Assembly: GCA_003235715.1 (NCBI GenBank)
Contig: QJVM01000148.1
Location: 1 to 58,489 of the forward strand
Reading direction: 5' to 3'
Length of the DNA: 58,489 nt
Source of the DNA: Nitrospirota bacterium
GTDB lineage: Bacteria > Nitrospirota > Thermodesulfovibrionia > SZUA-242
Shown: piece by piece, positions 1-58,489 of the stretch
Numbering within the stretch: position 1 is the first letter of the stretch
How the letters are laid out: the number at the start of each line of letters is the position of its first letter
Notes under the pieces: model-generated
Seen by the model: the letters and a program-made list of their open reading frames with translations, nothing else
What the model was told of the DNA's origin: nothing
Database searches by the model: none
Made by a program: the position numbers and the translations under genes

Positions 1-175
1 TTCTCATCTTCTCGATGCTTTCGATGGCCAGGAGACTCACCTGGCGGTGCCACGTGGACGACGCATGCGCATCCGTCTCGATTCCGAACCCCTCGCGCAC
101 CAAGGCCTTCGGAACAGGGGTTTTGCGCTCGCCCTTGCGCGCGCTGATATTGATGGAAACAACCTTTCCGGTCAT
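1..175 (-). CDS. MOSC domain-containing protein (partial; the N-terminal part lies in the window and the gene runs off the left edge)
   Basis: The reverse strand from the ATG at 175 reads MTGKVVSINISARKGERKTPVPKALVREGFGIETDAHASSTWHRQVSLLAIESIEKMR, which is typical of small MOSC proteins. It is not in the ORF track because the reading frame is open-ended. Confidence 0.6.
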   Translation of the reverse strand, partial: MTGKVVSINISARKGERKTPVPKALVREGFGIETDAHASSTWHRQVSLLAIESIEKMR

Positions 176-245
176 GTTCCTCACGATAACGAAGGAAGGG
201 CCGTCACGTCAAGCAACCTCGGGTAAACATTAGGCTTTTCGTTCC

Positions 246-275
246 TTGACTTAGGCCGCGGCACCTCTCTATAAT
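246..275 (+). promoter_or_regulatory. Sigma-70-like promoter upstream of trxA
   Basis: TTGACT (246-251), an 18-nt spacer, then TATAAT (270-275), about 45 nt upstream of the trxA start. Confidence 0.4.
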
Positions 276-319
276 GACCTCTCGCGTTTGGACTCATTCT
301 TAATGTAGGGGAGGATTGG

Positions 320-649
320 ATGGGAGATACGGTGAAAGCGGTGACATCGGCCGACTGGGAATCTCAGGTGAACAAGGATCCGGGACTGGTTATGGTTGAT
401 TTCTGGGCGACGTGGTGTGGCCCCTGCAGAATGGTGGCTCCTGTGGTGGAGAAGCTGGCGGGCGAGTACGTGGGCCGGGTCAAGGTGATGAAGTTGAACA
501 CGGACGAGAATCCGGATATTGCCAGTAAGTACGGCATCCAGGGGATTCCTACCCTGATGTTCTTTAAAGAAGGCAAAAAGATTGACCAGATCGTCGGAGC
601 TGTTCCCGAAGCAACGCTTCGGGCGAAGTTCGACACTCTTCTGGGCTGA
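320..649 (+). CDS. trxA: Thioredoxin
   Basis: 109 aa with the WCGPC active site (FWATWCGPCRMVAP) and a typical Trx fold sequence. GGAGG RBS upstream. Confidence 0.95.
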   Translation: MGDTVKAVTSADWESQVNKDPGLVMVDFWATWCGPCRMVAPVVEKLAGEYVGRVKVMKLNTDENPDIASKYGIQGIPTLMFFKEGKKIDQIVGAVPEATLRAKFDTLLG

Positions 650-772
650 TTGAGGTATTAATCCCGGGACCTTGCTCTCGGGAGGTTGTGACAGGCAAAG
701 CCTTTGGGAATGATGGCCCTGCCGGTTAATCCTGGCAGGGCCTTCCTGATTAACGTGGAAATCCGGAACGTG

Positions 773-1351
773 ATGAATTCTTACTCCTGCAGCGGCAGGG
801 AAAGTGACCCGTCGGCCCCGGCCGGGCTTCCTTGGCGGAAGGGCGTGATCTTCCTCTTTCTTGCGTTTGCCGTCTTCCTTCAAGGGTGCGATAAAACGCC
901 GGACAAGATTCGGGCGGTAAAGGGAGAAAAGGCGCCGAGCTTTTCCCTTATGAACCTCGACGGAGACCAGGTCGCACTCGCTGACTTTGAAGGGAAGGTG
1001 ATTGTCGTCGAGTTCTGGGCCACATGGTGTCCGCCGTGTCGCGAATCCCTTCCGGCAACGAACAAGCTTTTCCGGAAATATCGGGACAGGGGATTGGCGG
1101 CGGTGGCCATTGCTGTGCAGGACCAGCCAGACCAGGTGGCCGATTTTGTAAGAGAGAAATCCATCGATATTCCTGTTCTTATGGATGACGGCGCCGTCTC
1201 ACAGGTGTACGGGGTCCGGGGTATTCCTGCCATGTTCTTCATCAACCGGGCAGGGCTGGTGACAAATGAGCTCGAGGGATATCGTCCCAGTGTGGACCGG
1301 GAGATCGAGAGCCGGGTGGAGGAACTCCTGGCCGAGCCTGCCGCTCAGTGA
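773..1351 (+). CDS. TlpA/ResA-family thiol:disulfide oxidoreductase (redoxin), probable lipoprotein
   Basis: WATWCPPC motif, AhpC/TSA-redoxin-like sequence, and an N-terminal hydrophobic segment ending in the lipobox-like LQGC. The start is set at Met24 of the ORF (704 is the longest alternative). Confidence 0.85.
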   Translation: MNSYSCSGRESDPSAPAGLPWRKGVIFLFLAFAVFLQGCDKTPDKIRAVKGEKAPSFSLMNLDGDQVALADFEGKVIVVEFWATWCPPCRESLPATNKLFRKYRDRGLAAVAIAVQDQPDQVADFVREKSIDIPVLMDDGAVSQVYGVRGIPAMFFINRAGLVTNELEGYRPSVDREIESRVEELLAEPAAQ

Positions 1352-1399
1352 TGACGCTGATATGATCTATCTCCCGAGACCACGGGAATAAACACTCAC

Positions 1400-2725
1400 A
1401 TGTTCGAATCACTTACTGACAAACTCGAAGGTGTCTTCAAAAGGCTGAAAGGCCGGGGACTGCTCAAGGAAGAGGACGTTGCTGCTGCCATGAAGGAGGT
1501 TCGCATGGCCCTCCTTGAGGCGGATGTGAACTTTCGGGCCGTAAAGGCGTTTGTTGAGAAGGTCAAGGAGAGGGCCGTCGGCAAGGAGGTTCTGGAGAGC
1601 CTGACGCCGGGCCAGCAGGTGGTCAAGGTTGTTCGCGATGAGCTGGTTTCCCTTATGGGGGATGTGCACAAGGGGATACGGTTGGCCCCTAATCCGCCCA
1701 CGGTGATCATGGTGATCGGTCTGCAAGGATCAGGAAAGACCACCTCTGTTGCCAAGATGGCCATGACGTTCAGAAAAGAGGGCCGGCGACCAATGCTTGT
1801 CGCGGCTGACACGCAGAGACCGGCTGCGATCACCCAGTTGCAGTCGCTGGGTAAGACCGTGGGCGTACCGGTCCATGCAACCCAGGAAAAGGATGATCCG
1901 GTCAGAATCTGCCGGGATGCTGTGACCCGGGCCCGGAACGAGGCTCATGACATCGTCATCCTGGATACGGCGGGCCGGCTTCAGATCGATACTGATCTGA
2001 TGAACCAGCTCAAGGAAATCCGTCGGGACGTTTCTCCCCATGAGGTCTTGCTTGTGGCTGATGCCATGACCGGCCAGGAGGCCGTGAACATTGCGGAGAC
2101 TTTTGACAAGGAGATCGGGATTGACGGGGTGATCCTGACCAAGATGGACGGCGATGCCCGGGGGGGGGCCGCTCTGTCGATTACCTGGGTCACGGGAAAG
2201 CCCGTTAAATTTATTGGGGTTGGCGAGAAACTTGACCCTCTCGAGGCGTTTCATCCGGACCGTGTGGCTTCGCGCATACTCGGGATGGGGGATGTTCTCA
2301 GCCTCATTGAAAAGGCCCAGGAGGCCGTTGAGGAAAAGGAGGCTCTGGAGCTCGAGGAGAAGCTGCTCTCGGATTCTTTCAGCCTTGAGGATCTTCGGGA
2401 CCAGATGAGGCAGATTCGAAAGATGGGACCCCTGCAGGGTCTTCTTGGAATGGTGCCTGGGCTGGGGTCGAAGTTGAAGGATGTGAATGTGGACGAAGGC
2501 CAGTTGAGGAGGGTCGAGGCGATTATCAACTCCATGACTCCCCTCGAACGGCGCAATCATGCTATCATTAAAGGCAGTCGTCGCCGCAGAATCGCGGACG
2601 GGAGTGGTGTGACCATTGCCGACGTTAATCGTCTTCTCAAGCAGTACATCCAGATGAGGAAGATGATGAAGCGTTTCACAGGCATGAAGGGCAAGAGATT
2701 TCCGGGGCTTCCCCGGTTTATGTAA
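1400..2725 (+). CDS. ffh: Signal recognition particle protein Ffh
   Basis: 441 aa. NG domain with GLQGSGKTT, DTAGR and TKMDGDARGG; Met-rich C-terminal M domain. Confidence 0.97.
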   Translation: MFESLTDKLEGVFKRLKGRGLLKEEDVAAAMKEVRMALLEADVNFRAVKAFVEKVKERAVGKEVLESLTPGQQVVKVVRDELVSLMGDVHKGIRLAPNPPTVIMVIGLQGSGKTTSVAKMAMTFRKEGRRPMLVAADTQRPAAITQLQSLGKTVGVPVHATQEKDDPVRICRDAVTRARNEAHDIVILDTAGRLQIDTDLMNQLKEIRRDVSPHEVLLVADAMTGQEAVNIAETFDKEIGIDGVILTKMDGDARGGAALSITWVTGKPVKFIGVGEKLDPLEAFHPDRVASRILGMGDVLSLIEKAQEAVEEKEALELEEKLLSDSFSLEDLRDQMRQIRKMGPLQGLLGMVPGLGSKLKDVNVDEGQLRRVEAIINSMTPLERRNHAIIKGSRRRRIADGSGVTIADVNRLLKQYIQMRKMMKRFTGMKGKRFPGLPRFM

Positions 2726-2737
2726 GGAGGTATTGAG

Positions 2738-2977
2738 TTGGTCAAGATTAGGCTTACGCGCATTGGCGCCAAGAAGAACCCCTTTTACAGAGTCATTGTT
2801 ACGGACTCCAAGTCCAGAAGGGACGGTCCGTTTCTGGAAATTATTGGAACCTATGATCCTCTGCCGGATCCGTCGGAGATCAAGATAGACACGGAGCGTG
2901 CGAAGCATTGGCTGAGCGTGGGGGCCCAGCCTTCATCTACCGTGAAGAAGATTTTCAGTATAGCCGGGGTCTCCTGA
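2738..2977 (+). CDS. rpsP: 30S ribosomal protein S16
   Basis: [29 protein letters not shown]...; conserved ffh-rpsP-rimM-trmD-rplS synteny. TTG start. Confidence 0.95.
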
Positions 2978-3117
2978 TTTCAAAGCACGGCTTTGCTCGT
3001 GCCGGCGCCTCAATAAAGGGGTGCCTGCCGGAACAGTTGGACCGCCCGCTTAGAGGGGTACTTCTGAGATGAACAGGGAGGGATTTTCAGGCTGATGCCG
3101 ACGGGAGACCTGATGAG

Positions 3118-3636
3118 TTGATACACCAAGTAATTGTCGGGCAGATTGTGTCAGCCCGGGGCGTCAAAGGGGAGGTCAAGGTATTGCCCCTTGTGGACGA
3201 CCCGGCTTTTTTTTCAAGAATTGGGCGAGTTTGGCTTGGTCTTACGGATGCCGGAGGAGAACCCCAGCGCATCCTTCGGGCCCGACCGGAAAAGGGGCAT
3301 GTGCTGCTTCAGTTGGAAGGGATAGATACCCGTACGGCTGCGGAAGCCCTGACCGGTCTGAAGTTGTCGGTCCCACGGTCGGAAATGCCTCCTCTTGAGG
3401 AAGGGCTTTACTACCATTTCCAACTTGAGGGACTGAGGGTTCAGACGGACGACGGGGCGTTTCTCGGAATTCTTGATCATATTATGGAAACAGGCAGCAA
3501 CGACGTCTATGTTGTCCGCAGCCCGGACGGAGAGGAACTGCTGATTCCGGCCACCAGGGAAGTGGTTCGAGCGGTCAATTTAGAGGAAAAAACGATCACA
3601 GTGTCCGTGATGGAGGGGATGTTTGGGGAAGAGTGA
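3118..3636 (+). CDS. rimM: 16S rRNA processing protein RimM
   Basis: VGQIVSARGVKGEVKV N-terminal signature with a PRC-barrel C-terminus; sits between rpsP and trmD. TTG start. Confidence 0.9.
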   Translation: MIHQVIVGQIVSARGVKGEVKVLPLVDDPAFFSRIGRVWLGLTDAGGEPQRILRARPEKGHVLLQLEGIDTRTAAEALTGLKLSVPRSEMPPLEEGLYYHFQLEGLRVQTDDGAFLGILDHIMETGSNDVYVVRSPDGEELLIPATREVVRAVNLEEKTITVSVMEGMFGEE

Positions 3637-3702
3637 GGAGGGTCGCCCGGATTCCCCGACGGGAATTACCTCACCGTCTTCGGACCCCACGGCGAGGCCG
3701 TA

Positions 3703-4458
3703 ATGCTTGTCTGTGAGGTCCTGACCCTTTTTCCCGGGATAATCGACGCCTATGCATCAGAAAGCATTCTCGGAAAGGCCCAAGCTTCCGGTTTCGTCCG
3801 AGTTCACAGCATTAATATAAGGGATTTTGCGGAGGGTAAACATCGGGTGACGGATGACCAGCCGTACGGCGGGGGCGGCGGAATGGTCATGAAGGCGGCT
3901 CCCATATTCGAGGCTGTGGACCGGCTGAGGTTGGATGGGGAGGAGCGTCGTATTCTTTTTCCGAGTCCCCAGGGAAGAAGGTTCGACCAGGCTTTTGCCG
4001 AGGAACTGTCCCTTGAGTCGCGCCGGCTGACCATCGTATGCGGACGGTACGAGGGGGTCGACGAAAGGGTGATGGCGGGCCTTGTTGACGACGAGGTCTC
4101 CCTGGGGGATTATGTCTTGACTGGTGGAGAACTGGCCGCCCTTGCTATAATAGACGCTTGCGTACGCCTTATTCCCGGAGTCTTGGGGGACGCGCGGTCG
4201 TCGAGTGTTGATTCTTTTTCTTGGGACGGCCTCCTCGACTATCCTCATTATACGCGGCCGCCAGTCTATCGCGGAATGCGGGTTCCGGAGGTGTTGCTCT
4301 CCGGGAATCATGAAGAGGTCCGGCGCTGGCGACGGAAGGAAGCCTTGAGAAGGACTCTGGTCCGGAGGCCCGATTTGATTGACCGGGCGGTTCTGGATGT
4401 GGAAGATCAGACCTTGATTACTGAGATAAAGAAGGAGGAAGGACATGAACAGGATTAG
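3703..4458 (+). CDS. trmD: tRNA (guanine37-N1)-methyltransferase TrmD
   Basis: 251 aa with [25 protein letters not shown] and LTGGELAA motifs. Confidence 0.95.
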
Positions 4459-4801
4459 CGCCCTTGAGGGCGGCTTCAAACGCGAGTGGCCCCAGTTTGC
4501 TCCGGGTGACACGTTGAAAGTGCACCTTAAAGTGAAGGAAGGCGACAAGGAGAGGGTCCAGGTTTTTCAGGGCGTTGTGATTTCCAGACGTGGAAGCGGT
4601 ACGCGGGAGACCTTTACGGTGCGAAAGATCTCCTACGGAATCGGGGTTGAGCGAATCATCCCTTTGTTCTCGCCCTTGATCGAGAAGATCGAGGTCATGA
4701 AACGAGGGCGCGTCCGACGCGCCAAGCTCTATTACCTCAGGGGTAAGAAGGGCAAGGAAGCCAAGGTCAAGGACAAGGATATGTTCACCAAGACCAGCTG
4801 A
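4445..4801 (+). CDS. rplS: 50S ribosomal protein L19
   Basis: [35 protein letters not shown]...FTVRK is a classic L19 sequence. Overlaps the trmD stop. Confidence 0.95.
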
Positions 4802-4806
4802 CGGCT

Positions 4807-5439
4807 GTGTTCATGCCTCGCTCCCAGGCGCTCTTCGAATTTGACCGTACGCTTCGGAACCAGGGGGTGTGCCGGCTTGGTGGGGTGGATGAGGTCGGAA
4901 GAGGTCCTCTGGCGGGCCCTGTCGTCGCGGTGACGATGGTCCTGCCGGAGGATTTTTTTTTGGATGGGCTGAACGATTCCAAAGTCATCCGGCCAAAGGA
5001 ACGGGCCCGAATGGCGCGGGAACTCGTCATGGCGTGCACGGATATCGGTGTTGGTGTCGTTGAAGCAGGGGTGATTGACCAGGTGAACATCCTGGAGGCG
5101 ACGCGTATGGCCATGATGGCGGCCGTGGAGGATCTCTTGAGACCGGTGGACCTTCTCCTGACTGACGCCATACGTCTCCCCCTGCTCATGATGAGCCAGA
5201 AGGCCATAATTCGTGGTGACGCGACGAGCGCATCCATTGCCGCGGCTTCGGTGGTGGCCAAGGAGATCCGTGATGGAATTATGCTTGGTTATGATCGGGT
5301 CTATCCCCAATACGAATTTCGACGTCACAAGGGATACGGGACGCCGGCCCATCTCAGGCACCTTGCGGTGCACGGTCCGTGCGCGATACATAGGAAGAGT
5401 TTTGCACCGGTCCGCGAACTCAGACTTCCTTTTTCCTGA
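4807..5439 (+). CDS. rnhB: Ribonuclease HII
   Basis: GVDEVGRGPLAGPVV active-site motif, DSKV, and a GYGT...H C-terminus; follows rplS as in many bacteria. Confidence 0.92.
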   Translation: MFMPRSQALFEFDRTLRNQGVCRLGGVDEVGRGPLAGPVVAVTMVLPEDFFLDGLNDSKVIRPKERARMARELVMACTDIGVGVVEAGVIDQVNILEATRMAMMAAVEDLLRPVDLLLTDAIRLPLLMMSQKAIIRGDATSASIAAASVVAKEIRDGIMLGYDRVYPQYEFRRHKGYGTPAHLRHLAVHGPCAIHRKSFAPVRELRLPFS

Positions 5440-5603
5440 TGGTTTTTTGTTCAGGCCTTCCTTCTATGCCTTCCGGTTGGCTGGATACCAGGAACGTGCC
5501 GCACGGCCGGAAATGGGCGCCCCTTTCTCCTGCCTGAGGCTACACGGTCCCTCTTTTCCTCAAGGTGACGACACGGAGTTCAATCCAGAGCGAGGGCTTT
5601 CCC

Positions 5604-6464
5604 ATGGTTAACGAGAGCGTGCTCTGGGAGGATTACGAACTCATTGACTCGGGTCACGGCCGGAAACTGGAGCGTTACGGCCCTTACACGCTTGTTCGTC
5701 CGGACCCGCAGGCGATCTGGGGAACATCGCTTCCTGAAAGCGAGTGGAACAGGGCCGACGCCTCTTACGTTAGAGAGCATGAGGAGGGAGGCTGGCACTT
5801 CCGCCGCCCTCTGCCCGAACACTGGACCATTCGTTTCCGCGAACTCTGCTTCAAGGTGAAGCCGACCTCGTTTAAACATACCGGGGTTTTTCCCGAGCAG
5901 GCCGTTAACTGGGTCTGGTTACAGGGCGTTCTGAAGCACTACGGACCTGCGGATGTTCTGAACCTGTTTGCCTATACCGGTGGAGCTACCCTTGCCGCGG
6001 CAACTTCGGGCGCGCGGGTATGCCACGTGGATGCATCCAAGGGGGCTGTGCGTTGGGCCCGAGAGAATCAGCAACTCTCGGGACTCCAGGAGAAACCGGT
6101 GCGCTGGATTCAGGACGATGTCCAGGCTTTTGTGTCCCGGGAACTGAGGCGGGGACACCGCTACCACGGGATCATCATGGATCCCCCGCCCTATGGGAGA
6201 GGGGTGTCGGGTGAACTCTGGAAGATCGAGACGCACCTTTGCGACTTTGTGAAGCGGTGTGCTCGACTCCTGCATGATAAGCCAGCTTTCTTCCTGATAA
6301 ACGGCTACGCGACGGGTTACTCGCATCACAGCTTCCGAAATCTGCTGGATGAACAGTTGAGCCGATACCCCGGGACTATCCTGTCCGGTGATATGCTGCT
6401 TCCGCATTCATCCTCCGGCAAGTTTCTTCCATGCGGGGTATTTGCGCGATGGTCAGGAATTTGA
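5604..6464 (+). CDS. Class I SAM-dependent methyltransferase (RlmI/RlmK-like, PF10672-type)
   Basis: LNLFAYTGGATLAAA (SAM motif I), CHVDASKGAVRWAREN and IIMDPPPYG. The start is taken at the internal Met (MVNESVLWEDYELID); 5565 is the longest ORF. Confidence 0.75.
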   Translation: MVNESVLWEDYELIDSGHGRKLERYGPYTLVRPDPQAIWGTSLPESEWNRADASYVREHEEGGWHFRRPLPEHWTIRFRELCFKVKPTSFKHTGVFPEQAVNWVWLQGVLKHYGPADVLNLFAYTGGATLAAATSGARVCHVDASKGAVRWARENQQLSGLQEKPVRWIQDDVQAFVSRELRRGHRYHGIIMDPPPYGRGVSGELWKIETHLCDFVKRCARLLHDKPAFFLINGYATGYSHHSFRNLLDEQLSRYPGTILSGDMLLPHSSSGKFLPCGVFARWSGI

Positions 6465-6514
6465 GCCTTCATCGGGGGAGATGAGAGCCGGCGCCCCAGT
6501 CTGGCCACAGATCC

Positions 6515-7246
6515 ATGGCCGATAAGACATATATGCCTGTCATTATTTACGAGGATAATCACTGTCTTGTGGTTAACAAGCCCTGGAATATGCTCGTTCA
6601 GCCGGATGATACAGGGGACATCAGCCTTTACGCCTGGGCGCAGGAGTGGGTCAAAAAAAAATCCCGTAAGCAGGGAAACGTTTATATCGGAATCGTGCAC
6701 AGGCTTGACCGTCCGGCTGGTGGAATTGTTCTTCTGGCCCGAACATCCAAGGCCGCATCGCGATTCTCAAATCAGTTCAGGGAAGGTCGGGTCGGCAAAC
6801 ACTATCTTGTTGTGGTAGAGGGAGATCCGGGGCCGCCCGGGGAACGGATTCACTACCTTAGAAAGAACGAGCGCTTGAACAGGACGCGGGTTAGTCTTGT
6901 GCCCGGAAGAGGACGCCGATCCCGTCTGACGATAAAGGCCGTCTGGCGGTCTGGAGGTCTTGCCTTGCTATGGATCGAGCTTGACACAGGGCGGTCCCAC
7001 CAGATTAGGGCCCAGCTATCCCATGAGCGCTGTCCCGTCGTAGGGGATCTTCGCTATGGTGCTTCAGGACCCCTTCCTGGCAAGCACATTGCTCTCTTTT
7101 CGTGGCGCATCGTGTTTGAGCACCCAACCCGAAAAATCACGGAAGTCCTGACATGCCCGCCTCCCTGGGACGAATATCCTTGGAATGAATTCCGGACGCA
7201 GGTGGATGCACTTCCCCCGGTTCCTGAGAATGGCATGCCCCAATAG
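6515..7246 (+). CDS. RluA-family pseudouridine synthase (no S4 domain)
   Basis: HRLDRPAGGIVLLART catalytic-Asp motif and TGRSHQIRAQL motif. Confidence 0.85.
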   Translation: MADKTYMPVIIYEDNHCLVVNKPWNMLVQPDDTGDISLYAWAQEWVKKKSRKQGNVYIGIVHRLDRPAGGIVLLARTSKAASRFSNQFREGRVGKHYLVVVEGDPGPPGERIHYLRKNERLNRTRVSLVPGRGRRSRLTIKAVWRSGGLALLWIELDTGRSHQIRAQLSHERCPVVGDLRYGASGPLPGKHIALFSWRIVFEHPTRKITEVLTCPPPWDEYPWNEFRTQVDALPPVPENGMPQ

Positions 7247-7350
7247 GTCCGGGCCGGAAACTCCGTTGGCCATGAGGTCGGCCGCAGGGTAACGTTCCTT
7301 GGGCGCACGGGCCCCTGTACCGGAAATATAGCGAAACCCGCATGGCGAGG

Positions 7351-7390
7351 AACAAAAGAAAACCCCGGGGCCTATTGCAGTCCCGGGGCT
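7351..7390. terminator. Rho-independent terminator between the convergent rluA-like and cytochrome genes
   Basis: CCCCGGG/CCCGGGG stem (7363-7389) with an 11-nt loop. It is followed by TTTTCTTTTGTT on the minus strand and CTTTGTTTCC on the plus strand. Confidence 0.5.
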
Positions 7391-7418
7391 TTGTTTCCGT
7401 AATGCTCACATCAAAAGG

Positions 7419-7736
7419 TTACTGAACGTGACATTTCTTGCAATTTTCTGCTGCCTTGGCATCAAAGGCATCCTTGCCGTTGTGACACACACCACAAGCC
7501 TGACCTTCGTTAATGGCTTTCATTGTGATCTGTGTGGAACCCTTCTTCATTTTGAAGGCTTTCGGGTGGCAGTCATTGCACTTCTTGCCGGCTGTCGAGT
7601 GAATCTTTCCGTCGAAAACAACCTTTCCGGCTCCGCCACCTTCAAACTCGACCGTCTTTCCCGGCGGAACGGCCACGGCTGTTCCGACGAGACCCAGGGC
7701 CACCAGGCCTACGACCAAAACAAGTAGTAAACGCAT
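7419..7736 (-). CDS. Periplasmic triheme c-type cytochrome (c7/c3 family)
   Basis: 105 aa with an N-terminal signal peptide (LVVGLVALGLVGTAVA). Three CxxCH motifs: CNDCH, CGVCH and CKKCH. GGAGG RBS. Confidence 0.85.
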   Translation of the reverse strand: MRLLLVLVVGLVALGLVGTAVAVPPGKTVEFEGGGAGKVVFDGKIHSTAGKKCNDCHPKAFKMKKGSTQITMKAINEGQACGVCHNGKDAFDAKAAENCKKCHVQ

Positions 7737-8228
7737 GCGTCATTCACCTCCTTTCCTTGATGGTATGTGTGATTTCGCTATCATTAACCACGGATACATG
7801 GCTTAGCCGAACCCGCGGGCGTATGGTCGGGATACCACGTTCGAAGAACCGGCTGAAGAAATTACGGGCCGGTACAGTAGAATCAAAGGTCTTGAACATA
7901 TCCGGCACGGTTTTCATCCTAGACAAGAATAATCCGGCAAGTCAAGCCAAACGGAACCAGGAATCTCTATTCTTTAAAGATCTATTTTTAGTTTTCCACT
8001 GCAGATGCCGATCACATAGGGGTTGGGAACGGTCACGAATCCGGGGGGCTGGACCCGGGTTACTCAACCCTGGCGTAAAAGTAACACCTGACAGCCCGGA
8101 CGTGGAGTGTTCCGCAAGAGAATACTTAATGTTAGAATACTCCGCCGTAATTGGTATGAATTGTGCAAAACAGTTGCGTCCTGACGGCAATGATACAGCA
8201 ACAGAATAATCAAGGTGCATATCTGAGC

Positions 8229-9851
8229 ATGCGAACACGGCTTTCCTCTATGCTGGTTGTGCTTTGCGCTGCGGTGGCTTTGTCCGGTTGCGGGCTTTCC
8301 ACGGGGAGCGTCCAGCCGGAAATCTCGGAAGCCAACCCAGCAAGCGGGGCGGGCGCAGTAACCATGGACTCCAGACGGCGAGAATGTCCGGTTGAGTTTG
8401 AGGAAAGTTCCTGGCTGGAGAGAATTTCCGCAGATCCCGAGCCGGTGGACGGGAAATTGTCCGAGGCTCCATCCGAGGCATCATCTCTGAGGGGCTCCGC
8501 CTCCCCACCGGGTCATGGTTTGTTTTCGGGCGGTATTTACGCGGCTGTCCCAACTGAGTCCGAATTTCTTGAAAGATTTCCCTGGTCGCGTCCGGTTGAC
8601 CGCTGTCTCCCGGACCGGGTCACGGTATATGAACTCCACGCGGCCTCCGGGGAAGGTTTTCCGGACGTTTCAGGCATTACGTCGGGTGATTCCCCTCTTT
8701 TCCAAACGGTATTTCTCGATCTGCCGCTGAATCGTGCGGTGGAGGAGAATATCAGGATGTTCCAGTCCGAGAAGATGCGGCCGAGATTCCAGAAATGGCT
8801 TGAACGTTCCGGTCTTTATCTGGATTTGATGTCGGAAATTTTCAGGCAGGCGGGCATGCCGGATGACTTGGTCTACCTGGCGCTCATCGAAAGCGGGTTC
8901 AACACCCATGCCTATTCCTGGCAGAGGGCGGCAGGTCCCTGGCAGTTTATTGAAAGTACGGGACGCCGCTACGGGCTGAGCGTCAACTGGTGGGTTGATG
9001 AGCGCCGGGATCCCATCAAGTCTGCAGAGGCCGCAGCCCGTTATCTGGGAGACCTGTATGAATTGTTCGGTTCCTGGGACCTGGCCATGGCCGCCTATAA
9101 CGGGGGGGAGGGCCGGATTCGACGGGCTGTGCTCAAGACCCGGACCGATGATTTTTGGCAGATCCGGGCGACCCGCCATATCAAGAAGGAAACCAAGAAC
9201 TATGTCCCCCGCTTTATTGCAGCCTCCCTCATTGCCCGGGACCCTGAGCGGTACGGATTTATGGACGTGTCCTATCACGATCCCTTTTCGTATGACGAGG
9301 TGGTTCTCCCGACCCCTATGGATCTGGAGGTTGCCGCCCGACTTGCAGCGGTCAACGTGGCGAGAATTCAGGAACTGAACCCCGAGCTGCGCCGATGGGC
9401 GACGCCGCCGTATGAGTCCAATTATGTTCTCAGGGTTCCGAAGGGAACGGGCGAATCGTTTCTGGAACAGCTCCGGAATCTGCCTGAGGACAAACTGTTT
9501 ACGATGATGCCTTACCGAATCGAGTCAGGCGACACCCTTGCTTCGATTGCGCGAACCTACAGGGTTCCGGTGCGGGTCGTGCAAGAAATGAACCCGGGAC
9601 TGCATCCACGCAAGCTCAGGATTGGCCGGACCATTCGTATCCCCGCCTCTTCGACCCAGTGGCAGAACGACACAGGCGCTGGCAGCCGGGACCTGACATG
9701 GCCCTACCGCGTTCAGAGAGGGGACACGCTCTACTCCATTTCCAGAAAATATCAGGTCAGCCTCCGAAATCTGATGAGGGCCAATCCTCAGGTGCATCCG
9801 AAACGGCTTCGGGTGGGCGACGTGATCCATATTCCTGCCCGTTCCGCCTGA
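8229..9851 (+). CDS. Membrane-bound lytic murein transglycosylase (MltD-like) with two C-terminal LysM domains; lipoprotein
   Basis: Lipobox ALSGC; SLT domain LIESGFNTHAYSWQRAAGPWQF...AYNGGEGR. Two LysM repeats (YRIESGDTLASIARTY..., YRVQRGDTLYSISRKY...). The start is set at the internal Met preceding the signal peptide. Confidence 0.85.
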   Translation: MRTRLSSMLVVLCAAVALSGCGLSTGSVQPEISEANPASGAGAVTMDSRRRECPVEFEESSWLERISADPEPVDGKLSEAPSEASSLRGSASPPGHGLFSGGIYAAVPTESEFLERFPWSRPVDRCLPDRVTVYELHAASGEGFPDVSGITSGDSPLFQTVFLDLPLNRAVEENIRMFQSEKMRPRFQKWLERSGLYLDLMSEIFRQAGMPDDLVYLALIESGFNTHAYSWQRAAGPWQFIESTGRRYGLSVNWWVDERRDPIKSAEAAARYLGDLYELFGSWDLAMAAYNGGEGRIRRAVLKTRTDDFWQIRATRHIKKETKNYVPRFIAASLIARDPERYGFMDVSYHDPFSYDEVVLPTPMDLEVAARLAAVNVARIQELNPELRRWATPPYESNYVLRVPKGTGESFLEQLRNLPEDKLFTMMPYRIESGDTLASIARTYRVPVRVVQEMNPGLHPRKLRIGRTIRIPASSTQWQNDTGAGSRDLTWPYRVQRGDTLYSISRKYQVSLRNLMRANPQVHPKRLRVGDVIHIPARSA

Positions 9852-10187
9852 CCCTTCGGGAAGACCCAGAAAATCCCCTATATTCAAGTTGTTGAATCGC
9901 TTGTTTTCACGGGGACAGGTGCGTTATTTTAACCCTTCCGGACTTGGTATCCTGACCACCCAATCCCCTGGGCAAGGGGTTGCCTCATGACGGGGGGGAG
10001 GTGTGCAATCCGGAAGAACGCCCGGCCTATTCGGGAACGGAATCAGAAAGGACGCAGAGAGCCTTGGGAGGAACAAGTGAGCCCGCTACCAGGACGATTA
10101 TTTTGAAGGGTGCACATAAGGGTTCAGTCGAACCGGAAAGGGAACCCGTCGTCCCGTAATTGGGGTTTTGTCATGTGGAGGTAAACA

Positions 10188-12617
10188 TTGGAGGATCGAT
10201 ATAAACCGCAGGAAATCGAAGCCAGGTGGCAGGCGTACTGGGAGGAGAATGAAATCTTCCGCGTCGAAAGCGAGGGTAAAGACCGGCATTATTACTGCCT
10301 GGAGATGTTTCCGTACCCTTCGGGAAAGATTCACATGGGGCACGTCCGGAACTATTCCATCGGTGACGTGATTGCCCGTTACAAGAAGATGAGAGGTTAT
10401 TCGGTTCTGCACCCCATGGGATGGGATGCCTTCGGACTTCCCGCCGAAAATGCGGCCATTCAACGGGGGATCCACCCCAAGACCTGGACGATCGAAAATA
10501 CTAATTATATGAGGGCCCAACTCAAGAAGATGGGTTTTTCTTATGACTGGAGCCGCGAAGTGACGACCTGCACTCCGGAGTATTACCGATGGAACCAGTG
10601 GTTCTTCCTCCGTATGTTCGAAAGGGGCCTCGCCTACCGCAAATCCTCTTTTGTGAACTGGTGCCATTCCTGTGGCACGGTCCTGGCGAATGAACAGGTT
10701 CTTGACGACGACCGATGCTGGCGCTGCGACAGCCGGGTGGTTCAGAAGGAACTGGATCAGTGGTTCCTGAAGATTACGGCCTATGCGGACGAATTACTCG
10801 AGGGGTGTGAGGTTCTGACCGGCTGGCCCGAGCGCGTGACCACGATGCAGCGCAACTGGATTGGCAAGAGCGAAGGGGTTGAAGTGGATTTTCCGGTCGA
10901 GGGTCTGGACGAACCTCTGCGAATTTTTACGACCCGCCCGGATACCTTGTTTGGGGTAACGTTCATGTCCATGGCGGCCAATCATCCCTTGGCCTCAGTC
11001 CTTACCGGGGACAAGGCGGGACTTCAGCGTGTTCGGGAATGCTACGGCGATATTCAGGCCAAGGAAGGCGTCTTCACCGGACATTATGCGAGAAATCCGC
11101 TCACGGGGGAGAGAGTCCCGATCTGGGTGGCCAATTTTGTCCTCATGGAATACGGAACGGGAGCCGTAATGGCTGTGCCAGCACACGACCAGCGAGACTT
11201 TGAATTCGGAAGAAAATACGGAATCGATGTCAAGGTGGTCATCCAACCGGAAGGGGAGGTTCTTGCGCCAGCCACCATGACCGAGGCTTACGTGGATCCC
11301 GGCATCCTGGTGAATTCGTCTGATTTTTCGGGACTCGGGTCTGAGGAGGCAAAGGGCCGCATTATGGACCATATCGAAGGGCAGGGTCTTGGCCGACGGA
11401 AGCTCAATTACCGCCTTCGAGACTGGGGTGTGTCCCGCCAGCGGTACTGGGGGACACCCATTCCCATTGTGTACTGTGATACCTGCGGGACCGTGCCTGT
11501 TCCAGATGAGCAACTACCGGTGCTTCTACCGGAAGACGTCGATCTGACCGGTGGGGGGTCGTCACCGCTTGCCCGACATGAGGCCTTTGTGAGGGTCAAT
11601 TGTCCGGTTTGCGCGAAGCCCGCCAGAAGGGAAACCGATACCATGGACACCTTCGTGGATTCGTCCTGGTATTTTCTGCGGTATACCGGTCAGCCGTCGG
11701 ACCGTCCGCTGGATTCGACCCAGGTGAGCCGCTGGCTTCCGGTCGATCAGTACATCGGTGGTATCGAACATGCCGTGCTCCATCTGCTCTATTCGAGATT
11801 TTTTACAAGAGTGGTCCGTGACATCGGGCTGATGGAGGTCGACGAACCGTTCCGGAATCTCCTGACCCAGGGAATGGTCATCAAGGACGGGGCCAAGATG
11901 TCCAAATCCAAGGGGAATGTTGTGGATCCGGACCACCTTGTTGGACACTACGGTGCCGATACGGCCAGACTTTTTGCCCTCTTTGCGGCTCCTCCGGAAA
12001 AGGACCTCGAGTGGTCGGACAAGGGCGTCGAAGGAGCCCACCGGTTTCTTCACCGGGTCTGGGCCCTGGTGTTCAGGCATAGCGGGAACAGCGGCGAATT
12101 CGAGCCCGGGGCCCTGGAGGGCGCAGGTCGTGCCATTTTCAGAAAGACCCACCAGACCATCAAGAAGGTGACCCTGGATATTGACCGGGATTTTCACTTC
12201 AACACGGCTATCGCGGCTTTGATGGAGTTGACCAACGACCTGACCAATTTTTCACCGGCCACGGCCCCGGATCGGGGGGTCATGAGGTTCGCCCTCGAAC
12301 GTCTGATCCTTATGCTTTCCCCCTTTGCGCCCCATATTGCGGAAGAACTCTGGGGTGGGTTGGGAACGGCCCGAACCTCTGTTTCGCAGGCTCCGTGGCC
12401 CTCCTGGGACGAGGAGGCCGCCCGGGAGGATGAGATCGAACTGGTGGTTCAGATCAACGGCAAGGTCAGGGCCCGGGCGATGGTCCCGGCGGAAACAACG
12501 GAAGAGACGCTCAAGTCCATCGCTCTGTCCCAGGAGAAGGTGGTGGAAGCTCTGCGGGGTAAACCTCCGAGAAGGGTGATCGTGGTGAAGGGACGCCTTG
12601 TCAACGTGGTCGTATGA
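10188..12617 (+). CDS. leuS: Leucine--tRNA ligase
   Basis: 809 aa with the HIGH-type motif [13 protein letters not shown] and the KMSKS motif ([10 protein letters not shown]); CP1 editing region present. TTG start. Confidence 0.97.
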
Positions 12618-13126
12618 ACCGGGCATTCGGTCGTGCGATCGTCTTGTTCCTGCTTGTGCCCCTTTCCTCGTGTGGTTACCATGTGCTCTCTGCGCGGGAA
12701 TCGCTCGACTTCGAACGCCTGCACGTGGCACCCGTGGCCAACCGGACGCGGGAGCCGGGGCTGGAGGACCTGCTTCACCGGGCACTGGTTCAGGAACTCG
12801 CGCGGGACCGGCGGGTCAGGCTTGTGGAGCGTGATTTGGCCGAAGTCATCCTGGAAACCTCGGTCGTTCGTTTTGATCTGTTTCCCACGGTGGAGGCGGC
12901 TGGCCTTGCGGTAGAGTATGAGGTCGAAATGGATGCGGATTTCAAACTCCTCAGGCCGGAAACCGGGGAGGTTCTCCTCGACATTGGAGGCCTCGGGGCA
13001 CCTATACGGGCCTCGTTCCCGGCGGGTGACGGAGCCCTCGAGACGAGAGGCGCGCAGGAAAAGGCGGAACTCGAGGCCGCGGCGGCGGTGGCGCGGGAAC
13101 TGGCCAGGCGCTTGCTGCTGCAATGA
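12614..13126 (+). CDS. lptE: LPS-assembly lipoprotein LptE
   Basis: 170 aa with lipobox LSSCGYH, in the conserved leuS-lptE-holA position. Overlaps the leuS stop (ATGA). Confidence 0.7.
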
Positions 13127-13178
13127 CTTTGCGTCTGGACCTGGGACCAAGTTGAAGCGCCGGAAAGGGTAACGGGCT

Positions 13179-14066
13179 TTGGGAGAGAAACGGTTCAATG
13201 TCGAGAGGGAGAAAGGGTTTCCCGCAGCCGTTTATCTGTTTCACGGGGTAAGCTTTCTCGTGGAGGAGGCCTCAGCCGAGGTCTTTGGTCACTTCTTCCC
13301 CGAGGGGCTGGACGACTTCAATTGTACGGTGTTTCACGCCACCACGGACCGGGCCGAAGACATTGTGAATACGGCCGGAACCCTTCCGTTCATGGCCCCC
13401 CGGAGGGTGGTGCTCGTAAAGGAAGCCGGGGCGTTCAAAGCCGCCGACAAGAAAGTTTTCGAGCATTACCTCGGGAACCCTTCCCCCCAGACCTGCCTCG
13501 TCTTTATCACGGGGACCTTCGACAAGCGCAGCGCGTTTCTCAAGCTGTTGATGGACTCCGGTTGTATTTCACTTCAGTTTTCTGTTCCCGAAACCCAGGT
13601 ACCCCTGTGGGTCCGTCAGCGTGCGGCCAACCTGGGCATTCGCCTGTCCGCAGATGCAGAAAGGTTGCTCCTGGATCTGGTGGGGCCGGATGTGGCCCTG
13701 ATCGTCAAGGAACTCGAGAAACTCTCGCTGGTGGGGCCCAAGGAGGTGGGTGTGGCCGAGGTGGAATCAGCCGTCGGGCACGTGAGAGAGTACACCCCGT
13801 TTGCGATTGTGGAGGCCATCCGAAAGCGCAACGCAGAAAGGGCCCTCCGGATCATGAAGGCGTTGCGGGAATCTGGGCAGGATGCGGTATCCCTCCTTGG
13901 GATCATAGGCTGGCACTACCGTCAGGTTCTGAAGCGAGAAGCGCAGACCCGGGGGGGGGCGGAGATATTCGAAGCCCTGCACCGCGCTGATGTCGAACTT
14001 AAGACCACGGGAAAGCCTGAGTGGATTGTCCTTGAGACCCTGCTTTTTAGGCTTATTGGTGCATGA
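13179..14066 (+). CDS. holA: DNA polymerase III subunit delta
   Basis: AVYLFHG...LPFMAPRRVVLVKEA N-terminal domain; synteny after lptE. TTG start, so the exact start is uncertain. Confidence 0.8.
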   Translation: MGEKRFNVEREKGFPAAVYLFHGVSFLVEEASAEVFGHFFPEGLDDFNCTVFHATTDRAEDIVNTAGTLPFMAPRRVVLVKEAGAFKAADKKVFEHYLGNPSPQTCLVFITGTFDKRSAFLKLLMDSGCISLQFSVPETQVPLWVRQRAANLGIRLSADAERLLLDLVGPDVALIVKELEKLSLVGPKEVGVAEVESAVGHVREYTPFAIVEAIRKRNAERALRIMKALRESGQDAVSLLGIIGWHYRQVLKREAQTRGGAEIFEALHRADVELKTTGKPEWIVLETLLFRLIGA

Positions 14067-14200
14067 ACCGGGCTCTCCCGCCACGATTGGGGGGGGACGC
14101 ATGAAAAGAAAAGGCCCCGATGGAGACCATCGGGGCCTTGCTGTGCCATTCGATTCTGCGGAAAGACCGTTGGAACTCGCCAGAGATCGAAGCGAAAACT

Positions 14201-14494
14201 CTACGCTGTAACCGCCGCAGACTTGTTCAGTCTGCGCGTAAGCCGCGAAATCCTTCTCGCGGCGGTTCGTTTGTGAAGAACTCCCTTTGCCGCAGCCTTG
14301 GCAATGGTCTGAGCGGCCAGAAGGACCTTCTCCCTGGCTTCATCGATATTCCCGGAGGCGATTCCGGAGTCTGCCCGCTTGGTGGCGGTTTTTACTGTAG
14401 ATTTCACGTGAGCGTTCCGCATCCGTCTTTTCTCGGTCTGACGGACACGCTTCATGGCTGACGGATTGCGCTTGGTGGCCGGTTTTGTACCCAA
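14201..14494 (-). CDS. rpsT: 30S ribosomal protein S20
   Basis: KRNPSAMKRVRQTEKRRMRNAHVKSTVKTATKR...AAAKGVLHKRTAARRISRL is a typical S20 sequence. Confidence 0.9.
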   Translation of the reverse strand: MGTKPATKRNPSAMKRVRQTEKRRMRNAHVKSTVKTATKRADSGIASGNIDEAREKVLLAAQTIAKAAAKGVLHKRTAARRISRLTRRLNKSAAVTA

Positions 14495-15157
14495 CGACTA
14501 TACCTCCTGGAGTATTGGCCCGCATCAACGCGGACCTTCGATACGGTTAAAAACAGCTAAGCTTCTGCTTACAAGACAGAATTTATAGCAGCATCCACCT
14601 TCAAAAGTCAATCAAAAGACGGTCCATAACCACAGGGAGCGGCCATCCGTATCCGTAAGCCCCGGAGGTCCCGTCTCCAGGCTTCGGGAGAGCTCCGTGA
14701 ATTCAAGCCGGAGTCGGTAATTGCCGATGGGAAAAAGGATTTCCCGCGCGGTATCGCAGCACGAACTGTCTTTCAGAATCCCTGACCGGGGGAGCACCAA
14801 TCCGGCGCCCGAACACCCAAGAAGCGGGAGTGGGCTCGTGCCAGCGAGGGTTTTTTCCCGATGGGATGGAGCATTCCCGGGGCACGTTTGCTTGGAGAGC
14901 CCGTGAAGGTTTCGCGGGGCGGACGCATTGTTTCTTCAACGACAGGGGATTCTTGAGAGGCCATGAGGAGAGAAACACCCTTCTCTGGCCATGCCCCGAT
15001 CGTCTGCTTTCGGTACCCCGCTTGCGGAATTTTTTGTGTGTGATATCGGCAAGCACAACTCGCTGGCTCGGCAAAATGGCCGACCGGGCGGGCGGCGTTT
15101 GCGGAACTCATCGGCTCTGGAAGCCGGCCCTCGGAACCGGGGAGAAATGAGGATTTT

Positions 15158-16240
15158 GTGATGCGGCCCGAGCTCGAAAACCTTCAACGCGACTTTCAGG
15201 ATAACGTCGTCGAGGGCGTCATGTCTGAAGTCATGCTTGAAATTCTGGGCTCCGATGTCGTTACCGGGAAGGAATTCCTCAAGATTCTCACCCGGTTGAG
15301 TGAACTCGCCAAAGGTTTCATTGATACGGGGCGCTTCGAAGAAACGCTGCTCATCTATAACACCCTCTACACCCATTCCTTGGGAGGGCGGTTCAAAAGC
15401 GAGGCCCTGAACACGATCGAATACTTTTTTCATTCTCAAGATTTTACCGAACGTTTCATCCGTGCCCTCAGGGCCTGGGGCCTAAAGAACCGTGACGGGG
15501 CTGCCCGTCTGAGCCGGCCGCTCCGGAAGAGTCTCATGGGGCCTCTTCTTGCCGTGGCCCTCGATGAGGAGGATGAGAATGCCCGGAAGTTGTTTCTGTC
15601 GCTTCTCGTGGCCATGGGCCGAGACCTTATTCCTGTTGTCATGAAAGCGCTCCATTCCGACGATGCGGGGCGGGTTCGTATGCTTCTGTACCTCGTCAGG
15701 AAATGCGGGACGGATTCCGACCTTTCGGTCGTGCGAACCCTTCTGGGCCACAAGAACCAGCGGATCGGAACCGCGGCCGTGAGAACCCTGCTCCATTTCA
15801 AGACCAAGGATTCCCTTCCATATCTGAAAATTTACCTCGAATCCAGGGAACCGGAAGTCCGTCTTGAAGCGATTGAACTGGCCGGACTCTACCGACTGAA
15901 GGAAACTGTTCCCGCGGTCGAGGGCATCCTCGACCGAAAGGATCTCCTCGGTACGGCCCATGCTGAAAAGGTTGCGGCCGTTAGAGCGCTCGGACGGATG
16001 GGAGACATATCCATACTGGACCGATTCTCCAGAATTCTCGAAACCAGGAGTCTCATCAGCAAGGGAAAACTTGAAGATCTCAAGCTGGAAATCTTCCGTA
16101 GCCTGAGAAACTTTCCTCCGGAGGACGTGGAGCCCTTGCTGCGTCTCGGCGTGTGGTCGGATAACCAGGAAATGAAAGCCATCAGTGCGGAAATCATGGG
16201 CAAACTGTACGGCGCAGGGGAGACGCCTGTCGATGCCTGA
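15158..16240 (+). CDS. HEAT-repeat (PBS-lyase-type) domain protein
   Basis: Repeated helical units of the form VR..A...LG..G (RVRMLLYLVRKCG, GTAAVRTLLHF, EVRLEAIELAGLY, KVAAVRALGRMGD). No enzymatic motif seen. Confidence 0.7.
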   Translation: MMRPELENLQRDFQDNVVEGVMSEVMLEILGSDVVTGKEFLKILTRLSELAKGFIDTGRFEETLLIYNTLYTHSLGGRFKSEALNTIEYFFHSQDFTERFIRALRAWGLKNRDGAARLSRPLRKSLMGPLLAVALDEEDENARKLFLSLLVAMGRDLIPVVMKALHSDDAGRVRMLLYLVRKCGTDSDLSVVRTLLGHKNQRIGTAAVRTLLHFKTKDSLPYLKIYLESREPEVRLEAIELAGLYRLKETVPAVEGILDRKDLLGTAHAEKVAAVRALGRMGDISILDRFSRILETRSLISKGKLEDLKLEIFRSLRNFPPEDVEPLLRLGVWSDNQEMKAISAEIMGKLYGAGETPVDA

Positions 16241-17333
16241 GCGGATCGCCGCCATCATATCGGACCTCATGGGGGCGGCCTCCAATGCCGCCCTGCATTC
16301 AAAGGAACATCCGAGTGTGGAAGACTTCTGCAAGAAGGCGCTTCTGGGTCTGGAGCCGTTTTTTTCAAGCGGCGCAGCCAGCTTTGCCATTACGGGATAT
16401 ACCCTGCGTTTCAACGATTTTCTCACGTTGTCCCAGAAGAGCCTTGTGGTCGGAACTTTTGTCGACAAGCTGAGGCGGAAAGGCATCGGCAAGGTCACGA
16501 TCCGCAAGGGGGTTACGACGACGGAGCTGGCGGCATTCGTGGCCGACCTCCTCCCCTCGGAAAGGACTCCTCGGTCTTCACCCCGGATTTTCGTCGAGCA
16601 AACCTCTTCGACCAGAACGGCCGGGACGCCGGAGATCCTTGGTGAAATGCTCCCCGCGGCGGTCCGCATCGTGAAAGAAGCCCACCGAAAGGTGCTCAAG
16701 GCCGAACCTGTTGACCTCGATGACCTCGAAGGCCTGGTGGTCCGGTTCATTCACCTCCTCGGACAACCGCAAAGCATTCTGGATGTCGTGAAACCCCACC
16801 GTGCCAATCAGGATTACAGTTATGTTCATGCGGTCCGGGTATCGCTCCTTGCCATTGACCTTGCTCGCGCAATCGGTATGGAAGGAGACCCTCTTCACCA
16901 GGTGGGGTTAGCCGGACTGTTATTTGATGTGGGCCGTCTCTTCATCCCGCATGAGGTGCTCAACAAGACAGGTGACCTTGATGAAAGGGAACGGGCGACC
17001 ATCCAGCAGCATCCCCTGTATGGCGCCATGTACCTGGCTGCTCTGGAAGATATTCCCAAACTTGCGGTGATCGCGGCTTTTGAGCATCATATGAAATTCG
17101 ACGGCACAGGTTACCCGGATACGCGGTGGAGGGATCGGCATCAGCATATTGTGAGTCAGATTGTGTCCCTAACCGATTTCTTTGATGCGCTCCGGGCTCA
17201 GCAGCCGTATCGCAAGGCCTATGCCATTCCATTGATTGTGAAAAAGATGCAGGAGGGTGCCCGAAAGGAATTTAATCCCGTTTTGGTCCAGGAGTTTACC
17301 GGCAGGTTGGACCGCCTCGGTCTTCTTCGGTGA
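16233..17333 (+). CDS. HD-GYP domain phosphodiesterase (c-di-GMP-specific type)
   Basis: HAVRVS...LFDVGR (HD) and EHHMKFDGTGYPD (HHxxxDGxGYP). The start ATG overlaps the upstream stop (ATGCCTGA), which indicates translational coupling. Confidence 0.85.
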   Translation: MPERIAAIISDLMGAASNAALHSKEHPSVEDFCKKALLGLEPFFSSGAASFAITGYTLRFNDFLTLSQKSLVVGTFVDKLRRKGIGKVTIRKGVTTTELAAFVADLLPSERTPRSSPRIFVEQTSSTRTAGTPEILGEMLPAAVRIVKEAHRKVLKAEPVDLDDLEGLVVRFIHLLGQPQSILDVVKPHRANQDYSYVHAVRVSLLAIDLARAIGMEGDPLHQVGLAGLLFDVGRLFIPHEVLNKTGDLDERERATIQQHPLYGAMYLAALEDIPKLAVIAAFEHHMKFDGTGYPDTRWRDRHQHIVSQIVSLTDFFDALRAQQPYRKAYAIPLIVKKMQEGARKEFNPVLVQEFTGRLDRLGLLR

Positions 17334-17357
17334 GAGGCGAGCCGGGAGGGGAGAAAC

Positions 17358-17555
17358 ATGGAAGATACTGCGAAACTCAAACATCTTGTGGAACACTGGT
17401 TCCAACACAACGACCAACATGCCCGAACCTTCGACGAGTGGGCAGAGCGCATGAAGGCGGCCGGTCGGGACGATGTGGCGGTGGAACTGTCACACCTTTC
17501 CCGGGCCACGAGGCAATTGGATGATGTTCTGAAGCGTCTGGAAAGACTGCTCTGA
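17358..17555 (+). CDS. Small helical hypothetical protein (65 aa)
   Basis: GGGAGGGGAG RBS 5 nt before the ATG and 24 nt after the HD-GYP stop. Amphipathic helical sequence; no family recognised. Confidence 0.45.
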   Translation: MEDTAKLKHLVEHWFQHNDQHARTFDEWAERMKAAGRDDVAVELSHLSRATRQLDDVLKRLERLL

Positions 17556-17685
17556 CGGATTTTCCTGCGTCGCGTCTCCGCGCGGCCTCCGGTCGATTTT
17601 CAATCCGACCGTTAGATTCTTAAGGGAGCGGGCCGAGAGTCTGGTCAACCCTGTCCGCTGATTGAATACAGGGGGACGGTGACCC

Positions 17686-18357
17686 TTAATCGTAGAGTGG
17701 AGTGCTGTGCAGATCCAGCATCTCCACTCCCGGAAGATATTCCTTGATGCAGACGTCCTGGAGGTTCTGGAGCCGGTTGGCCACTTCGTGAATTCTCCGG
17801 GCGGTTTTCTCGATGATCTGGAGACGCGTGCGGATTGTTGCGGAATCGGTGAGCGTCCGTACATCTTCAGCCAGGAGTTCCAGGGTGGGAAAGAGCACTG
17901 CAAGGGGATTGTTGATCTCGTGACCCAGGGTGGCCGATATCAGCAGTGCGGCCTTTTCCCGCTGGAGCCTAGAAACATCTTCTTCCAGGCTGAGGAGCCG
18001 TTCTCCTACCCGAAGCCGGGCCTTGAGTTCCACGGGCTCGAAAGGCTTGAGCACGTAGTCGTCCGCGCCGGCGTCCAGCCCTTCGACTACGTCATCCGCC
18101 CGCGACTGGGCGGTAAGCAGGATAATGTACACATAGGGCGAATGTTTTCGTTCACGGATGCCGCGGACCACCTTCAGACCATCCATGCGGGGCATGACGA
18201 GGTCCAGTATGGCCAATTGAGGGGCGTCCGGTCTGTAAAGTTCCTTCCAGGCTTCCACCCCGTCTGAAACGGAAACAACCTCGTACCCTGCTTCGAGCAG
18301 GGTGCTTTCAAGGAGTTTTCGCGAGGTGAGGTTGTCCTCTGCAATGAGTACTTTCAT
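17686..18357 (-). CDS. Response-regulator receiver fused to a HisKA/DHp phosphoacceptor domain, with no ATPase domain
   Basis: REC: KVLIAEDN...LAILDLVMPRMDG...LTA...KPF. An H-box (LGHEINNPLAV) follows a coiled coil, and the protein ends about 70 aa after it. The start is set at the internal Met (MKVLIAED). Confidence 0.85.
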   Translation of the reverse strand: MKVLIAEDNLTSRKLLESTLLEAGYEVVSVSDGVEAWKELYRPDAPQLAILDLVMPRMDGLKVVRGIRERKHSPYVYIILLTAQSRADDVVEGLDAGADDYVLKPFEPVELKARLRVGERLLSLEEDVSRLQREKAALLISATLGHEINNPLAVLFPTLELLAEDVRTLTDSATIRTRLQIIEKTARRIHEVANRLQNLQDVCIKEYLPGVEMLDLHSTPLYD

Positions 18358-18509
18358 CGGGGGAGAAGATTCAGTCCTGGGTCTCACCGCGAGGAATCCG
18401 ATGCGGCTCCGATACCTCCAGTTCTGCTCCTTATCGGCGGAACGGGCTGAAAGTGTAAAACCCGGGGTCCGCCCTCAGGCACGGTCTCAGCGGCGCCTGT
18501 CGACCGCGT

Positions 18510-19310
18510 TCATTTTTCATATTTCTCCCGCCGCCAGCGAAAGGGAAGATCTACGATGGTGCCCGGGACATCCACCGTATAAAGGGCATCGAAGGCTTTC
18601 TCGAGAACGGCTCGGTGCTGGGCGGGTCTGAAGGGTTCTCCGAGAGGATGACCGAAAGGCCAGCGCAGGAACACCGTTCGCGGAGGTTTGACCTTCTCCG
18701 AATATTTCCGCACGATGGAGATTCCAATGGTCGGGATGCCGGCCTTCTCAATCTCACGCTGAACCAGTCCCACGGACTGGTTGCATATGGCTCAACCCGG
18801 GGTCAGGAGGACCAGATCGACCCGGTCTTTCCTGAGATTCTGAACCACTTCCGGGGCCGACCGGTTGATCAGGGTCACGATATGGGGACCGTCGATGTGC
18901 CCCATGAAGCCGTAATGGGTTTCGGCCAGCCCCCCCAGGGTCCCTTCATCAACCATTTCCCTCAAACGGTCCAGAGGGAAAACAATATTCATGTCCCGGT
19001 CCGCGTCCGCATGGTCGTAGTAATCATGAGTAATCATGAGGTGGTCAAGGGAGACCCGGCCGTCGATACGGCGGAAGGAGGGGTCACCGTGGGGGTCATT
19101 CATGTTGAAAGGGGTCTGGTCTTTCTGGTGTACGCCAGCCGTGGTGACGAGGCTCAGGACGGATTGGTTCAGGGGCTTTGAGACCGGTGTCCAGGGAACC
19201 CCCTCCGTTTCCCAGGGCTGGTAGGCGTCGATGAATCTATTTGCCAGGGATGGGAACCTCGTAATAATCTTGGCAATGAGCATGTTCTTGAAGCGGGAAT
19301 GAGAAGCCAT
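18510..19310 (-). CDS. GrdB-family (glycine/sarcosine/betaine reductase component B-like) selenoprotein; Sec encoded by the in-frame TGA at 18792-18794
   Basis: ORFs 18792..19310 and 18510..18773 share strand and frame. Joined, they read ...RVDLVLLTPG-U-AICNQSVGLVQREIEKAGIPTIGISIV.... A SECIS-like hairpin lies 9 nt after the UGA. Confidence 0.75.
18762..18782 (-). promoter_or_regulatory. SECIS-like stem-loop for the GrdB-family gene
   Basis: The RNA AACCAGUC-CGUGG-GACUGGUU forms a perfect 8-bp stem with a 5-nt loop containing GUG. It starts 9 nt 3' of the UGA. Confidence 0.6.
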
Positions 19311-19628
19311 GCAAATCTCCTGTTCAAGGGCGGGGTCCCCCCCAGGGACCGGCCAGAGCCCGAAAGTGCGTTCTTGTGCGCCCCCCTGTCTCAGAGGCGC
19401 CGAGGGGAATGCAGCCGGACCCGGACTCCCAATTTCCGGGCCTTCTGACCACCTATTGTAGCGGACCCGGGCATGGGTGAAGGCTCAGGAAGGGAGGGGA
19501 CATCCTGTGCGCCGGTCACCCAGGGGCAGGGAAACAAAGCCCCCGGGGGGGCGAAGTGGCCAGTCTGTACATGGTTTCCATGCACAACGTATATTAAACT
19601 CCATGAGTCTTTGTGTTCCTGAGATCCA

Positions 19629-20183
19629 ATGAGCAAACTCATCATCACGGTTCTGGGCCAGGACCGCCCCGGAATTCTGGCAGGGGTTTCGGGTGTTCTC
19701 TTCCGTCTGGACTGCAATATCGAGAACGTGAGCCAGACCATCCTGCAATCTCAGTTTGCCGGTATCTTTATCGCCACGAGTCCCCCGGATACGTCGACCC
19801 AGAGCGTGCTGTACCATCTCCAGGAAGAGTTGCTTCCCCGGAACCTGTATGTGCATATCACGGAGATGGACGGCGGACAGGAGGAGATTTCCTTTCCCGA
19901 GAGTGATCCCTTCGTCATCACCACCATGGGGCCTGACCGTAAAGGGATCGTGGCGGCTTTCACGGCCATTCTGGCCCGACATCAGGTTAATGTGACTCAG
20001 CTTCACGCCGTCTTCAAGGGAGGAGACGACCCTCACAACAACACCATGATTTACCAGGTGGACATACCACGAAACATCGACCAGAAGAGCTTTCGGTTCG
20101 AGCTCCGGGAAAAGGCCGCGGAATTTCATCTGGATATTTCCATTCAGCATAGGGACATATTCGAATCGATTCACCGTGTCTGA
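19629..20183 (+). CDS. Tandem ACT-domain protein (UPF0237-like)
   Basis: Two ACT-like units (IITVLGQDRPGILAGVSGVL..., VITTMGPDRKGIVAAFTAIL...). The conserved partner of the downstream UPF0210 gene. Confidence 0.8.
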   Translation: MSKLIITVLGQDRPGILAGVSGVLFRLDCNIENVSQTILQSQFAGIFIATSPPDTSTQSVLYHLQEELLPRNLYVHITEMDGGQEEISFPESDPFVITTMGPDRKGIVAAFTAILARHQVNVTQLHAVFKGGDDPHNNTMIYQVDIPRNIDQKSFRFELREKAAEFHLDISIQHRDIFESIHRV

Positions 20184-20196
20184 AATGAGATAGGCT

Positions 20197-21570
20197 ATGC
20201 TGGACCACAACGAGATTATCGCCACCCTTGAAATGGTGCGCAACGAGCACCTGGATGTTCGGACCGTGACCCTCGGGGTGAGTTTGCTGGACTGCGCTTC
20301 CGATGATCTCGCGCGCCTTCAGGACAATCTCTACAGACGGATCACCGAGACGGCCCGGGAACTTGTTCCGTGCTGTGACGACGTCGCGGAGAAGTACGGC
20401 ATTCCCATTGTCAACAAACGCATCTCGGTTAGTCCGATGGCGGTGGTTGGCGCGGGTTTTTCGGACAGCGATTTCGTCCGTATGGCTGAAACCCTCGACC
20501 GGGCGGCACGCGAAGTGGGCGTGAATTTCATCGGCGGTTTCACCGCGCTCGTGGAAAAGGGGATGGCCCGGGGAGACCGCGCTCTCATCGAGGCCATTCC
20601 TGTTGCGCTGGCCGAAACGGAGCGCGTGTGCGCTTCGGTCAACGTGGCCTCCACGCAGGCCGGGATCAATATGGATGCCGTGCTCACCATGGGGCGCACC
20701 ATAAAGGAGGCGGCTGAACGGACCCGTCACCTTGACGGTCTCGCCTGTGCCAAGCTCTGTGTTTTCTGCAACATTCCACCGGACATTCCGTTCATGGCCG
20801 GAGCCTATCTCGGAATCGGCGAGCCTGACGCCGAGATCAATGTGGGGGTCAGCGGGCCGGGAGTCGTGAAGAAGGCCGTGGACCGGGCCCTGGAAAAGGA
20901 CCCGGGCCTGGATCTGGGGTCCATTTCGGAAGTTATCAAGAAGACAGCGTACAAGGTGACTCGGGTGGGTGAACTCATCGGCAGGGAGGTCGCGAAACGG
21001 CTCTCGATTCGTTTCGGAGTGGTGGACCTTTCCCTGGCCCCAACTCCGCACGTGGGAGACAGTGTGGGCGAGATATTTCAAAGCCTGGGCCTGAAATCCA
21101 TCGGTCTTCCAGGATCCACGGCCGTGCTGGCCATGCTCAACGATGCGGTGAAGAAGGGCGGCGCCTTTGCCAGTTCGCACGTGGGCGGATTGAGCGGCGC
21201 CTTCATCCCGGTCAGCGAGGACCTTAACATTGCCGAAGCCGCCGCCTCGGGAGCATTGACCCTGGAGAAACTTGAGGCCATGACCAGTGTTTGTTCCGTG
21301 GGACTGGATATGGTGGCTGTTCCCGGGGATACGACGGCAGAGACGATTTCCGCGATTATCGCGGACGAGATGGCCATTGGGATGATTAACGGCAAGACCA
21401 CGGCTGTTAGACTCATCCCCGTACCGGGAAAAGGGGCAGGGGAGACCGCCCGGTTCGGAGGGTTGCTCGGGGGCAGCGTGATTCTCCCGGTCCGGGGAGC
21501 CGGGACACAAAACCGATTCGTGGGCCTGGGCGGGCGGATTCCCGCGCCTGTGCAGGGCCTGAAGAATTAG
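20197..21570 (+). CDS. UPF0210/PFL-family protein (DUF711)
   Basis: 457 aa starting ...[27 protein letters not shown]..., characteristic of the UPF0210 family that pairs with a small ACT protein. Confidence 0.85.
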
Positions 21571-21595
21571 CGTCTTTCTTTTCCCGACGGAGACC

Positions 21596-22018
21596 TTAGA
21601 GGTCCAGTGTGACCTCTCCTTCGAGTCCTCCGTTCAACGCCCGAACATAGAGTCCGTGGTAGGTGGCCGCCTTGACCAGAAGCCGGCGCTCATGCCGGTC
21701 CGGCACCATCTCTTCACCGTGAAGAGTGGCCTCAAGGTTCGTTCCGGAAACAAGGCGGATGTCGGCGCCGGCCGGAAGAAACTCCCGCGTGTCGAGCAGA
21801 AAGACGAGCTCGTTCAACCAGGCCACGAGCAGGTCTTCCCGGTCCGGGGCCTCGAGCCGGACCTCGATACGGTCAACCGGGCGCACCGATGCGGGGTCTG
21901 TTACAAGCGAGAGAAATCCTCTGAGCGCAGCCCGAAGGAGGCCCGCCAGATCCCCGGCCCGAAGCCGGAGGCGGACGTCACCGGCTGAATCGAGCTGGGT
22001 GTAAACCTCCGGCTCCAT
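21596..22018 (-). CDS. Archease
   Basis: 140 aa from the internal Met (MEPEVY...) with the VKAATYHGLYV C-terminal signature. The longer 175-aa ORF adds a low-complexity N-terminus. Confidence 0.75.
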   Translation of the reverse strand: MEPEVYTQLDSAGDVRLRLRAGDLAGLLRAALRGFLSLVTDPASVRPVDRIEVRLEAPDREDLLVAWLNELVFLLDTREFLPAGADIRLVSGTNLEATLHGEEMVPDRHERRLLVKAATYHGLYVRALNGGLEGEVTLDL

Positions 22019-22153
22019 GGGGCTTAGCGTAGCCCCCGGGCAGTAAGCTGTCAATTGACCGGAGCGTCCTCTTTTGAGGGGGGACGGGGTTTGCGTGGAC
22101 CTTTGAGGGAGAATACTTGACAATAATTGTTGGTCTTTCTAAACTTGAGCCCT

Positions 22154-22603
22154 ATGCTCAAGCTTTCAACCAAGGGGCAGTACGGGGTTAGGGCCATGTT
22201 CGAAGTTGCCAGGAACTATGGCAAGGGCACCACGACCATCAAGGAGATTTCTGAAAGACAGGATGTTTCAGTCTCCTATCTCGAGCAGCTCCTCAATCGG
22301 CTCCGTCGAGCAGGCCTGGTGGACAGTGTGAAGGGCCCGGGCGGCGGCTATGTGCTGACGCGTGAGCCTGCGCAGGTCACCATCGGAGATATCCTCCGGG
22401 TGCTCGAGGGGCCGGTGGCCATCACCAGTTGTATGGATCCTTCTGCGGACGGGTGTGAACGGGTGGACTCCTGTGTGGCCCGGCTGCTCTGGAAATCGCT
22501 TGGGGAACGGATTGAGAAATTTCTTGATCAGATCACACTCCAGGAACTTCTGGAGGAAGAGAAGAACATCCTCTCTGGAACCCTTCGAATAGGACGCCTA
22601 TGA
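22154..22603 (+). CDS. iscR: Rrf2-family transcriptional regulator (IscR-like)
   Basis: MLKLSTKGQYGVRAMFEVA wHTH N-terminus and a three-Cys cluster (ITSCMDPSADGCERVDSC). Sits directly upstream of nifS-nifU. Confidence 0.85.
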   Translation: MLKLSTKGQYGVRAMFEVARNYGKGTTTIKEISERQDVSVSYLEQLLNRLRRAGLVDSVKGPGGGYVLTREPAQVTIGDILRVLEGPVAITSCMDPSADGCERVDSCVARLLWKSLGERIEKFLDQITLQELLEEEKNILSGTLRIGRL

Positions 22604-23766
22604 ATCCCGTATATGCCGACCACATAGCCACGACGCCATGCCGGCCCGAAGTCTTCGAGGCCATGAAGCCTTATTTCATGGAGCATTTCGGGAATCCGCT
22701 CAGCCTTCATGATTTCGGCCAGACGGCCCGCGATGCCATCGAGGCGGCGCGGGAGCAGGTGGCCGGGCTCATTGGTGCCAAAACAGAGGAGATTCTATAC
22801 ACCAGTTCGGGCACCGAGTCCTGCAACTTTGCGATCAAGGGAATGACGCACGCGTACCAGAAGAAAGGCCGACATATCGTGACCTCTTCGGTGGAACATC
22901 ACGCGGTGGCGAACCCGGTCAAGTTTCTGGAGAAAAACGGCTGTGAAGTGACGACCATTCCGGTAGATTCCGCAGGCCGGGTAGACCCGGACCAGGTGGC
23001 TCGGGCCCTGCGCGATGACACGGCGCTGGTCAGCATCATGCTCGCCAACAACGAGATCGGTACAATTCAGCCGGTGGCCGAGATCGGAAGGATAACCCGT
23101 GAGAGAGGAATTGTGTTCCATACCGATGCGTCCTGTGCAGTCGGAAACGTCCCGGTCGACGTAGAGGCCCTTCAGGTCGATGCCCTGAGCCTTTCGGGGC
23201 ACAAGTTCTTCGGGCCCAAGGGAGTCGGCGCCCTTTACCTGCGCAAGGGGACGCGCATAACGCCCCTCATTCACGGGGGCATCCAGGAAGGCGGGCGCCG
23301 TGCCGGCGCGGATAACGTGCCGGGTATCGTGGGGCTGGGCGCGGCCGCGGTACTGGCACGGGAGGAGATGAACGACCGGGTTGCCAGGGTGACGGACCTT
23401 CGGAACCGGCTGATCTCTGGAATTCTGGAACGGGTTGACGAGATTACCTACAACGGCCATCCCGAGTTGCGGCTTCCGGGAAACGTGAACATTGCGGTCA
23501 ACTATGTCGAGGGGGAGTCGCTCCTGCTTCTGCTTATGCATAAGGGGATTCTTGCTTCGAGCGGATCCACCTGTACCTCTCGTGCCCTCAAGGCCTCCGG
23601 CGTGCTTACGGCTATAGGGCTTTCGGAACAGGCCTGCCAGGGTTCTCTGCAGATGACCCTCGGACCGGGCAACACGGATGCGGAGGTGGACTATATTCTG
23701 GACGTACTTCCGGAGATCGTATCGAAGTTGCGGGCCATGTCGCCGCTGTACCATAGGAAGGACTAA
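22600..23766 (+). CDS. nifS: Cysteine desulfurase (NifS/IscS type)
   Basis: PLP-Lys motif SLSGHKFFGPKG and catalytic loop SSGSTCTS. 388 aa. Confidence 0.93.
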   Translation: MNPVYADHIATTPCRPEVFEAMKPYFMEHFGNPLSLHDFGQTARDAIEAAREQVAGLIGAKTEEILYTSSGTESCNFAIKGMTHAYQKKGRHIVTSSVEHHAVANPVKFLEKNGCEVTTIPVDSAGRVDPDQVARALRDDTALVSIMLANNEIGTIQPVAEIGRITRERGIVFHTDASCAVGNVPVDVEALQVDALSLSGHKFFGPKGVGALYLRKGTRITPLIHGGIQEGGRRAGADNVPGIVGLGAAAVLAREEMNDRVARVTDLRNRLISGILERVDEITYNGHPELRLPGNVNIAVNYVEGESLLLLLMHKGILASSGSTCTSRALKASGVLTAIGLSEQACQGSLQMTLGPGNTDAEVDYILDVLPEIVSKLRAMSPLYHRKD

Positions 23767-23804
23767 TCGAGCGGCACGGGCGCTCGGCAGGACAGGAGGA
23801 AATC

Positions 23805-24191
23805 ATGCTTTATTCGGAACAGGTCATGGAACATTTCATGAATCCGCGCAACGTCGGGGAACTCGAGAATCCGGACGGGGTGGGACAGGAGGGCAATCCC
23901 ACCTGTGGGGACGTCATGCAGATCCATATCCGGGTCGTTGACGGAACGATTGCAGATTGCCGCTTCAAGACCTTCGGGTGTGGGTCCGCCATCGCCATAT
24001 CCAGCCAGATCACGGAGATGGCCAAGGGCAAGACCCTTGAAGAGGCTCTGGCCATTACCAAGGAGGACGTGGCTTCGCAACTGGGGGGGCTTCCGCCCCA
24101 GAAGATGCATTGCTCCAACCTGGGCGCCGCGGCGCTTCGGAAAGCCATTGAGGATTATATGGCCCGCCGGCCCGCGGAACTGGTTCAGTAG
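23805..24191 (+). CDS. nifU: Fe-S cluster assembly scaffold (IscU/NifU N-terminal type)
   Basis: GNPTCGDVMQIH, FKTFGCGSAIA and KMHCSNLG, i.e. the three scaffold Cys residues. Confidence 0.93.
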   Translation: MLYSEQVMEHFMNPRNVGELENPDGVGQEGNPTCGDVMQIHIRVVDGTIADCRFKTFGCGSAIAISSQITEMAKGKTLEEALAITKEDVASQLGGLPPQKMHCSNLGAAALRKAIEDYMARRPAELVQ

Positions 24192-24205
24192 GATTTCCCG
24201 CCAAA

Positions 24206-24442
24206 ATGGATGACGCATCTTCCCGGAGTTTTCTGGACTGCATCGGACTTTTCTGTCCCAACCCGATCATCCAGACCTCAAAGCGCCTGAAGGAACTTCC
24301 CCCGGGAGGTCTTCTGGAAGTGGCGGCCGACGATGAAACCTTTCCCAAGGACATCCCGGAATGGTGCGCGAAAATGGGGTACGAGCTGCTTGAACTCACG
24401 AATGATGGAGGCGAGTTTCGGGCCCTGATACGGAAACCCTGA
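24206..24442 (+). CDS. tusA: TusA-family sulfurtransferase
   Basis: 78 aa with the CPxP motif (LDCIGLFCPNPII). Confidence 0.85.
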   Translation: MDDASSRSFLDCIGLFCPNPIIQTSKRLKELPPGGLLEVAADDETFPKDIPEWCAKMGYELLELTNDGGEFRALIRKP

Positions 24443-24465
24443 AGTCGGGAACAGAACCCGAACCC

Positions 24466-24954
24466 ATGAACAAGTCACGCACCACCAGGATGACCTCGTC
24501 CATGACGTTTCGAAAGCCGAGCCTTTCGGACGTGCGACTCATTCAGGCTCTGATCAACCGGAATGCAAGCAAGCAGATCATGCTGCCGCGTTCCCTGCAT
24601 GATGTCTATGAGATGCTCAGAGACTTCATCGTCTGTGAATCCTCCGGGCAGATTGTCGGGGTATGCGCCCTGCATATCACCTGGGAAGACCTTGGGGAAG
24701 TCCGGTCCCTTGCAGTGGAGGATGCGTTTCAGAAACAGGGTATCGGGAGCGCGCTGGTGAAGAAGTGTCTTGCGGAAGCCCGCCGCCTTGGCATCCGGCG
24801 GGTCTTCACGCTGACCTACGTCCCGGAGTTCTTCCACCGGCTCGGCTTTCTGGAAGTGGACAAGGCGACCCTGCCCCACAAGGTATGGGCCGATTGCATC
24901 AAGTGTCACCATTTTCCCGATTGCAACGAAGTGGCTCTTCTCAGGGAACTCTGA
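24466..24954 (+). CDS. GNAT-family N-acetyltransferase (ArgA C-terminal-like)
   Basis: VRSLAVEDAFQKQGIGSALV acetyl-CoA-binding motif (Q/RxxGxG/A). The exact start among several Mets is uncertain. Confidence 0.8.
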   Translation: MNKSRTTRMTSSMTFRKPSLSDVRLIQALINRNASKQIMLPRSLHDVYEMLRDFIVCESSGQIVGVCALHITWEDLGEVRSLAVEDAFQKQGIGSALVKKCLAEARRLGIRRVFTLTYVPEFFHRLGFLEVDKATLPHKVWADCIKCHHFPDCNEVALLREL

Positions 24955-25077
24955 GAAGACATATGAAGGAGACCGTGCGGTTGACAAAGCCTCTGCACGC
25001 CATTAGTATGGGCCCATCACAAGTTGACGCGGTCGAGGCCATCGACCCGGGAAAGGACTGAAAGGAAGGCAGCCCTG

Positions 25078-25464
25078 ATGAACCCCGAAGAGCTGAAGTA
25101 TCACAAGGAGCACACGTGGGCCCGGATCGAGGACGGCAAGGCCCGGGTTGGGATTACGGACTATGCTCAGGACTCTCTCGGCGAGGTGGTTTACGTGGAA
25201 CTCCCCGAAACCGGGGCCGAGGTACGGTCCGGCGAGGATCTCGGGGAGATCGAATCAACCAAGGCCACGTCGGCCATTATCAGTCCGGTTTCCGGAAAGG
25301 TCCTTGAGGTCAACGAGGAACTGAACGATTCCCCCGAGATCGTGAATGAAGATCCCTACGGCAAAGGTTGGGTCGCCATCATCGAGCTTGATGGAAACGG
25401 GGGAGTCGGGGATCTTATGGATGCAGGCCAATACGGCACCTTTGTCGTGGAAGAGGCCGGTTAG
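25078..25464 (+). CDS. gcvH: Glycine-cleavage H protein / lipoyl carrier protein (GcvH or LbpA-like)
   Basis: YHKEHTWARIEDGKARVGITDYAQDSLGEVVYVELPE...GEIESTKA, including the lipoyl-Lys motif ES-x-KA. Confidence 0.9.
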   Translation: MNPEELKYHKEHTWARIEDGKARVGITDYAQDSLGEVVYVELPETGAEVRSGEDLGEIESTKATSAIISPVSGKVLEVNEELNDSPEIVNEDPYGKGWVAIIELDGNGGVGDLMDAGQYGTFVVEEAG

Positions 25465-25684
25465 GGAAGGTTTTCGAAGCATCCGGAAGAGGTTCTTCCC
25501 GCCCCGGGAAAGTGCAGAGACCTCGGCTCACCGGCCATGCAGCAGGGACCGGGCAGACCGGGGTTTTTTGGTGTTCTTGCCTTGAGCGGACTTTCCACGA
25601 CCGTTCGTCTTGGTAGTCTGGCTCGAAGGGATATTTCCATCCCCGTCGTAGGGATTCCTGATTCAGCAAACGGAGGTTGGGCGC

Positions 25685-27070
25685 ATGAAGATCGTCGTTA
25701 TCGGTGCGGGCCCGGGCGGGTATGTCGCGGCGTTGCGCGCCGCGCAACGGGGCGCCGAGGTTACGGTGATAGAGGCAGAGGAGGTGGGCGGAACTTGTCT
25801 GAACTGGGGCTGCATCCCCACCAAGGCCCTGCTCGCTTCCGCGGAAACGTTCGCGCGGGTGAAACGGTGCGCGGATTACGGCCTTGAGGTATCCGGTGAG
25901 GTATTCGCACGCCTTGATCGCATCATGGCCCGAAAGGACAAGATCGTTTCCACCCAGGCCAAGGGAATCCGAAGCCTGTTCAAGAGCAGAGGGGTCACCC
26001 TCATGGAAGGCCGGGCCCGTCTTCAGTCACCCCGTTCGGTTGAGGTTTCCATGCAGGACGGAACACGGCGGCGAGTCGAAGGGGATGCCCTTCTTGTGGC
26101 CACGGGTTCCCGGCCCGCCTCGATCCCGGCCTTCCCATTTGATGGAAAGCGGGTCATCTCAAGCAATGAGGCGCTTCGTCTTTCGGAGGTGCCGAGAAGC
26201 CTCATGATTGTGGGGGCCGGCGTCATCGGTTGCGAGTTCGCCTTCATCTTCCGGGAACTGGGAAGTGAGGTGACCCTGATTGAAGCTATGCCGCGGGCCG
26301 TGTCCACCGAGGACCACGAGATATCCGAGATTCTTGAACGGGAGCTCAAGAAGAACAAGATCAAGCTCCTCAAGGATACGAAGATCCAGTCCATAGAGGT
26401 GACAGAGGAACAGGTAACGGCCCGCATTGAATCCGGTGCGTCGCTGGAGGCAAAGGTCGCGCTGGTATCGATTGGACGGGCGGCCAATACCCTGGACCTG
26501 GGCCTTGAGGATGTGGGTGTGAAATGCGGGGCCCGGGGGGAAATTGTGGTGGATGATCACCTGAGAACCAGCGTCGAGGGAGTCTACGCGGTGGGTGATG
26601 TGACCGGGGGGCTGATGCTGGCCCATGTGGCCTCCAAGCAGGGACTCATTGCCGTGGAGAACATCATGGGCGGAGATGTCCGCATGAACCATGAGGTCGT
26701 TCCTGCCGCGATATTCACCCACCCCGAAATCGGGTCCGTCGGGTTACGGGAACACCAGTGCGCGGAGCGCGGGCAGCGGATTAGGATCGGACGCTTTCCT
26801 TTCCGTGGTCTTGGGAAAGCCCATGCCATGGGCGAGATTGCCGGGATGGTCAAGGTCATTGCCGAGGATGGAACGGACCGGGTTCTGGGGGTTCACATCA
26901 TCGGTCCTCATGCCTCGGACCTCGTTCACGAGGCAGCCCTGGCCATGGAGAAAGGGCTCACGGTCCAGGATATCGCCGGAATGATTCATGCGCATCCCAC
27001 ACTTTCCGAAGGATTGATGGAAGCGTGTGAAGACGTGCACGGCATGGCAATTCATTTACCCCCAAAATAG
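25685..27070 (+). CDS. lpdA: Dihydrolipoyl dehydrogenase
   Basis: VVIGAGPGGYVAA (FAD), redox disulfide GGTCLNWGCIPTK, the NAD motif VGAGVIGCEFA, and HAHPTLSE at the C-terminus. Confidence 0.93.
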   Translation: MKIVVIGAGPGGYVAALRAAQRGAEVTVIEAEEVGGTCLNWGCIPTKALLASAETFARVKRCADYGLEVSGEVFARLDRIMARKDKIVSTQAKGIRSLFKSRGVTLMEGRARLQSPRSVEVSMQDGTRRRVEGDALLVATGSRPASIPAFPFDGKRVISSNEALRLSEVPRSLMIVGAGVIGCEFAFIFRELGSEVTLIEAMPRAVSTEDHEISEILERELKKNKIKLLKDTKIQSIEVTEEQVTARIESGASLEAKVALVSIGRAANTLDLGLEDVGVKCGARGEIVVDDHLRTSVEGVYAVGDVTGGLMLAHVASKQGLIAVENIMGGDVRMNHEVVPAAIFTHPEIGSVGLREHQCAERGQRIRIGRFPFRGLGKAHAMGEIAGMVKVIAEDGTDRVLGVHIIGPHASDLVHEAALAMEKGLTVQDIAGMIHAHPTLSEGLMEACEDVHGMAIHLPPK

Positions 27071-27207
27071 GGTCATAAAAAAAAGAAATAGGCTTCCGGG
27101 CAGAGCAAGTTCAGCCGCATCCCATACGGTTTTTTTCATTTTAAAAACGTTGGTTTACTCCATCGAAAAGCCTGCGAAACTGGCCGGAATTATGGGGTTT
27201 TCCTTTC

Positions 27208-27235
27208 TTGACAAAGCAAAAACACAGCCTATAAA
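27208..27235 (+). promoter_or_regulatory. Sigma-70-like promoter for the dsrH-E-F-tusA operon
   Basis: TTGACA (27208-27213), a 16-nt spacer, then TATAAA (27230-27235), in an AT-rich gap. Followed by the inverted repeat GTTCGCG-TAT-CGCGAAC (27246-27262). Confidence 0.45.
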
Positions 27236-27286
27236 CTTTGCCACTGTTCGCGTATCGCGAACCAACGAAAACATGGAGGTGGGAGG

Positions 27287-27586
27287 ATGAAGCTGGGTGT
27301 AATCCTTAGCGAGGCCGTGAGAACGGAAGAGACCTACGATCGGCTTCAAGCGGAGAAGCTGAGTGTCGTCCTTGCCGGGAACGGGATTTATCATGCTGTA
27401 AGCAAGAAGAACGGCAAGGCGTCGGAGGTTCTCAGCAAGAAGGCGGATTTCTACGTATTGACCGAAGACCTCGAGAGCCGGGGCTTCACAGCAGGCGACC
27501 TGGTGGATTCCAAGATCAAACCCATTGGATTTGACGGGCTGGTGGACCTCATTATGGACCAGCACGACAAGTTCATCTGGCTATAG
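27287..27586 (+). CDS. DsrH/TusB-family sulfur relay protein
   Basis: 99 aa. FYVLTEDLESRGF and the C-terminal ...DGLVDLIMDQHDKFIWL align by eye with E. coli TusB (VYALNEDLIARGL ... DFVRLTVKHPSQMAW). Confidence 0.75.
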   Translation: MKLGVILSEAVRTEETYDRLQAEKLSVVLAGNGIYHAVSKKNGKASEVLSKKADFYVLTEDLESRGFTAGDLVDSKIKPIGFDGLVDLIMDQHDKFIWL

Positions 27587-27596
27587 GAGGGGAACC

Positions 27597-27956
27597 ATGG
27601 GAAAACTGACCATCGGAGTTTTTTCGTCTCTCGTGGGCGGCACCACGCTTGATTTTTCGATCAGGCTGGCGAAGGCGGCCAAGGACAAGGGCCACGACGT
27701 ATACGTCTGGACATCGGGCAACGGAACCATGCTTTCCAAGACCGGCCAGCGGGCGTTCAAGGACTATTCGTATCTGGCCAAGATCTGCGAGGAACTTGCG
27801 GCCAAGGGAGTCGAATTTGTGGCTTGCGAGGCCTGTGCTGAAGCCCGCGGGTATCACAAGGAAGATACCTTCAGCGTGTTCAAGCGCCACAGCATGGACT
27901 GGTATCTGGCCAAGTGTTGCCAGAGCGACAAGATTCTTCACATAGGAGGCGAGTAA
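27597..27956 (+). CDS. DsrE/TusD-family sulfur relay protein
   Basis: 119 aa. FVACEACAEARGY aligns with the TusD Cys78 loop (ICVAAALRRGV). RBS TAGGAGGGG. Confidence 0.75.
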   Translation: MGKLTIGVFSSLVGGTTLDFSIRLAKAAKDKGHDVYVWTSGNGTMLSKTGQRAFKDYSYLAKICEELAAKGVEFVACEACAEARGYHKEDTFSVFKRHSMDWYLAKCCQSDKILHIGGE

Positions 27957-27957
27957 G

Positions 27958-28371
27958 ATGGCAAGAAAACTTAAGCAGCTTTACCTGGTCCAGCGGCCTC
28001 CCATCAAGAGCGAGAACCCGAAGCTGGCCTATACGCATGCCATGGCCAGCCAGACCGCCGAAATCTACCTTGAAGACGGGGAAGAGGTTATTCCGACCCT
28101 GGCCATGGTGGGTGACGGTGTCTACAACGTGGTGAACAACCAGCAGCTGATGAAGCATTATGGACTGAACAGCAACGAGAACCACGTCCAGATGGCCCTG
28201 CTCATCGACCTCAAGGTTCTGGTCTGTAAGGAAGACCTGGAGGCCCGGGGAATCAGCGCGGACCGTCTGGCCGACGGAAGCGCCCTGGGGGCGGACATGA
28301 CCATCGAGGTGGTGCCGTTCAGCGAAATTCAGAAAGAAATGGAAGCAACGGACCAGATCCTCTGCTTCTGA
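27958..28371 (+). CDS. DsrF/TusC-family sulfur relay protein
   Basis: 137 aa. VLVCKEDLEARGI aligns with TusC WVCAASLRERGL, and the C-terminus DQILCF resembles TusC ...DVILRF. Confidence 0.7.
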   Translation: MARKLKQLYLVQRPPIKSENPKLAYTHAMASQTAEIYLEDGEEVIPTLAMVGDGVYNVVNNQQLMKHYGLNSNENHVQMALLIDLKVLVCKEDLEARGISADRLADGSALGADMTIEVVPFSEIQKEMEATDQILCF

Positions 28372-28418
28372 GAATTTGTCTAGCCGTTAGCTAAATCCCA
28401 CAGTAAAGGAGATATGTA

Positions 28419-28670
28419 ATGTCAGATCTTAAATCCGAAACACCGGCTGAAACTCTGGATGTGCTGGGAAGGGTATGTCCCTATCCCCTTCTTCTGACGA
28501 AGAAACAGCTTGAGAAGATGGGCAGCGGAACGGTGCTGAAGGTGCTCACCGATGCGCCGGCCTCTGCCGAGGATTCCATCCCGCGGTATGCCGAGAAGCA
28601 GGGCTATGCCTTCCAGTCCGTCAAGGACGATGCGAACGGTCGCTGGGAACTCTACATCAAGAAGAGCTAA
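28419..28670 (+). CDS. tusA: TusA-family sulfurtransferase (second copy)
   Basis: 83 aa with the CPxP motif (LDVLGRVCPYPLL). GGAG RBS. Confidence 0.85.
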   Translation: MSDLKSETPAETLDVLGRVCPYPLLLTKKQLEKMGSGTVLKVLTDAPASAEDSIPRYAEKQGYAFQSVKDDANGRWELYIKKS

Positions 28671-28699
28671 GTCCATCTTAAGAGAATTTTTCCGAGAGA

Positions 28700-28729
28700 C
28701 CCCGGTGTCTAGGCGCCGGGGTTTTTTTT
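28700..28729 (+). terminator. Rho-independent terminator after the dsrHEF-tusA operon
   Basis: CCCCGGTG-TCTAGG-CGCCGGGG stem-loop followed by T8. Confidence 0.7.
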
Positions 28730-28794
28730 GGAACGCGTGCCAGGCGTGCTACTCTGGTATCAAATATTTTCAAGAGGGAGGTGGGACAAGGTTT

Positions 28795-29628
28795 ATGTCT
28801 CTCTTTGACTATCTCAAGCCGGTGGAAACCATGGCGTCACCGGACGTAAAGCGCCTGCTGGATGAGAAGGGGCCCGATGGGGTAAACCTTATAGACGTCC
28901 GCCAACCCCGGGAGTACGAATCCGGACATCTCGCCGGGGCGGAATTGATCCCCGTGGCTGAACTCCAGGACCGTCTGAGGGATCTGGATAAATCCAAACC
29001 CACCGTCGCGTACTGAAGGTCGGGGGTGCGCAGCCGGGCGGCTGCGGCGGTACTGAAGGGAGCCGGCTTCCGGGAGGTCTACAGCATGGAGGGCGGTATT
29101 GACGCCTGGCATGGAGGTGTGGCGCTCGGATCTCCCGACCGAAGCGTGGCGTACTTCCTCGAGGCCGCTTCGCTTGACCATATGCTGGCCCTCGCCTGGT
29201 CGATGGAGGAGGGCGCCTTGCGATTCTATTCAGCGGCAGCTGAAAAGAGCACCACCCCGGAGGCCGAGACCCTGTTTCAACAACTGGTTACGGCCGAGAT
29301 TCATCACAAGGCTTCCGTTGAGAAACTGAGGGAAAGGCTGGCCCCCGGGGAATCCTCTTTCGATGAACTGGTTGGAGAGCCGAACCTCGTCGGGAATATC
29401 ATGGAAGGAGGGTTCTCCACGGAGGAGATCATCAAGCGTTACGCGGCCCTTGATCCCGAGGATGTTCTGGCTTTTGCCATGGCCATGGAAACGACCTCCT
29501 TCGACCTTTACCTTCGTCTCGGCCGGACGGTGAAGGAGGACGAGGCCACCCGTGCCTTCCAGTCTCTTGCTCATGAAGAAAGAAAACATCTCGACCGGCT
29601 GGCCCAGGCCATGGATCAGGGGTTCTGA
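28795..29628 (+). CDS. Rhodanese (Sec at the catalytic position) fused to a ferritin-like diiron domain; Sec encoded by TGA 29014-29016
   Basis: ORFs ending at 29016 and starting at 29026 share a frame. Joined, they read ...DKSKPTVAY-U-RSGVRSRAAAAVLKGAGFREVYSMEGGIDAW, i.e. the rhodanese loop C-R-S-G-x-R-S with U in place of C. The C-terminal half carries E / ExxH / E / ExxH (MEEGA, AEIHH, AMETT, HEERKH). Confidence 0.75.
29029..29046 (+). promoter_or_regulatory. SECIS-like stem-loop for the rhodanese/ferritin-like gene
   Basis: CGCAGCC-GGGC-GGCUGCG forms a 7-bp stem starting 12 nt after the UGA. Confidence 0.5.
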
Positions 29629-29637
29629 GCACGGAAG

Positions 29638-30504
29638 TTGTTGAAAGCCTTGAAAGGCCTCGGGAGAAGCGTCATGACTTCCGTCATCGTCTTTCTCATC
29701 GTTCTGCCCCTGGTATCTTTTGGGGCGCTCTACCTGGCTCAGGATGGTCTGGTTTTCCCGGGCAGTCCGGCCCACCTGGAGAACCATGCGCTCGCCGAGA
29801 AGGCCTTTCCGGGCAGCGAGATTCGTATCGAACTTCCTGACGGAAAACAGGTCCATGGCTGGTTCATTCAGAACGGCCCCGAAGTTCCCCTTCCGCTTCT
29901 TATTTACTATGGAGGGAACGCGGAGGACGTATCCTGGGTCCTCCAGGATCTCCCCCGCTACAGGGGATGGTGTCTCCTGCTTGTGAATTACCGGGGGTTT
30001 GGGTTGAGTGAAGGTCGGCCAAGCGAGCGTCACTTGCTGGACGATGCCCTTTTCCTCTATGACCGATTTTCCGCCCGGAGCGAAGTGGATCCTGAACGTA
30101 TCGTTCTGATGGGACGGAGCCTGGGTTCCGGTATAGCGGCTCACGTGGCCTCGGCCCGAAAAGTACGGGGGGTCATCATGGTGTCCCCGTATGACAGCCT
30201 TGCCGCTGTGGGCCAGAAGGCCTTTCCCTGGATACCGGTGAAGCTTTTTCTCAGGCACCGTTTTGAAGCGCTGGCGCTCGCTCCTCGGCTGAAGATGCCT
30301 CTTCTGGCGGTCCTCGCGGAACAGGATGAGGTTATTCCTGCCGAGAATTCATGGAGGTTGATCAAGGCCTGGGGCGGGCCCGTGCAGGTTACTGAAATCG
30401 CAAATACGGACCACAACAACATCACGTGGGGCGGGGACTATTGGGAATCAATCAGAGAGTTCCTCGAAACCATGCGGTCGGAGCCGGTATCAGGCGTTCA
30501 TTGA
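29638..30504 (+). CDS. Alpha/beta hydrolase with an N-terminal membrane anchor
   Basis: GRSLGSG nucleophile elbow and a DH pair near the C-terminus (NTDHNN). N-terminal TM helix VIVFLIVLPLVSFGALYL. The start may be the ATG at 29674. Confidence 0.8.
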   Translation: MLKALKGLGRSVMTSVIVFLIVLPLVSFGALYLAQDGLVFPGSPAHLENHALAEKAFPGSEIRIELPDGKQVHGWFIQNGPEVPLPLLIYYGGNAEDVSWVLQDLPRYRGWCLLLVNYRGFGLSEGRPSERHLLDDALFLYDRFSARSEVDPERIVLMGRSLGSGIAAHVASARKVRGVIMVSPYDSLAAVGQKAFPWIPVKLFLRHRFEALALAPRLKMPLLAVLAEQDEVIPAENSWRLIKAWGGPVQVTEIANTDHNNITWGGDYWESIREFLETMRSEPVSGVH

Positions 30505-30542
30505 CCGCAACGGGAAAGGAGCCCTTCAGGTCCAGACCCTGG

Positions 30543-31187
30543 TCATCCCTTGGTGATTCTGAGATGAGTGTAGGTCCCCTCCAGTTCCATCTTCAGCCTT
30601 GAATAATCTCCATTTCCCTTGATCCGGGTGGCCACGCGCCGGTAGCCCTTCTTCCCAGGGTCAGGCGCGGTCAGGATGCTTTCCACGGAAAAGCCGTATT
30701 TCCGGATGATGTCCGAGATCTGTTTGGTCACGCCCGAGGCATCCTCCACCTCCACGTAGATTCTATGTCCGCCATGCCTGACTCCGGTGATATCCACAAG
30801 TGCCCGGAAGATATCCTTGTCCGAAATGATGCCCACCAGCTGCTCCCCTTCAATCACGGGAAGGCAACCAACGCTTCCGTCCAGCATGAGCATCGCCGCC
30901 TTTTCCACGGAGGTCTGAGGCGTCGTGGTTAGAACATCGCCGGACATGACTTCCTTGATCTTGGTCTGGGACATGAGATGCACGATTTCCTCTGTCTCCA
31001 GCGATGTGGCCGTGGAAGGCTGGAAGGACCGGAGGTCCCGGTCCGAAATAATCCCCTTCAATTCCTGTCCCTTCACAATCGGGACGTGCTTGACATTCTT
31101 CTCCTCCATCAGGCTTGCCGCATCGAAGACCGTGTCCGAAGCGGAAAGGGTATGCACATTCTTCGTCATCCAGTCTGAAACGAACAT
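30543..31187 (-). CDS. CBS-pair plus ACT-like domain protein (AcuB-like)
   Basis: Two CBS motifs (VSDWMTKNVHTL...HVPIV; VMSGDVLTT...GCLPVI) followed by an approximately 70-aa ACT-like tail. Confidence 0.85.
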   Translation of the reverse strand: MFVSDWMTKNVHTLSASDTVFDAASLMEEKNVKHVPIVKGQELKGIISDRDLRSFQPSTATSLETEEIVHLMSQTKIKEVMSGDVLTTTPQTSVEKAAMLMLDGSVGCLPVIEGEQLVGIISDKDIFRALVDITGVRHGGHRIYVEVEDASGVTKQISDIIRKYGFSVESILTAPDPGKKGYRRVATRIKGNGDYSRLKMELEGTYTHLRITKG

Positions 31188-31452
31188 CGAAACACCTCCT
31201 GAGCGCCCTGCGCGACGATCCGTGGCCTTGATTCGACCGCGGTATCGTCCCGAATTCAGGGCACAGTCTCCATCGAATTTTGATGGAACTTTCCCGTCAG
31301 TTCCGATTTTACCGGAGGCTCAGGCGCCCTGCAACGAAGGGTCCGGACTTGTACTAATCGGGCAGGGGTATAGAATAAAGGGCAAAGCGGGGGTGTTCTT
31401 TCAGCGACCTTTGTGACCCTGCCACGCATCTTTTCATAGGGAGTCTTCACAC

Positions 31453-32607
31453 ATGACCAAAACGGTGAGTCGGACCCTCATCGTCCTCTTCATCCTCCTG
31501 TTGGCGGGAACGGTTTACTGGATGACGCGGACCAAGGCCATTCCTGTGGATATGTACACCGTATCCCGGGGGGTGGTCGAATCTACGGTTTCCAACACGA
31601 GAGCGGGGACCGTGAAGTCATGCCAGAGGGCCAAACTGGCCCCGGCCATGGGAGGACAGGTGGATGTCCTCAACGTGAAGAAAGGGGATTCCGTGAGGAC
31701 CGGCCAGATCCTGCTTGAAATATGGAACCGGGACCTGAAGGCCCAGGTGGAACTGGCTGAGCGTGAGCTCAGGGTGAACAGCAGCAATGTGGAGGACTTC
31801 TGTACCCGTTCGGACGCAGCGGCCCGAACCGCAAAACGCCTCCTTGAACTGAAGGCCCAGGGCCTGGTTCCGGTGGAGAGCGTGGACCAGGCGGTATCGG
31901 AATCCAAGGCCCTCGAGTCCCGCTGCCAGGCCGCGCGGGACGAGCGGGGGGTCATTCAGGAGAAGATCACCGTGGCTGTGGCCAATCTTGAGCGGACTCG
32001 CTTGAGGGCGCCGTTCCCGGGCGTTGTGGCTGAAGTCAACACCGAAGTGGGCGAATTCGTGACGCCGTCTCCGCCCGGTATCCCGACCCTGCCGGCCATC
32101 GACCTCATCGACCAGGGCTGCCTTTATGTGACCGCGCCCATCGATGAGGTGGACGCGCCCCGCGTGACGCTCGGCCAGGAAGCCAGGGTAACGCTTGACG
32201 CCTTTCCCGGCAGGGAATTCCACGGCACGGTCCGGCGCATTGCGCCCTATGTGCTCGAAATCGAAAAACAGGCCAGAACCGTGGAAGTGGAGGTTGGGTT
32301 GAGCAAGGAGGACGACCTGTCCGGGCTTCTGCCCGGATACAGCGCCGACGTCGAGATCATCATCGACCGTCGGGAGAATACCCTGAGAATCCCGGCCGAG
32401 GCCTTGCTGGATGGGAACCGCGTGCTGGTGCCGGATGCCACCGACGGGACCGTCCAGGAGCGGGAAGTGAAAACAGGCCTGGCCAACTGGAATTTTGCGG
32501 AGATTACTGAAGGCCTCACTGAAGGCGAACGCATTGTGCTTTCGGCCCGGAAGGAGGGCGTGAAGCCTGGGGTTCGCGTGACCGCTGAACCGCCTTCCCG
32601 GAAATAG
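31453..32607 (+). CDS. Efflux transporter periplasmic adaptor (HlyD/MacA family)
   Basis: N-terminal TM helix, a lipoyl-like barrel (GQVDVLNVKKGDSVRTGQILLEI), a coiled coil, and LRAPFPGVVA. Confidence 0.85.
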   Translation: MTKTVSRTLIVLFILLLAGTVYWMTRTKAIPVDMYTVSRGVVESTVSNTRAGTVKSCQRAKLAPAMGGQVDVLNVKKGDSVRTGQILLEIWNRDLKAQVELAERELRVNSSNVEDFCTRSDAAARTAKRLLELKAQGLVPVESVDQAVSESKALESRCQAARDERGVIQEKITVAVANLERTRLRAPFPGVVAEVNTEVGEFVTPSPPGIPTLPAIDLIDQGCLYVTAPIDEVDAPRVTLGQEARVTLDAFPGREFHGTVRRIAPYVLEIEKQARTVEVEVGLSKEDDLSGLLPGYSADVEIIIDRRENTLRIPAEALLDGNRVLVPDATDGTVQEREVKTGLANWNFAEITEGLTEGERIVLSARKEGVKPGVRVTAEPPSRK

Positions 32608-32618
32608 GCCGGATCGTC

Positions 32619-33308
32619 ATGATCCGTCTTCAGGGCATCAGTCGTTACTTTCAGGTGGGGGATCAGTCCGTCCACGCTCTTGACGGGGTGTCGCTGGACA
32701 TTGGGGCGGGGCAGTATGTTTCTATCATGGGGCCTTCGGGTTCGGGCAAATCAACTTTGCTTCACATCCTGGGGCTCCTTGACCGGCCCACGTCAGGCCG
32801 TTACTTCCTCAATAATCGCGATACCACAGACCTCGACGAAAGGGCCCAGGCGCAGGCTCGGCTGGAACAGATCGGATTTGTCTTCCAGTTCTTTCATCTC
32901 GTTCCCAGGCTCACGGCCTTTGACAACGTGGCCCTGCCGCTGGTCCTGTCCGGCACGCCGCCTGAGGATAGAAATGATCGCGTCCGGCAGAGGCTGGAGG
33001 TGATGGGCCTGGCCGACAGGATACATCATCGCCCGGAGCAGCTTTCCGGCGGGCAGAGACAGCGTGTGGCTATCGCACGAGCCACGATCATGAACCCGGC
33101 CATTCTCCTGGCCGATGAACCGACCGGCAATCTGGATCGGGCCTCCGGAAAGGACGTGGTCGATGCCCTCGAGGCCCTGGTGCAGCAGGGGATCACCCTC
33201 GTCGTCGTGACTCATGACCCCGATATCGGAAGCCGGGCCGCGCGTCGCATACACATGGTGGATGGCCGGGTGGCCGAGGACTCCATGCCCGGAGGCCTCC
33301 CTCCGTGA
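32619..33308 (+). CDS. ABC transporter ATP-binding protein (MacB/LolD type)
   Basis: Walker [10 protein letters not shown], signature LSGGQRQR, and Walker [13 protein letters not shown]. Confidence 0.93.
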
Positions 33309-34510
33309 GAACGCCGGACCGTCTCTCTTATGCCGGCACGGCGCTCCGCTGGCATCGCGGACGTACCCTGCTTACGCTCCTGGCCATGGGAATCGGGGTG
33401 GCGGCCGTGGTGGTGCTCACGTCCCTTGGCGACGGAGCACGGCGTTACGTTTCCGGAGAGTTTGCCTCGCTCGGTTCTCATCTTCTGGTCATTCTCCCCG
33501 GGCGAAATGATACGGCGGGCGGTCCGCCGGCCATGCTGGGGGTTACTCCGAGGGACCTCACTATTGCCGACACCGTGGCCCTCCTGCGGAGCCCGGCCGT
33601 GAAACGGGTCACCCCTATCGTTGTGGGCGAGGCGCCGGTCTCCTGGCGGGGACGTGAACGGTCCGTGCCGGTGCTTGGGACCACCGGCGACTTCGTCAGG
33701 ATTCGACGGTGGCAGATGGCGAGGGGGCGGTTTCTTCCGGACGGCGACCCTGAGCGGGCAGAGCCGGTTTGCGTCATTGGCGCCAAGATTAGAGACGAAC
33801 TCTTCGGTTCCAGCGACCCCATCGGCGAATGGGTCCGGGCCGGGCAGTACCGTTTTCGGGTTATCGGCGTTCTGGCGGCCGGAGGCCGCTCCATCGGAGT
33901 GGACAAGGAAGATCTGGTGATGGTGCCGGTGGCTTCAGCCCAGACCATGTTCAACAATCCGTCGCTCTTTCGTGTCCTCGTGGAAGCGCGCAGTCGGGAG
34001 TCCATTCAGGAGGCCAGGACCGATGTTCTCGCCATCCTGCGTGAACGCCACCAGGGGGAGGAAGATGTCACGGTGATCACGCAGGACGCGGTGCTCGCCA
34101 CGTTTGACCGCATACTCCGGGCGCTCACCTATACCGTCGCCGGCATTGCTGCGATCAGCCTGCTGGTGGCGGGCATTCTCATCATGAACGTTATGCTGAT
34201 ATCGGTCTCACAGCGAACCGGCGAGATAGGGCTTCTTAAGGCCCTTGGGGCCCCGGGCCGGCAGATCCTTCAACTCTTTCTGATCGAGGCTTTGATCCTT
34301 TCCCTCATGGGAGCCGTCATCGGCTATCTCATCGGAAACGCGGGAAGCTGGTTCATCCGTTATCTTTATCCCAGCGTCCCGGCCTATCCACCGCTCTGGG
34401 CATCCGTGGCCTCGATCCTCACGGCCATGGGCACCGGGCTTGGCTTCGGCATCCTTCCGGCCCGGAGAGCCGCACGCCTGGACCCTGTGGCGGCGTTGTC
34501 GCGACGCTGA
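33305..34510 (+). CDS. ABC transporter permease (FtsX/MacB family)
   Basis: 401 aa with a MacB-type periplasmic domain between TM1 and TM2, and a C-terminal FtsX motif (ISVSQRTGEIGLLKALGA...PARRAARLDP). Confidence 0.9.
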   Translation: MRTPDRLSYAGTALRWHRGRTLLTLLAMGIGVAAVVVLTSLGDGARRYVSGEFASLGSHLLVILPGRNDTAGGPPAMLGVTPRDLTIADTVALLRSPAVKRVTPIVVGEAPVSWRGRERSVPVLGTTGDFVRIRRWQMARGRFLPDGDPERAEPVCVIGAKIRDELFGSSDPIGEWVRAGQYRFRVIGVLAAGGRSIGVDKEDLVMVPVASAQTMFNNPSLFRVLVEARSRESIQEARTDVLAILRERHQGEEDVTVITQDAVLATFDRILRALTYTVAGIAAISLLVAGILIMNVMLISVSQRTGEIGLLKALGAPGRQILQLFLIEALILSLMGAVIGYLIGNAGSWFIRYLYPSVPAYPPLWASVASILTAMGTGLGFGILPARRAARLDPVAALSRR

Positions 34511-34519
34511 AGGGACGAC

Positions 34520-35719
34520 ATGCGTTTCATCGACCTCATCCGTCTCTCGAGCAGTTCCATCTTTTCCTATCGCGTACGGAGCACACTGACGGCACTCGGC
34601 ATTGCCGTGGGAATAGCCGCGGTGGTGCTTCTGACGTCGATCGGCGAGGGCATTCACCGATTTGTTCTGGCCGAGTTCACTCAGTTCGGGACGAACCTGA
34701 TCGCGGTCAACCCGGGAAAGACAACCACCCAGGGCACGCCGCTCGGGATTCTCGGGACGGTGCGCCCCCTGAGCCTGGAGGATGCCGAGGCGCTGGCCAG
34801 GGTCCCTTACGCCACGGCCGTGGTGCCGGTCATGCAGGGCAATGCAGAAGTGGAGGGGGGCGAACACACCCGACGGACAACCGTTCTCGGGGTGGGTTCG
34901 GAATTTCCCCAGGCCTTCAGCTACGGGGTTGGGCTTGGCCGCTTCCTCCCGTCGGACGATTCCCTCTCGCCCCGGGCCTTTGCCGTCTTGGGAAGCAAGC
35001 TCTACTCGGAGCTTTTCGGAAAAAGGAATCCGCTTGGAGAAAAGGTCAGGGTCGGGAGCGAGCATTACCGGGTCATCGGGGTCATGGAGTCCAAGGGTCA
35101 GGTCCTCGGGTTCGACCTCGATGATACGGTCTATATCCCTGCGGTCAGGGCCCTGGAGCTTTTCAATCGGGATTCCCTGATGGAGATCGACGTGGTTTAT
35201 GAGGCTGACGCTCCCCCGGACGAGGTCGTTGGAGGAATCAAGCGGATTCTCTCGGCCCGTCACGGAAAGGAGGACTACACCATCACCACGCAGCAGCAGA
35301 TGCTGGATGTGCTGGGGTCCGTGTTGTCTGTGCTGACGTTTGCCGTGGGAGCGCTTGGCGGAATATCCCTGTTTGTCGGTGGTGTGGGCATTCTTACCAT
35401 CATGACCATTGCCGTTCGGGAAAGAACAGCGGAGATCGGCCTGCTGCGGGCGCTGGGTGCGGCCCAGGGGCAGGTGCTTCTGCTCTTTCTGTCCGAGGCC
35501 GTCATGCTTTCAGGCATGGGCGGGGTGGCCGGACTCTTGGTGGGCGCAGGCGGGGCCCAACTGCTTCATCTGTTAGTGCCGGCACTGCCCGTGAAGACCC
35601 CCTGGATGTACGTCGTGCTCGCCGAACTCGTGGCCCTCGGGGTGGGTCTGATCACGGGGGTGGTTCCCGCGCACCGGGCTTCCAGGTTGGACCCGGTGGA
35701 GTCTCTCAGGGCGGAATGA
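34520..35719 (+). CDS. ABC transporter permease (FtsX/MacB family), second paralogue
   Basis: 399 aa with the same architecture (AVRERTAEIGLLRALGA...PAHRASRLDP). Confidence 0.9.
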   Translation: MRFIDLIRLSSSSIFSYRVRSTLTALGIAVGIAAVVLLTSIGEGIHRFVLAEFTQFGTNLIAVNPGKTTTQGTPLGILGTVRPLSLEDAEALARVPYATAVVPVMQGNAEVEGGEHTRRTTVLGVGSEFPQAFSYGVGLGRFLPSDDSLSPRAFAVLGSKLYSELFGKRNPLGEKVRVGSEHYRVIGVMESKGQVLGFDLDDTVYIPAVRALELFNRDSLMEIDVVYEADAPPDEVVGGIKRILSARHGKEDYTITTQQQMLDVLGSVLSVLTFAVGALGGISLFVGGVGILTIMTIAVRERTAEIGLLRALGAAQGQVLLLFLSEAVMLSGMGGVAGLLVGAGGAQLLHLLVPALPVKTPWMYVVLAELVALGVGLITGVVPAHRASRLDPVESLRAE

Positions 35720-35836
35720 CCCGAGCACAGGCGAAAGTCTTCATCGAACACCGCGACAGGGTCGGGATGCAGAAGATTTAAACGTGTAGTACATTGGTGG
35801 CAAAGGTTACAACGTATCCTCAGCAGGAGGCCACAT

Positions 35837-35944
35837 ATGGGAAAGAGCCACGAGGTCAAGAAGGAAGCCAAGAAGAAACCGGCAAAGTCATTAAAGGAAA
35901 AGAGGGCGGAGAAGAAGGAGAAGAAGGGGACAGGCGCTATCTGA
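35837..35944 (+). CDS. Small lysine-rich peptide (35 aa), hypothetical
   Basis: AGGAGG lies 6 nt before the ATG. The peptide is MGKSHEVKKEAKKKPAKSLKEKRAEKKEKKGTGAI. A strong hairpin terminator follows. It is below the ORF-track size cut-off. Confidence 0.35.
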   Translation: MGKSHEVKKEAKKKPAKSLKEKRAEKKEKKGTGAI

Positions 35945-35964
35945 GACAACTGTACGTGACTGTT

Positions 35965-36003
35965 AAAAGGGGGGAGGAACCTTACGGTTCGTCCCCCCTT
36001 TAC
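35965..36003. terminator. Bidirectional hairpin terminator
   Basis: GGGGGGAGGAACC-TTAC-GGTTCGTCCCCCC (35969-35998), flanked by A/T runs. Lies between convergent transcription units. Confidence 0.6.
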
Positions 36004-36027
36004 TGGAGTGTGACTCTCTGGAAATGA

Positions 36028-37383
36028 CTATTCTGCCGCGATGTTGTAGTGTCCGTCCTTGTCGATCTCGATGTTGGCGTTCAGGAACCGGGCGTTATAG
36101 CCCTTTTCCTTCAGCGTCAGATAGGCCATCTCGGCGCGGATTCCCGTAATGCAGTGAAGGATGACTTCCTTGTCCTTGGGAATCTGGTCCACGTTGTCGG
36201 CCACATCCTGGGCAGGGATGTTATGGGCCCCCTTCAGCATGCCCTGCATGGCCTCATCCTCATCCCGCACATCGAGGATGAACTTGTCTCCAGGCATGGT
36301 TTCAACGATTTGCTTGAACTCGGCTACCGGGATGGAACCCGCGGCCGGTTTTGGAACGTAGACGATTTCCGTGGCCAGCTGGTTGCTCGCCAATTCGGCG
36401 CCGCTGTTCTTCCATGCGGGGAATCCGCCCTCAAGAACAGAGATGTTCTTGAAGCCCCAACCGCGAACAACCGCGAAAGAGGGCATCGCCTCGCTCTGGG
36501 TCTCCGCGTAGAGCACAACGGGCGCAGCCTTCGAGCCCGGGAAGGCGTTCTTCATGTTTGGCAGATCAGCGGCCGGAATCGATACGGCTCCGGGGATGTG
36601 CGCGGCTTTGGCCGAATCGACAGGCCGGAGGTCAATGACGACCACTGGCATGCCTTCCTTGTACTGATCCTGGAGGTATTTGGCGGTTGAGACGACAGGC
36701 ATCTTGGCCTTTTTCCAGGCCGGCATGCCGTCATGAAAGATCCTGACGTTGGTATATCCGAGTTTCTCCGCCCGACCGGCGGAAGAAGGGCTCAGCCTTC
36801 AAGTAGGGCCGCCGCAGTAGAAGATCAGGAGGCGGCTCTTGTCCTTCGGGAGTTTGTCGACATTTTCATCGAACTGGGCATCGTAGATGACGATGGAGCC
36901 GGGGATGTGCCCTTCGTGATACCTCGGCCCCGGACGCGCATCCACCAGCGTGTAATTTCCGGCTTCGGGGCCCTTGTCAACAAGGGCTGAAAGTTCTTCC
37001 AGCTTAATCAGTTTTTCCTCGGGGACGACCGCTGGCGGTTTGACATAGACCTTGGTGGCGTAGAGCTGGCCGTCCTCCTGCACATAATGGATGGCGATCT
37101 CCTTGCCCTGGCCGATGTTTTTGAAGTCCTTCTCTCCGATGAGCTCCGTATCGGCGTCGAAGGGGACCACCCAGGTGGCCGGGCCGATCTGAATCTTGAT
37201 GGTTTCAGCCTTGGCCGACACGGTTCCCAGCTGTCCCCGGAGTACCCCGGGTTCATCCTTGTGGCATTGCAGACAGGGTTTGATGATGGTGGGCTTTCCA
37301 TCCGCCGCCCAGGCGCCTGTCATGTACAGGACCGTTGCGGCCAGGAGAGCGACCGTCATCGTGATAAAGGCTCGTTTCCGCAT
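36028..37383 (-). CDS. Secreted monoheme c-type cytochrome fused to three rhodanese domains; selenoprotein with Sec encoded by TGA 36799-36801
   Basis: ORFs 36799..37464 and 36028..36726 are in frame. Joined, they read ...SRLLIFYCGGPT-U-RLSPSSAGRAEKLGYTNVRIFHDGMPAWKKA..., and the 72-nt gap encodes the missing C-terminal part of rhodanese domain 1. Signal peptide MRKRAFITMTVALLAATVLYMTGAWA and heme motif CLQCH are present. Domain 2 lacks a Cys; domain 3 has HCITGIRAE. AGGAGG RBS before the ATG at 37383. Confidence 0.7.
36763..36787 (-). promoter_or_regulatory. SECIS-like stem-loop for the heme-rhodanese gene
   Basis: UUCUUCCGCC-GGUCG-GGCGGAGAAA: 5 G:C pairs, then U:A and U:G, one mismatch, then 2 U:A. 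The GGUC-containing loop resembles the E. coli fdhF SECIS apex. Starts 11 nt after the UGA. Confidence 0.55.
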
Positions 37384-37452
37384 AATGCCTCCTTTCAGAA
37401 TTCGGACCGCCAGATGCGGTCCGGTCATGGATTCTGTAAACCGTATGACAAA

Positions 37453-37468
37453 AGCAATTGACATACCC
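37453..37468 (-). promoter_or_regulatory. Sigma-54 (-24/-12) type promoter for the heme-rhodanese selenoprotein gene
   Basis: The minus strand reads GGGTATG-TCAA-TTGCT, against the consensus TGGCACG-N4-TTGCW. GG and GC have the correct spacing. It lies about 70 nt upstream of the ATG at 37383. Confidence 0.4.
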
Positions 37469-37513
37469 GTCCTCGGTTCGATCGGGTTTCAATAAAAAAC
37501 AACAGGTTACAGG

Positions 37514-37569
37514 GTTAACTCTATGGATCTGTTAACTTTGACGTGGTTAACGGTTAATGCTATGTTAAC
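37514..37569. repeat. Cluster of five GTTAAC/GTTAAT hexamers (candidate activator binding sites)
   Basis: GTTAAC at 37514, 37531, 37546 and 37564, and GTTAAT at 37553. They sit between the sigma-54 promoter and the divergent sigma-54 activator gene. Confidence 0.5.
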
Positions 37570-37572
37570 ACC

Positions 37573-38934
37573 ATGCCCTTCAAAGACTTTCAGGACGAAC
37601 ATTTTCTCTCCTCTCTTCTGGATACGATGACCGACGGCGTGATGGTCGTCGACCCGGAGGGAATCATCATGTGCCTGAATCCTGCTGCCGAACGCATCAC
37701 GGGTTACGCTTCGTCCGAAATCATCGGAAAGCCGTGCACCCTGCTGGATACGGACGCCTGCCTCGTGAGCGAGGGCGACACCAAGGTGAAGCGCTGTTCC
37801 CTTTTCAAGGAGGGCAAGGTTTCGAACCGACGGTGCCAGATACGGGGAAAGAACGGCCAGAACGTCATGCTCCTCAAGAATGCCGTAACGCTCCGGGACC
37901 CTTCAGGACAGGTGGTGGGCGCCGTGGAAACCATGACCGACGTAACCAGCCTTTTCATGAAGGAAATGGAAGTCGAGCAGCTTCGGCGGGAACTGTCGCA
38001 TGAGTATGGGTTCATGGGACTCGTCGGGAACAGTCCGGCCATGCAGCAGGTTTACGAACAGATCCGGAATGCCTCGCAGAGCGATGTGCCCGTCATTATT
38101 TCCGGTGAAAGCGGAACGGGGAAGGAACTGGCGGCCGAGGCCATACACCGGATGAGCCGCAGGAAAGAGGGTCCGTACATCCGGGTCAACTGTGCGGCGT
38201 TGAACGAGCACCTGCTCGAGACCGAACTCTTCGGACACCGGAAGGGCGCGTTTACGGGGGCCGTTGCAGACCGCAAGGGACGCTTCGAGGCGGCCGATGG
38301 CGGCAGTCTTTTCCTGGACGAAATCGGCGACATGTCCCCGGCCATGCAGGTCAAGCTGCTCCGTGTCCTTCAGGAAAAGGAGGTGGAGCGGATCGGCGAG
38401 AACCATCCGGTAAAGGTGGACGTCCGGATCATCACCGCCACCAACCGGGACCTAGACGCGCTCATGGAGAGTGGGAAGTTTCGGGAAGACCTCTATTACC
38501 GGGTCCATGTGCTGCCCGTCCACATTCCGCCCCTCCGGGAGCACATCGAGGATCTCGCCCAGCTGGTTCCCTATATTCTCAAGAGAATATCCGTGGTGAA
38601 CCGGAAAGCGGTCACCAGGGTTACGCCCGAGGCCTATGCGGTTCTGGAATCCTTCGAATGGCCCGGAAATATCCGGCAGTTGAATAATGCCCTGGAGTAC
38701 GCGGCGATCACTTGCCGCAAGGAGACAATTGAGGCGCGGGACCTGCCGGAATACCTGTCCCGTAGAAAGCCTCCAATGAGCCGGAGAGGCCGACAAATGC
38801 CCAGGGCGGAAGAACTCATCCAGGTGCTGCGCGACAACGGGTTTAACCGAACCCGGGCCGCAGAGGCCCTGGGCATCAGCCGGGTGGCCCTCTGGAAGCG
38901 CATGAAGCGGCTTGGAATTTCCGACCTGTCATGA
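37573..38934 (+). CDS. Sigma-54-dependent transcriptional activator with an N-terminal PAS domain
   Basis: PAS (MVVDPEGIIMCLNPAAERITGY); AAA+ domain with GESGTGKE, GAFTGA and LFLDEIG; C-terminal Fis-type HTH (NRTRAAEALGISRVALWKRMKRLGI). Confidence 0.92.
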   Translation: MPFKDFQDEHFLSSLLDTMTDGVMVVDPEGIIMCLNPAAERITGYASSEIIGKPCTLLDTDACLVSEGDTKVKRCSLFKEGKVSNRRCQIRGKNGQNVMLLKNAVTLRDPSGQVVGAVETMTDVTSLFMKEMEVEQLRRELSHEYGFMGLVGNSPAMQQVYEQIRNASQSDVPVIISGESGTGKELAAEAIHRMSRRKEGPYIRVNCAALNEHLLETELFGHRKGAFTGAVADRKGRFEAADGGSLFLDEIGDMSPAMQVKLLRVLQEKEVERIGENHPVKVDVRIITATNRDLDALMESGKFREDLYYRVHVLPVHIPPLREHIEDLAQLVPYILKRISVVNRKAVTRVTPEAYAVLESFEWPGNIRQLNNALEYAAITCRKETIEARDLPEYLSRRKPPMSRRGRQMPRAEELIQVLRDNGFNRTRAAEALGISRVALWKRMKRLGISDLS

Positions 38935-39122
38935 GTTCTTTTACGGGGTAGGCCGCGATTTTTCCCGTCACCGACTTGAATCGAACTGCGGCGGTAAGCT
39001 AAGGTCAAGCCGCGGGGCCGGTGGCTTCGGCCTAGTCACACCATCCGACTCTCCAGCAAGGACAATCCCATCCATCTCGAACCGGAACTTTCAGTCGTCC
39101 TCTCCGGCCGGGGGTACTCCCG

Positions 39123-40844
39123 GTGACTCACCGGTATGACGCGGTTATCGTAGGGACCGGCCTGGCCGGGCTCCGGGCGGCCATGGAAATGCCGCCGGGG
39201 GCCAGAGTGGCCCTCCTGAGCAAGGTGTATCCCACGCGCTCCCATTCCGGAGCCGCCCAGGGGGGCATTGCGGCGGCGCTGGGAAACGAAGAGCCGGACA
39301 TGCCGGAATGGCATACCTACGATACGGTGAAGGGCGGCGATTACCTTACGGACCAGGATGCCGCCGAGGTCCTGGCGGCGGATGGGCCCCGGGCCATCTT
39401 CGAGCTGGAACACCTGGGGGTTCCCTTTAACCGCCGGCCCGACGGTCGTATTGCCCAGAGAGCCTTTGGAGGACACACCCGGGATTTCGGCGCGGCACCC
39501 GTCAAGAGGGCGTGTCATGCGGCCGACCGCACGGGGCGGGTCGTTCTCGACACGCTGTACATGGAGTCGGTCCGTCGAGGGTTCAGGGTCTTTCCCGAGT
39601 TCAGCCTCGTGGATATTCTTCTCAGAGAGGGGCGGGTGGCCGGCCTTGTGGCGATGGAATTTGCCACCGGAGAACTGCACGTTTTCGAGACGCGGCTCCT
39701 CCTGCTGGCCACAGGCGGCTTCGGAAGAGTGTACCGGACCACTTCCAACTGCTTTGCGAATACCGGAGACGGGGTCTATCTTGCCTATCGTGCCGGCGTT
39801 CCGCTCCAGGACATGGAATTTGTACAGTTTCATCCCACGGGCATTCACGGTCTCGGGGTCCTCATCAGTGAGGCGGCCCGTGGGGAGGGCGGGTTCCTGC
39901 GAAACGGGGACGGGCAGCGCTTCATGGACAGGTATGCCCCCACCATCAGGGACCTTGCGGCCCGGGACGTGGTGTCGCGAGCGATCCTGACGGAAATCAG
40001 GGAGGGCCGGGGGATCCAGGGCGGAGATTGTGTCCATCTGGACCTCCGGCACCTGGGAAGCGAGCGCATCTCGGAGAAATTGAGCGAGATCGCCTCCTTC
40101 ATCCGGATCTACCTGGGGCTGGACCCGTCCAACGACCTGATTCCGGTGTCGCCAACCTGCCATTACATGATGGGGGGCATTCCCACGAACCTTGACGGGC
40201 AGGTTCGGGCCGCGGATGGCAGCATCGTGCCAGGGTTTTACGCCGTGGGGGAATGCGCCTGCATCTCGGTTCATGGTGCGAACCGTTTGGGGTGCAATTC
40301 CCTCCTTGACCTTGTGGTCTTCGGCCGGCGGGCCGGGCAGAAGATGGTGAAAGACCTTTCGCTTCTGGACCGGACAGAGTTATCCTCAAAGTCCGAATCC
40401 AGGATTCACGGCCGCATGAAACGTCTCGTTGAGTCACGGGGAGAGGTGAGGGTGCCGGACCTCCGGTCCCGGATGCAGTCCGTGATGAACCGGTACGGCC
40501 TGGCCTTCCGATCGGAGCCCGGTCTTCGGCAGGGACTCGCCGAGATACGGGAACTGGCAGAGCAATGCGCATTCGTGAAAGTCGAAAACCGGCAGCGCGG
40601 CTATAATGCAGAACTGATGGAGGCCCTGGAACTGGAAAGCCTGCTTGGTCTTTCGGAACTCATCCTGGTATCCGCCCTTCAACGCACGGAAAGCCGAGGG
40701 GCCCATTACCGGGAGGACCATCCCCTCCGGAATGACAAGGACTGGCTGAAACACACTTTGGTTCGCGCGCGTACGGAAGGCCCTGAGGTAATACACCGGC
40801 CAGTGGTCATCACCCGTTTTGAGCCCAAGGAAAGGGTGTACTGA
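39123..40844 (+). CDS. sdhA: Succinate dehydrogenase / fumarate reductase flavoprotein subunit
   Basis: DAVIVGTGLAGLRAA (FAD) and RSHSGAAQGG (covalent-FAD His). 573 aa. GTG start. Confidence 0.93.
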   Translation: MTHRYDAVIVGTGLAGLRAAMEMPPGARVALLSKVYPTRSHSGAAQGGIAAALGNEEPDMPEWHTYDTVKGGDYLTDQDAAEVLAADGPRAIFELEHLGVPFNRRPDGRIAQRAFGGHTRDFGAAPVKRACHAADRTGRVVLDTLYMESVRRGFRVFPEFSLVDILLREGRVAGLVAMEFATGELHVFETRLLLLATGGFGRVYRTTSNCFANTGDGVYLAYRAGVPLQDMEFVQFHPTGIHGLGVLISEAARGEGGFLRNGDGQRFMDRYAPTIRDLAARDVVSRAILTEIREGRGIQGGDCVHLDLRHLGSERISEKLSEIASFIRIYLGLDPSNDLIPVSPTCHYMMGGIPTNLDGQVRAADGSIVPGFYAVGECACISVHGANRLGCNSLLDLVVFGRRAGQKMVKDLSLLDRTELSSKSESRIHGRMKRLVESRGEVRVPDLRSRMQSVMNRYGLAFRSEPGLRQGLAEIRELAEQCAFVKVENRQRGYNAELMEALELESLLGLSELILVSALQRTESRGAHYREDHPLRNDKDWLKHTLVRARTEGPEVIHRPVVITRFEPKERVY

Positions 40845-40845
40845 G

Positions 40846-41574
40846 GTGGAATTGAGCTTCCGCATCAGGAGACAGGAAGCCCGGGAGCCGGGGCCGCCCC
40901 GTTTCGATTCGTACAGGGTGAGTGCTGCGCCGAACGAACGGATCCTGGATTGTCTCAATCGGATCCGCTGGGATCAGGACCCGACCCTGGCCTACCGCAT
41001 GTCGTGCGCCCACGGGGTCTGCGGCTCGGATGCGATGAGGATCAACGGCGTCTGCGCCCTGGCCTGCCAGAAACTGGCCAAGGACTATGCCGGGACCGAG
41101 ATCCTGCTTGAGCCCCTTCCCGGCTTTGCGGTTCAGAAGGACCTGATGGTGGACCTCCAGCCTTTCTTTGACAAGGTGAGCTTCATAAAGCCTTATCTCC
41201 AGGCCATGACCGTCCCGCCCTCGGGCCGGGAAAGGACCCAGAGCGCCGAAGATCAGAAGGTGCTGGACAAGGCCCTTAGATGTATCCTTTGCGCGTGTTG
41301 TGTGGCAAGCTGTCCGGTGTACGAAGAAGACCACGCTTTCCTTGGCCCCGCCTCCCTGGTCTGGGCTTTCCGTTTTCTCTTCGATACACGCGACGAAGCC
41401 CGAATGGAAAGATTGGTTCAACTGAACAGTCCGAAAGCGGCGTGGGGTTGTCGGAACCACTTCAACTGTACCCGCGTCTGTCCCAAGGAAATTCCGGTGA
41501 CCAGAAGCATCAATATGATCAAACGCGAGATTCAGAAATACTTTGAAGAAGGGAAGGGTCAGGAACTCAAATGA
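40846..41574 (+). CDS. sdhB: Succinate dehydrogenase / fumarate reductase iron-sulfur subunit
   Basis: 2Fe-2S Cys (SCAHGVCGSDAMRINGVCALAC), CILCACCVASCP and CRNHFNCTRVCP. GTG start 2 nt after the sdhA stop; the ATG at 40819 is the alternative. Confidence 0.9.
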   Translation: MELSFRIRRQEAREPGPPRFDSYRVSAAPNERILDCLNRIRWDQDPTLAYRMSCAHGVCGSDAMRINGVCALACQKLAKDYAGTEILLEPLPGFAVQKDLMVDLQPFFDKVSFIKPYLQAMTVPPSGRERTQSAEDQKVLDKALRCILCACCVASCPVYEEDHAFLGPASLVWAFRFLFDTRDEARMERLVQLNSPKAAWGCRNHFNCTRVCPKEIPVTRSINMIKREIQKYFEEGKGQELK

Positions 41575-41597
41575 GAAATGAAACAGGATGGAAATGG

Positions 41598-42596
41598 ATG
41601 AAGAGATGGCTGGCCTCAGGCGCCGTGGCCACAGGAGTGACATTATTTCTGCTCGTGGCCGCATGCGCGGACCAGCCTGAGACGGGAGGGGGATCGGAAA
41701 TGTCCCAACCGGCGCTGGCCCGGGTGAACGGGCGGGATATCACGGAATCGGACCTGGATCTGGCCATCAAGGTGATGTCCTACCAGAATCCCGCCATGGC
41801 GAACATCAAGACCGATGAAGACATGAAACAGGTTAGAAAGGCCGTGCTCCAGCAGCTTGTGAGCAAGGAACTGCTTTATTCAGAAGCCCAGAAGCTGGAT
41901 CTGAAGGACAAGGATAAGATGGTCCAGGCCGGGTACGATGAGGTGCTGGCCCGGTTTGGTACAGAAACGGCCTTTATGGAAAGCCTGAAGGAGCGGGGGG
42001 TAACCCGCGAGTGGTTCATGAAAGAACTGGAGGCCCAGGTTCTGATCCAGGCTCTGGTCAAGGAGAAGGTTCGTGATCAGGTAACGGTCTCCAATGAACA
42101 GGCCCGTGAGTTCTATGAGAAACAGAAGGACAAGTTCGTGGACAAGGCGAAGGTCCATGCCAGCCACATCCTGATTCGGGTAGAGTCCGATGCCTCGGAC
42201 GATAAGAAGGCCGAGGCCAAAAAGAAGATCGACTCCCTTCGGGAGAGGGCCCTGAACGGCGAGGATTTCAACGATCTGGCGGCCGCGAACTCAGAGGATC
42301 CTTCAGCCCAGAGCAACCGGGGAGACCTGGGCTTCTTTCCCCGAGGTGTCATGGTCCCCGAGTTTGAGAAGGCGGCGTTCGAACTTGAACCGGGAAAGGT
42401 GAGCGATGTGATCGAGACTCCGTTCGGGTACCACATCATCAAAGTGGCCGAAAGACAGGATGAACGGGAAGTCTCTTTCGAAGAAGCCAAACCCCGCCTC
42501 AAGGAGTATCTGAAAGACGCCATTGCCCAGGATATGCTTGGAAAATATATTGATTCGCTCAGAGCAGACGCCAAGATTGAGATGTTCATGGAGTGA
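41598..42596 (+). CDS. Parvulin-type peptidyl-prolyl isomerase (SurA/PrsA-like), lipoprotein
   Basis: Lipobox LLVAAC; PpiC domain HASHILIRV...GDLGFFPRGVMVPEFEKAAF...TPFGYHIIKV. Confidence 0.85.
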   Translation: MKRWLASGAVATGVTLFLLVAACADQPETGGGSEMSQPALARVNGRDITESDLDLAIKVMSYQNPAMANIKTDEDMKQVRKAVLQQLVSKELLYSEAQKLDLKDKDKMVQAGYDEVLARFGTETAFMESLKERGVTREWFMKELEAQVLIQALVKEKVRDQVTVSNEQAREFYEKQKDKFVDKAKVHASHILIRVESDASDDKKAEAKKKIDSLRERALNGEDFNDLAAANSEDPSAQSNRGDLGFFPRGVMVPEFEKAAFELEPGKVSDVIETPFGYHIIKVAERQDEREVSFEEAKPRLKEYLKDAIAQDMLGKYIDSLRADAKIEMFME

Positions 42597-42613
42597 CGTT
42601 CCGGCCGGCGGCG

Positions 42614-42641
42614 TTCCCGGGTTTGTTTTGTAACCCGGGAA
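42614..42641. terminator. Bidirectional hairpin terminator
   Basis: TTCCCGGGTT-TGTTTTGT-AACCCGGGAA forms a perfect 10-bp stem between convergent genes. Confidence 0.6.
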
Positions 42642-42651
42642 CCCCTCGCGG

Positions 42652-43911
42652 CTAGCTGTGGTCCTGCATATCGGCTTCGGCCGCACGGACGAGGCCATCG
42701 ACGGTGGCCGCATCTCCGGGGCAGGCCGCGACACCGATGCGCACATCGAAATGGCCGAGCGGGGGCTTTAGGGCTGATATCCCGGCCTCTTCCATCTTCC
42801 GACGAAGGGCCTCGGCTTTGGTTCTGGCCCCGGTTTCTGCCGTGTCTCTCAGAAGTATCCCGAACTGCCCGCCTCCGAGATAGGCTCCACGATCCACAAC
42901 CCTGATATTAGCGGTAATCGTGGAGGCCGTTCCCTGAAGCAGCCTGAGAACGGCGGATTCCGATGGGTTGGCCCTTCCCGTCTCGAACGGCCAGAGGTCC
43001 AGTCGGATAATCGAGAAGAAACCCGGGTTGCGATGGACCCGGTGAATCTCATCGGCGAGCATGGATTCGAAGGCCCTCCGGTTATACAGTCCTGTTTGCT
43101 GATCTTTAACCGACAACTGCTCGATCAAGGCGCGGTCCTTTTCCAAGCGTTCGGCCATGGCGTTGAATGCCCGGCTGAGAAGTGTCAGTTCGTTCCCATC
43201 CCTTACCGGCACCCGTTCTGAGTATTCCCCTCGCCCGATCTGAACCACCCCGCGCGTCAGGTCACGAACAGGACCAAGGACGGACCTGGCCGTCTTGACT
43301 CCAAGAAGAAGCACGATCCCAAGACAGACCAGGAAGGAGGCCGTGACCAGAAAGAGAAGTCTCATCTTCACCCCATAGGCGTCCGCAAGGTTTGTATCGA
43401 TCTTTCGGGACACCAGATGCATAAGGGTTTCGAGCCTTTCCAGGATGCTTTCCGCGTCACGGTCAAAGCCCTCCATTTCCGAGAGGGGGTCGGCTCCGGG
43501 GCCCTCTCCCGGGTAGTTCAATATGCCGGCCGTAAGCGTCTTCCAGCTATCGAAAGCCTCCTCCGCGAGAAGGGCTTCGTCCTTCGTGTCGAACGGGGCG
43601 CGGAGGACGTCCTCAAAGGCCCGGTCCACGTGTTCAGAGGCGTTCCGATACTGGTCCCGGTGAGCTTCGTTCCCGTACATCAGGAAGTCATGCGCCTCCA
43701 TTTCTGCCATCCGTACGAGCTTCTCAACCCGGAGCAGGGGGTACTGTTCCTTCAGCGCATCCTCGATGGCCTCGTCCAGAGCCCGGGTCGAAAGATGAAC
43801 CGAGACTACCGCCGCGAGCCCGATGGTGAAAACCGCGAGAGCCACGGCGGTCGTGTAGAGAAGGAACTTCGTCCTGAGAGACGAAATGGGACGGATCTCC
43901 GAATCGGTCAT
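42652..43911 (-). CDS. Membrane sensor with HAMP and a degenerate GGDEF domain
   Basis: Two TM segments, HAMP (RDLTRGVVQIGRGEYSERV), and a GGDEF fold (QTGLYNRRAFE...). The signature reads GGGQF (YLGGGQFGILL) instead of GGDEF/GGEEF. Confidence 0.85.
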   Translation of the reverse strand: MTDSEIRPISSLRTKFLLYTTAVALAVFTIGLAAVVSVHLSTRALDEAIEDALKEQYPLLRVEKLVRMAEMEAHDFLMYGNEAHRDQYRNASEHVDRAFEDVLRAPFDTKDEALLAEEAFDSWKTLTAGILNYPGEGPGADPLSEMEGFDRDAESILERLETLMHLVSRKIDTNLADAYGVKMRLLFLVTASFLVCLGIVLLLGVKTARSVLGPVRDLTRGVVQIGRGEYSERVPVRDGNELTLLSRAFNAMAERLEKDRALIEQLSVKDQQTGLYNRRAFESMLADEIHRVHRNPGFFSIIRLDLWPFETGRANPSESAVLRLLQGTASTITANIRVVDRGAYLGGGQFGILLRDTAETGARTKAEALRRKMEEAGISALKPPLGHFDVRIGVAACPGDAATVDGLVRAAEADMQDHS

Positions 43912-43914
43912 GGG

Positions 43915-45552
43915 TCACGTATCCTTTTCCGATAGTTTCTGTCTGAAAAGTTCGGCGCGTCCGATGATGATGTTGCGCGCATTGCTGAATTCTATCAAGG
44001 GATGATCGTCGGAGTTGACGGGCCCGGTCGGTATGGCTCGAACCATCAGGGGCGAATAGGCCAACCGGTAGATCCCGTCCAGGGAGGGATACTTCCGGTT
44101 GATGTCCGCCATGATTGAAGTATAAGACCGGCCCGTGTCCACGTTGGTACCTACGAGGATCATGTTGTCGCCGTTAATGTGCCAGGCCGTCACGTGCCTG
44201 AAACTTCCGGAGAGGGTTCTGAGCAGCGTCCGGAGATCTTCTTCCGTCATCAGAAAATAATCCACCCAAAGCGCAAACACGCCGGCCGGATACAAGCGGT
44301 CCTGTACGAGCGAAAAAAACTCCCGGGTCAGGAGGGATCCGGAAGAAGGCTCCACGGCCCAGGATGGGCTGGCGACGATGATGTCATACTTCTCCCGGTT
44401 GAGCAGGAGGTAGTTCCGGCCGTCTGCCTCGACGTGGCGAATCCTGGGGGTCGTGAAGAGTTCCGGGTTCAGGAGGGTTCGGTTTACCTCCATAATGTCC
44501 CGGTTGATCTCCACTGAATCGATTTGCTCGGCCGGCAGGGATGCAAGATTCCTAAGGGTGTGACCTGAACCCAGGCCGATGCTGAGAATCTTCCTTGGAA
44601 CCGAGCGACTGGAATGCAACGCCCAGGGCAATTGAGCCAGGAGTCGAAACCCGGTGTCATCGCCCAATTCCAGTTTGCCATTATTGAACAGGACGTAGTA
44701 GTCCTCGAATTTCGTCAGGTACACTTCGCCATCCACCCCCTCGCGGTGATAGAGAATCCGGTGCCTGTCTGAATTCAGGATCTCGTCGATCAGGCTGGTG
44801 GCCCTTTTGTAGGAATCAAACCGGTACGCGGAGTAATAGCTGAAAAAGGGAATTTTCTCAGGATAGGTCGCGCCCAGCACGGCAGGGGCCCCCAGCAACA
44901 GGAGGAGGGCGGCCCTGAACGTCCGGGTGCCGGTCCGGGACAGGAACAGGATGACGCAGGCGCTGGCGATATTGAGCGTGGCCGCGGTGACGGCCGCCCA
45001 TTTGTTTCCGAAGAGAGGGACCAGAAGGAACCCTGCGGACAGAGATCCGGCGATGGCCCCCAGCGTATTGATGAAATACAAATGCCCGGATTCCCGACTC
45101 GCCTCCTGACGGTTAAGCGTGAAATAGCGTACGGCCACCGGAAACGTAAGGCCCATCAGGGTTGTGGGGATGCCCATGACCAGAAAGACGATGAAGAACT
45201 GCACGACGGAAAAAGCGTTAAAGGAGAGGTGGAAGGCGTAGAAACTCGCAATATAGAGGGGAGTCATCGCCCGAATGGCTGGGACGGTCAAGAGCCCCGT
45301 GACGCCGATCCCGAGTTCCGAGAGAGCAAAAACCCGTTCCGGTTTCTCCAGTCGTGGAGCAAAGCGGGCGCCGACAAGCCCCCCGATGGACAGGCCAGCC
45401 ATGAAGACCGAAAGCATGGTGGACAGGGCATAAGTCGAGGAGCCCATAACCGTTGAAAGGCTCCGGGTCCAGACCACTTCGTAGATCAGGGCTGCGGCAC
45501 CGGACAGTCCAAATCCGATAAAGACAAAGAAGCGAAGGTATCTCTCTCTCAG
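43915..45552 (-). CDS. Membrane-anchored spermidine-synthase-like protein (fused polytopic N-domain plus SpeE-fold methyltransferase-like domain)
   Basis: N-terminal TM helices; C-terminal ILSIGLGSGHT...VEINRDI...DIIVASPSW. The track ORF starts at GTG 45477, but the conserved TM1 (FGLSGAAALIYEVVWTR) lies upstream in frame. The proposed start is CTG 45552, preceded by AAGGAG; the start is uncertain. Confidence 0.75.
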   Translation of the reverse strand: MRERYLRFFVFIGFGLSGAAALIYEVVWTRSLSTVMGSSTYALSTMLSVFMAGLSIGGLVGARFAPRLEKPERVFALSELGIGVTGLLTVPAIRAMTPLYIASFYAFHLSFNAFSVVQFFIVFLVMGIPTTLMGLTFPVAVRYFTLNRQEASRESGHLYFINTLGAIAGSLSAGFLLVPLFGNKWAAVTAATLNIASACVILFLSRTGTRTFRAALLLLLGAPAVLGATYPEKIPFFSYYSAYRFDSYKRATSLIDEILNSDRHRILYHREGVDGEVYLTKFEDYYVLFNNGKLELGDDTGFRLLAQLPWALHSSRSVPRKILSIGLGSGHTLRNLASLPAEQIDSVEINRDIMEVNRTLLNPELFTTPRIRHVEADGRNYLLLNREKYDIIVASPSWAVEPSSGSLLTREFFSLVQDRLYPAGVFALWVDYFLMTEEDLRTLLRTLSGSFRHVTAWHINGDNMILVGTNVDTGRSYTSIMADINRKYPSLDGIYRLAYSPLMVRAIPTGPVNSDDHPLIEFSNARNIIIGRAELFRQKLSEKDT

Positions 45553-45853
45553 GGAACTCTCCTTGGCGGCCCGGGGGGTTCTTTCTCGGGCCCCTCGTAT
45601 ACCCTATCTTTCGGTTTCAAAAGGGAAAACCTTTCGCAGCATCCCCTCTAAACCCTTGCCCGGTTCCGGCGCAGCCTTTCCCCAACCCGGATTTATGGGC
45701 GTCTTCCCAAAGTTTTACAGTAACTGTCAGCAGTTTTTACGTCCTTTCTAGAGGCCCGTGCCCGCGTCGCCACTAATTCATTTATTTATCAGTGTGTTGT
45801 AAGTTGGCCCGGGTTTTGCTTATTAAACGCAAATTCAGGCGGAGGTGTAAAGC

Positions 45854-46027
45854 ATGCTTTCCAGTTATGAAACCCGGATGATTCTTGAACGAATGGAAAA
45901 GGAAATCCGTTTCCTGAAGGTGCTGCTCGGCGACACTTCCACGACCTCCGAGGGGATCGGGACCATTCCCCCCGATATGTACCAGAGGCAAGCCGAACCG
46001 GTTTATGCGCCTGAACGTACTCTCTGA
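45854..46027 (+). CDS. Small hypothetical protein (57 aa)
   Basis: GGAGGTG RBS 6 nt before the ATG; MLSSYETRMILERMEKEIRFLKVLLG.... A rho-independent terminator lies 35 nt downstream. It is below the track cut-off. Confidence 0.35.
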   Translation: MLSSYETRMILERMEKEIRFLKVLLGDTSTTSEGIGTIPPDMYQRQAEPVYAPERTL

Positions 46028-46062
46028 ACCTCCTTCCGTAGGGAATATCTTCCCATAAATTT

Positions 46063-46097
46063 CCGGCCGCGGGCGAACCCCCCGGCCGTTTTTTTTA
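46063..46097 (+). terminator. Rho-independent terminator
   Basis: GGCCGCGGG-CGAA-CCCCCCGGCC stem with one mismatch, followed by GTTTTTTTTAT. Confidence 0.6.
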
Positions 46098-46175
46098 TCT
46101 TGGAGCCGCCAGGCCTCTCGTTTGCGTCCCGCTCCCGTCCGAAATGAAGCCCTCCCGACGCCTCCCTCTTGCTCT

Positions 46176-46198
46176 TAATATATCGAGCTGATATATTA
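46176..46198. promoter_or_regulatory. Perfect inverted repeat, candidate PadR operator
   Basis: TAATATATC-GAGCT-GATATATTA, 10 nt upstream of the padR ATG. Confidence 0.5.
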
Positions 46199-46207
46199 CA
46201 CTCCGTT

Positions 46208-46783
46208 ATGAATATCCAGAACACCATCCTGGGTCTGCTCATGTCGGGTCCCAAAACGGGGTACGTCCTCAAACAGATGTTTGATTCGTCGCTGGGTTTT
46301 TTTGCCGGGGCTTCCTTCGGTTCCATTTATCCGACGCTTCGGAAGTGTGAAGAAGTTGGGCTCGTGAAGATGGACCTCGAGATACAGAATGGTCGACCGA
46401 ATCGTAAGGTCTATTCCCTTACGCCCAAAGGCAGAAAGGGGTTCCTCTCAGCGCTGCGTGCGGACCTTATCGTTTCTCCGTACCGGAACGAGTTTCTCAC
46501 AAAGCTCTTCTTCTTTTCGTATCTGGACGCCAGGGAGAGGGAGGGATTTGTACGCGATTATATCCGTTACGTCTCAGAAAAAATGGACCGCCTTGCCGAG
46601 CTGGACACGCTGGCCGGCGTGGAGCCCGATGCCTTCCAGGAGATGTGCTACGGGTTCGGGATACGCTATGTGAGGGAGCTGGCGCGTAATGCCAGAAAAC
46701 TGCAGAAAGAGGTCGAAAGGCACGATGACCCAGGAAGAAAACGCAAAGGAACCCTACGGTCCGGAAAGCGCACCCAAGGGTAG
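46208..46783 (+). CDS. PadR-family transcriptional regulator
   Basis: ILGLLMSGPKTGYVLKQ...GSIYPTLRKCEEVGLV...KVYSLTPKGRK winged-helix signature. Confidence 0.85.
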   Translation: MNIQNTILGLLMSGPKTGYVLKQMFDSSLGFFAGASFGSIYPTLRKCEEVGLVKMDLEIQNGRPNRKVYSLTPKGRKGFLSALRADLIVSPYRNEFLTKLFFFSYLDAREREGFVRDYIRYVSEKMDRLAELDTLAGVEPDAFQEMCYGFGIRYVRELARNARKLQKEVERHDDPGRKRKGTLRSGKRTQG

Positions 46784-47906
46784 ACAAGGCTCCGGGCCTC
46801 TCTACCAGGTCTGGAAATATTTTCCCCTGCTTCTGCTCCTTGTGCTGGTTCTTGTGGCCATGGTGCTCGGCGCGGGCATTGGCCGGGAGAGGGAGCGGCT
46901 GGCCGCCGAGAAGGCTTCCGAGATCAAGTCCGTGGTGCCTCCTGCCAATGTCGTGGTGCAACGACTGGTCCCGGTTACGGTTGAGGATCGCCTGAGCCTT
47001 CCGGCCACGGTGGAGCCCTGGACCGATCTCGAATTGCTGGCCCAGATTCACGGTCGCGTGGTTGAGATCCCGGTCAAACTGGGTGACCGGGTGGCCGCAG
47101 GAGATGTGATCGCCCGGGTCGACCCGCGGGATTATGAACTGGCCGTCACCTCGGCGCGGGCCGCCTTTGAATTGGCCAGGGCCGAGCGTTCCCGCATCCA
47201 GGATATCTTTGAACGGGGCCTGGTGTCCCGGGCGGAAATGGACCGGGCCGCATCCCAATTCGATGCCCAGGAAGCCGCCCTTCACCATGCGGAGATCCAG
47301 CTGGAACGGTGCACGATTGCCGCGCCCCTTTCGGGGACCCTGAACCGGCTCGATATTGACGTGGGGACCCTTCTGAAGGATGGTGACCCCGTGGGTCAGA
47401 TCTATGAACTGGGGCGGGTCAAGATAGTGGTGGGGATCCCCGAAAGCGACGTGGACCCGGTGCGGACGCTGGAAAAGATCGAGGTGATCATTCCCGCTCT
47501 CGGAGACCGAAGGGTCATCGGAAGGCCGTATGCCCTTACGAGCGACTCGAAATCCCTGGCTCGCCTTTACCGGCTCGAACTGGAAGTGCGGAACCCCGAC
47601 GGGAAGATCCTCCCTTCCATGTTCGGTCGCGCTGAAGTGGTCAAGAGCCGCGTCCCTGACAGTGTGGCCATCCCGCTTTACTCGGTCATTGCCCGGAACA
47701 ATGAAAACTTTGTTTACGTGGTGAATGACTCGCATGCGGTGCGCCGGGAGGTGGAACTGGGCATCCTGGACGGCTGGATGATCCAGATTACGAAAGGTTT
47801 GAAGCCGGGGGACCGGGTTCTGGTCGTGGGACATCGGAACGTGAACGAGGGACAGGAAGTTTCCGTGGTGCGCGAAGTCACGGAGGCCGAGGATATTCTC
47901 CGATGA
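46725..47906 (+). CDS. Efflux RND transporter periplasmic adaptor subunit
   Basis: TM anchor, GRVVEIPVKLGDRVAAGDVIARVDP lipoyl motif, coiled coil, and IAAPLSGTL. The start is at the internal Met and overlaps the padR tail by 59 nt. Confidence 0.88.
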   Translation: MTQEENAKEPYGPESAPKGRQGSGPLYQVWKYFPLLLLLVLVLVAMVLGAGIGRERERLAAEKASEIKSVVPPANVVVQRLVPVTVEDRLSLPATVEPWTDLELLAQIHGRVVEIPVKLGDRVAAGDVIARVDPRDYELAVTSARAAFELARAERSRIQDIFERGLVSRAEMDRAASQFDAQEAALHHAEIQLERCTIAAPLSGTLNRLDIDVGTLLKDGDPVGQIYELGRVKIVVGIPESDVDPVRTLEKIEVIIPALGDRRVIGRPYALTSDSKSLARLYRLELEVRNPDGKILPSMFGRAEVVKSRVPDSVAIPLYSVIARNNENFVYVVNDSHAVRREVELGILDGWMIQITKGLKPGDRVLVVGHRNVNEGQEVSVVREVTEAEDILR

Positions 47907-50900
47907 TCGTATCCGATAATGCGGTTCGAAAGAGTACGAGTGTCGTCGTTCTGGCGCTCATCATTCTTGTCTTTGGAACATACTGTTATCGGGCCCTGCC
48001 CCGCGAGAGTGAGCCTGACATCACCATTCCCAATGTCTTTGTCTCCACCACCTACAAGGGGGTATCGCCCGAGGAGATGGAGACTTCCGTCACCATCGAG
48101 ATCGAGAAGAAGCTGAAGGGACTGGAAGGAGTCAAGAAGATCCACTCGGTCAGTTCCGAGGGCCTCTCGTCCATCAATATCGAGTTCGAAACGGACGTGG
48201 ACATCGACAAGGCCCTTCAGGACGTCCGGGACAAAGTGGATGAGGCCAAGAACGAACTGCCCACGGACCTCGAAGACGACCCCGTTGTTTTTGAAGTGAA
48301 CTTTTCAGAACTCCCCATCGTCGTTTATTCCCTAAGCGGAACCTGCGGGCTGCCATGTCTCAAGCGTATTGCTGACGACCTCGAGGACGATATTGAGGCC
48401 ATCCCCGGAGTCCTTGACGTGGAAGTTACCGGAGGTCTTGAGCGTGAAATTCGGGTCGAGGTGATCCCGGACAAACTGGCGTATTACGGGATACCGGTCA
48501 CCGCCGTGAACCGGACCATCACGGCAGAGAACGCCAATACCTCAGGCGGGGCCATCCGCATGGGCGACGGGCGTTTCACGCTCCGCGTCCCCGGAGAGTT
48601 CGAGCGTCCCAACGACATTTACACGCTTGTGGTCGGAAACCACGAGGGCCATCCGGTTTACCTCAAGGACGTGGCCCAGGTGGTGGACTCCTTCAAGGAT
48701 GAGACCAGCCGCTCACGCATGGACGGCAGGGATGCGGTCAACCTCGCGGTCAAGAAGCGAACCGGGGAGAACATCATTGCCATCTCGGATGAAATATCCA
48801 GTCTGATAGAGCGACGGAGAGGGACTTGGCCCCTGGGGACGGAGATTACCAAGGTCATGGACAAGGCCAAGGATATCCGGAGCATGGTGGCCGACCTTGA
48901 AAACAACATTTTGAGCGGATTGATCCTCGTGGTCTTTGTGATCCTCTTTGCCATGGGCTTCCGGAACGCGGTTCTCGTCAGCCTGGCCATTCCCTTTTCC
49001 ATGCTGTTGTCCTTCATGGTGATGTATGCCCTCGGCATGACGCTGAACATGGTCGTCCTGTTCAGCCTGACACTCGCGCTGGGTATGCTGGTCGACAATG
49101 CCATCGTCATTGTAGAGAACATCTACCGCTACCTGGAGCAGGGGGTTCCTCGCATGCAAGCGGCCATGAAGGCGACCTCGGAGGTGGCCTACCCGGTCAT
49201 CGGTTCCACCCTGACCACGCTGGTGGCCTTTGGTCCGATGATCTTCTGGCCCGGCATCATGGGCGAGTTCATGAGCTATCTGCCCATTACGCTCATCATC
49301 ACGCTCTCCTCCAGCCTGTTTGTCGCCATGGTCATCAATCCGGCGCTGGCCTCGCTGTTCATGCGGTCCGGGAAGGGCCGCAACGGCGCAGCGGCGGCCC
49401 TGACGGCGGAGCAGGTCGCCCGTGCGGGGGAGAAGCCGGTAAGCCTCTCGGGGCCTATTCTTAAGGTCTACAGCAGAGTCCTGGAGGGGGCTCTCAAACA
49501 TCGCGTGGTCGTGGTGCTCACCAGCTTCGTGATTCTGGCACTCCTGATCCAGGGGTGGCTCCTTTTGGTCGGAATAGACAAGCCGGTCGAATTCTTTCCC
49601 GACATTGACCCCAAAGGGATGTATGTCAATGTGGACGTGCCCGAGGGTTCGGACCTGAATTACATCGACCGGATCATGAGAAATATCGAGATGGCCGTGG
49701 CAGGGGTCCCCAGGAGTGAGCGGGACGACCCGACTTTATCTCAACATGATATCTATCGGAAAGGGCTTGCGCCGAAGCCCCATAAGACCCTCGGAGGGCT
49801 CGAGTTCGAAGGACCCAGTGACCTTGGAAACGTCAAGAACCTTTATGCCAAGGCGGTGGTGACGACGGCCGGTGGGATGGCTTTCGACCCGAACGCTCCC
49901 AACCACGTGGGAATCCAGTTCATCGACCTTGAGGAGCGGACCGAGCCTTCATCCCATACGCTGGAGACGATTCGGGAAAGAGTGAAGGATATCGCGGGTG
50001 GAAAGATAACGGTGGCGAAGCAGGAGGAGGGGCCACCGACCGGCGCGCCGATCAACATCGAGATTTCGGGGGACAATTTCAGCGTTCTGGGTCAGCTGGC
50101 GGAGAAGGTCAAAGAGATCATTTCCCGGGTCCCGCACGTGGAGGATGTACGGGACGATTACGTGGAAGGGACGCCCTCGGTCCGGGTCCGGGTAGACCGC
50201 CAGAAGGCGGCCCTTTTCGGCATGTCGTCGGGCGATATCGGCTTTGCCCTCAAGACGGGTTACAACGGGCTGGATGTGTCCACCTACCGGGAGGGCGACG
50301 AGGACTTCGATATTACCGTCCAGCTCTCGGAATCGGACCGGAAGGTTACGGATGTTCTTCGAGAGCTTATCCTTCCGACCCCGAGCGGCGCCTTTATCCC
50401 CCTCACGACCGTGGCCTCCATCGACTATACGGGCAGCATCGGCGACATCGTCCGGATCAACCATGAACGGGTGGTTACGGTCAAGGCCAACGTGGACGAG
50501 GACAAGATTCCAGGGCCGGTGGCCCGGGCCCAGTGCGAGGAAATTCTGAAATCCCTGCCGCTTCCTCCCGGATACCGGCTGAAGTTCACCGGTGAGTTCG
50601 AGTTTCAGAAAGAGTCTGAGGATTTCCTGAGCAAGGCGTTCGTCATCGCCCTTTTTCTCATCTTCCTGGTCCTGGTTTCGCAGTTCAATTCCGTGTCCCA
50701 GCCCTTTATCATCATGACCTCGGTTATCATTTCGCTGGGAGGGGCGTTTCTGGGACTTGCCGTGTTCCGGCAGCCCTTTGGCATAATCATGACCGGTGTG
50801 GGCGTGATTTCTCTGGCAGGGGTGGTCGTCAACAACGCCATTGTTCTCATCGACTACACGAACAAGCTCCGGGAGAGGGGCCTGGCCCTGAAGGATGCTA

Positions 50901-51244
50901 TCATTTCCGGAGGAGCGACTCGGCTCCGACCGGTTTTGCTGACGGCCGTGACCACGATCCTCGGACTCATTCCGATGGTGACTGGAATCTCCTACGATTT
51001 TCACCGCTGGCAGATATCCTGGGTCAGTGAGTCCAGCCAGTGGTGGCGTTCCATGGCGGTGGTCGTCATCTTTGGACTGATGGTGGCCACGTTTATGACC
51101 CTGGTGGTGGTCCCGGTTCTGTACTCCTTGTTTGCCACGGCCGGTGAGTCCCTCGGGCAGGGGGCCGGCTGGGTGAGACGGATGTACTGGCGGCCCTATG
51201 AACTAATGACGCGAAAGAACGCGGAGCGAGGTACGGAGAAATGA
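47903..51244 (+). CDS. Efflux RND transporter permease (AcrB/HAE family)
   Basis: 1113 aa with a 12-TM AcrB-like organisation and two large periplasmic loops. ATGA overlap with the adaptor gene. Confidence 0.95.
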   Translation: MIVSDNAVRKSTSVVVLALIILVFGTYCYRALPRESEPDITIPNVFVSTTYKGVSPEEMETSVTIEIEKKLKGLEGVKKIHSVSSEGLSSINIEFETDVDIDKALQDVRDKVDEAKNELPTDLEDDPVVFEVNFSELPIVVYSLSGTCGLPCLKRIADDLEDDIEAIPGVLDVEVTGGLEREIRVEVIPDKLAYYGIPVTAVNRTITAENANTSGGAIRMGDGRFTLRVPGEFERPNDIYTLVVGNHEGHPVYLKDVAQVVDSFKDETSRSRMDGRDAVNLAVKKRTGENIIAISDEISSLIERRRGTWPLGTEITKVMDKAKDIRSMVADLENNILSGLILVVFVILFAMGFRNAVLVSLAIPFSMLLSFMVMYALGMTLNMVVLFSLTLALGMLVDNAIVIVENIYRYLEQGVPRMQAAMKATSEVAYPVIGSTLTTLVAFGPMIFWPGIMGEFMSYLPITLIITLSSSLFVAMVINPALASLFMRSGKGRNGAAAALTAEQVARAGEKPVSLSGPILKVYSRVLEGALKHRVVVVLTSFVILALLIQGWLLLVGIDKPVEFFPDIDPKGMYVNVDVPEGSDLNYIDRIMRNIEMAVAGVPRSERDDPTLSQHDIYRKGLAPKPHKTLGGLEFEGPSDLGNVKNLYAKAVVTTAGGMAFDPNAPNHVGIQFIDLEERTEPSSHTLETIRERVKDIAGGKITVAKQEEGPPTGAPINIEISGDNFSVLGQLAEKVKEIISRVPHVEDVRDDYVEGTPSVRVRVDRQKAALFGMSSGDIGFALKTGYNGLDVSTYREGDEDFDITVQLSESDRKVTDVLRELILPTPSGAFIPLTTVASIDYTGSIGDIVRINHERVVTVKANVDEDKIPGPVARAQCEEILKSLPLPPGYRLKFTGEFEFQKESEDFLSKAFVIALFLIFLVLVSQFNSVSQPFIIMTSVIISLGGAFLGLAVFRQPFGIIMTGVGVISLAGVVVNNAIVLIDYTNKLRERGLALKDAIISGGATRLRPVLLTAVTTILGLIPMVTGISYDFHRWQISWVSESSQWWRSMAVVVIFGLMVATFMTLVVVPVLYSLFATAGESLGQGAGWVRRMYWRPYELMTRKNAERGTEK

Positions 51245-52758
51245 AGATGAATACCGAGAGCGGATGGTCTATCCTGACGGCCATCCTGTTTTGTCTGGGA
51301 ATAGTGGTGCCGGGGGCCCGGGCGGCGGATACCCTTGAGCTTTCGGTCCGGGAGGCCGTTGGTATGGCTCTTGAGAACAACCTGGGTCTTCGGCTCGACC
51401 GCCAGGACATCCAGTCGGCCGAGGGGCGCCTTGAAACCGAACACGGAACCTTTGATACGATATTGTCGGCGGAAGCCCAGACTTCCGAATCCCGTTCGGA
51501 AAATACCAGCCTTCTTTCTTCAAAGGATACGGTCGAACTAGACCAGACCGACTGGCGTGCTTCGGTCTCGAAAACCTTTTCAACCGGCACGAACCTCCTG
51601 CTTGCGTGGGATAATGCCCGTTCAGAAACCAACACCGCGGTCGCCGGCTCAGGAACCAGCACCACCGTGGCGACCCTGGACCCTGCCTATTCCTCCTCGC
51701 TCAATCTGAGTCTGATTCAGCCGCTTCTCAAGGGAAGAGGCACGGAACGCCAGACGCTCGGGATTCGTGCAGCCGAGGAGGGCCTTCAGGCGGCCCGCTT
51801 CCAGGTGGACGATACGGCCGCGCAACTCGCGGCGGATGTCAAGAAGGCTTACTGGCAACTCTCCCTGTCACTTGAAGACATAGAGGTCCGACGGCTTTCT
51901 CTTGAGCTGGCGCAGAAGCTGCTCGACGAAACCCGGGCCAAGATAGACGCCGGCGTTCTGGCGCCGGTCGATGTGTACCAGCCTGAGGCGGAGGTTGCGC
52001 GGAGGGAGGAGTTGTTGATTCGAAGTCAGAAAGGCGTGGCCGATGCGGAGGACAGTCTGAAGGTGCTGCTCAACCTTAAGGACTGGGCGGGAGAGGTGAG
52101 GTTGACGGACAAGCCCACGCCCGGGATGCCGGAACCGGTCATGGAAGAGATCGTTCGTGCTGCGCTCGAGAGCAGGAAGGATATCAAGGCCGCCGAGGCC
52201 AGGCTGGTATCCTCTCGCTGGATTCGTGAACGGGCCGAGGATGCGGTCCGCCCGTCGCTGAATCTTGTGGGCGGAGCCGGGATATCCGGACTTGACGATT
52301 CCTATAGTGGTGCTCTGGACGATTACACGGGCGAGTCTTACTACAACTGGAGCGTCGGGCTCCAGTTCAGTGTCCCCTTTGAAAACCGCGCCGCTCGTGG
52401 TGAGGTGATACGGGTTCGCTCTGAAGAGGAAAAGGCGGCCCTTCAGCTCGACCTCTTGCGTCAGAATGTCACGGTGGAGGCCCGGTCAGCGGTGCGCAAC
52501 GCCGAGACGGCGGGCAAGGCCCTTGTGGCAGCCCAGAAATCGAGCCTGGCCTTCAAAAAACGCCTGGAGACGGAACAGGCCCGGTTCGAGGTGGGACTGT
52601 CGACGGCGAATGACGTGCTTCAGGCTCAGGACGAATATGCCCAGGCCCTGATCAGCGAGAAAAGTGCCCTGATTGGCCTTGAAAATGCGATGGCGGATCT
52701 GGACCGGGTTCAAGGGGCTTTAAGCCTCGGAGACAGGGAATCGGGCCGGCAACTCTAA
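51241..52758 (+). CDS. TolC-family outer membrane efflux protein
   Basis: 505 aa with a signal peptide and two OEP repeats. ATGA overlap with the RND gene. Confidence 0.9.
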   Translation: MKMNTESGWSILTAILFCLGIVVPGARAADTLELSVREAVGMALENNLGLRLDRQDIQSAEGRLETEHGTFDTILSAEAQTSESRSENTSLLSSKDTVELDQTDWRASVSKTFSTGTNLLLAWDNARSETNTAVAGSGTSTTVATLDPAYSSSLNLSLIQPLLKGRGTERQTLGIRAAEEGLQAARFQVDDTAAQLAADVKKAYWQLSLSLEDIEVRRLSLELAQKLLDETRAKIDAGVLAPVDVYQPEAEVARREELLIRSQKGVADAEDSLKVLLNLKDWAGEVRLTDKPTPGMPEPVMEEIVRAALESRKDIKAAEARLVSSRWIRERAEDAVRPSLNLVGGAGISGLDDSYSGALDDYTGESYYNWSVGLQFSVPFENRAARGEVIRVRSEEEKAALQLDLLRQNVTVEARSAVRNAETAGKALVAAQKSSLAFKKRLETEQARFEVGLSTANDVLQAQDEYAQALISEKSALIGLENAMADLDRVQGALSLGDRESGRQL

Positions 52759-52779
52759 GGGAGGCCCAGGGTGATGCCG

Positions 52780-53118
52780 TCAGCCGATGAAGAATTTCTC
52801 AGGGGGCCGGCGCTCCGGAACATAGGGGTGTTCCTGCGTGCCCTCGTTCCATTGTTTTGACACGTAGAGGCCGCAGTAGCAGCTTCCGAATTCCTTCACG
52901 TCCGGCTCCCGATAAAGACAGGGGCAGATGATGTCCTTGTCCCGTTCCCGGTCTCCGCTGGCGAGACGGCAGGGACAGGCCATGTATCCGTACCGATTCT
53001 TGTTGGTCAGAAGCCCCTCCAGCAGTTCCAGCGTTTCGGTCTCGTCGGCGTTGAACAAGTAGCCGAGGGGTTCCTGAATCTTGCGAAGGGTTTCGTAAAG
53101 TTTCCGAACGTCGCTCAT
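52780..53118 (-). CDS. Ferredoxin:thioredoxin reductase catalytic-subunit-like protein
   Basis: CPCR...CPC...CYC cysteine pattern (MACPCRLASG...IICPCLYR...GSCYCGLYV). Confidence 0.8.
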   Translation of the reverse strand: MSDVRKLYETLRKIQEPLGYLFNADETETLELLEGLLTNKNRYGYMACPCRLASGDRERDKDIICPCLYREPDVKEFGSCYCGLYVSKQWNEGTQEHPYVPERRPPEKFFIG

Positions 53119-53372
53119 GCCATTCCGAGGGCCTCCCTGATCTCGTTCTCCCGGAAGCCTACGATAACCCTGTCTCCAATCACGATGGTTGGCACCGAGC
53201 AGGAGGGGTTCAGCTTACGGATATCCTCCATGACGGCTTTTTTCTCCTCTTCCTCGAGCAGGTCGACGTCCGTGAATTCATAATGGACCGTACATGAATC
53301 AAGGAACCGCTTGGCCGCCTTGCAGTGCGCGCAGGTGCTGATGGTGTATAACCTTACGGGAAGGTTCTTCAT
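53115..53372 (-). CDS. Glutaredoxin/NrdH-like small redoxin
   Basis: 85 aa from the internal Met. YTISTCAHCKAAKRFL (CxxC) and VPTIVIG (cis-Pro region). Overlaps the FTR-like start. Confidence 0.8.
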   Translation of the reverse strand: MKNLPVRLYTISTCAHCKAAKRFLDSCTVHYEFTDVDLLEEEEKKAVMEDIRKLNPSCSVPTIVIGDRVIVGFRENEIREALGMA

Positions 53373-53382
53373 CCCTCTTCCT

Positions 53383-54075
53383 TCAAACCCGTCCGGGGTC
53401 CGGACGGGAGGGCCGGTTTCCGGTTTCTGAAACGAGTACGTATCCCCTGCCGCGGTCCCCTTCAAGACGATAGCCGAAGCCGCTCAGGCACTGAATCATG
53501 GGACGGCCAAAATGAAAGGGCAGAACGTCCGGTTCCAGCAGGGAACGCTCCATCACGAAATCCCGGATATAGAGATCAAAATTCAGAATATCGAGTATCG
53601 GCTCTTCGGGACCGCCCGAGGCCAGGGCCTGAATGCCTTCCGCGAGCCGGGCGAAGGAGGTCCTCTCTTCGTGATGAAGCACCAGTTCCTTTATGCTCTT
53701 ATCCCGAATGAGAGCCTGCCGCTCGAGCTTCGATGAGTCATACAGGGCCACGAGGGGATCCGGATTCCAACATTCCAGGGTGCGGCATTGGGCAGGACGC
53801 GAATCGTAGATCCTGCAGGTGGATCCATCGGCGCCAAGGTATCGGCATATTCGGGTGCCCGGTCTTTCACCTATCTTAATGTGTTCTTCCTCAAGGCGAG
53901 CCACGCTCCCTGAGATGTTGTCAAAGACAAATTCGCCCTTCCTCAGGGTGTAGACGTCCGCCAGGGAGAGAACCCCCGTGAAGAAGAGGTCCGCATCTGT
54001 CGGATGTAGGGTGGGACTGCTCTTCTGGCAGCAGGTACCGCACTGGCGGCATTCCGATGGGGAGAGTTCGCGCAT
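53383..54075 (-). CDS. YkgJ-family (UPF0153) cysteine-cluster protein
   Basis: CRQCGTCC N-terminal motif plus CRYL...CRIYDSRPAQCR. Confidence 0.75.
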   Translation of the reverse strand: MRELSPSECRQCGTCCQKSSPTLHPTDADLFFTGVLSLADVYTLRKGEFVFDNISGSVARLEEEHIKIGERPGTRICRYLGADGSTCRIYDSRPAQCRTLECWNPDPLVALYDSSKLERQALIRDKSIKELVLHHEERTSFARLAEGIQALASGGPEEPILDILNFDLYIRDFVMERSLLEPDVLPFHFGRPMIQCLSGFGYRLEGDRGRGYVLVSETGNRPSRPDPGRV

Positions 54076-54133
54076 GTTTTTCTTGCAGGTGATCCTGAAA
54101 CCTATCTTAAAACATCAGACAGCCTCCTGTGTC

Positions 54134-54796
54134 TCAGCGCCTCTTCACCTCCGGCTCTTCCTGAAGATGCACGGCACAGGGGCTTCTGTCCTTTCGGAGG
54201 GTTCCGATTGCCTCGGCACGCGTTCTGGCCATACGAACCTCCTCTCCATCCAGCTGCCAGCCGAGCGTCATGGAACGCATCAGATTTTCGTCTGAGTTCT
54301 GCCGATGCGCAAGGCCGAGGGCATGGCCCAATTCGTGTGCGGCCGTGCGCGCGGCCGGATGGCCAGCCGGCCGGTCAACCTGCGCAAGTTCAGGCTCCTC
54401 GCGCACCCGGATATCGTGGGCATCGACATAATAGCCGTTCATCCCGTCGGCATCAGGCGCGAACCATAGGTCGAACCCTGTGGCGGAGATCTGATCCGAA
54501 CGTGTAATCCGGGTATCAAAGCATATGCGGGCCTGATGAAACCAGATGTGGTTGATCTCCTGCACGACCGGGACCCACGCTTCAATCGGCTTGCGGCTTT
54601 CTCCAACGTGAACCCTGAGGGGCACGACCAGACTCCGGGGCTGGGGGGTAATCCCGGACGGGGCGACATGCGTTGCGCCACCGACTCCGGAAGCTGCCGG
54701 GGTCGTGATGTTCAGCGCCAGAGCGAAGACGAGAAGAAAGGAAGACAGGACGTTCCAATTCTGGTATTTCCGGCACCCCGGGCTCTGCGTTAGCAT
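54134..54796 (-). CDS. Secreted zinc metalloprotease (metzincin/matrixin-like)
   Basis: Signal peptide and HELGHALGLAH (HExxHxxGxxH). Confidence 0.8.
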   Translation of the reverse strand: MLTQSPGCRKYQNWNVLSSFLLVFALALNITTPAASGVGGATHVAPSGITPQPRSLVVPLRVHVGESRKPIEAWVPVVQEINHIWFHQARICFDTRITRSDQISATGFDLWFAPDADGMNGYYVDAHDIRVREEPELAQVDRPAGHPAARTAAHELGHALGLAHRQNSDENLMRSMTLGWQLDGEEVRMARTRAEAIGTLRKDRSPCAVHLQEEPEVKRR

Positions 54797-54877
54797 GACG
54801 CTCCTCCTTCTTTAAGTTTATATCCACCACGGACGGCAAGGCCCGACTGAAGCCCCGTCAATTTCGCGTTAGAATAG

Positions 54878-57262
54878 GTGCTGTCAAACCGAATCCTGGA
54901 AACTCGCTCCCTGAATAGGCATTCCTTGATGCTCTCCCGACTCGAGTCATGGCTTGGAACCTGGGTGGTCCGCTACGCGGGTCGTATTATTGTGCTTTCT
55001 CTGGCTGCGGCGGCGCTTAGTATTTACGGCGTCCGGTTCCTCACGATCACCAACGATTCCCGGGTTTACTTCAGCAAGGAGAATCCTCAGCTCCAAGCCT
55101 TTGAAGCCCTGGAAAGGGTTTACTCCAAGGACAACCATGTGATCTTTGTGCTGGCTCCCCGGAGCGGCAACGTGTTTACGCGCGAAGTTCTGTCGGCGGT
55201 GTCGGATCTCACCGGAGCCTCCTGGAAACTACCCTATTCATCCCGCGTGGACTCTCTCATCAATTTCCAGCATGTATACGCGGAGGGTGATGAACTGATC
55301 GTGGAGAACCTGGTCCGGGACCCGACCGGGCTCACGGATGAGGAACTCGGCCGGATACGGGAGATTGCCCTTGGTGAACAGAATCTGGTCAACCGCATAG
55401 TCTCTCCCACGGGACATGTCACAGGCGTCCGTGTCCTCATCACTGCGCCGGGAAAGACGCTCAATGAAACACCGGAAGTGACCGAGGCCGCGCGGAAACT
55501 GGCTGATGAATTCCGATCTGCTCACCCGGATATCAAACTTTATCTGTCAGGCGGGATACTTCTGGACAGCGCCTTTGGCGAGGCGGCCCGGAACGACATG
55601 AAGACGCTCGTGCCGGGCATGCTGCTGGTGCTTTTCATGATTCTCGGGTTGGCGCTTCGTTCCGTGGGAGGAACCCTGAGCACCCTGCTCGTGGTGGTCC
55701 TGTCGAGCCTCACGGGGTTGGGGCTGGCGGGGTGGCTCGGCATGGCCCTGAATCCTTCCTCGGTGAATGCGGCCACCATCTGCCTGACCCTGGCGGTGGC
55801 CGACAGCGTGCACATTTTGGTGACCCTGTTTCACGGACTGCGCGAGGGCAAGAGCCGCCAGGAGGCGGTGGCCGAGAGTCTGCGCTTGAACCTCCAGCCC
55901 GTGTTTCTCACCAGCTTCACCACGGCTATCGGTTTCCTCAGTATGAATTTCTCTGACGCGCCCCCGTTCCGGGATCTTGGAAACATCGTCGCCATGGGGG
56001 TGACCGCGGCCTTTCTCTACTCCATCCTTCTGCTTCCGGCCATGGCCGCGGTCCTGCCCTTCGGCCCTTCCGCGAGGGGAACCGGGGTCGTCCGCGATCG
56101 AGGCAGTCTGGACGGCCTTGCCCGTTTCGTGGTCCGGAGGCGGCGCGCCATCTTCTGGGGTCTGACCGGTCTCACGGTGTTGCTCATCTCAGGGGTTTTC
56201 AGGAACGTCCTCGATGATGATTTCATCAAGTACTTTGACCATCGTTATGAGATCCGGAGGGCTACGGACTTCCTCGAGGAGAACCTGACCGGTCTTTACG
56301 TGATCGATTACTCCCTGGAATCCGGCGAGCCCGGCGGGATTCATGACCCCGCCTATCTGAAGGTACTGGACGACTTTTGCACCTGGTATGAAGGTCAGCC
56401 GAACGTGGTGAGTGTGAGCACCTTCTCCCGAATCATGAAACGTTTGAACAAGAGTATGCACGGGGACGACGAGAGCTATTACCGGTTACCCGAGTCCAGG
56501 GAACTTGCGGCGCAATACCTTCTGCTTTTCGAGATGTCACTGCCATTCGGGCTCGACCTGAACAAGACGATTAATGTGGAAAAGTCTTCCACCCGGGTTT
56601 CCGTGACCATGAGGCATACCTCCATGAAGGAGATCCGAGAAACCGACGAACGGGCCGTGGCGTGGCTCAGGAGCCATGCACCGCCGTCCATGCAGACCGT
56701 GGGCACCGGGCTGACCATCATGTTCAGCCACATTTCAGAGCGAAATATCCGGAGCATGCTGGGAGGCTCCCTTCTCGGACTCGTCCTCATTTCAGCGGTC
56801 ATGATTCTGGCCCTGAAGAGCGTCCGGATGGGTCTGATGAGCCTTATCCCCAACCTCACCCCGGCTTTCATGGCGCTGGGGTTATGGGGGTATCTGGTCG
56901 GAGAGGTCGGACTCACGGTCTCCGTACTTGCCGCCTTGACGATGGGGATCGTGGTCGATGATACGGTCCATTTCATGACCAAGTACCTGCGGGCCAGGCG
57001 TGAACAGGGCCTGGCCCCAGCGGAGGCCGTCAGGTATTCTTTTCATACCGTTGGAACCGCCCTCTGGGTCACGACGGTGGTTCTGGTGGCCGGTTTCCTG
57101 GTTCTGGCCGTCTCCGGGTTCAAGATCAATGCGGACATGGGGCTCATGACCGCGGTAACCCTGGCGATTGCCCTGCTGATGGATTTTCTCCTTCTTCCGG
57201 TTCTTCTGCTCATGGCCGACGGGGCCTGGTCCCCCGATGCCGTCCCGGAGGAGGGAGGCTGA
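54878..57262 (+). CDS. MMPL/RND-superfamily exporter (HpnN-like, SSD-type)
   Basis: 794 aa with two 6-TM bundles, each preceded by a soluble loop. GTG start; an ATG at 54929 is possible. Confidence 0.9.
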   Translation: MLSNRILETRSLNRHSLMLSRLESWLGTWVVRYAGRIIVLSLAAAALSIYGVRFLTITNDSRVYFSKENPQLQAFEALERVYSKDNHVIFVLAPRSGNVFTREVLSAVSDLTGASWKLPYSSRVDSLINFQHVYAEGDELIVENLVRDPTGLTDEELGRIREIALGEQNLVNRIVSPTGHVTGVRVLITAPGKTLNETPEVTEAARKLADEFRSAHPDIKLYLSGGILLDSAFGEAARNDMKTLVPGMLLVLFMILGLALRSVGGTLSTLLVVVLSSLTGLGLAGWLGMALNPSSVNAATICLTLAVADSVHILVTLFHGLREGKSRQEAVAESLRLNLQPVFLTSFTTAIGFLSMNFSDAPPFRDLGNIVAMGVTAAFLYSILLLPAMAAVLPFGPSARGTGVVRDRGSLDGLARFVVRRRRAIFWGLTGLTVLLISGVFRNVLDDDFIKYFDHRYEIRRATDFLEENLTGLYVIDYSLESGEPGGIHDPAYLKVLDDFCTWYEGQPNVVSVSTFSRIMKRLNKSMHGDDESYYRLPESRELAAQYLLLFEMSLPFGLDLNKTINVEKSSTRVSVTMRHTSMKEIRETDERAVAWLRSHAPPSMQTVGTGLTIMFSHISERNIRSMLGGSLLGLVLISAVMILALKSVRMGLMSLIPNLTPAFMALGLWGYLVGEVGLTVSVLAALTMGIVVDDTVHFMTKYLRARREQGLAPAEAVRYSFHTVGTALWVTTVVLVAGFLVLAVSGFKINADMGLMTAVTLAIALLMDFLLLPVLLLMADGAWSPDAVPEEGG

Positions 57263-57276
57263 TAAGGGGAGGTCCT

Positions 57277-58080
57277 ATGAAACGGGTTTCGGGGCAGATA
57301 TTGTTCTTCGGATGTATCGTTGGCTTTTTTCTCATGACGGTGCCGGCTTCGGGCCTGAGCCCCGAGGAGAAGGGACTTCAGATCGCCCGGCAGGCCTCGG
57401 AAAAGGATGACGGGTTCGGAGATTCCACGGCGGAGATGGAAATGATCCTCCGCAATCTGCAGGAGGAGGAAAGCCACCGGAAGATTCGGGTCCGAACCCT
57501 CGAGGTTCCGGAGGACGGGGACAAGAGCCTCACGATCTTCGATACGCCCAAGGATGTGGCCGGGACGGCCTTTTTGTCCTTCTCCCACAAGGTCGGGGAC
57601 GACGACCAGTGGTTGTACCTTCCGGCCCTCAAGCGGGTGAAGAGGATCACGTCCAGGAACAAGTCGGGGTCTTTCATGGGAAGTGAGTTCTCCTACGAGG
57701 ACATCGCGAGCCAGGAAGTGGAAAAGTACATCTATCGCTGGCTGCGGGACGAGGCATGGGATGGCACCGATTGTTTCGTTATCGAGCGCCGCCCCGTGGA
57801 CAAGGAAAACTCGGGTTACCTCCGGCAGTCGGTCTGGCTTGACAAGGCCGAACTTCGCACCCAGAAGGTTGAGTTCTATGATCGCAAGGAATCCCTGCTC
57901 AAAACCCTGACCTTCCATGGTTACCAAAAGTACAAGGACCGTTACTGGAGACCAGACCGCATGTTCGTGGTGAATCACCAGAACGGAAAGAGCACGGAAC
58001 TCCTCTGGTCGAATTATCGGTTCGGGACAGGACTGTCCGCACGGGATTTTGATGAAAGCGCCCTTAAACGTGTCCGGTAG
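57277..58080 (+). CDS. Outer-membrane lipoprotein-sorting (LolA-like) protein
   Basis: 267 aa with a signal peptide and WLYLPALKRVKRITSRNKSGSFMGSEFSYED, a signature typical of LolA-like partners of MMPL exporters. Confidence 0.8.
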   Translation: MKRVSGQILFFGCIVGFFLMTVPASGLSPEEKGLQIARQASEKDDGFGDSTAEMEMILRNLQEEESHRKIRVRTLEVPEDGDKSLTIFDTPKDVAGTAFLSFSHKVGDDDQWLYLPALKRVKRITSRNKSGSFMGSEFSYEDIASQEVEKYIYRWLRDEAWDGTDCFVIERRPVDKENSGYLRQSVWLDKAELRTQKVEFYDRKESLLKTLTFHGYQKYKDRYWRPDRMFVVNHQNGKSTELLWSNYRFGTGLSARDFDESALKRVR

Positions 58081-58081
58081 G

Positions 58082-58489
58082 ATGCACTGCGACAGGCGGC
58101 GCAAGGCTTTGGCCTGGGGAACAATCCGGCCCCTCTTCCTGGCCCCGGTGCTGGTGTTTGTCACGGCAACGGTCGTCATGGCGGCCGGGCATGATTTTTC
58201 CGGTTACGTTGGCCTGGAGGGCAGAGGGTTCTTTGAAGACGAACGCTATGCCGGGCAGGAGCGGAACAACGGGTCGTTTTTTCTCCAGCCCGAGTACCGG
58301 TATGGGTGGTCCGGTGGGTCCGGTTTTACGGCGATCCCCTTCCTCAGGGTCGACTCGGCCGACGAGGAGAGGACGCATTTCGATCTGAGAGAGTTCAACG
58401 TGCTCCTGGTGGGGGAACGGGCCGAACTTCTTTTGGGCCTGGGCAAGGTCTTCTGGGGAGCCACGGAATTTGTCCATCTCGTGGATATC
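58082..58489 (+). CDS. Probable outer-membrane beta-barrel protein (partial; continues past the right edge)
   Basis: The ATG lies 2 nt after the upstream stop, and the frame stays open to the window end (136 codons). Signal-like N-terminus, then alternating beta-strand-like sequence (YVGLEGRGFFEDERY...FFLQPEYRYGW). Confidence 0.5.
   Translation, partial: MHCDRRRKALAWGTIRPLFLAPVLVFVTATVVMAAGHDFSGYVGLEGRGFFEDERYAGQERNNGSFFLQPEYRYGWSGGSGFTAIPFLRVDSADEERTHFDLREFNVLLVGERAELLLGLGKVFWGATEFVHLVDI

Follow-up and report, generated by a model that had tools for sequence, protein, structure and literature searches.

The twelve consecutive sulfur- and selenium-related genes described here, from an uncultured, Thermodesulfovibrionia-like member of the Nitrospirota, are probably four autonomous transcription units whose juxtaposition is specific to this lineage, not one lipoyl-dependent machine. 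Our division of the region is based on gene identities, module boundaries, predicted promoters and a predicted terminator, and the behavior of the modules in relatives; characterized homologues supply the biochemical steps proposed below for each unit.

The genes occupy positions 22154–29628 of the window, by which we mean the whole 58,489-nt (58-kb) stretch of DNA analyzed, and all features below are on the + strand. Pfam and NCBIfam profile searches confirmed the gene identities and order given in an earlier sequence-only reading. That reading had also remarked that gcvH and lpd occur without gcvT and gcvP, and that Hdr and DsrC are absent. Both observations hold within the window, in which gcvT, gcvP, Hdr, DsrC and LplA were not found by Pfam scans, tblastn or inspection of translations. 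The Pfam scans covered most of the other larger open reading frames, the remaining frames being judged from their translations only, and DsrC, DsrK, DsrM and DsrP, the tblastn queries, had no match in the window. The same Pfam scans revealed no selD, selA, selB or YedE. Separately, the window was seen to encode at least two further candidate selenoproteins.

The twelve genes had been taken for a single supercluster. They are instead probably four separately promoted units, as judged from three predicted consensus promoters, one strong predicted terminator and the gaps between the units and within the second, which measure 123, 220, 216 and 124 nt. Consensus scanning placed sigma-70-type promoters ahead of the iscR block (22117–22145; TTGACA-17-TAAACT), gcvH-lpd (24981–25009; TTGACA-17-TAGTAT) and dsrHEF-tusA (27208–27237; TTGACA-18-TAAACT), and each is kept in relatives regardless of its upstream neighbor. 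The element at 27208 had been flagged in the sequence-only reading as a candidate internal signal and is a genuine consensus match. The predicted intrinsic terminator (28698–28729), a GC stem followed by T8, has an RNA fold of -28.2 kcal/mol (z = -3.16 versus shuffles) and separates dsrHEF-tusA from the rhodanese gene. No riboswitch or other Rfam element was found in the intergenic gaps.

By gene content, the iscR-nifS-nifU-tusA-GNAT block is a standard operon for Fe-S assembly that stands alone in many lineages. It begins with an IscR-like, Rrf2-family regulator (22154–22603; Pfam Rrf2 E=1.8e-41) that reaches the NCBIfam cut-off for the Rrf2 superfamily and scores 148 bits against the IscR equivalog, under the cut-off of 208. 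Its stop overlaps by 4 nt the start of a NifS-type cysteine desulfurase of the class-V aminotransferases (22600–23766; Aminotran_5 E=6e-80; TIGR03402 526.1 bits, under the cut-off of 530.75). A NifU/IscU-type Fe-S scaffold consisting of the N-terminal domain only (23805–24191; NifU_N E=1.3e-47; TIGR03419 184.6, under the cut-off of 187.9) is followed by the sulfur carrier TusA1, with a CPNP motif (24206–24442; Pfam TusA E=3.2e-24), and finally by a GNAT N-acetyltransferase of the PRK07757 type (24466–24954; NF005840 215 versus a cut-off of 154). In the relatives L095 and L096, the same promoter element precedes iscR, tusA1 stays with iscR-nifS-nifU, and the GNAT gene follows tusA1. The five-gene block occurs alone in L096, and an iscR-tusA-nifS-nifU variant is widespread: in dozens of other lineages, a TusA-like gene separates iscR from nifS. 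This unit would be an Fe-S cluster assembly operon of the minimal NIF/ISC type that anaerobes have, in which NifS would generate persulfide from cysteine, clusters would be built on NifU, TusA1 would divert sulfur to thio-cofactors, and the Rrf2 protein would autoregulate.

The second unit begins with GcvH, the glycine-cleavage H protein (25078–25464; GCV_H E=7.7e-41), which carries the lipoyl-lysine K62 in an ESTKA motif. Upstream of gcvH, CTTGACAAA...TTA(G/A)TAT is kept in L095, L012, L008, L092, L014 and L015, and a related CTTGACAAA element is found in L093. The sequence-only reading had likened this protein to LbpA and the locus to sHdr-type sulfur oxidation loci, and neither likeness held up. 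LbpA proteins share 26–35% identity with E. coli GcvH and carry a pair of conserved Cys (Cao 2018, PMC6067878), whereas the window's protein lacks Cys altogether and matches E. coli GcvH at 48% identity. Identity is 48–49% across the solved GcvH proteins of E. coli, T. maritima and T. thermophilus, Cys is likewise missing from 118 of the 120 nearest homologues, and the gcvH equivalog cut-off is passed (TIGR00527, 152 bits versus 116). Orthologues of gcvH-lpd form a stand-alone pair in other Nitrospirota (L093, L094). An LbpA-like lipoyl protein was rejected on these grounds. Neither the window nor the relatives with inspected gene tables showed an sHdr gene, a ligase specific to LbpA or a radical-SAM lipoate gene nearby. 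On sequence criteria, this GcvH is canonical, with no specialization.

The weak hairpin reported after gcvH is real. The minimum-free-energy fold computed for the gap contains it at 25517–25569; it is followed by a T-run and is terminator- or attenuator-like. L012, L008 and L092 have an analogous GC hairpin and T-run; the hairpin is missing in L014, L015, L093 and L094, where gcvH and lpd abut or overlap. The dihydrolipoyl dehydrogenase Lpd (E3/L protein; 25685–27070) is canonical by its family score (TIGR01350, 543 versus a cut-off of 409) and by its motifs, the redox disulfide GGTCLNWGCIPTK and the His-Glu dyad in HAHPTLSE; its top matches among solved structures are Lpd enzymes (E=1e-109). 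The pair would supply the lipoyl carrier H and the NAD-linked L protein of a glycine cleavage/synthase system. In an anaerobe without 2-oxoacid dehydrogenases, H would be the only partner of L, which would explain a two-gene gcvH-lpd operon.

The third unit encodes a DsrH-like subunit (27287–27586; Pfam DsrH E=3.4e-10; TusB/DsrH TIGR03011 43, under the cut-off of 49), a DsrE-like subunit with a C77-E-A-C80 motif (27597–27956; Pfam DsrE E=8.4e-10), a DsrF-like (DsrE/F-like) subunit with C90 (27958–28371; Pfam DsrE E=2.5e-7) and, last, the sulfur carrier TusA2 with a CPYP motif (28419–28670; Pfam TusA E=8.2e-22). The DsrE-like protein matched no NCBIfam family, and the DsrF-like protein matched TusC/DsrF weakly (E=5.3e-5), under the NCBIfam TusC cut-off. 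An AlphaFold2 model of the DsrE-like subunit (pLDDT 86.7) aligns with A. vinosum DsrE (2hy5_A, TM 0.82) and with TusD (2d1p_A, TM 0.80). Among 91 Nitrospirota loci, dsrH-E-F is always a single unit, and C77 and C80 of DsrE and C90 of DsrF are conserved throughout, the invariant DsrE Cys occupying the position of A. vinosum Cys78. About two thirds of the loci have tusA downstream. In each of the seven lpd-linked loci compared, the promoter element precedes dsrH by 50–60 nt; it is also kept in most other Nitrospirota loci, whichever gene is upstream. The family is confined to Nitrospirota among the matches found, and because dsrHEF(-tusA) in most Nitrospirota loci lies within or beside dsrC-(ferredoxin)-dsrMKJOP, the unit would belong to the dsrC/dsrMKJOP system. 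This context fits the known TusA to DsrEFH to DsrC relay. Transfer from TusA via the DsrE Cys to DsrC has been shown in vitro for types I and II of DsrEFH, with A. vinosum and cable-bacterial proteins rather than those of the window; type II subtype 1 occurs chiefly in Nitrospirota (PMC13293266). The four genes would encode DsrEFH sulfur transferase in the form typical of Nitrospirota, together with the TusA that donates sulfur to it. A TusA2 persulfide would pass to DsrE Cys77 and on to a DsrC encoded elsewhere, which would feed, or be fed by, DsrAB/DsrMKJOP.

The twelfth gene encodes a rhodanese fused to a rubrerythrin/ferritin-like domain (28795–29628; translation, with Pfam Rhodanese and Rubrerythrin) and would form the fourth unit, on its own transcript. 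As had been proposed, it is very probably a selenoprotein: an in-frame TGA (29014–29016) falls at the catalytic Cys position of the C-R-S-G-x-R loop, a GCAGCC-GGGC-GGCUGC hairpin lies 3' of it (29030–29045), and L175 conserves both. Full-length homologues (274–283 aa, 40–45% identity) have the same domain fusion, and one of them adjoins ruvCAB, with sulfur genes absent there. None of the 91 dsrHEF loci first examined has the Sec-rhodanese; it follows tusA in L175 only.

The complete twelve-gene order was traced in two very close relatives only, each a partial contig: L095 keeps it from iscR to gcvH, and L175, with DsrHEF 93–96% identical to the window's, from lpd to the rhodanese, followed by an abhydrolase gene and a CBS-domain gene. 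Outside such near-identical relatives the order dissolves; in one metagenome, the iscR block (L096) and gcvH-lpd-dsrHEF-tusA (L092) are on different contigs. A single persulfide/perselenide relay across all twelve genes, running from NifS via TusA and DsrEFH to the Sec-rhodanese and using the lipoyl arm as reductant or carrier, is therefore extremely improbable in our judgment, given also that each of the four units has promoter or terminator signals of its own, the independence of the modules in relatives and the lack of selD, selA, selB and YedE in the window. Every component is chemically able to carry sulfane sulfur or selenium, the order is kept in L095 and L175 over the parts covered, and selenium traffic would be needed because of the further candidate selenoproteins; even so, the proposal is mostly unsupported. 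As GcvH is canonical and gene order is not conserved, the findings that the sequence-only reading had itself named as counting against it were largely obtained. It is also very unlikely that dsrHEF-tusA is a TusBCD-TusA system serving tRNA 2-thiouridine synthesis with NifS (IscS to TusA to TusBCD to TusE to MnmA) rather than dissimilatory sulfur metabolism. Many homologues are annotated "tRNA 2-thiouridine synthesizing protein D" by JGI, the model resembles TusD, and the window has both a cysteine desulfurase gene and a TusA gene close by; against this stand the missed TusB and TusC cut-offs, the restriction to Nitrospirota among the matches found, the predominant dsrC-dsrMKJOP context, and the absence of mnmA and tusE next to dsrHEF-tusA.

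One part of the order does recur. (gcvH-)lpd lies directly 5' of dsrHEF-tusA in all ten loci of one monophyletic clade of four lineages (the window; L006/7; L014/15; L008/9/12/92) that range from 42 to 58% GC, share ~70–80% protein identity and differ in their outer flanks. This persistence exceeds that expected of unrelated neighbors, and may reflect inherited synteny or a real link between Lpd and lipoyl or persulfide chemistry. Dihydrolipoate is classically known to accept sulfane sulfur bound to rhodanese. Were Lpd, lipoyl-GcvH and DsrHEF-TusA a conserved two-operon neighborhood forming a partially coupled lipoyl system linked to NAD(H), dihydrolipoyl-GcvH would attack the TusA2 or DsrE persulfide, releasing H2S and oxidized lipoyl-GcvH that NADH would re-reduce via Lpd; the reverse direction would oxidize sulfane sulfur and yield NADH. 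The clade's lipoyl arm would then take the role that the DsrC dithiol arm has with DsrMK elsewhere, and the clade's dsrHEF has indeed left the dsrC-dsrMKJOP neighborhood. L006 keeps lpd beside dsrHEF with gcvH not adjoining, and C359 and C448 are invariant in the clade's Lpds and missing both from solved Lpd structures and from the two Nitrospirota Lpds that stand alone. Precedents include a dihydrolipoamide dehydrogenase gene flanking dsrE3A-dsrE2B-tusA in Metallosphaera (PMC4175335), cooperation of LbpA with DsrE/TusA in sHdr systems (PMC11094781), and Pelobacter Pcar_0429, in which rhodanese, TusA and DsrE domains are fused to a flavoprotein disulfide reductase (PMC3543383). Such coupling is nevertheless unlikely. 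The adjacency has a single evolutionary origin and so counts as one event, it is missing in the sister lineage L013 and ~80 other species, dsrH and gcvH each retain their own conserved promoter, and GcvH is canonical, Cys-free and orthologous to stand-alone gcvH. Sporadic cases of each extra Cys are also seen among unrelated Lpd representatives, and shared ancestry by itself would be expected to give the 35 clade-specific Lpd columns.

Taken as four juxtaposed units, the region probably consists of ordinary, individually well-known modules, and the lpd/dsrHEF neighborhood is a modest lead within it.

We consider it likely that the run of twelve genes at 22154-29628 (+) represents four autonomous units lying side by side in one lineage. 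The evidence does not support a supercluster that functions as one entity, and each module belongs to a known kind. Gene identities, the limits of the modules and their behaviour in relatives were established directly; the biochemical roles follow by analogy with characterised homologues. On that basis the first unit would carry out Fe-S assembly with a TusA branch, the second would supply glycine cleavage/synthase with its H and L proteins, the third would form a TusA-DsrEFH relay serving a DsrC encoded elsewhere, and the fourth would provide a selenocysteine rhodanese.

ORF listing and family scans confirmed the twelve genes, their common strand (+) and the order proposed in the sequence-only reading. 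The run opens with an Rrf2/IscR-like regulator (22154-22603; Pfam Rrf2, IscR equivalog cut-off not reached), a NifS-type desulfurase (22600-23766; TIGR03402, 526 bits, cut-off 531), a NifU_N scaffold (23805-24191; TIGR03419, 185 bits, cut-off 188), TusA1 (24206-24442; Pfam TusA) and a GNAT protein of the PRK07757 type (24466-24954). GcvH (25078-25464) and Lpd (25685-27070) follow, then the DsrH-like (27287-27586; Pfam DsrH), DsrE-like (27597-27956; Pfam DsrE) and DsrF-like (27958-28371; Pfam DsrE, weak TusC/DsrF) proteins, TusA2 (28419-28670; Pfam TusA) and a rhodanese/rubrerythrin-like ORF (28795-29628; Pfam Rhodanese and Rubrerythrin). Pfam searches, which covered most of the other larger ORFs of the window, detected no gcvT, gcvP, Hdr, DsrC, LplA or selenium-utilisation genes, in agreement with the earlier statement that the T and P proteins, Hdr and DsrC are absent from it.

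The run is interrupted by gaps of 123 nt between GNAT and gcvH, 220 nt between gcvH and lpd, 216 nt between lpd and dsrH, and 124 nt between tusA2 and the rhodanese gene. Promoter-like sites with a perfect TTGACA -35 element are predicted at 22117, 24981 and 27208, just 5' of iscR, gcvH and dsrH, and a terminator is predicted 3' of tusA2 at 28698-28729 (GC hairpin followed by T8, -28 kcal/mol, z = -3.2 relative to shuffles). The promoter at 27208 and a hairpin after gcvH had both been proposed previously and were recovered as predicted signals, the latter as a terminator-like hairpin with a T-run in the gcvH/lpd gap (25517-25569). The predicted promoter elements gain support from their retention in relatives: CTTGACAA-N17/18-TAxxxT precedes dsrH in each of the seven lpd-linked loci compared and also, irrespective of the upstream gene, in the majority of other Nitrospirota loci, and relatives carry an equivalent element 5' of gcvH and of iscR. 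Rfam searches of the long gaps returned no riboswitch (e.g. a glycine riboswitch), the sole match being to Spot 42, a spurious one that overlaps the terminator.

The hairpin and T-run between gcvH and lpd are also present in the related loci L012, L008 and L092, and in other lineages gcvH and lpd abut or overlap; the hairpin may act as an attenuator through which more H than L protein is made. Just 3' of the dsrH -10 element (27238-27260 in the window) lies a short motif, TTGCCAC-N-TT or CCGCACCATTT, that is kept at the same position in the window's clade (L014, L015, L012 and L006; see below) and in the sister locus L013. Other Nitrospirota do not share it, and a function as an operator or 5'-UTR element is possible.

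A genome collection was scanned with a DsrE alignment, yielding 80 species loci, and metagenomes were scanned with NifU, yielding another 80, with tabulation by tblastn. For DsrE homologues, the neighbours in 91 loci were tabulated in this way. The DsrE-like homologues, where named, belong to Nitrospirota (Thermodesulfovibrionia, Dissulfurispiraceae and magnetotactic genera), with two loci carrying another phylum label or none, and the nearest named GcvH homologues are from Nitrospirota too, which places the window in an uncultured member of that phylum. The genes dsrH, dsrE and dsrF form one unit in 91/91 loci, with tusA downstream in about two thirds. In most species dsrHEF lies inside dsrC-ferredoxin-dsrHEF-dsrMKJOP or beside an oppositely oriented dsrC-dsrMKJOP; across the 91 dsrHEF loci, the surrounding 10 kb contain no gene for NifS, NifU, IscR, GNAT or the fused rhodanese.

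In a neighbour-joining tree of concatenated DsrH, DsrE and DsrF, all loci with lpd upstream formed one clade (the window, L006/7, L014/15 and L008/9/12/92), and its sister, L013, has ilvC upstream instead of lpd. Among the contexts of GcvH homologues, L092 repeats the six-gene block gcvH-lpd-dsrHEF-tusA of the window, and two loci from more distant Nitrospirota (L093 and L094) carry gcvH-lpd as a stand-alone pair with a 4-nt overlap and have neither gcvT/P nor dsr genes within 8 kb of it. The gene order iscR-nifS-nifU-tusA-GNAT-gcvH of the window recurs in L095 (NifU 91% identical); L096 (NifU 74% identical) has iscR-nifS-nifU-tusA-GNAT, with gcvH absent from the 8 kb downstream. L096 and L092 come from one metagenome and show similar identity to the window, and the iscR block of the former and the gcvH-lpd-dsrHEF-tusA block of the latter probably lie apart in one genome. 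At the other end of the run, L175 (DsrHEF 93-96% identical) matches the window in its order lpd-dsrHEF-tusA-rhodanese(TGA)-ferritin-like-abhydrolase-CBS. The full twelve-gene order, the conservation of which the sequence-only reading had proposed to follow in related genomes, is kept only in near-identical relatives and splits farther out into four modules; across the 80 genome and 80 metagenome loci, it was rejected as a conserved unit beyond those closest relatives.

HEAT-repeat and HD-domain genes lie directly 5' of lpd in L006 (242-3311), and the corresponding pair of the window (15158-17333, +) lies approximately 8 kb upstream of lpd. This difference in distance implies that a block with the iscR operon and gcvH was gained by insertion in the lineage of the window or else lost by deletion from the other.

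The first unit resembles the IscR-NifS/IscS-NifU/IscU operons of anaerobes in its tightly packed Rrf2, class-V desulfurase and NifU_N genes, with NifS and clostridial-type NifU scores within 5 bits of the equivalog cut-offs. It differs in the addition of TusA and GNAT at the 3' end, whereas the TusA-like gene of other lineages lies between iscR and nifS. In dozens of these lineages (L098-L174, metagenome relatives found with NifU) the intervening gene product is ~30-36% identical to TusA1, and TusA within a NIF/ISC-type Fe-S operon seems to be a widespread arrangement. No discussion of it was found in the limited literature consulted.

LbpA proteins possess two strictly conserved Cys residues, near the N- and C-terminus, that are absent from GcvH; they are 26-35% identical to E. 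coli GcvH, and their genes are linked to hdrC1B1A-hyp-hdrC2B2, accompanied by radical-SAM genes for lipoate maturation and a dedicated LplA-like ligase (Cao et al. 2018, PMC6067878). The window GcvH has no Cys, as is the case for 118 of its 120 closest homologues, and its identity is 48% to E. coli GcvH (3a7a_B) and 49% to T. maritima GcvH. It scores above the curated gcvH equivalog cut-offs (TIGR00527, 152.1 bits, cut-off 115.85; NF002270, 157.2 bits, cut-off 117), and searches of the window and of the tabulated neighbours in L006, L008 and L092 found no sHdr cluster, LplA-like ligase or radical-SAM lipoate genes. In an alignment with GcvH of E. coli and T. maritima, K62 (E-S-T-K-A) takes the place of the lipoyl-lysine (E-S-V-K-A), a residue that is common to GcvH and LbpA and does not discriminate between them. 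The suggestion of an sHdr/LbpA-type lipoyl protein was not sustained, with none of the four LbpA-defining features of Cao et al. (2018) present, and identity as LbpA was rejected on the lack of Cys, the high identity to canonical GcvH and the absence of sHdr/LplA genes nearby. Judged by its sequence, the protein is a canonical GcvH, orthologous to that encoded by stand-alone Nitrospirota gcvH.

The Lpd (TIGR01350, 543 bits, cut-off 409) is likewise canonical by score and motifs: the redox disulfide CxxxxC (GGTCLNWGCIPTK) and the C-terminal His-Glu dyad (HAHPTLSE) are present, and its best solved-structure matches are all Lpd. The pair thus resembles glycine cleavage/synthase H and L proteins in exceeding NCBI equivalog cut-offs with lipoyl-lysine and redox motifs intact, and in forming a stand-alone operon in other Nitrospirota, but gcvT/gcvP were found neither in the 58 kb of the window nor, in the relatives inspected, less than 8 kb from the pair. 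With sHdr-LbpA systems (Cao et al. 2018, PMC6067878; Tanabe et al. 2024, PMC11094781) the window shares a GcvH-fold lipoyl gene near DsrE-family, TusA and rhodanese genes, and archaeal versions have an adjacent dihydrolipoamide dehydrogenase gene. The window differs from them in lacking sHdr, the LbpA-specific LplA ligase, radical-SAM lipoate genes and both LbpA Cys residues, and its DsrE proteins, judged by the three paralogous subunits, would be of the DsrEFH heterotrimer type.

In the third unit, the predicted DsrE model (pLDDT 86.7) gave TM scores of 0.82 to A. vinosum DsrE (2hy5_A), 0.73 to 2hy5_B and 0.66 to 2hy5_C, and it also matched E. coli YchN and TusD, sequence identity to these and to A. 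vinosum DsrE being 17-20%. DsrE C77 and C80 and DsrF C90 are invariant in 91/91 sequences. C77, in A-C-E-A-C-A-E-A-R-G, presumably corresponds to the Cys78 position, based on the C-x7-G spacing of the A. vinosum and E. coli sequences. Cys78 is the active-site Cys of type I DsrE and Cys67 that of type II. We also tried and rejected assignment to TusBCD (tRNA 2-thiouridine): the scores for TusB (43, cut-off 49) and TusC (23, cut-off 94) and the lack of an NCBIfam match for the DsrE-like protein, together with the dsrC-dsrMKJOP context in relatives, argue against a role in tRNA thiolation.

The similarities to a TusA-DsrEFH-DsrC relay are three paralogous DsrE-fold subunits adjoining tusA, an invariant Cys at the putative Cys78 position and, in most Nitrospirota relatives, a location in or beside dsrC-dsrMKJOP. 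Unlike that system, the window has the order H-E-F-tusA and ~19% identity to A. vinosum DsrE, and in the window and its clade the genes adjoin lpd rather than dsr genes. No yeeE/yedE lies beside dsrHEF-tusA in the window, a difference from the YTD cluster. DsrEFH of type I is found in Allochromatium vinosum and type II in cable bacteria and sulfate reducers; type II is <30% identical to type I, and its subtype 1, mostly from Nitrospirota, is the one closest to type I (Plum-Jensen et al. 2026, PMC13293266). The DsrHEF-TusA block of the window fits this picture of Nitrospirota DsrEFH. In other Nitrospirota a gene for a 61-residue 2x[4Fe-4S] ferredoxin almost always adjoins dsrHEF(-tusA), lying between dsrC and dsrH or else downstream in the opposite orientation (L001, L004, L010, L047 and many more loci); it is missing in the window's clade.

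In the fourth unit, TGA (29014-29016) stands where the rhodanese would have the codon for its catalytic Cys, in the context Y-TGA-R-S-G-V-R-S. Full-length homologues of the fusion are 274-283 aa, and the closest homologues have been called as C-terminal fragments of 192-200 residues, implying that those gene models also stop at TGA. Both the TGA and the hairpin that follows it (GCAGCC-GGGC-GGCUGC) are conserved in L175, which is more informative than the SECIS fold energy, not significant by itself (z = 0.47). The in-frame UGA at the catalytic Cys, the full-length homologues and the hairpin kept in L175 uphold the earlier proposal of a selenoprotein rhodanese as a prediction. One full-length homologue (45% identity) has ruvCAB as its neighbours and no sulfur genes nearby.

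Two further ORFs of the window contain a single in-frame TGA. The GrdB-family ORF at 18510-19310 (-) (Pfam GRDB) has the context LLTPG-TGA-AICNQS, with a hairpin (AACCAGTCC/GGACTGGTT) directly after it, and probably encodes a second selenoprotein, of a glycine/sarcosine/betaine reductase B-like family. The ORF at 36028-37464 (-) has a signal-peptide/CxxCH cytochrome-like N-terminus followed by three rhodanese domains; the ORF continues through its TGA (FYCGGPT-TGA-RLSPS), which precedes a hairpin (UUCCGCC-GGUC-GGCGGAG), making it a candidate third selenoprotein. With its three rhodanese domains, this ORF is also evidence of further rhodaneses in the organism, not linked to the cluster. A small protein matching FeThRed_B (ferredoxin:thioredoxin reductase catalytic subunit; 52780-53118, -) and the thioredoxin and AhpC/TSA-like genes at 320-1351 point to additional thiol-redox systems in the window.

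The sequence-only reading had envisaged one persulfide/perselenide relay through all twelve genes, with a lipoyl arm as reductant or carrier. It is not supported by a gene order that splits into four modules at distance, nor by the gaps, predicted promoters and predicted terminator that divide the run, and we regard it as very improbable. A narrower idea, which we consider unlikely, is that the clade's Lpd, with lipoyl-GcvH, was recruited to serve the TusA-DsrEFH persulfide relay as a redox partner linked to NAD(H). The DsrC arm and DsrMK would then be replaced by the dithiol arm of the lipoyl group, and Lpd C359 and C448 might take part. Such coupling would require dithiol reduction from NADH via Lpd to a lipoyl protein. 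The Lpd-DlaT-AhpD-AhpC system of M. tuberculosis is an Lpd-lipoyl protein reductant system outside the 2-oxoacid complexes, and it sets a precedent for general dithiol reduction of a thiol-based partner by this route; here, in contrast, there is no AhpD-like adaptor, and contact of lipoyl-GcvH with TusA or DsrE is only hypothetical. Further precedents are a dihydrolipoamide dehydrogenase gene beside dsrE-tusA in Metallosphaera (PMC4175335), the cooperation of LbpA with DsrE and TusA in sHdr systems (PMC11094781) and, in Pelobacter, a fusion of rhodanese, TusA and DsrE domains with a flavoprotein disulfide reductase (PMC3543383). No description of a gcvH-lpd-dsrEFH link was found in literature searches.

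Within the clade, the lpd/dsrH junction survives in all four lineages despite changes in both outer flanks, GC contents of 42-58% and protein identities of ~70-80%; in L006 lpd stays with dsrHEF and gcvH is not adjacent, and dsrHEF of the clade no longer adjoins dsr genes. This retention and the precedents make a lipoyl/Lpd-linked persulfide redox function chemically plausible. However, the lpd/dsrHEF adjacency arose once, the gcvH-lpd and dsrHEF-tusA units both keep their own predicted promoters, and GcvH shows no specialisation. C359 and C448, the latter a few residues past the His-Glu dyad, are invariant in the seven dsrHEF-linked Lpd sequences (window, L006, L008, L012, L014, L015 and L092) and do not occur in two stand-alone Nitrospirota Lpds or in solved structures of the enzyme, but clade-specific residues are expected from ancestry alone. 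The frequency of each in 150 library representatives is 5-7%, and a single representative combines them; this comparison is not decisive given two outgroup sequences and library representatives without genomic context.

Four separate units remain our preferred reading, and the case cautions against the over-reading of gene neighbourhoods, as a striking run of twelve sulfur-related genes resolves into four ordinary operons. The Nitrospirota DsrEFH group, to which the DsrHEF-TusA of this genome probably belongs, has been recognised recently and proposed to mark the capacity for sulfur oxidation in organisms whose Dsr is of the reductive type. Coupling of Lpd to DsrHEF, if true, would represent an sHdr-independent and Dsr-independent reduction or oxidation of protein-bound sulfane sulfur, and the clade-conserved lpd/dsrHEF neighbourhood, if functional, would extend lipoate-dependent sulfur chemistry beyond sHdr-LbpA.

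Follow-up and report, generated by a model that had tools for sequence, protein, structure and literature searches.

The window, i.e., the whole stretch of 58,489 nt that was analyzed, carries a candidate selenoprotein gene downstream of dsr-type and tusA genes, and within this gene a rhodanese domain is joined to a ferritin-like domain across an in-frame UGA. The features of the region are as follows.

27287-27586, plus strand: dsrH (Pfam DsrH)
27597-27956, plus strand: dsrE (Pfam DsrE)
27958-28371, plus strand: dsrE/F-like gene (Pfam DsrE)
28419-28670, plus strand: tusA (Pfam TusA)
28700-28729, plus strand: terminator-like hairpin CCCCGGUG...CGCCGGGG, then T8, read from the sequence, between tusA and the selenoprotein gene
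28774-28785, plus strand: Shine-Dalgarno-like sequence GAGGGAGGTGGG, 9 nt upstream of ATG 28795
28795-29628, plus strand: predicted coding sequence of the rhodanese(Sec74)-ferritin-like fusion selenoprotein, 277 codons plus stop (from the translation, Pfam, and continuous Cys homologues of 270 to 295 amino acids)
28846-29112, plus strand: rhodanese domain, residues 18 to 106 (Pfam E value of 9.8e-21 with Cys substituted for the stop)
29010-29019 and 29050-29059, plus strand: 10-nt direct repeat GTACTGAAGG, in perfect copies, judged incidental
29014-29016, plus strand: UGA codon 74, predicted selenocysteine codon of the active site (opposite the invariant Cys when full-length homologues are aligned)
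29029-29046, plus strand: candidate bacterial SECIS-type hairpin (comparative evidence from stem presence, RNAalifold, synonymous constraint, and pattern uniqueness)
29113-29160, plus strand: predicted flexible interdomain linker, residues ∼107 to 122 (pLDDT of <50 at residues 108 to 120 in the AlphaFold model of homologue P0010)
29161-29607, plus strand: predicted ferritin-like four-helix bundle of the rubrerythrin/erythrin type, residues ∼123 to 271 (Pfam, invariant columns, AlphaFold, and PDB relatives)
29206-29208, 29296-29298, 29305-29307, 29488-29490, 29578-29580, and 29587-29589, plus strand: putative dimetal ligands E138, E168, H171, E232, E262, and H265, respectively

The frame that opens at ATG 28795 reads ...KPTVAY-TGA-RSGVRSRAAAAVLKGAGFREVYSMEGGIDAW, with the TGA at 29014 to 29016, continues for 203 further codons, and closes at a second TGA (29626 to 29628). 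The start codon, its ribosome-binding site, the in-frame TGA, and the 203-codon continuation, all reported in the initial annotation, were recovered when we read the sequence again. The N-terminal part, a single-domain rhodanese, matched Pfam Rhodanese (PF00581) with 74.6 bits against a cutoff of 22.2, and its active-site loop, Y73-U74-R-S-G77-V-R79-S80-R81, has the six-residue form C/U-x-x-G-x-R-(S/T). The residues D34, R36, E40, Y41, H45, Y73, C/U74, G77, R79, S80, and R81 are the invariants of the rhodanese part of the family. By Foldseek, the nearest rhodanese domains are those of PDO-Rhd, CoADR-RHD, and Npsr. No NCBIfam model captures the fusion protein: NF041203 (rhodanese_LYCAU) scored 33 bits against a cutoff of 115 and NF045694 (TsoB) scored 26.3 bits against a cutoff of 805, and there was a partial match to the ferritin-like region of MbfA.

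For the C-terminal half, a ferritin-like diiron pattern had been proposed from the letters alone, and here the Pfam match, the invariant ligands, an AlphaFold four-helix bundle, and the Foldseek and PDB matches agree. The joined protein, with Cys in place of the stop, matched Pfam Rubrerythrin (PF02915) with 48.4 bits (cutoff, 22.8). All six canonical dimetal ligands of the E/ExxH/E/ExxH pattern are kept and are invariant in 83 sequences, alongside the family-specific invariants Y145, E204-G-G, D237, and Y239. When the window's own C-terminal 200 residues were modeled with AlphaFold, the helices formed a four-helix bundle, and the best PDB relatives were 2fzf, 1vjx, and 2oh3. These comparisons and models support the assignment of the C-terminal half as a rubrerythrin/erythrin-type diiron domain with predicted metal binding. 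Neither a rubredoxin domain nor CxxC pairs were found in the fusion protein, whose architecture consists of Rhodanese plus Rubrerythrin only; it is therefore not a true rubrerythrin. The geometry between the two domains was not confidently predicted in the model of the Cys homologue P0010 (pTM of 0.61, disordered linker).

The initial annotation had read the UGA as the codon of the catalytic Cys. The alignments bear this out: Cys stands in the UGA column in 21 of 21 full-length homologues of the first search and, after a profile search, in 111 of 113; U or X occurs in none of these 113 database sequences. A locus search, with a profile built from full-length sequences only, gave 87 loci, and together with the window these show TGA at the codon 74 column in 75 of 88 sequences from several phyla, including the nearest relatives among the loci (L001 to L007). 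A scan of 80 related species genomes found TGA in 67 and Cys in 13 at this column. The family occurs in at least 259 species genomes from the Nitrospirota, Desulfobacterota/Thermodesulfobacteriota, Deferrimicrobiaceae, and Geobacterales/Desulfuromonadales. Read from these codons, most of the family is in the Sec state (84% of the species sampled); Cys forms make up a minority of scattered branches, and there have been at least five independent switches between Sec and Cys. TGA forms are also present in the complete MAG chromosomes CP070783.1 and CP070719.1. Cultured hosts of Cys forms include Geomonas sp. RF6 (LPW11_20280), Geoalkalibacter ferrihydriticus, and Desulfuromonas sp. CSMB_57.

We also investigated the hairpin that follows the UGA. 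It has arms CGCAGCC and GGCUGCG forming 7 bp (29029 to 29035 with 29040 to 29046) around the loop GGGC (29036 to 29039) and, as first described, begins 12 nt past the UGA. Its family-wide core is a stem in which GCAGC (29030 to 29034) pairs with GCUGC (29041 to 29045), i.e., GCAGC-N6-GCUGC, placed 13 nt past the UGA and with the loop CGKNCN. Folded on its own, the sequence gives an energy that is ordinary for such a GC-rich stretch (z = 0.98). As the hairpin is not thermodynamically exceptional, comparative tests were used, and its significance rests on the comparison across loci. The core stem is present in 75 of 75 TGA forms versus 1 of 13 Cys forms. Synonymous codon entropies at R79, S80, and A83 are 0.07, 0.04, and 0.00 in the Sec forms versus 0.58, 0.37, and 0.89 in the Cys forms, and this collapse is limited to codons 79 to 83 and to the TGA forms. 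Classic covariation is minimal because the stem is nearly invariant: the RNAalifold consensus holds one compensatory change (C-G to U-A, in L046) and otherwise a few wobble changes only. The 58-kb window contains a single match to TGA-N13-GCAGC-N6-GCTGC, versus 0.01 expected, and each of 70 related loci likewise has exactly one, at the homologous UGA. The hairpin agrees with the spacing and loop rules reported for bacterial SECIS elements in the bSECISearch literature: it follows the UGA at a short distance, has a G in its apical loop, and is conserved at the RNA level. Rfam returned noise only, with no SECIS match in either the whole window at the gathering threshold or positions 28960 to 29110 by E value; a suitable bacterial SECIS model appears to be missing from Rfam.

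The 10-nt direct repeat that brackets the hairpin is perfect, with both copies present as originally noted, but it has no role: it is kept in L001 but lost in L002 and the wider family. We judge it incidental, because it is not conserved and its copies lie in different reading frames. The window has a GC content of 58%, and a scan for other read-through TGAs there was too noisy.

Taken together, we consider that 28795 to 29628 is very probably one gene for a 277-residue selenoprotein, its UGA at 29014 to 29016 being recoded by a SECIS hairpin within the coding sequence. Public gene calls suggest otherwise, as TGA forms appear there either as pieces of 73 and ∼200 amino acids or with the TGA translated as W. 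The split calls (P0001 to P0003, P0020, P0024, and P0026), along with an in-frame GTG at 29026, would fit two separate genes, a rhodanese fragment of 73 residues terminated by TGA 29014 and a 200-residue ferritin-like protein starting from that GTG. We regard this arrangement as very improbable. The 73-residue piece ends one residue before the catalytic loop, with the final third of the domain missing, and the supposed second gene opens with a conserved rhodanese segment (RSRAAAA...SMEGGIxAW). No homologue ended before the RSGxRS segment, and the Cys homologues are continuous; the ∼200-residue database pieces all start inside the rhodanese domain, and a stand-alone version with its own N terminus was found in no homologue. 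The frozen RNA hairpin, limited to TGA forms, also speaks against two genes. A pseudogene, a sequencing error, or an alternative code (UGA as Trp, Gly, or Cys) can be practically dismissed, for although P0228 and P0306 show W at this position, which implies that some pipelines read TGA as a sense codon, W never appears where the Cys forms have TGC or TGT, 75 independent loci spread over several phyla share a TGA at this very codon, both halves of the fusion are under strong purifying selection, and TGA is the ordinary stop of 8 of 17 neighboring genes in the window, the fusion gene itself among them. The family is systematically misannotated because no curated model covers the fusion, and a TGA at codon 74 combined with the GCAGC-N6-GCUGC hairpin offers a simple rule that would repair the split and Trp records.

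Placement of the gene directly after a dsrH-E-F-tusA operon had been part of the original description. The genes are real, as judged by Pfam, but the arrangement is confined to the window, L001, and L002 (3 of 88 sequences), and the terminator-like hairpin with its T8 intervenes. This hairpin folds with its flanks at −21.6 kcal/mol and was not picked up by a consensus scan. A dsrEFH-tusA link as a trait of the family was therefore rejected, given these 3 of 88 sequences. The window has two tusA genes upstream of the fusion gene, and its cluster also encodes a cysteine desulfurase (further upstream), IscU, GcvH, and Lpd. No tRNA genes of any kind, tRNA-Sec included, were found in the 58-kb window, and none of selA, selB, selC, and selD is seen there. 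A tblastn search with an approximate E. coli SelD query gave no match in the window or, out to 8 kb, around the 87 loci.

Judged by gene neighborhoods, the recurrent partner of the family is a TIGR03169-like flavoprotein and not dsrH-E-F-tusA. Its gene lies directly upstream of the fusion gene, in the same orientation, in 43 of 87 loci, including those of Geomonas sp. RF6 and Geoalkalibacter ferrihydriticus. The best NCBIfam match of this flavoprotein is TIGR03169 (Nterm_to_SelD), over its full length (289.6 bits; E = 4e-86) and just below the curated cutoff of 310, which places it in a close sister group, outside the certified family. Its only conserved Cys is within a GGGDC motif, and it has no redox-active Cys pair. 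The window lineage has no flavoprotein gene nearby, and the half of the family without this partner is found in a variety of genomic contexts.

As a tentative functional model, the fusion protein may carry a chalcogen atom (S or Se) and couple it to a diiron site that is redox active, with NAD(P)H as the driving force. Sec74 would take up sulfane sulfur (or selenium) and hold it as a selenopersulfide, R-Se-S(e)-. The donor in the window lineage would likely be the TusA/DsrEFH relay just upstream, fed by cysteine desulfurase. The tethered diiron domain would then act as the redox partner that resolves the Sec74 adduct. About half of the family would work as a two-gene operon, with the NAD(P)H flavoprotein lacking a redox-active Cys pair as the supplier of electrons. 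The net outcome could be an NAD(P)H-driven reductive release or handover of the chalcogen, analogous to that of the CoADR-RHD and Npsr persulfide reductases. Diiron proteins are not known to act on persulfides, nor ferritin-like proteins on chalcogen-chalcogen bonds.

The same components could instead form a rubrerythrin-type NAD(P)H peroxidase or oxidase for defense against oxidative stress, in which the flavoprotein reduces the diiron site and this site reduces H2O2 or O2, leaving the Sec-rhodanese as a redox relay or a peroxide-sensing thiol/selenol and not a sulfur carrier. The Pfam match to Rubrerythrin, the E-x6-Y plus ExxH signature in both halves of the bundle, and the resemblance of the flavoprotein to rubredoxin/ferredoxin reductases such as NorW and HcaD are consistent with such a role. 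The hosts, moreover, are mostly anaerobes, where rubrerythrins are common, and the majority of bacterial selenoproteins have redox or antioxidant functions (PMC9312934). We nevertheless find this role unlikely: the protein has no rubredoxin domain, the loop is of the sulfurtransferase type (six residues, CRSGxRS) in a domain structurally nearest to persulfide-handling rhodaneses, the window copy adjoins TusA/DsrEFH, and no oxidative-stress regulator recurs in the neighborhood.

Rhodanese can carry selenium in vitro, and a selenium-mobilizing system would make use of this capacity: the rhodanese would carry a perselenide or selenotrisulfide, and the flavoprotein, resembling the SelD N-terminal domain, would reduce it to selenide for selenophosphate synthetase. 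The best match of the conserved neighbor, TIGR03169, is a domain fused to SelD. According to one proposal, its NADH-oxidoreductase family reduces a selenium compound on behalf of SelD, and SirA/TusA-like proteins have been linked to SelD as well (PMC2432076), to which the two tusA genes upstream in the window would correspond. Selenium mobilization is still rather doubtful, as selD is missing from the 8-kb surroundings of all 87 loci, the flavoprotein falls below the TIGR03169 cutoff in a sister group, the diiron domain is left without a role, and the cysteine desulfurase and IscU in the window context point to sulfur. A bolder form, in which the fusion and the flavoprotein are a dedicated NAD(P)H-driven system that reduces selenol-captured selenium (or sulfane sulfur) to selenide for selenophosphate synthetase, seems quite improbable. 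If true, it would be the missing physiological selenium delivery step upstream of SelD in many anaerobes and a case of a diiron center acting on a chalcogen-chalcogen bond.

Taken whole, the preferred explanation, i.e., the identity of the gene together with the chalcogen carrier as its working model, is in our judgment likely. A selenol tethered to a diiron center, with a flavoprotein of a SelD-associated type, points to uncharacterized chalcogen redox chemistry and may bear on the mobilization of sulfur or selenium in the cell. The natural series of Sec and Cys forms lets one ask what selenium adds to sulfur transfer chemistry, and because some Cys forms belong to cultured organisms, this can be addressed by experiment.

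Sec-containing rhodanese-like proteins are already listed in catalogues of prokaryotic selenoproteomes (PMC13188914), in agreement with the initial annotation, which mentioned them for deltaproteobacterial surveys. These proteins and the present family share Sec at the catalytic Cys of a PF00581/COG0607-type rhodanese, the UxxG motif (here, U-R-S-G), an occurrence in deltaproteobacterial and other anaerobic lineages, and a function that is predicted only. The catalogues, however, give the rhodanese domain alone, with zero occurrences of a ferritin/rubrerythrin fusion and no flavoprotein partner; this difference refers to the descriptions in the catalogues, whose exemplars include MBM9537886.1 and MCY3690685.1. 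Consistent with the earlier impression, no prior characterization of a rhodanese-diiron fusion was found in the searchable literature, the coverage of which is incomplete, and the same literature describes neither the joining to a diiron domain nor the predominance of Sec nor a flavoprotein as partner.

Both rhd-tusA-dsrE2 and TusA/DsrEFH constitute the cytoplasmic sulfur relay of sulfur oxidizers. The rhodanese gene of the window likewise adjoins tusA and DsrE-family genes, but the genes are arranged in a different order, a terminator-like hairpin lies in between, and the association is seen in 3 of 88 sequences. The cluster in the window also contains no dsrAB or sHdr system; it has cysteine desulfurase, IscU, GcvH, and Lpd instead.

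The ferritin-like domain shares the four-helix bundle and the E/ExxH/E/ExxH pattern with COG1633 erythrin/rubrerythrin proteins (2fzf from P. furiosus, 1vjx [TM1526] from T. maritima, 2oh3, and the erythrin domain of MbfA). Its closest solved relative by sequence is 2fzf (E = 1.7e-7), which is also the top Foldseek match. Unlike the fusion family, the COG1633 relatives are stand-alone proteins or VIT1 fusions with unknown or iron-handling functions, and none is fused to a rhodanese; invariants peculiar to the fusion family are the E204-G-G loop motif, D237, and Y239.

For the rhodanese domain, the best structural matches are the PDO-rhodanese fusion (5ve3 and 3tp9), CoADR-RHD (3ict), the NADH-dependent persulfide reductase Npsr (3nt6), and CoA-persulfide reductase (8a56), with Foldseek E values of 4e-7 to 2e-4 and root mean square deviations of 1.2 to 2.2 Å. 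These proteins and the present one would have in common a rhodanese that carries a persulfide and is tethered to a redox catalyst; in CoADR and Npsr, the chemistry is that of an NAD(P)H flavoprotein. In the present protein, however, the rhodanese is joined to a predicted diiron four-helix bundle instead of a flavoprotein or a dioxygenase of the metallo-beta-lactamase fold. The associated flavoprotein is encoded as a chain of its own and lacks a redox-active Cys, and the catalytic residue of the fusion protein is predicted to be Sec.

In the translated window, ATG 28795, preceded by GAGGGAGGTGGG at 28774-28785, opens 73 codons that run into TGA 29014-29016, and 203 further codons follow in frame before the TGA at 29626-29628. 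For domain searches, we joined the frame with Cys substituted at the first TGA. Pfam detected in the resulting 277-residue product both Rhodanese (residues 18-106; E = 9.8e-21; score 74.6 bits, cutoff 22.2) and Rubrerythrin (score 48.4 bits, cutoff 22.8). A protein search returned homologues of 274-283 residues (30-45% identity) in which a single chain contains the two domains. Without exception, they carry Cys in the UGA column, within the loop Y-C-x-x-G-x-R-S, which agrees with the placing of the UGA at the catalytic Cys in the initial annotation; its frame, RBS, UGA position, hairpin and both domains were likewise all found again. The six closest protein matches are only 192-203 residues long, starting at RSRAAA just past the UGA column, and in their DNA a 73-codon rhodanese ORF with an in-frame TGA at codon 74 lies upstream of each. 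We scanned GTDB with a profile, each species being represented by one genome, and obtained 259 relatives; among the 80 loci kept, codon 74 was TGA in 67 and TGC or TGT in 13. Since TGA is the stop of 8 of 17 neighbouring genes (the fusion gene included), the standard genetic code with site-specific recoding is indicated. No tRNA gene was found in the 58,489-nt window. On comparative grounds, 28795-29628 is shown to be a Sec-decoding gene for a rhodanese(Sec)-diiron fusion.

Elements near the in-frame UGA.
29029-29046, + strand: hairpin of 7 bp with loop GGGC, beginning 12 nt past the UGA
29010-29019 and 29050-29059: perfect copies of the 10-nt direct repeat GTACTGAAGG

The hairpin region was compared between 75 family members with TGA at codon 74 and 13 with Cys. 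Codons +5 and +6 are CGC and AGC, respectively, each in 73 of the 75 TGA forms, and codon +9 is GCT in all 75; this Ala codon varies in the Cys forms (GCG, GCA, GCC, GCT, GGG or GGT). The frozen bases pair as a stem, GCAGC/GCUGC, with the 6-nt loop CGKNCN, and an RNAalifold consensus gives the identical stem. All five pairs are present in every TGA form versus 1 of 13 Cys forms. Synonymous-codon entropy is 0.6-1.0 at nearly all conserved residues gene-wide; at R79, S80 and A83 it is 0.07, 0.04 and 0.00 in 70 TGA forms versus 0.58, 0.37 and 0.89 in the Cys forms. The window contains the pattern TGA-N13-GCAGC-N6-GCTGC a single time (0.01 expected), as does each of 70 loci, always at the codon-74 site. 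At one related locus (L046, 3336-3370), a C-G pair of the stem has become U-A through compensatory changes, CGC>CGT in one arm and a non-synonymous Ala>Thr change (GCG>ACC) in the other; here, RNA structure seems to take precedence over the protein sequence. The stem and the frozen synonymous sites uphold the Sec reading of the initial annotation. Taken singly, the sequence has an ordinary folding energy (z = 0.98), and the case for Sec therefore rests on comparative evidence; Rfam gave no usable SECIS model for the hairpin. The direct repeat reported earlier is perfect but has no role. The Cys form with a complete stem (GCAGU...GCUGC) is a TGT form, L032 8220 (CP070737.1, Nitrospiraceae bin398), and seems to have exchanged Sec for Cys very recently.

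We searched 1.84 billion representative proteins with a profile built on the C-terminal part and obtained 162 clusters at E <= 1e-30. Among the best 150 of these, 69 are pieces of ~175-215 residues that open inside the rhodanese domain, either at RSRAAA or at the M of SMEGG; the remainder are almost all full-length with the active-site Cys, and none is a stand-alone ferritin-like version with its own N-terminus. Judged from these homologues, 28795-29628 is a single gene, as the initial annotation had read it, and not two. In a second profile search, the active-site residue of 113 full-length proteins was Cys in 111, W in 2 and U or X in none, so the Sec forms go unrecognised by public annotation. 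The two W-bearing public gene calls (P0228 and P0306) almost certainly come from a metagenome pipeline that applied a UGA=Trp code to the TGA. NCBIfam has no model for the fusion family, and the fusion protein falls far below the cutoffs of its two rhodanese selenoprotein models. A further public homologue, P0112 (299 aa), has the same ferritin-like domain at residues 130-299, and its N-terminal part matches weakly a pyridoxal-phosphate-dependent domain (PALP, cysteine-synthase-type) and no rhodanese; this gene call may be chimeric or partial, or the protein may represent another kind of sulfur-related fusion.

Across 83 sequences, conservation is 95% or higher, and nearly always complete, at D34, V35, R36, E40, Y41, H45, G48, P53, Y73, U/C74, G77, R79, S80 and R81 in the rhodanese part and E138, Y145, E168, H171, E204-G205-G206, E232, D237, Y239, F255, E262 and H265 in the C-terminal part. 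The latter set forms an E/ExxH/E/ExxH dimetal pattern, and each half contains one E-x6-Y pair. AlphaFold predicts a four-helix bundle for the window's C-terminal 200 residues (pLDDT 79), whose nearest solved relatives are the COG1633/erythrin-type 2fzf (phmmer E = 1.7e-7), 1vjx and 2oh3, all uncharacterised. Together with the Pfam match, these results support the ferritin-like fold and ligands first read from the sequence. The fusion protein has no rubredoxin domain and is therefore not a true rubrerythrin. The model of a Cys homologue, P0010 (pLDDT 82.6; pTM 0.61), has two confident domains, and with its pTM and a disordered linker at 108-120, it does not establish their orientation.

Genes and elements around the selenoprotein gene.
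21596-22123, - strand: archease, divergent, just upstream of the Rrf2 gene
22127-22603, + strand: Rrf2 regulator
22600-23766, + strand: cysteine desulfurase
23805-24191, + strand: IscU/NifU_N
24206-24442, + strand: TusA (first)
24466-24954, + strand: GNAT
25024-25464, + strand: GcvH
25685-27070, + strand: dihydrolipoyl-dehydrogenase-like Lpd
27287-28371, + strand: DsrH, DsrE, DsrE/F
28419-28670, + strand: TusA (second)
28700-28729: strong hairpin and T8 run, between tusA and the selenoprotein gene
29674-30504, + strand: alpha/beta hydrolase, after the selenoprotein gene

The genes from Rrf2 to the second TusA (22127-28670, +) make up an extended run on one strand that serves sulfur mobilisation and trafficking. 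A GcvH-like lipoyl carrier and Lpd beside DsrE/TusA recall the context of LbpA-associated sHdr sulfur oxidation; no Hdr genes were seen near the array. The placement after dsrH-E-F-tusA is real in the window but not general, as this neighbourhood was found again only in L001 and L002. The alpha/beta-hydrolase gene begins 46 nt past the selenoprotein stop codon and may be co-transcribed with it; its ORF cluster recurs in six loci (e.g., L002 3425-4246 and L034 2487-3368). The large ORF next to archease (20014-21510, -) has no Pfam match, which makes the gene call doubtful. Upstream of the selenoprotein gene in L043 (4168-7866), ORFs resemble, by eye, an encapsulin shell, a hemerythrin-like protein and rubrerythrin, which for this single genome suggests a link to oxidative stress or iron.

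ORF clustering around all loci revealed a single recurrent neighbour, a flavoprotein of ~380 residues. In 43 of 87 loci, its gene immediately precedes the fusion gene in the same orientation, the gap being usually 0-35 nt. These loci span several phyla, Sec and Cys forms alike, and the two-gene module is present in the cultured Geomonas sp. RF6 and Geoalkalibacter ferrihydriticus; loci without the flavoprotein have heterogeneous contexts. Motifs for FAD and NAD(P)H are present in the flavoprotein and a conserved Cys pair is absent, the only conserved Cys being in a GGGDC motif. Its best NCBIfam match, over the full length, is TIGR03169 Nterm_to_SelD (score 289.6 bits, cutoff 310; E = 4e-86). 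In three MAGs, the flavoprotein gene is broken by +1 frame changes (L022 6840-7971, L057 6839-7967 and L081 179-1301), probably through misassembly and not through further recoding.

Selenoproteome surveys have included Sec-containing rhodanese-like proteins since 2005-2007, and reviews from 2022 and 2026 list five Sec-rhodanese forms, two with the UxxG motif of the window protein. These sources classify by rhodanese domain only and mention neither a ferritin/rubrerythrin fusion nor a flavoprotein partner; in the literature searched, with incomplete coverage, no paper brings selenoprotein, rhodanese and rubrerythrin together. The diiron fusion, of which the initial annotation knew no characterisation, is thus absent from the Sec-rhodanese surveys, but JGI labels the Cys forms 'rhodanese-related sulfurtransferase/rubrerythrin', so the architecture is already in databases, without comment. 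As far as the catalogue descriptions go, the fusion family stands apart from the catalogued Sec-rhodaneses (exemplar MBM9537886.1). The family is real, widespread, mis-annotated and biochemically unexplored; it is not a new principle.

We tentatively propose that Sec74 would take on a sulfane sulfur or selenium atom, giving a selenopersulfide; compared with a Cys persulfide, this would be a stronger nucleophile and would leave more readily. Resolving the Sec74 adduct would fall to the tethered diiron centre as redox partner, with electrons from the flavoprotein. That the module is instead a rubrerythrin-type peroxidase or oxidase seems unlikely. Zhang et al. 2008 linked the NADH-oxidoreductase family of TIGR03169 to SelD via gene fusion, suggested for it a role in reducing a selenium compound on behalf of SelD and likewise linked SirA/TusA-like proteins to SelD (PMC2432076). 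Selenium delivery to SelD would fit this SelD-fused domain being the flavoprotein's best match, but it is quite improbable, as no selD was found within 8 kb of any locus (tblastn with an approximate E. coli SelD query).

The model of Sec74 as chalcogen carrier has structural counterparts. By Foldseek, the rhodanese domain is structurally nearest to its counterparts in fusions with persulfide-processing enzymes: two persulfide dioxygenase fusions (3tp9 and 5ve3), CoADR-RHD (3ict), the persulfide reductase Npsr (3nt6) and a CoA-persulfide reductase (8a56). In CoADR-RHD and Npsr, persulfide passes from the rhodanese domain to a redox site driven by NAD(P)H, an arrangement that the proposed module would parallel.

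Follow-up and report, generated by a model that had tools for sequence, protein, structure and literature searches.

A probable exported selenoprotein with a CxxCH motif and three rhodanese domains in a Nitrospirota bacterium

Positions 36028–37383 on the minus strand of a Nitrospirota contig (QJVM01000148.1; the whole stretch of DNA that was analysed, 58,489 nt, is referred to below as the window) are read here as a monocistronic gene for an exported selenoprotein of 451 residues, in which the UGA at 36799–36801 is decoded as selenocysteine (Sec) and a hairpin downstream of it functions as the SECIS element. We assign this reading a probability of about 0.8; the selenoprotein assignment is strongly supported by a UGA/Cys column conserved across orthologs, by a covarying hairpin, and by a rhodanese domain that extends across the UGA.

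One reading frame across a UGA codon

Two minus-strand open reading frames (ORFs), 36799..37464 and 36028..36726, share a frame, and the coordinates given for them in the preliminary description of this DNA are confirmed: the first ORF ends at the TGA 36799–36801, and a further 72 nt (24 sense codons) lead up to the ATG at 36726. Translation of 36028–37383 on the minus strand yields 451 residues with one internal stop, which lies within ...LLIFYCGGPT*RLSPSSAGRAEKLGY... The first ORF had been said to stop inside the catalytic loop of a rhodanese, and the Pfam Rhodanese match to residues 136–226 does cross the UGA. The complete gene (36028..37383, minus strand), as defined by translation and by Cys homologs that are single polypeptides, comprises 451 codons, with the UGA as codon 195, and a TAG stop. 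Its likely start is the ATG at 37383, which has the ribosome-binding site AAGGAGG 4 nt upstream (37388..37394, minus strand, read from the sequence); the start in the ORF table, 37464, is probably unused. MRKRAF is the start chosen by a gene caller on an independent contig as well.

The UGA occupies a column in which orthologs carry either TGA or a Cys codon. Of the best 80 species-representative genome loci, 55 have TGA in this column and 25 have a Cys codon (TGC or TGT), and a wider alignment of 87 loci contains 62 distinct TGA sequences and 25 Cys sequences. TGA is carried by Nitrospirota and several Desulfobacterota lineages, and TGC or TGT by Betaproteobacteria and Geobacterales. The TGC codon of Cys190 (36814..36816, minus strand), at the canonical rhodanese catalytic position, is invariant (87/87 loci), while the residue that follows Sec/Cys195 varies (R, M, A, N, S, T, Q or V). 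There are more than 1000 homologs; at full length they consist of one polypeptide, roughly 450 residues long, in which the site reads F[YF]CxGxTC, and this answers in favour of one gene the earlier question of whether homologs are one gene or two. Relatives of 373–383 residues lack the N-terminal domain and retain CX4C, a point against a heme. TGA forms are split by gene callers into about 190 and 256 residues, exactly at the UGA codon.

It is highly improbable that the UGA is instead an ordinary stop, whether as the boundary between two genes (one encoding 194 residues with CxxCH and a partial rhodanese, the other 232 residues with a double rhodanese), as the mark of a pseudogene or through a sequencing error. 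Every TGA-bearing assembly examined is annotated with two genes, the window shows no Sec machinery, and in one ortholog (L017) a further TGA replaces a Trp that is otherwise invariant, a sign that errors or decay do happen in such assemblies. However, a stop at this position would break off the rhodanese fold halfway through the active-site loop; the 24 codons 3' of the UGA are conserved at the protein level, without a conserved start codon; TGA is kept in 62 divergent sequences from several phyla, with Cys aligned in all remaining forms; and the UGA is followed by a covarying hairpin specific to TGA forms. The suspicion of a sequencing error is further countered by an independent assembly (L089), from a separate sequencing run, which has the same TGA and is 99.96 per cent identical over 5.2 kb. 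On the strength of the conserved TGA/Cys column and the hairpin, the ordinary-stop explanation is rejected as close to refuted, and the earlier preference for Sec read-through over two genes is borne out, with conserved codons after the UGA and a rhodanese fold that spans it.

The SECIS-like hairpin (36758..36795, minus strand) was delineated from the fold of the window sequence together with ortholog covariation. Specifically, its upper stem pairs 36784–36787 with 36764–36767 and 36778–36782 with 36768–36772, with U 36783 bulged; the hairpin loop is GGUCG (36773–36777), and a lower helix joins 36791–36795 to 36758–36762. A stem-loop with a GGUCG loop had been placed at 36763–36787, and we recover it with pairing at 36764–36787 and with the lower helix extending to 36758–36795. 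The hairpin begins 14 nt downstream of the UGA, within the coding sequence, and its loop starts 21 nt after the UGA. Taken by itself, the window hairpin does not exceed shuffled sequence in stability (z = −0.65), and its significance therefore comes only from the comparison of orthologs. Across 57 Sec-type sequences, 94 per cent of the upper helix is paired, four of its seven pairs vary on both sides, and the covariation score was reached by none of 500 shuffles. All pairs of the helix can form in 41 of the 62 Sec (TGA) sequences versus 1 of the 25 Cys sequences, in which 71 per cent of hairpin cells are still paired. The same region codes for the conserved residues SPxSAxKAE, and part of the hairpin conservation is thus due to coding.

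A check against RNA models was negative: no Rfam family matched the hairpin as a SECIS element, either in the whole window at the gathering threshold or in 36600–36900 under permissive settings (E up to 10). This result weighs little, because family models capture bacterial SECIS elements poorly. The bSECISearch criteria that Zhang and Gladyshev reportedly set out in 2005 call for an apical loop 16–37 nt from the UGA and a G in the loop. Here, the loop lies 21 nt from the UGA, and the G at its second position (G26) is conserved in at least 90 per cent of sequences. The hairpin probably serves as a bacterial SECIS element for SelB.

The window contains a second rhodanese selenoprotein gene (28795–29628), with its UGA at the canonical rhodanese Cys; Cys190 aligns with this catalytic Cys/Sec position, and the Cys homologs of the second gene are single rhodanese-rubrerythrin proteins. 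When about 50 ORFs of the 58 kb window were scanned with Pfam and NCBIfam, no selA, selB or selD was detected, and ARAGORN found no tRNA in the window, tRNA-Sec (selC) included. Because the window holds neither Sec-insertion genes nor tRNA-Sec, we infer the capacity to decode Sec from the two UGA-containing genes alone.

Signal peptide, CxxCH tail and rhodanese domains

Translation and Pfam agree with the composition previously described for the joined 451-residue product, namely a signal peptide, the motif CLQCH and three rhodanese modules. Residues 1–26 (MRKRAFITMTVALLAATVLYMTGAWA, then ADG; 37306..37383, minus strand) read as a Sec-type signal peptide, with a basic n-region, a hydrophobic core and an AWA-A cleavage motif, and without a lipobox; the segment has a pLDDT below 50 in the model of a homolog. 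CLQCH (residues 37–41; 37261..37275, minus strand) is a CxxCH motif and candidate site of covalent heme c attachment, and its C37, C40 and H41 are invariant in 87/87 loci. It is followed by an OB-fold beta-barrel domain at residues about 46–117 (37033..37248, minus strand; AlphaFold2 model, pLDDT 85), for which the best PDB folds are those of CusF (2vb2, 3e6z and 1zeq; TM 0.57–0.70). The N-terminal part had been described as a heme c domain of approximately 100 residues; the CLQCH motif is there, but the fold is a CusF-like OB barrel and not a cytochrome c. The joined protein has no match to a cytochrome family in Pfam or NCBIfam, and no cytochrome fold is predicted for it. The N-domain belongs to no Pfam family, with weak DUF7283 matches in just 3 of 89 members, and shows no similarity to the small neighbor protein of Geobacterales that ends in ...TAGC.

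We predict that the CxxCH on the N-terminal tail probably carries covalent heme c. Across the family, H41 and H410 are the only conserved histidines and no Met is conserved, so that the conserved candidates for a distal heme ligand are H410, C190, C/U195, C411, K115 and K182. The heme is therefore no more than likely, as there is no conserved Met to serve as a distal ligand and the CxxCH is situated on a tail before the OB fold. In the full-length model, the CxxCH segment has a pLDDT of 84–87, versus 46–65 in the isolated N-domain, which hints that the segment packs against the rhodanese body.

Alternatively, and in our view rather unlikely, the protein is a true selenoprotein without cytochrome function, whose CxxCH is a redox-active or metal-binding site on a CusF-like tail that takes part in a thiol/selenol relay or in metal handling. 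CusF, a periplasmic Cu(I)/Ag(I) chaperone, shares with the N-domain the small five-stranded OB barrel, and the lack of a cytochrome family match, the N-domain's want of a conserved distal Met or His and the disorder of the CxxCH segment when the N-domain is modeled alone all agree with this alternative. However, the metal ligands of CusF (His, Met, Met, Trp) are not among the residues conserved here, and CusF (2vb2, 1zeq, 3e6z) also differs from the N-domain in being a stand-alone protein with no CxxCH tail and only 16 per cent identity. Moreover, the exact CxxCH spacing, with C, C and H invariant in every one of the 87 loci, and the export of the protein to the periplasm speak for heme attachment. 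Cytochrome c maturation systems recognize little beyond CxxCH in an unfolded periplasmic chain.

Pfam Rhodanese (PF00581) matches the joined protein in three stretches (153.4 bits versus a gathering threshold of 22.2). Domain 1 (residues 136–226; 36706..36978, minus strand), the best of these stretches and the one that spans the UGA, has the loop C190-G-G-P-T-U195-R; its motif is thus Cys190-x4-Sec195, with Cys190 at the canonical catalytic position and Sec195 at the end of the loop. Domain 2 (residues about 247–333; 36385..36645, minus strand), located by Pfam, by PDB matches to residues 221–307 of the mature protein and by alignment columns 290–295, has VVLYAETQ and no Cys at the catalytic position, and from this Cys-less loop it is predicted to be catalytically dead. 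Domain 3 (residues about 353–434; 36082..36327, minus strand) has the loop H410-C411-I-T-G-I-R416, within the invariant HCxTGxRA. A Cys-less second domain and a third domain with a normal Cys loop, here HCITGIR, are what the preliminary description had reported.

A structure model of a Cys homolog (P0001; pLDDT 91, pTM 0.83) resembles, as a whole, only generic multi-rhodanese folds in the PDB, with low TM-scores. Escherichia coli YnjE (2wlr, 3ipo) is likewise exported and has three tandem rhodanese domains, of which the C-terminal one carries a catalytic Cys. It matches the model with a Foldseek E-value of 1e-10 over about 405 aligned columns, at 16–17 per cent identity and a TM-score of about 0.25, which means that the domain arrangement differs; YnjE also lacks the CxxCH/OB N-domain, none of its loops holds a second Cys or a Sec, and it contains no selenocysteine at all. 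The best sequence matches to domain 3 among solved structures (E-values from 1e-13 to 1e-5) are persulfide reductases: Npsr of Shewanella loihica (3nta, whose rhodanese domain gives the E-value of 1e-13, and 3ntd), CoADR-RHD (3icr) and CoA-persulfide reductase (8a56). In these proteins, a rhodanese Cys presents persulfide or polysulfide to a redox centre of the same protein. They are flavoproteins of the cytoplasm and contain just one rhodanese domain, whereas the window protein is exported, and its candidate redox partners are the Cys/Sec pair and the CxxCH site.

Relation to known selenocysteine-containing rhodaneses

Rhodanese-domain proteins with Sec have been cataloged as forms 1–5, with the motifs UxxS (WP_010941598.1), UxxG, CxU (NF041203, 'rhodanese_LYCAU'), UxxG and UxxxxU (TsoB, NF045694), respectively (PMC13188914). 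Like the window protein, all five have Sec in or next to the rhodanese active-site loop and have Cys homologs. In the LYCAU form, moreover, the canonical Cys is retained and a Sec follows it within a few residues, but the spacing there is C-x-U rather than C-x4-U, and NF041203 scores 70.8 bits, below its cut-off of 115. TsoB shares the x4 spacing, there between two selenocysteines. Domain 1 (residues 122–241, E 7e-17) can be aligned with the rhodanese region of TsoB, and this part alone aligns: NF045694 scores 60.8 bits, below its cut-off of 805. TsoB has U-x4-U and a DsbD-like membrane domain, whereas the window protein has one Sec and no membrane domain. For form 1, compared by motif only, the U-R-L-S of the window protein formally fits UxxS; the 120 closest relatives of a family member from the Geobacteraceae include no Geobacter sulfurreducens protein.

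None of the five forms has been described with a signal peptide, CxxCH, OB domain and three rhodaneses (PMC13188914). The architecture had been reported as unrecognized, and this holds to the extent that no curated model fits its domain make-up and the position of its Sec; the class of Sec rhodaneses, with form 1 compared by motif only, is itself known, which makes the idea less unprecedented than first thought. A partial survey of the literature turned up no characterized member of the family.

Gene neighborhoods and possible function

Next to the rhodanese gene, the window encodes an ABC exporter and a regulator. The latter, a divergently transcribed PAS/sigma-54-interaction/HTH_8 enhancer-binding protein (37573..38934, plus strand; Pfam), is the likely regulator of the rhodanese gene, and its ortholog adjoins that gene in 18 loci, including the window, with up to 60 per cent identity. 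A candidate sigma-54 promoter, GGGTATGTCAATTGCT (GG-N9-TTGC; 37453..37468, minus strand), is indicated by its position and by conservation in orthologous loci: GGCAT-N6-TTGCT occurs at a similar upstream distance in at least 8 of the 18 loci that carry the adjacent sigma-54 activator. As generic sigma-54 matches are no more frequent in the window than chance predicts (10 found versus 15.6 expected), the promoter is a candidate only. Four GTTAAC palindromes between the divergent genes (37514..37569) may be activator sites, and the neighboring activator probably controls expression of the rhodanese gene. At the other end of the gene, 27 nt past the stop codon, a GC-rich hairpin followed by UUUU resembles a terminator (35962..36001, minus strand; −28.9 kcal/mol, z = −4.6, with none of 200 shuffles as stable); a consensus terminator scan missed it because it has just four T.

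Cys-form lineages add a link to Psr/Phs-like molybdoenzymes. In Geobacterales, the Cys form is flanked on one side by a DUF3373 outer-membrane barrel and a small protein, and on the other by a PhsA/PsrA-like molybdoenzyme, NrfD and 4Fe-4S subunits. This operon context is found in six Geobacterales loci and in part in Betaproteobacteria, where a PsrA-like gene lies upstream; the Psr-like link is confined to Cys-form lineages and absent from the window and from most Sec-form loci. Such an operon is where one would expect a Sud-like sulfur carrier, accessory to polysulfide/thiosulfate reductases of the Psr/Phs type, to be encoded. The molybdoenzyme scores 526 bits with PhsA, versus at most 176 with ArrA and at most 170 with YnfF. 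Host lineages include Thermodesulfovibrionales, Dissulfurispiraceae, Desulfocapsaceae and Desulfobulbaceae, which are sulfur-cycling specialists.

The protein had been guessed to be a periplasmic carrier or reductase for polysulfide, thiosulfate or selenium species, and the guess fits these neighborhoods; from them and from the domains, we infer that it probably handles periplasmic sulfane sulfur. In the mechanism that we propose, to which we would give roughly even odds as a whole, the protein would act in the periplasm on sulfane sulfur in the form of polysulfide, thiosulfate or persulfides. The rhodanese cysteine would load sulfur as a persulfide, and Cys190/Sec195 would form a redox-active thiol/selenol couple that resolves the sulfur, or passes it on, via a selenylsulfide intermediate. 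Electrons would be supplied or removed by a CxxCH cofactor or by a partner, a candidate for which is the Psr/Phs-type molybdoenzyme encoded beside the Cys forms.

A bolder version, which we consider speculative and unlikely, has the CxxCH heme lying against the rhodanese body with Cys190, Sec195 or His410-Cys411 as its sixth ligand or reaction partner, and hence a heme-coupled thiol/selenol centre with a rhodanese as its scaffold. If so, the protein would represent a novel kind of periplasmic selenoenzyme, one that carries out the reduction or oxidation of polysulfide or thiosulfate itself and does not just carry sulfur passively; its chemistry would parallel, from an unrelated fold, that of TsdA and SoxXA, with their Cys-ligated hemes, and that of the recently described MccSep (see below).

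It is improbable that the protein, as a true selenoprotein, acts not on sulfur but on selenium, tellurium or arsenic oxyanions, with Cys-x4-Sec chelating or reducing the metalloid; it could then bind or reduce periplasmic selenite, as proposed for ExtH, or be an arsenate reductase of the Cdc25/Acr2 type. NCBIfam does report a match to the rhodanese ExtH of selenite/tellurite operons (NF040901), and the barrel, small periplasmic protein and rhodanese of Geobacterales recall the layout of extHIJ-KL (PMC13510729), but the ExtH match is weak, at 24 bits versus a cut-off of 200. The C-x5-R spacing of domain 1 and a weak PDB match to an Arabidopsis Cdc25/arsenate-reductase-like protein (1t3k) would suit arsenate reduction, but the Arg after Sec/Cys is not conserved. 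Similarly, the molybdoenzyme beside the Cys forms also scores on selenate and arsenate reductase models, but the PhsA score given above far exceeds those for ArrA and YnfF, and the host lineages are known for sulfur cycling. Moreover, ExtKL itself proved to be a polysulfide reductase (PMC13510729).

This same enzyme is one of the nearest counterparts of the window protein. MccSep/ExtKL of Geobacter sulfurreducens is a multiheme cytochrome c of the periplasm and a selenoprotein active in polysulfide reduction, and its neighbors are ExtH, a rhodanese lipoprotein, and ExtI, a porin (PMC13510729). Each combines, in a periplasmic protein, CxxCH (a candidate heme site in the window protein) with one Sec that has Cys homologs; MccSep acts in sulfur respiration, as the window protein may too, and MccSep has in common with the Geobacterales Cys forms the module of barrel, small periplasmic protein and rhodanese. 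The two sequences are unrelated. MccSep carries five hemes but lacks a rhodanese domain, whereas the window protein has one CxxCH and three rhodanese domains. The terminal enzyme encoded beside the Cys forms is a Psr/Phs-like molybdoenzyme and not a multiheme cytochrome as in MccSep.

In every TGA assembly examined, the gene is split into two "rhodanese" ORFs, and the species-level genomes concerned, from Nitrospirota and Desulfobacterota, number at least 55. A curated family model would mend these annotations and add a widespread member to the prokaryotic selenoproteome, one that unites in a single exported protein an invariant CxxCH and a Sec at the end of a rhodanese loop that retains its catalytic Cys. 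The lineages that harbor it depend on sulfate reduction, sulfur disproportionation and sulfur respiration. Taken together with the multiheme Sec polysulfide reductase of Geobacter (PMC13510729), the window protein suggests that periplasmic, selenium-assisted S–S chemistry is more common than had been thought, and the family is a testable candidate for handing sulfane sulfur over to Psr/Phs-type reductases or for processing it alongside them.

Reading frame and conservation of the UGA column

Two minus-strand ORFs of the window (36799..37464 and 36028..36726) had been proposed in the preliminary description to be a single gene, sharing one frame and split by a TGA and 24 sense codons. The ORF table and the translation bear this out. 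The first ORF closes at TGA 36799–36801, and 72 nt (the 24 sense codons) precede the ATG tabulated for the second; translation of 36028–37383 gives 451 residues with a single internal stop, located between SRLLIFYCGGPT and RLSPSSAGRAEKLGYTNVRIFHDGMPAWKKA. Pfam recognizes three rhodanese stretches (153 bits), the best of which (residues 136–226) is continuous across the stop. The supposedly non-coding 72 nt therefore encode the second half of a rhodanese fold, and the domain is indeed cut inside its active-site loop, as had been suggested. The stop is codon 195; the canonical catalytic position is taken by Cys190, five residues before it. Translation probably starts at ATG 37383, which has AAGGAGG 4 nt on its 5' side and was also picked by a gene caller on an independent contig; ATG 37464 is probably not the start codon.

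The same 5.2 kb, with the same TGA, is present at 99.96 per cent identity in an independent public assembly (Logan SRR29850985), and the same split ORF pair is found in two further sequencing runs. A protein search retrieved more than 1000 relatives, of which the full-length ones are approximately 450 residues long, with F[YF]CxGxTC at the site. Thus, Cys aligns with the UGA, and the expectation that homologs would be single polypeptides with Cys at this column was confirmed. Six 256-residue matches (58–61 per cent identity) start with 'MLSPSS...' exactly one codon past the UGA column; on their contigs, an upstream ORF of about 190 residues ends in TGA and the called start follows directly.

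Among the 80 best loci from a scan of one genome per species, TGA occupies the column in 55 loci, from Nitrospirota (including Thermodesulfovibrionales and Dissulfurispiraceae), Desulfocapsaceae/Desulfobulbaceae, Desulfomonilaceae, Desulfarculaceae and Caldimicrobium. The other 25 loci, from Betaproteobacteria, Geobacterales/Desulfuromonadales and two Nitrospirota, have TGC or TGT. With the window and metagenome contigs counted in, there are 62 distinct TGA sequences, and neither TAA nor TAG occurs at the column among the compared sequences. The CxxCH motif, Cys190 and the HCxTGxRA loop of domain 3 are kept in all 87 loci. One Thermodesulfovibrionales metagenome-assembled genome has a second in-frame TGA approximately 84 nt after the Sec codon, at the invariant Trp223 (GMPE-stop-KKAG), where TGG has most likely become TGA through an error or mutation confined to that assembly.

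With this Sec/Cys pattern at the column, a sequencing error, a pseudogene and a pair of independent genes are all ruled out. We conclude, with a probability of about 95 per cent, that UGA 36799–36801 is read as selenocysteine (Sec) and that the gene encodes a selenoprotein.

The downstream hairpin and Sec decoding

The RNA that follows the window UGA folds into a two-part hairpin, in which 36791–36795 pairs with 36758–36762 as the lower helix and the upper stem carries one bulged U and a GGUCG loop; the stem-loop reported earlier is present as described. Taken alone, the window hairpin does not exceed shuffled sequence in stability (z = -0.65), and it has no match in Rfam. Comparison across orthologs argues strongly for it. 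We scored the helix formed by columns 18–24 with 30–36, counted from the U of the UGA, in a gap-free alignment of 57 distinct TGA-type sequences (A4). Pairing is found in 94 per cent of cells, and two-sided changes in four of the seven pairs, with columns 21/33 showing U-A, C-G, G-C and U-G. None of 500 column shuffles gave as high a covariation score or as high a percentage paired, and pairing falls to 33–49 per cent when the 3' partners are slid by one to three columns. The loop starts 21 nt past the UGA, and at least 90 per cent of sequences have G as its second base. Bacterial SECIS elements such as that of fdhF have a similar position, size, bulged U and G-containing loop, and in these respects the hairpin is consistent with a bacterial SECIS.

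The upper helix is complete in 41 of 62 TGA sequences versus 1 of 25 Cys sequences. This count of complete hairpins is the informative contrast, because Cys forms still pair at 71 per cent of cells, as the region also encodes conserved residues (SPxSAxKAE). The lone Cys sequence with a complete helix (L026, Nitrospirae bacterium SKS1.bin28; TGC, 7/7 pairs, at about 6591–6640) is nested among Sec forms; Cys seems to have replaced Sec here recently, leaving a relic SECIS.

No tRNA gene, selA, selB or selD was found within the 58-kb window. A second rhodanese gene with a UGA lies on the plus strand at approximately 28795–29628. Its TGA (29014–29016) interrupts the rhodanese domain at the canonical catalytic Cys position (KPTVAY-U-RSGVRSRAAA) and is followed by a GC-rich hairpin (CGCAGCC-GGGC-GGCUGCG), and the gene runs on in frame into a rubrerythrin/ferritin-like domain. 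Homologs of the product are single proteins of 275–280 residues with TYCRSGVRS at the UGA column, and the nearest relatives (74–99 per cent identity) are truncated calls of 192 and 200 residues. This gene is a candidate second selenoprotein gene. With two independent UGA/Cys pairs in 58 kb, the organism very likely decodes Sec. Within a few kb of it are plus-strand genes for a NifS-type cysteine desulfurase (22600–23766), which at 526 bits narrowly misses the cut-off of 530.75, and for a dihydrolipoyl dehydrogenase (25685–27070). In one locus with an ortholog of the triple-rhodanese gene (L033), a formate-dehydrogenase-like molybdoenzyme gene, located about -5164 to -2482 from the Sec codon, is broken into two ORFs, the first of which ends in ...NVDNCARV. 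FdhA normally carries its selenocysteine at this place, and the split probably marks another unannotated Sec codon.

Protein architecture and known rhodanese selenoproteins

Read from the sequence, residues 1–26 resemble a Sec signal peptide with an AWA-A cleavage site, and CLQCH lies eleven residues past it. The N-terminal domain, which no Pfam family covers, had been described as carrying a single CxxCH heme motif. The motif stands; by structure prediction and PDB fold matching, the fold is not that of a cytochrome. Modelled alone, this part of the window protein forms an OB barrel of five strands (pLDDT 85), and its best PDB fold match is CusF, a periplasmic copper chaperone (TM 0.57–0.70). 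An AlphaFold2 model of the full-length Cys-form homolog P0001 (52 per cent identity; 92-sequence alignment) reached pLDDT 91 and pTM 0.83. The CxxCH segment has pLDDT 46–65 in the isolated domain versus 84–87 in the full-length model, a hint of packing against the rhodanese body. Across the 87 loci, there is no conserved Met anywhere in the protein, and of its histidines just H41 and H410 are conserved. We consider heme attachment at CxxCH likely, because the motif is invariant in an exported protein.

Pfam and the alignment agree with the proposed three rhodanese modules, the first with Cys and Sec, the second without a catalytic Cys and the third with a normal, standard six-residue sulfurtransferase loop. 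Among solved structures, domain 3 best matches the rhodanese domains of Shewanella NADH persulfide reductase, CoADR-RHD and CoA-persulfide reductase. The multi-rhodanese fold matches of the whole model include YnjE, a periplasmic triple-rhodanese protein; their TM-scores are low, which points to a different arrangement of the domains.

Sec-containing rhodanese proteins are a recognized class with five forms: UxxS, UxxG, CxU (NF041203), UxxG and UxxxxU (TsoB, NF045694) (PMC13188914). Compared by description only, the C-x4-U spacing, the single Sec at a non-catalytic loop position, and the combination of signal peptide, CxxCH, OB and triple-rhodanese domains are absent from the five listed descriptions (PMC13188914). 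Scores are far below cut-off for NF041203 (70.8 bits versus 115), NF045694 (60.8 versus 805) and the ExtH model (24 versus 200). The local string U-R-L-S formally fits form 1 (UxxS). Identity with form 1 is unlikely, because the best 120 relatives of a Geobacteraceae member include no Geobacter sulfurreducens ortholog.

Genomic context and possible role

The window gene is predicted to be monocistronic. A terminator-like hairpin (35966–36001, minus strand) with a strong fold (z = -4.6) follows its stop codon, and the downstream genes encode a convergent MacB-type ABC exporter. Upstream and divergent, on the plus strand, is a PAS/sigma-54-interaction/HTH activator gene (37573–38934), an ortholog of which adjoins the rhodanese gene in 18 loci, the window and 17 others (such as L027 and L032–L036). 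The activator N-terminus is a PAS domain, not a receiver domain, and several cysteines of this region (GKPCT...C...C...C) are common to the window activator and its L035 ortholog; the region may hold a redox cofactor or serve in sulfide sensing. In 11 loci, a gene for a PAS histidine kinase is found alongside. Approximately 70 nt 5' of the start codon is GGGTATGTCAATTGCT, and GGCAT-N6-TTGCT occurs at a similar distance in at least 8 of the 18 activator-bearing loci. Because the bare sigma-54 pattern is not rare in the window, we rank GGGTATGTCAATTGCT no higher than a candidate sigma-54 promoter. Further 5' are four GTTAAC palindromes.

The context of the Cys-form lineages is more telling. Six Geobacterales loci share the gene order DUF3373 outer-membrane barrel, ~109-residue protein, rhodanese protein, Tat-exported molybdoenzyme, NrfD membrane subunit and 4Fe-4S subunit; the best NCBIfam match of the molybdoenzyme is thiosulfate reductase PhsA (526 bits, under the cut-off of 694). 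In betaproteobacterial loci, a PsrA-like gene and an additional rhodanese gene lie upstream. The ~109-residue periplasmic protein, which is conserved and encoded directly upstream of the Cys-form gene in L070, L077, L079, L086, L087 and L088, ends in ...K(K)TAGC. Neither Pfam nor NCBIfam recognizes this protein, and its comparison with the OB N-domain of the rhodanese protein revealed no similarity. Its C-terminal Cys on a tail recalls SoxY, a swinging-arm sulfur carrier. The barrel/small protein/rhodanese module also recalls extH-I-J of G. sulfurreducens, which adjoins the Sec-containing polysulfide reductase MccSep (ExtKL) (PMC13510729).

Judged from these features, the chances that the protein handles sulfane sulfur in the periplasm are roughly even; the main functional rival is a role with metalloids (Se/Te/As). 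In sulfane sulfur handling, a persulfide would be carried by a rhodanese cysteine, Cys411 and/or Cys190. Sec195, which closes the same loop as Cys190 at the place of the conserved Arg that ends the loop in canonical rhodaneses, would attack this persulfide or a bound polysulfide to form a selenylsulfide, with sulfur released or transferred. Afterwards, either the CxxCH cofactor or a partner enzyme would reduce or oxidise the Cys/Sec pair again. Relatives of 373–383 residues without the N-domain retain CX4C, and the Cys/Cys(Sec) pair therefore serves a function that does not depend on CxxCH.

The gene is thus a real, conserved and systematically mis-annotated selenoprotein gene, encoding a variant within the rhodanese selenoprotein class. 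The recoding by itself will not surprise specialists; of interest to them are the invariant CxxCH together with a Cys-x4-Sec rhodanese loop, the wide spread in sulfur-cycling bacteria and the parallel with a heme/Sec polysulfide reductase, and a role in periplasmic sulfur chemistry is plausible.
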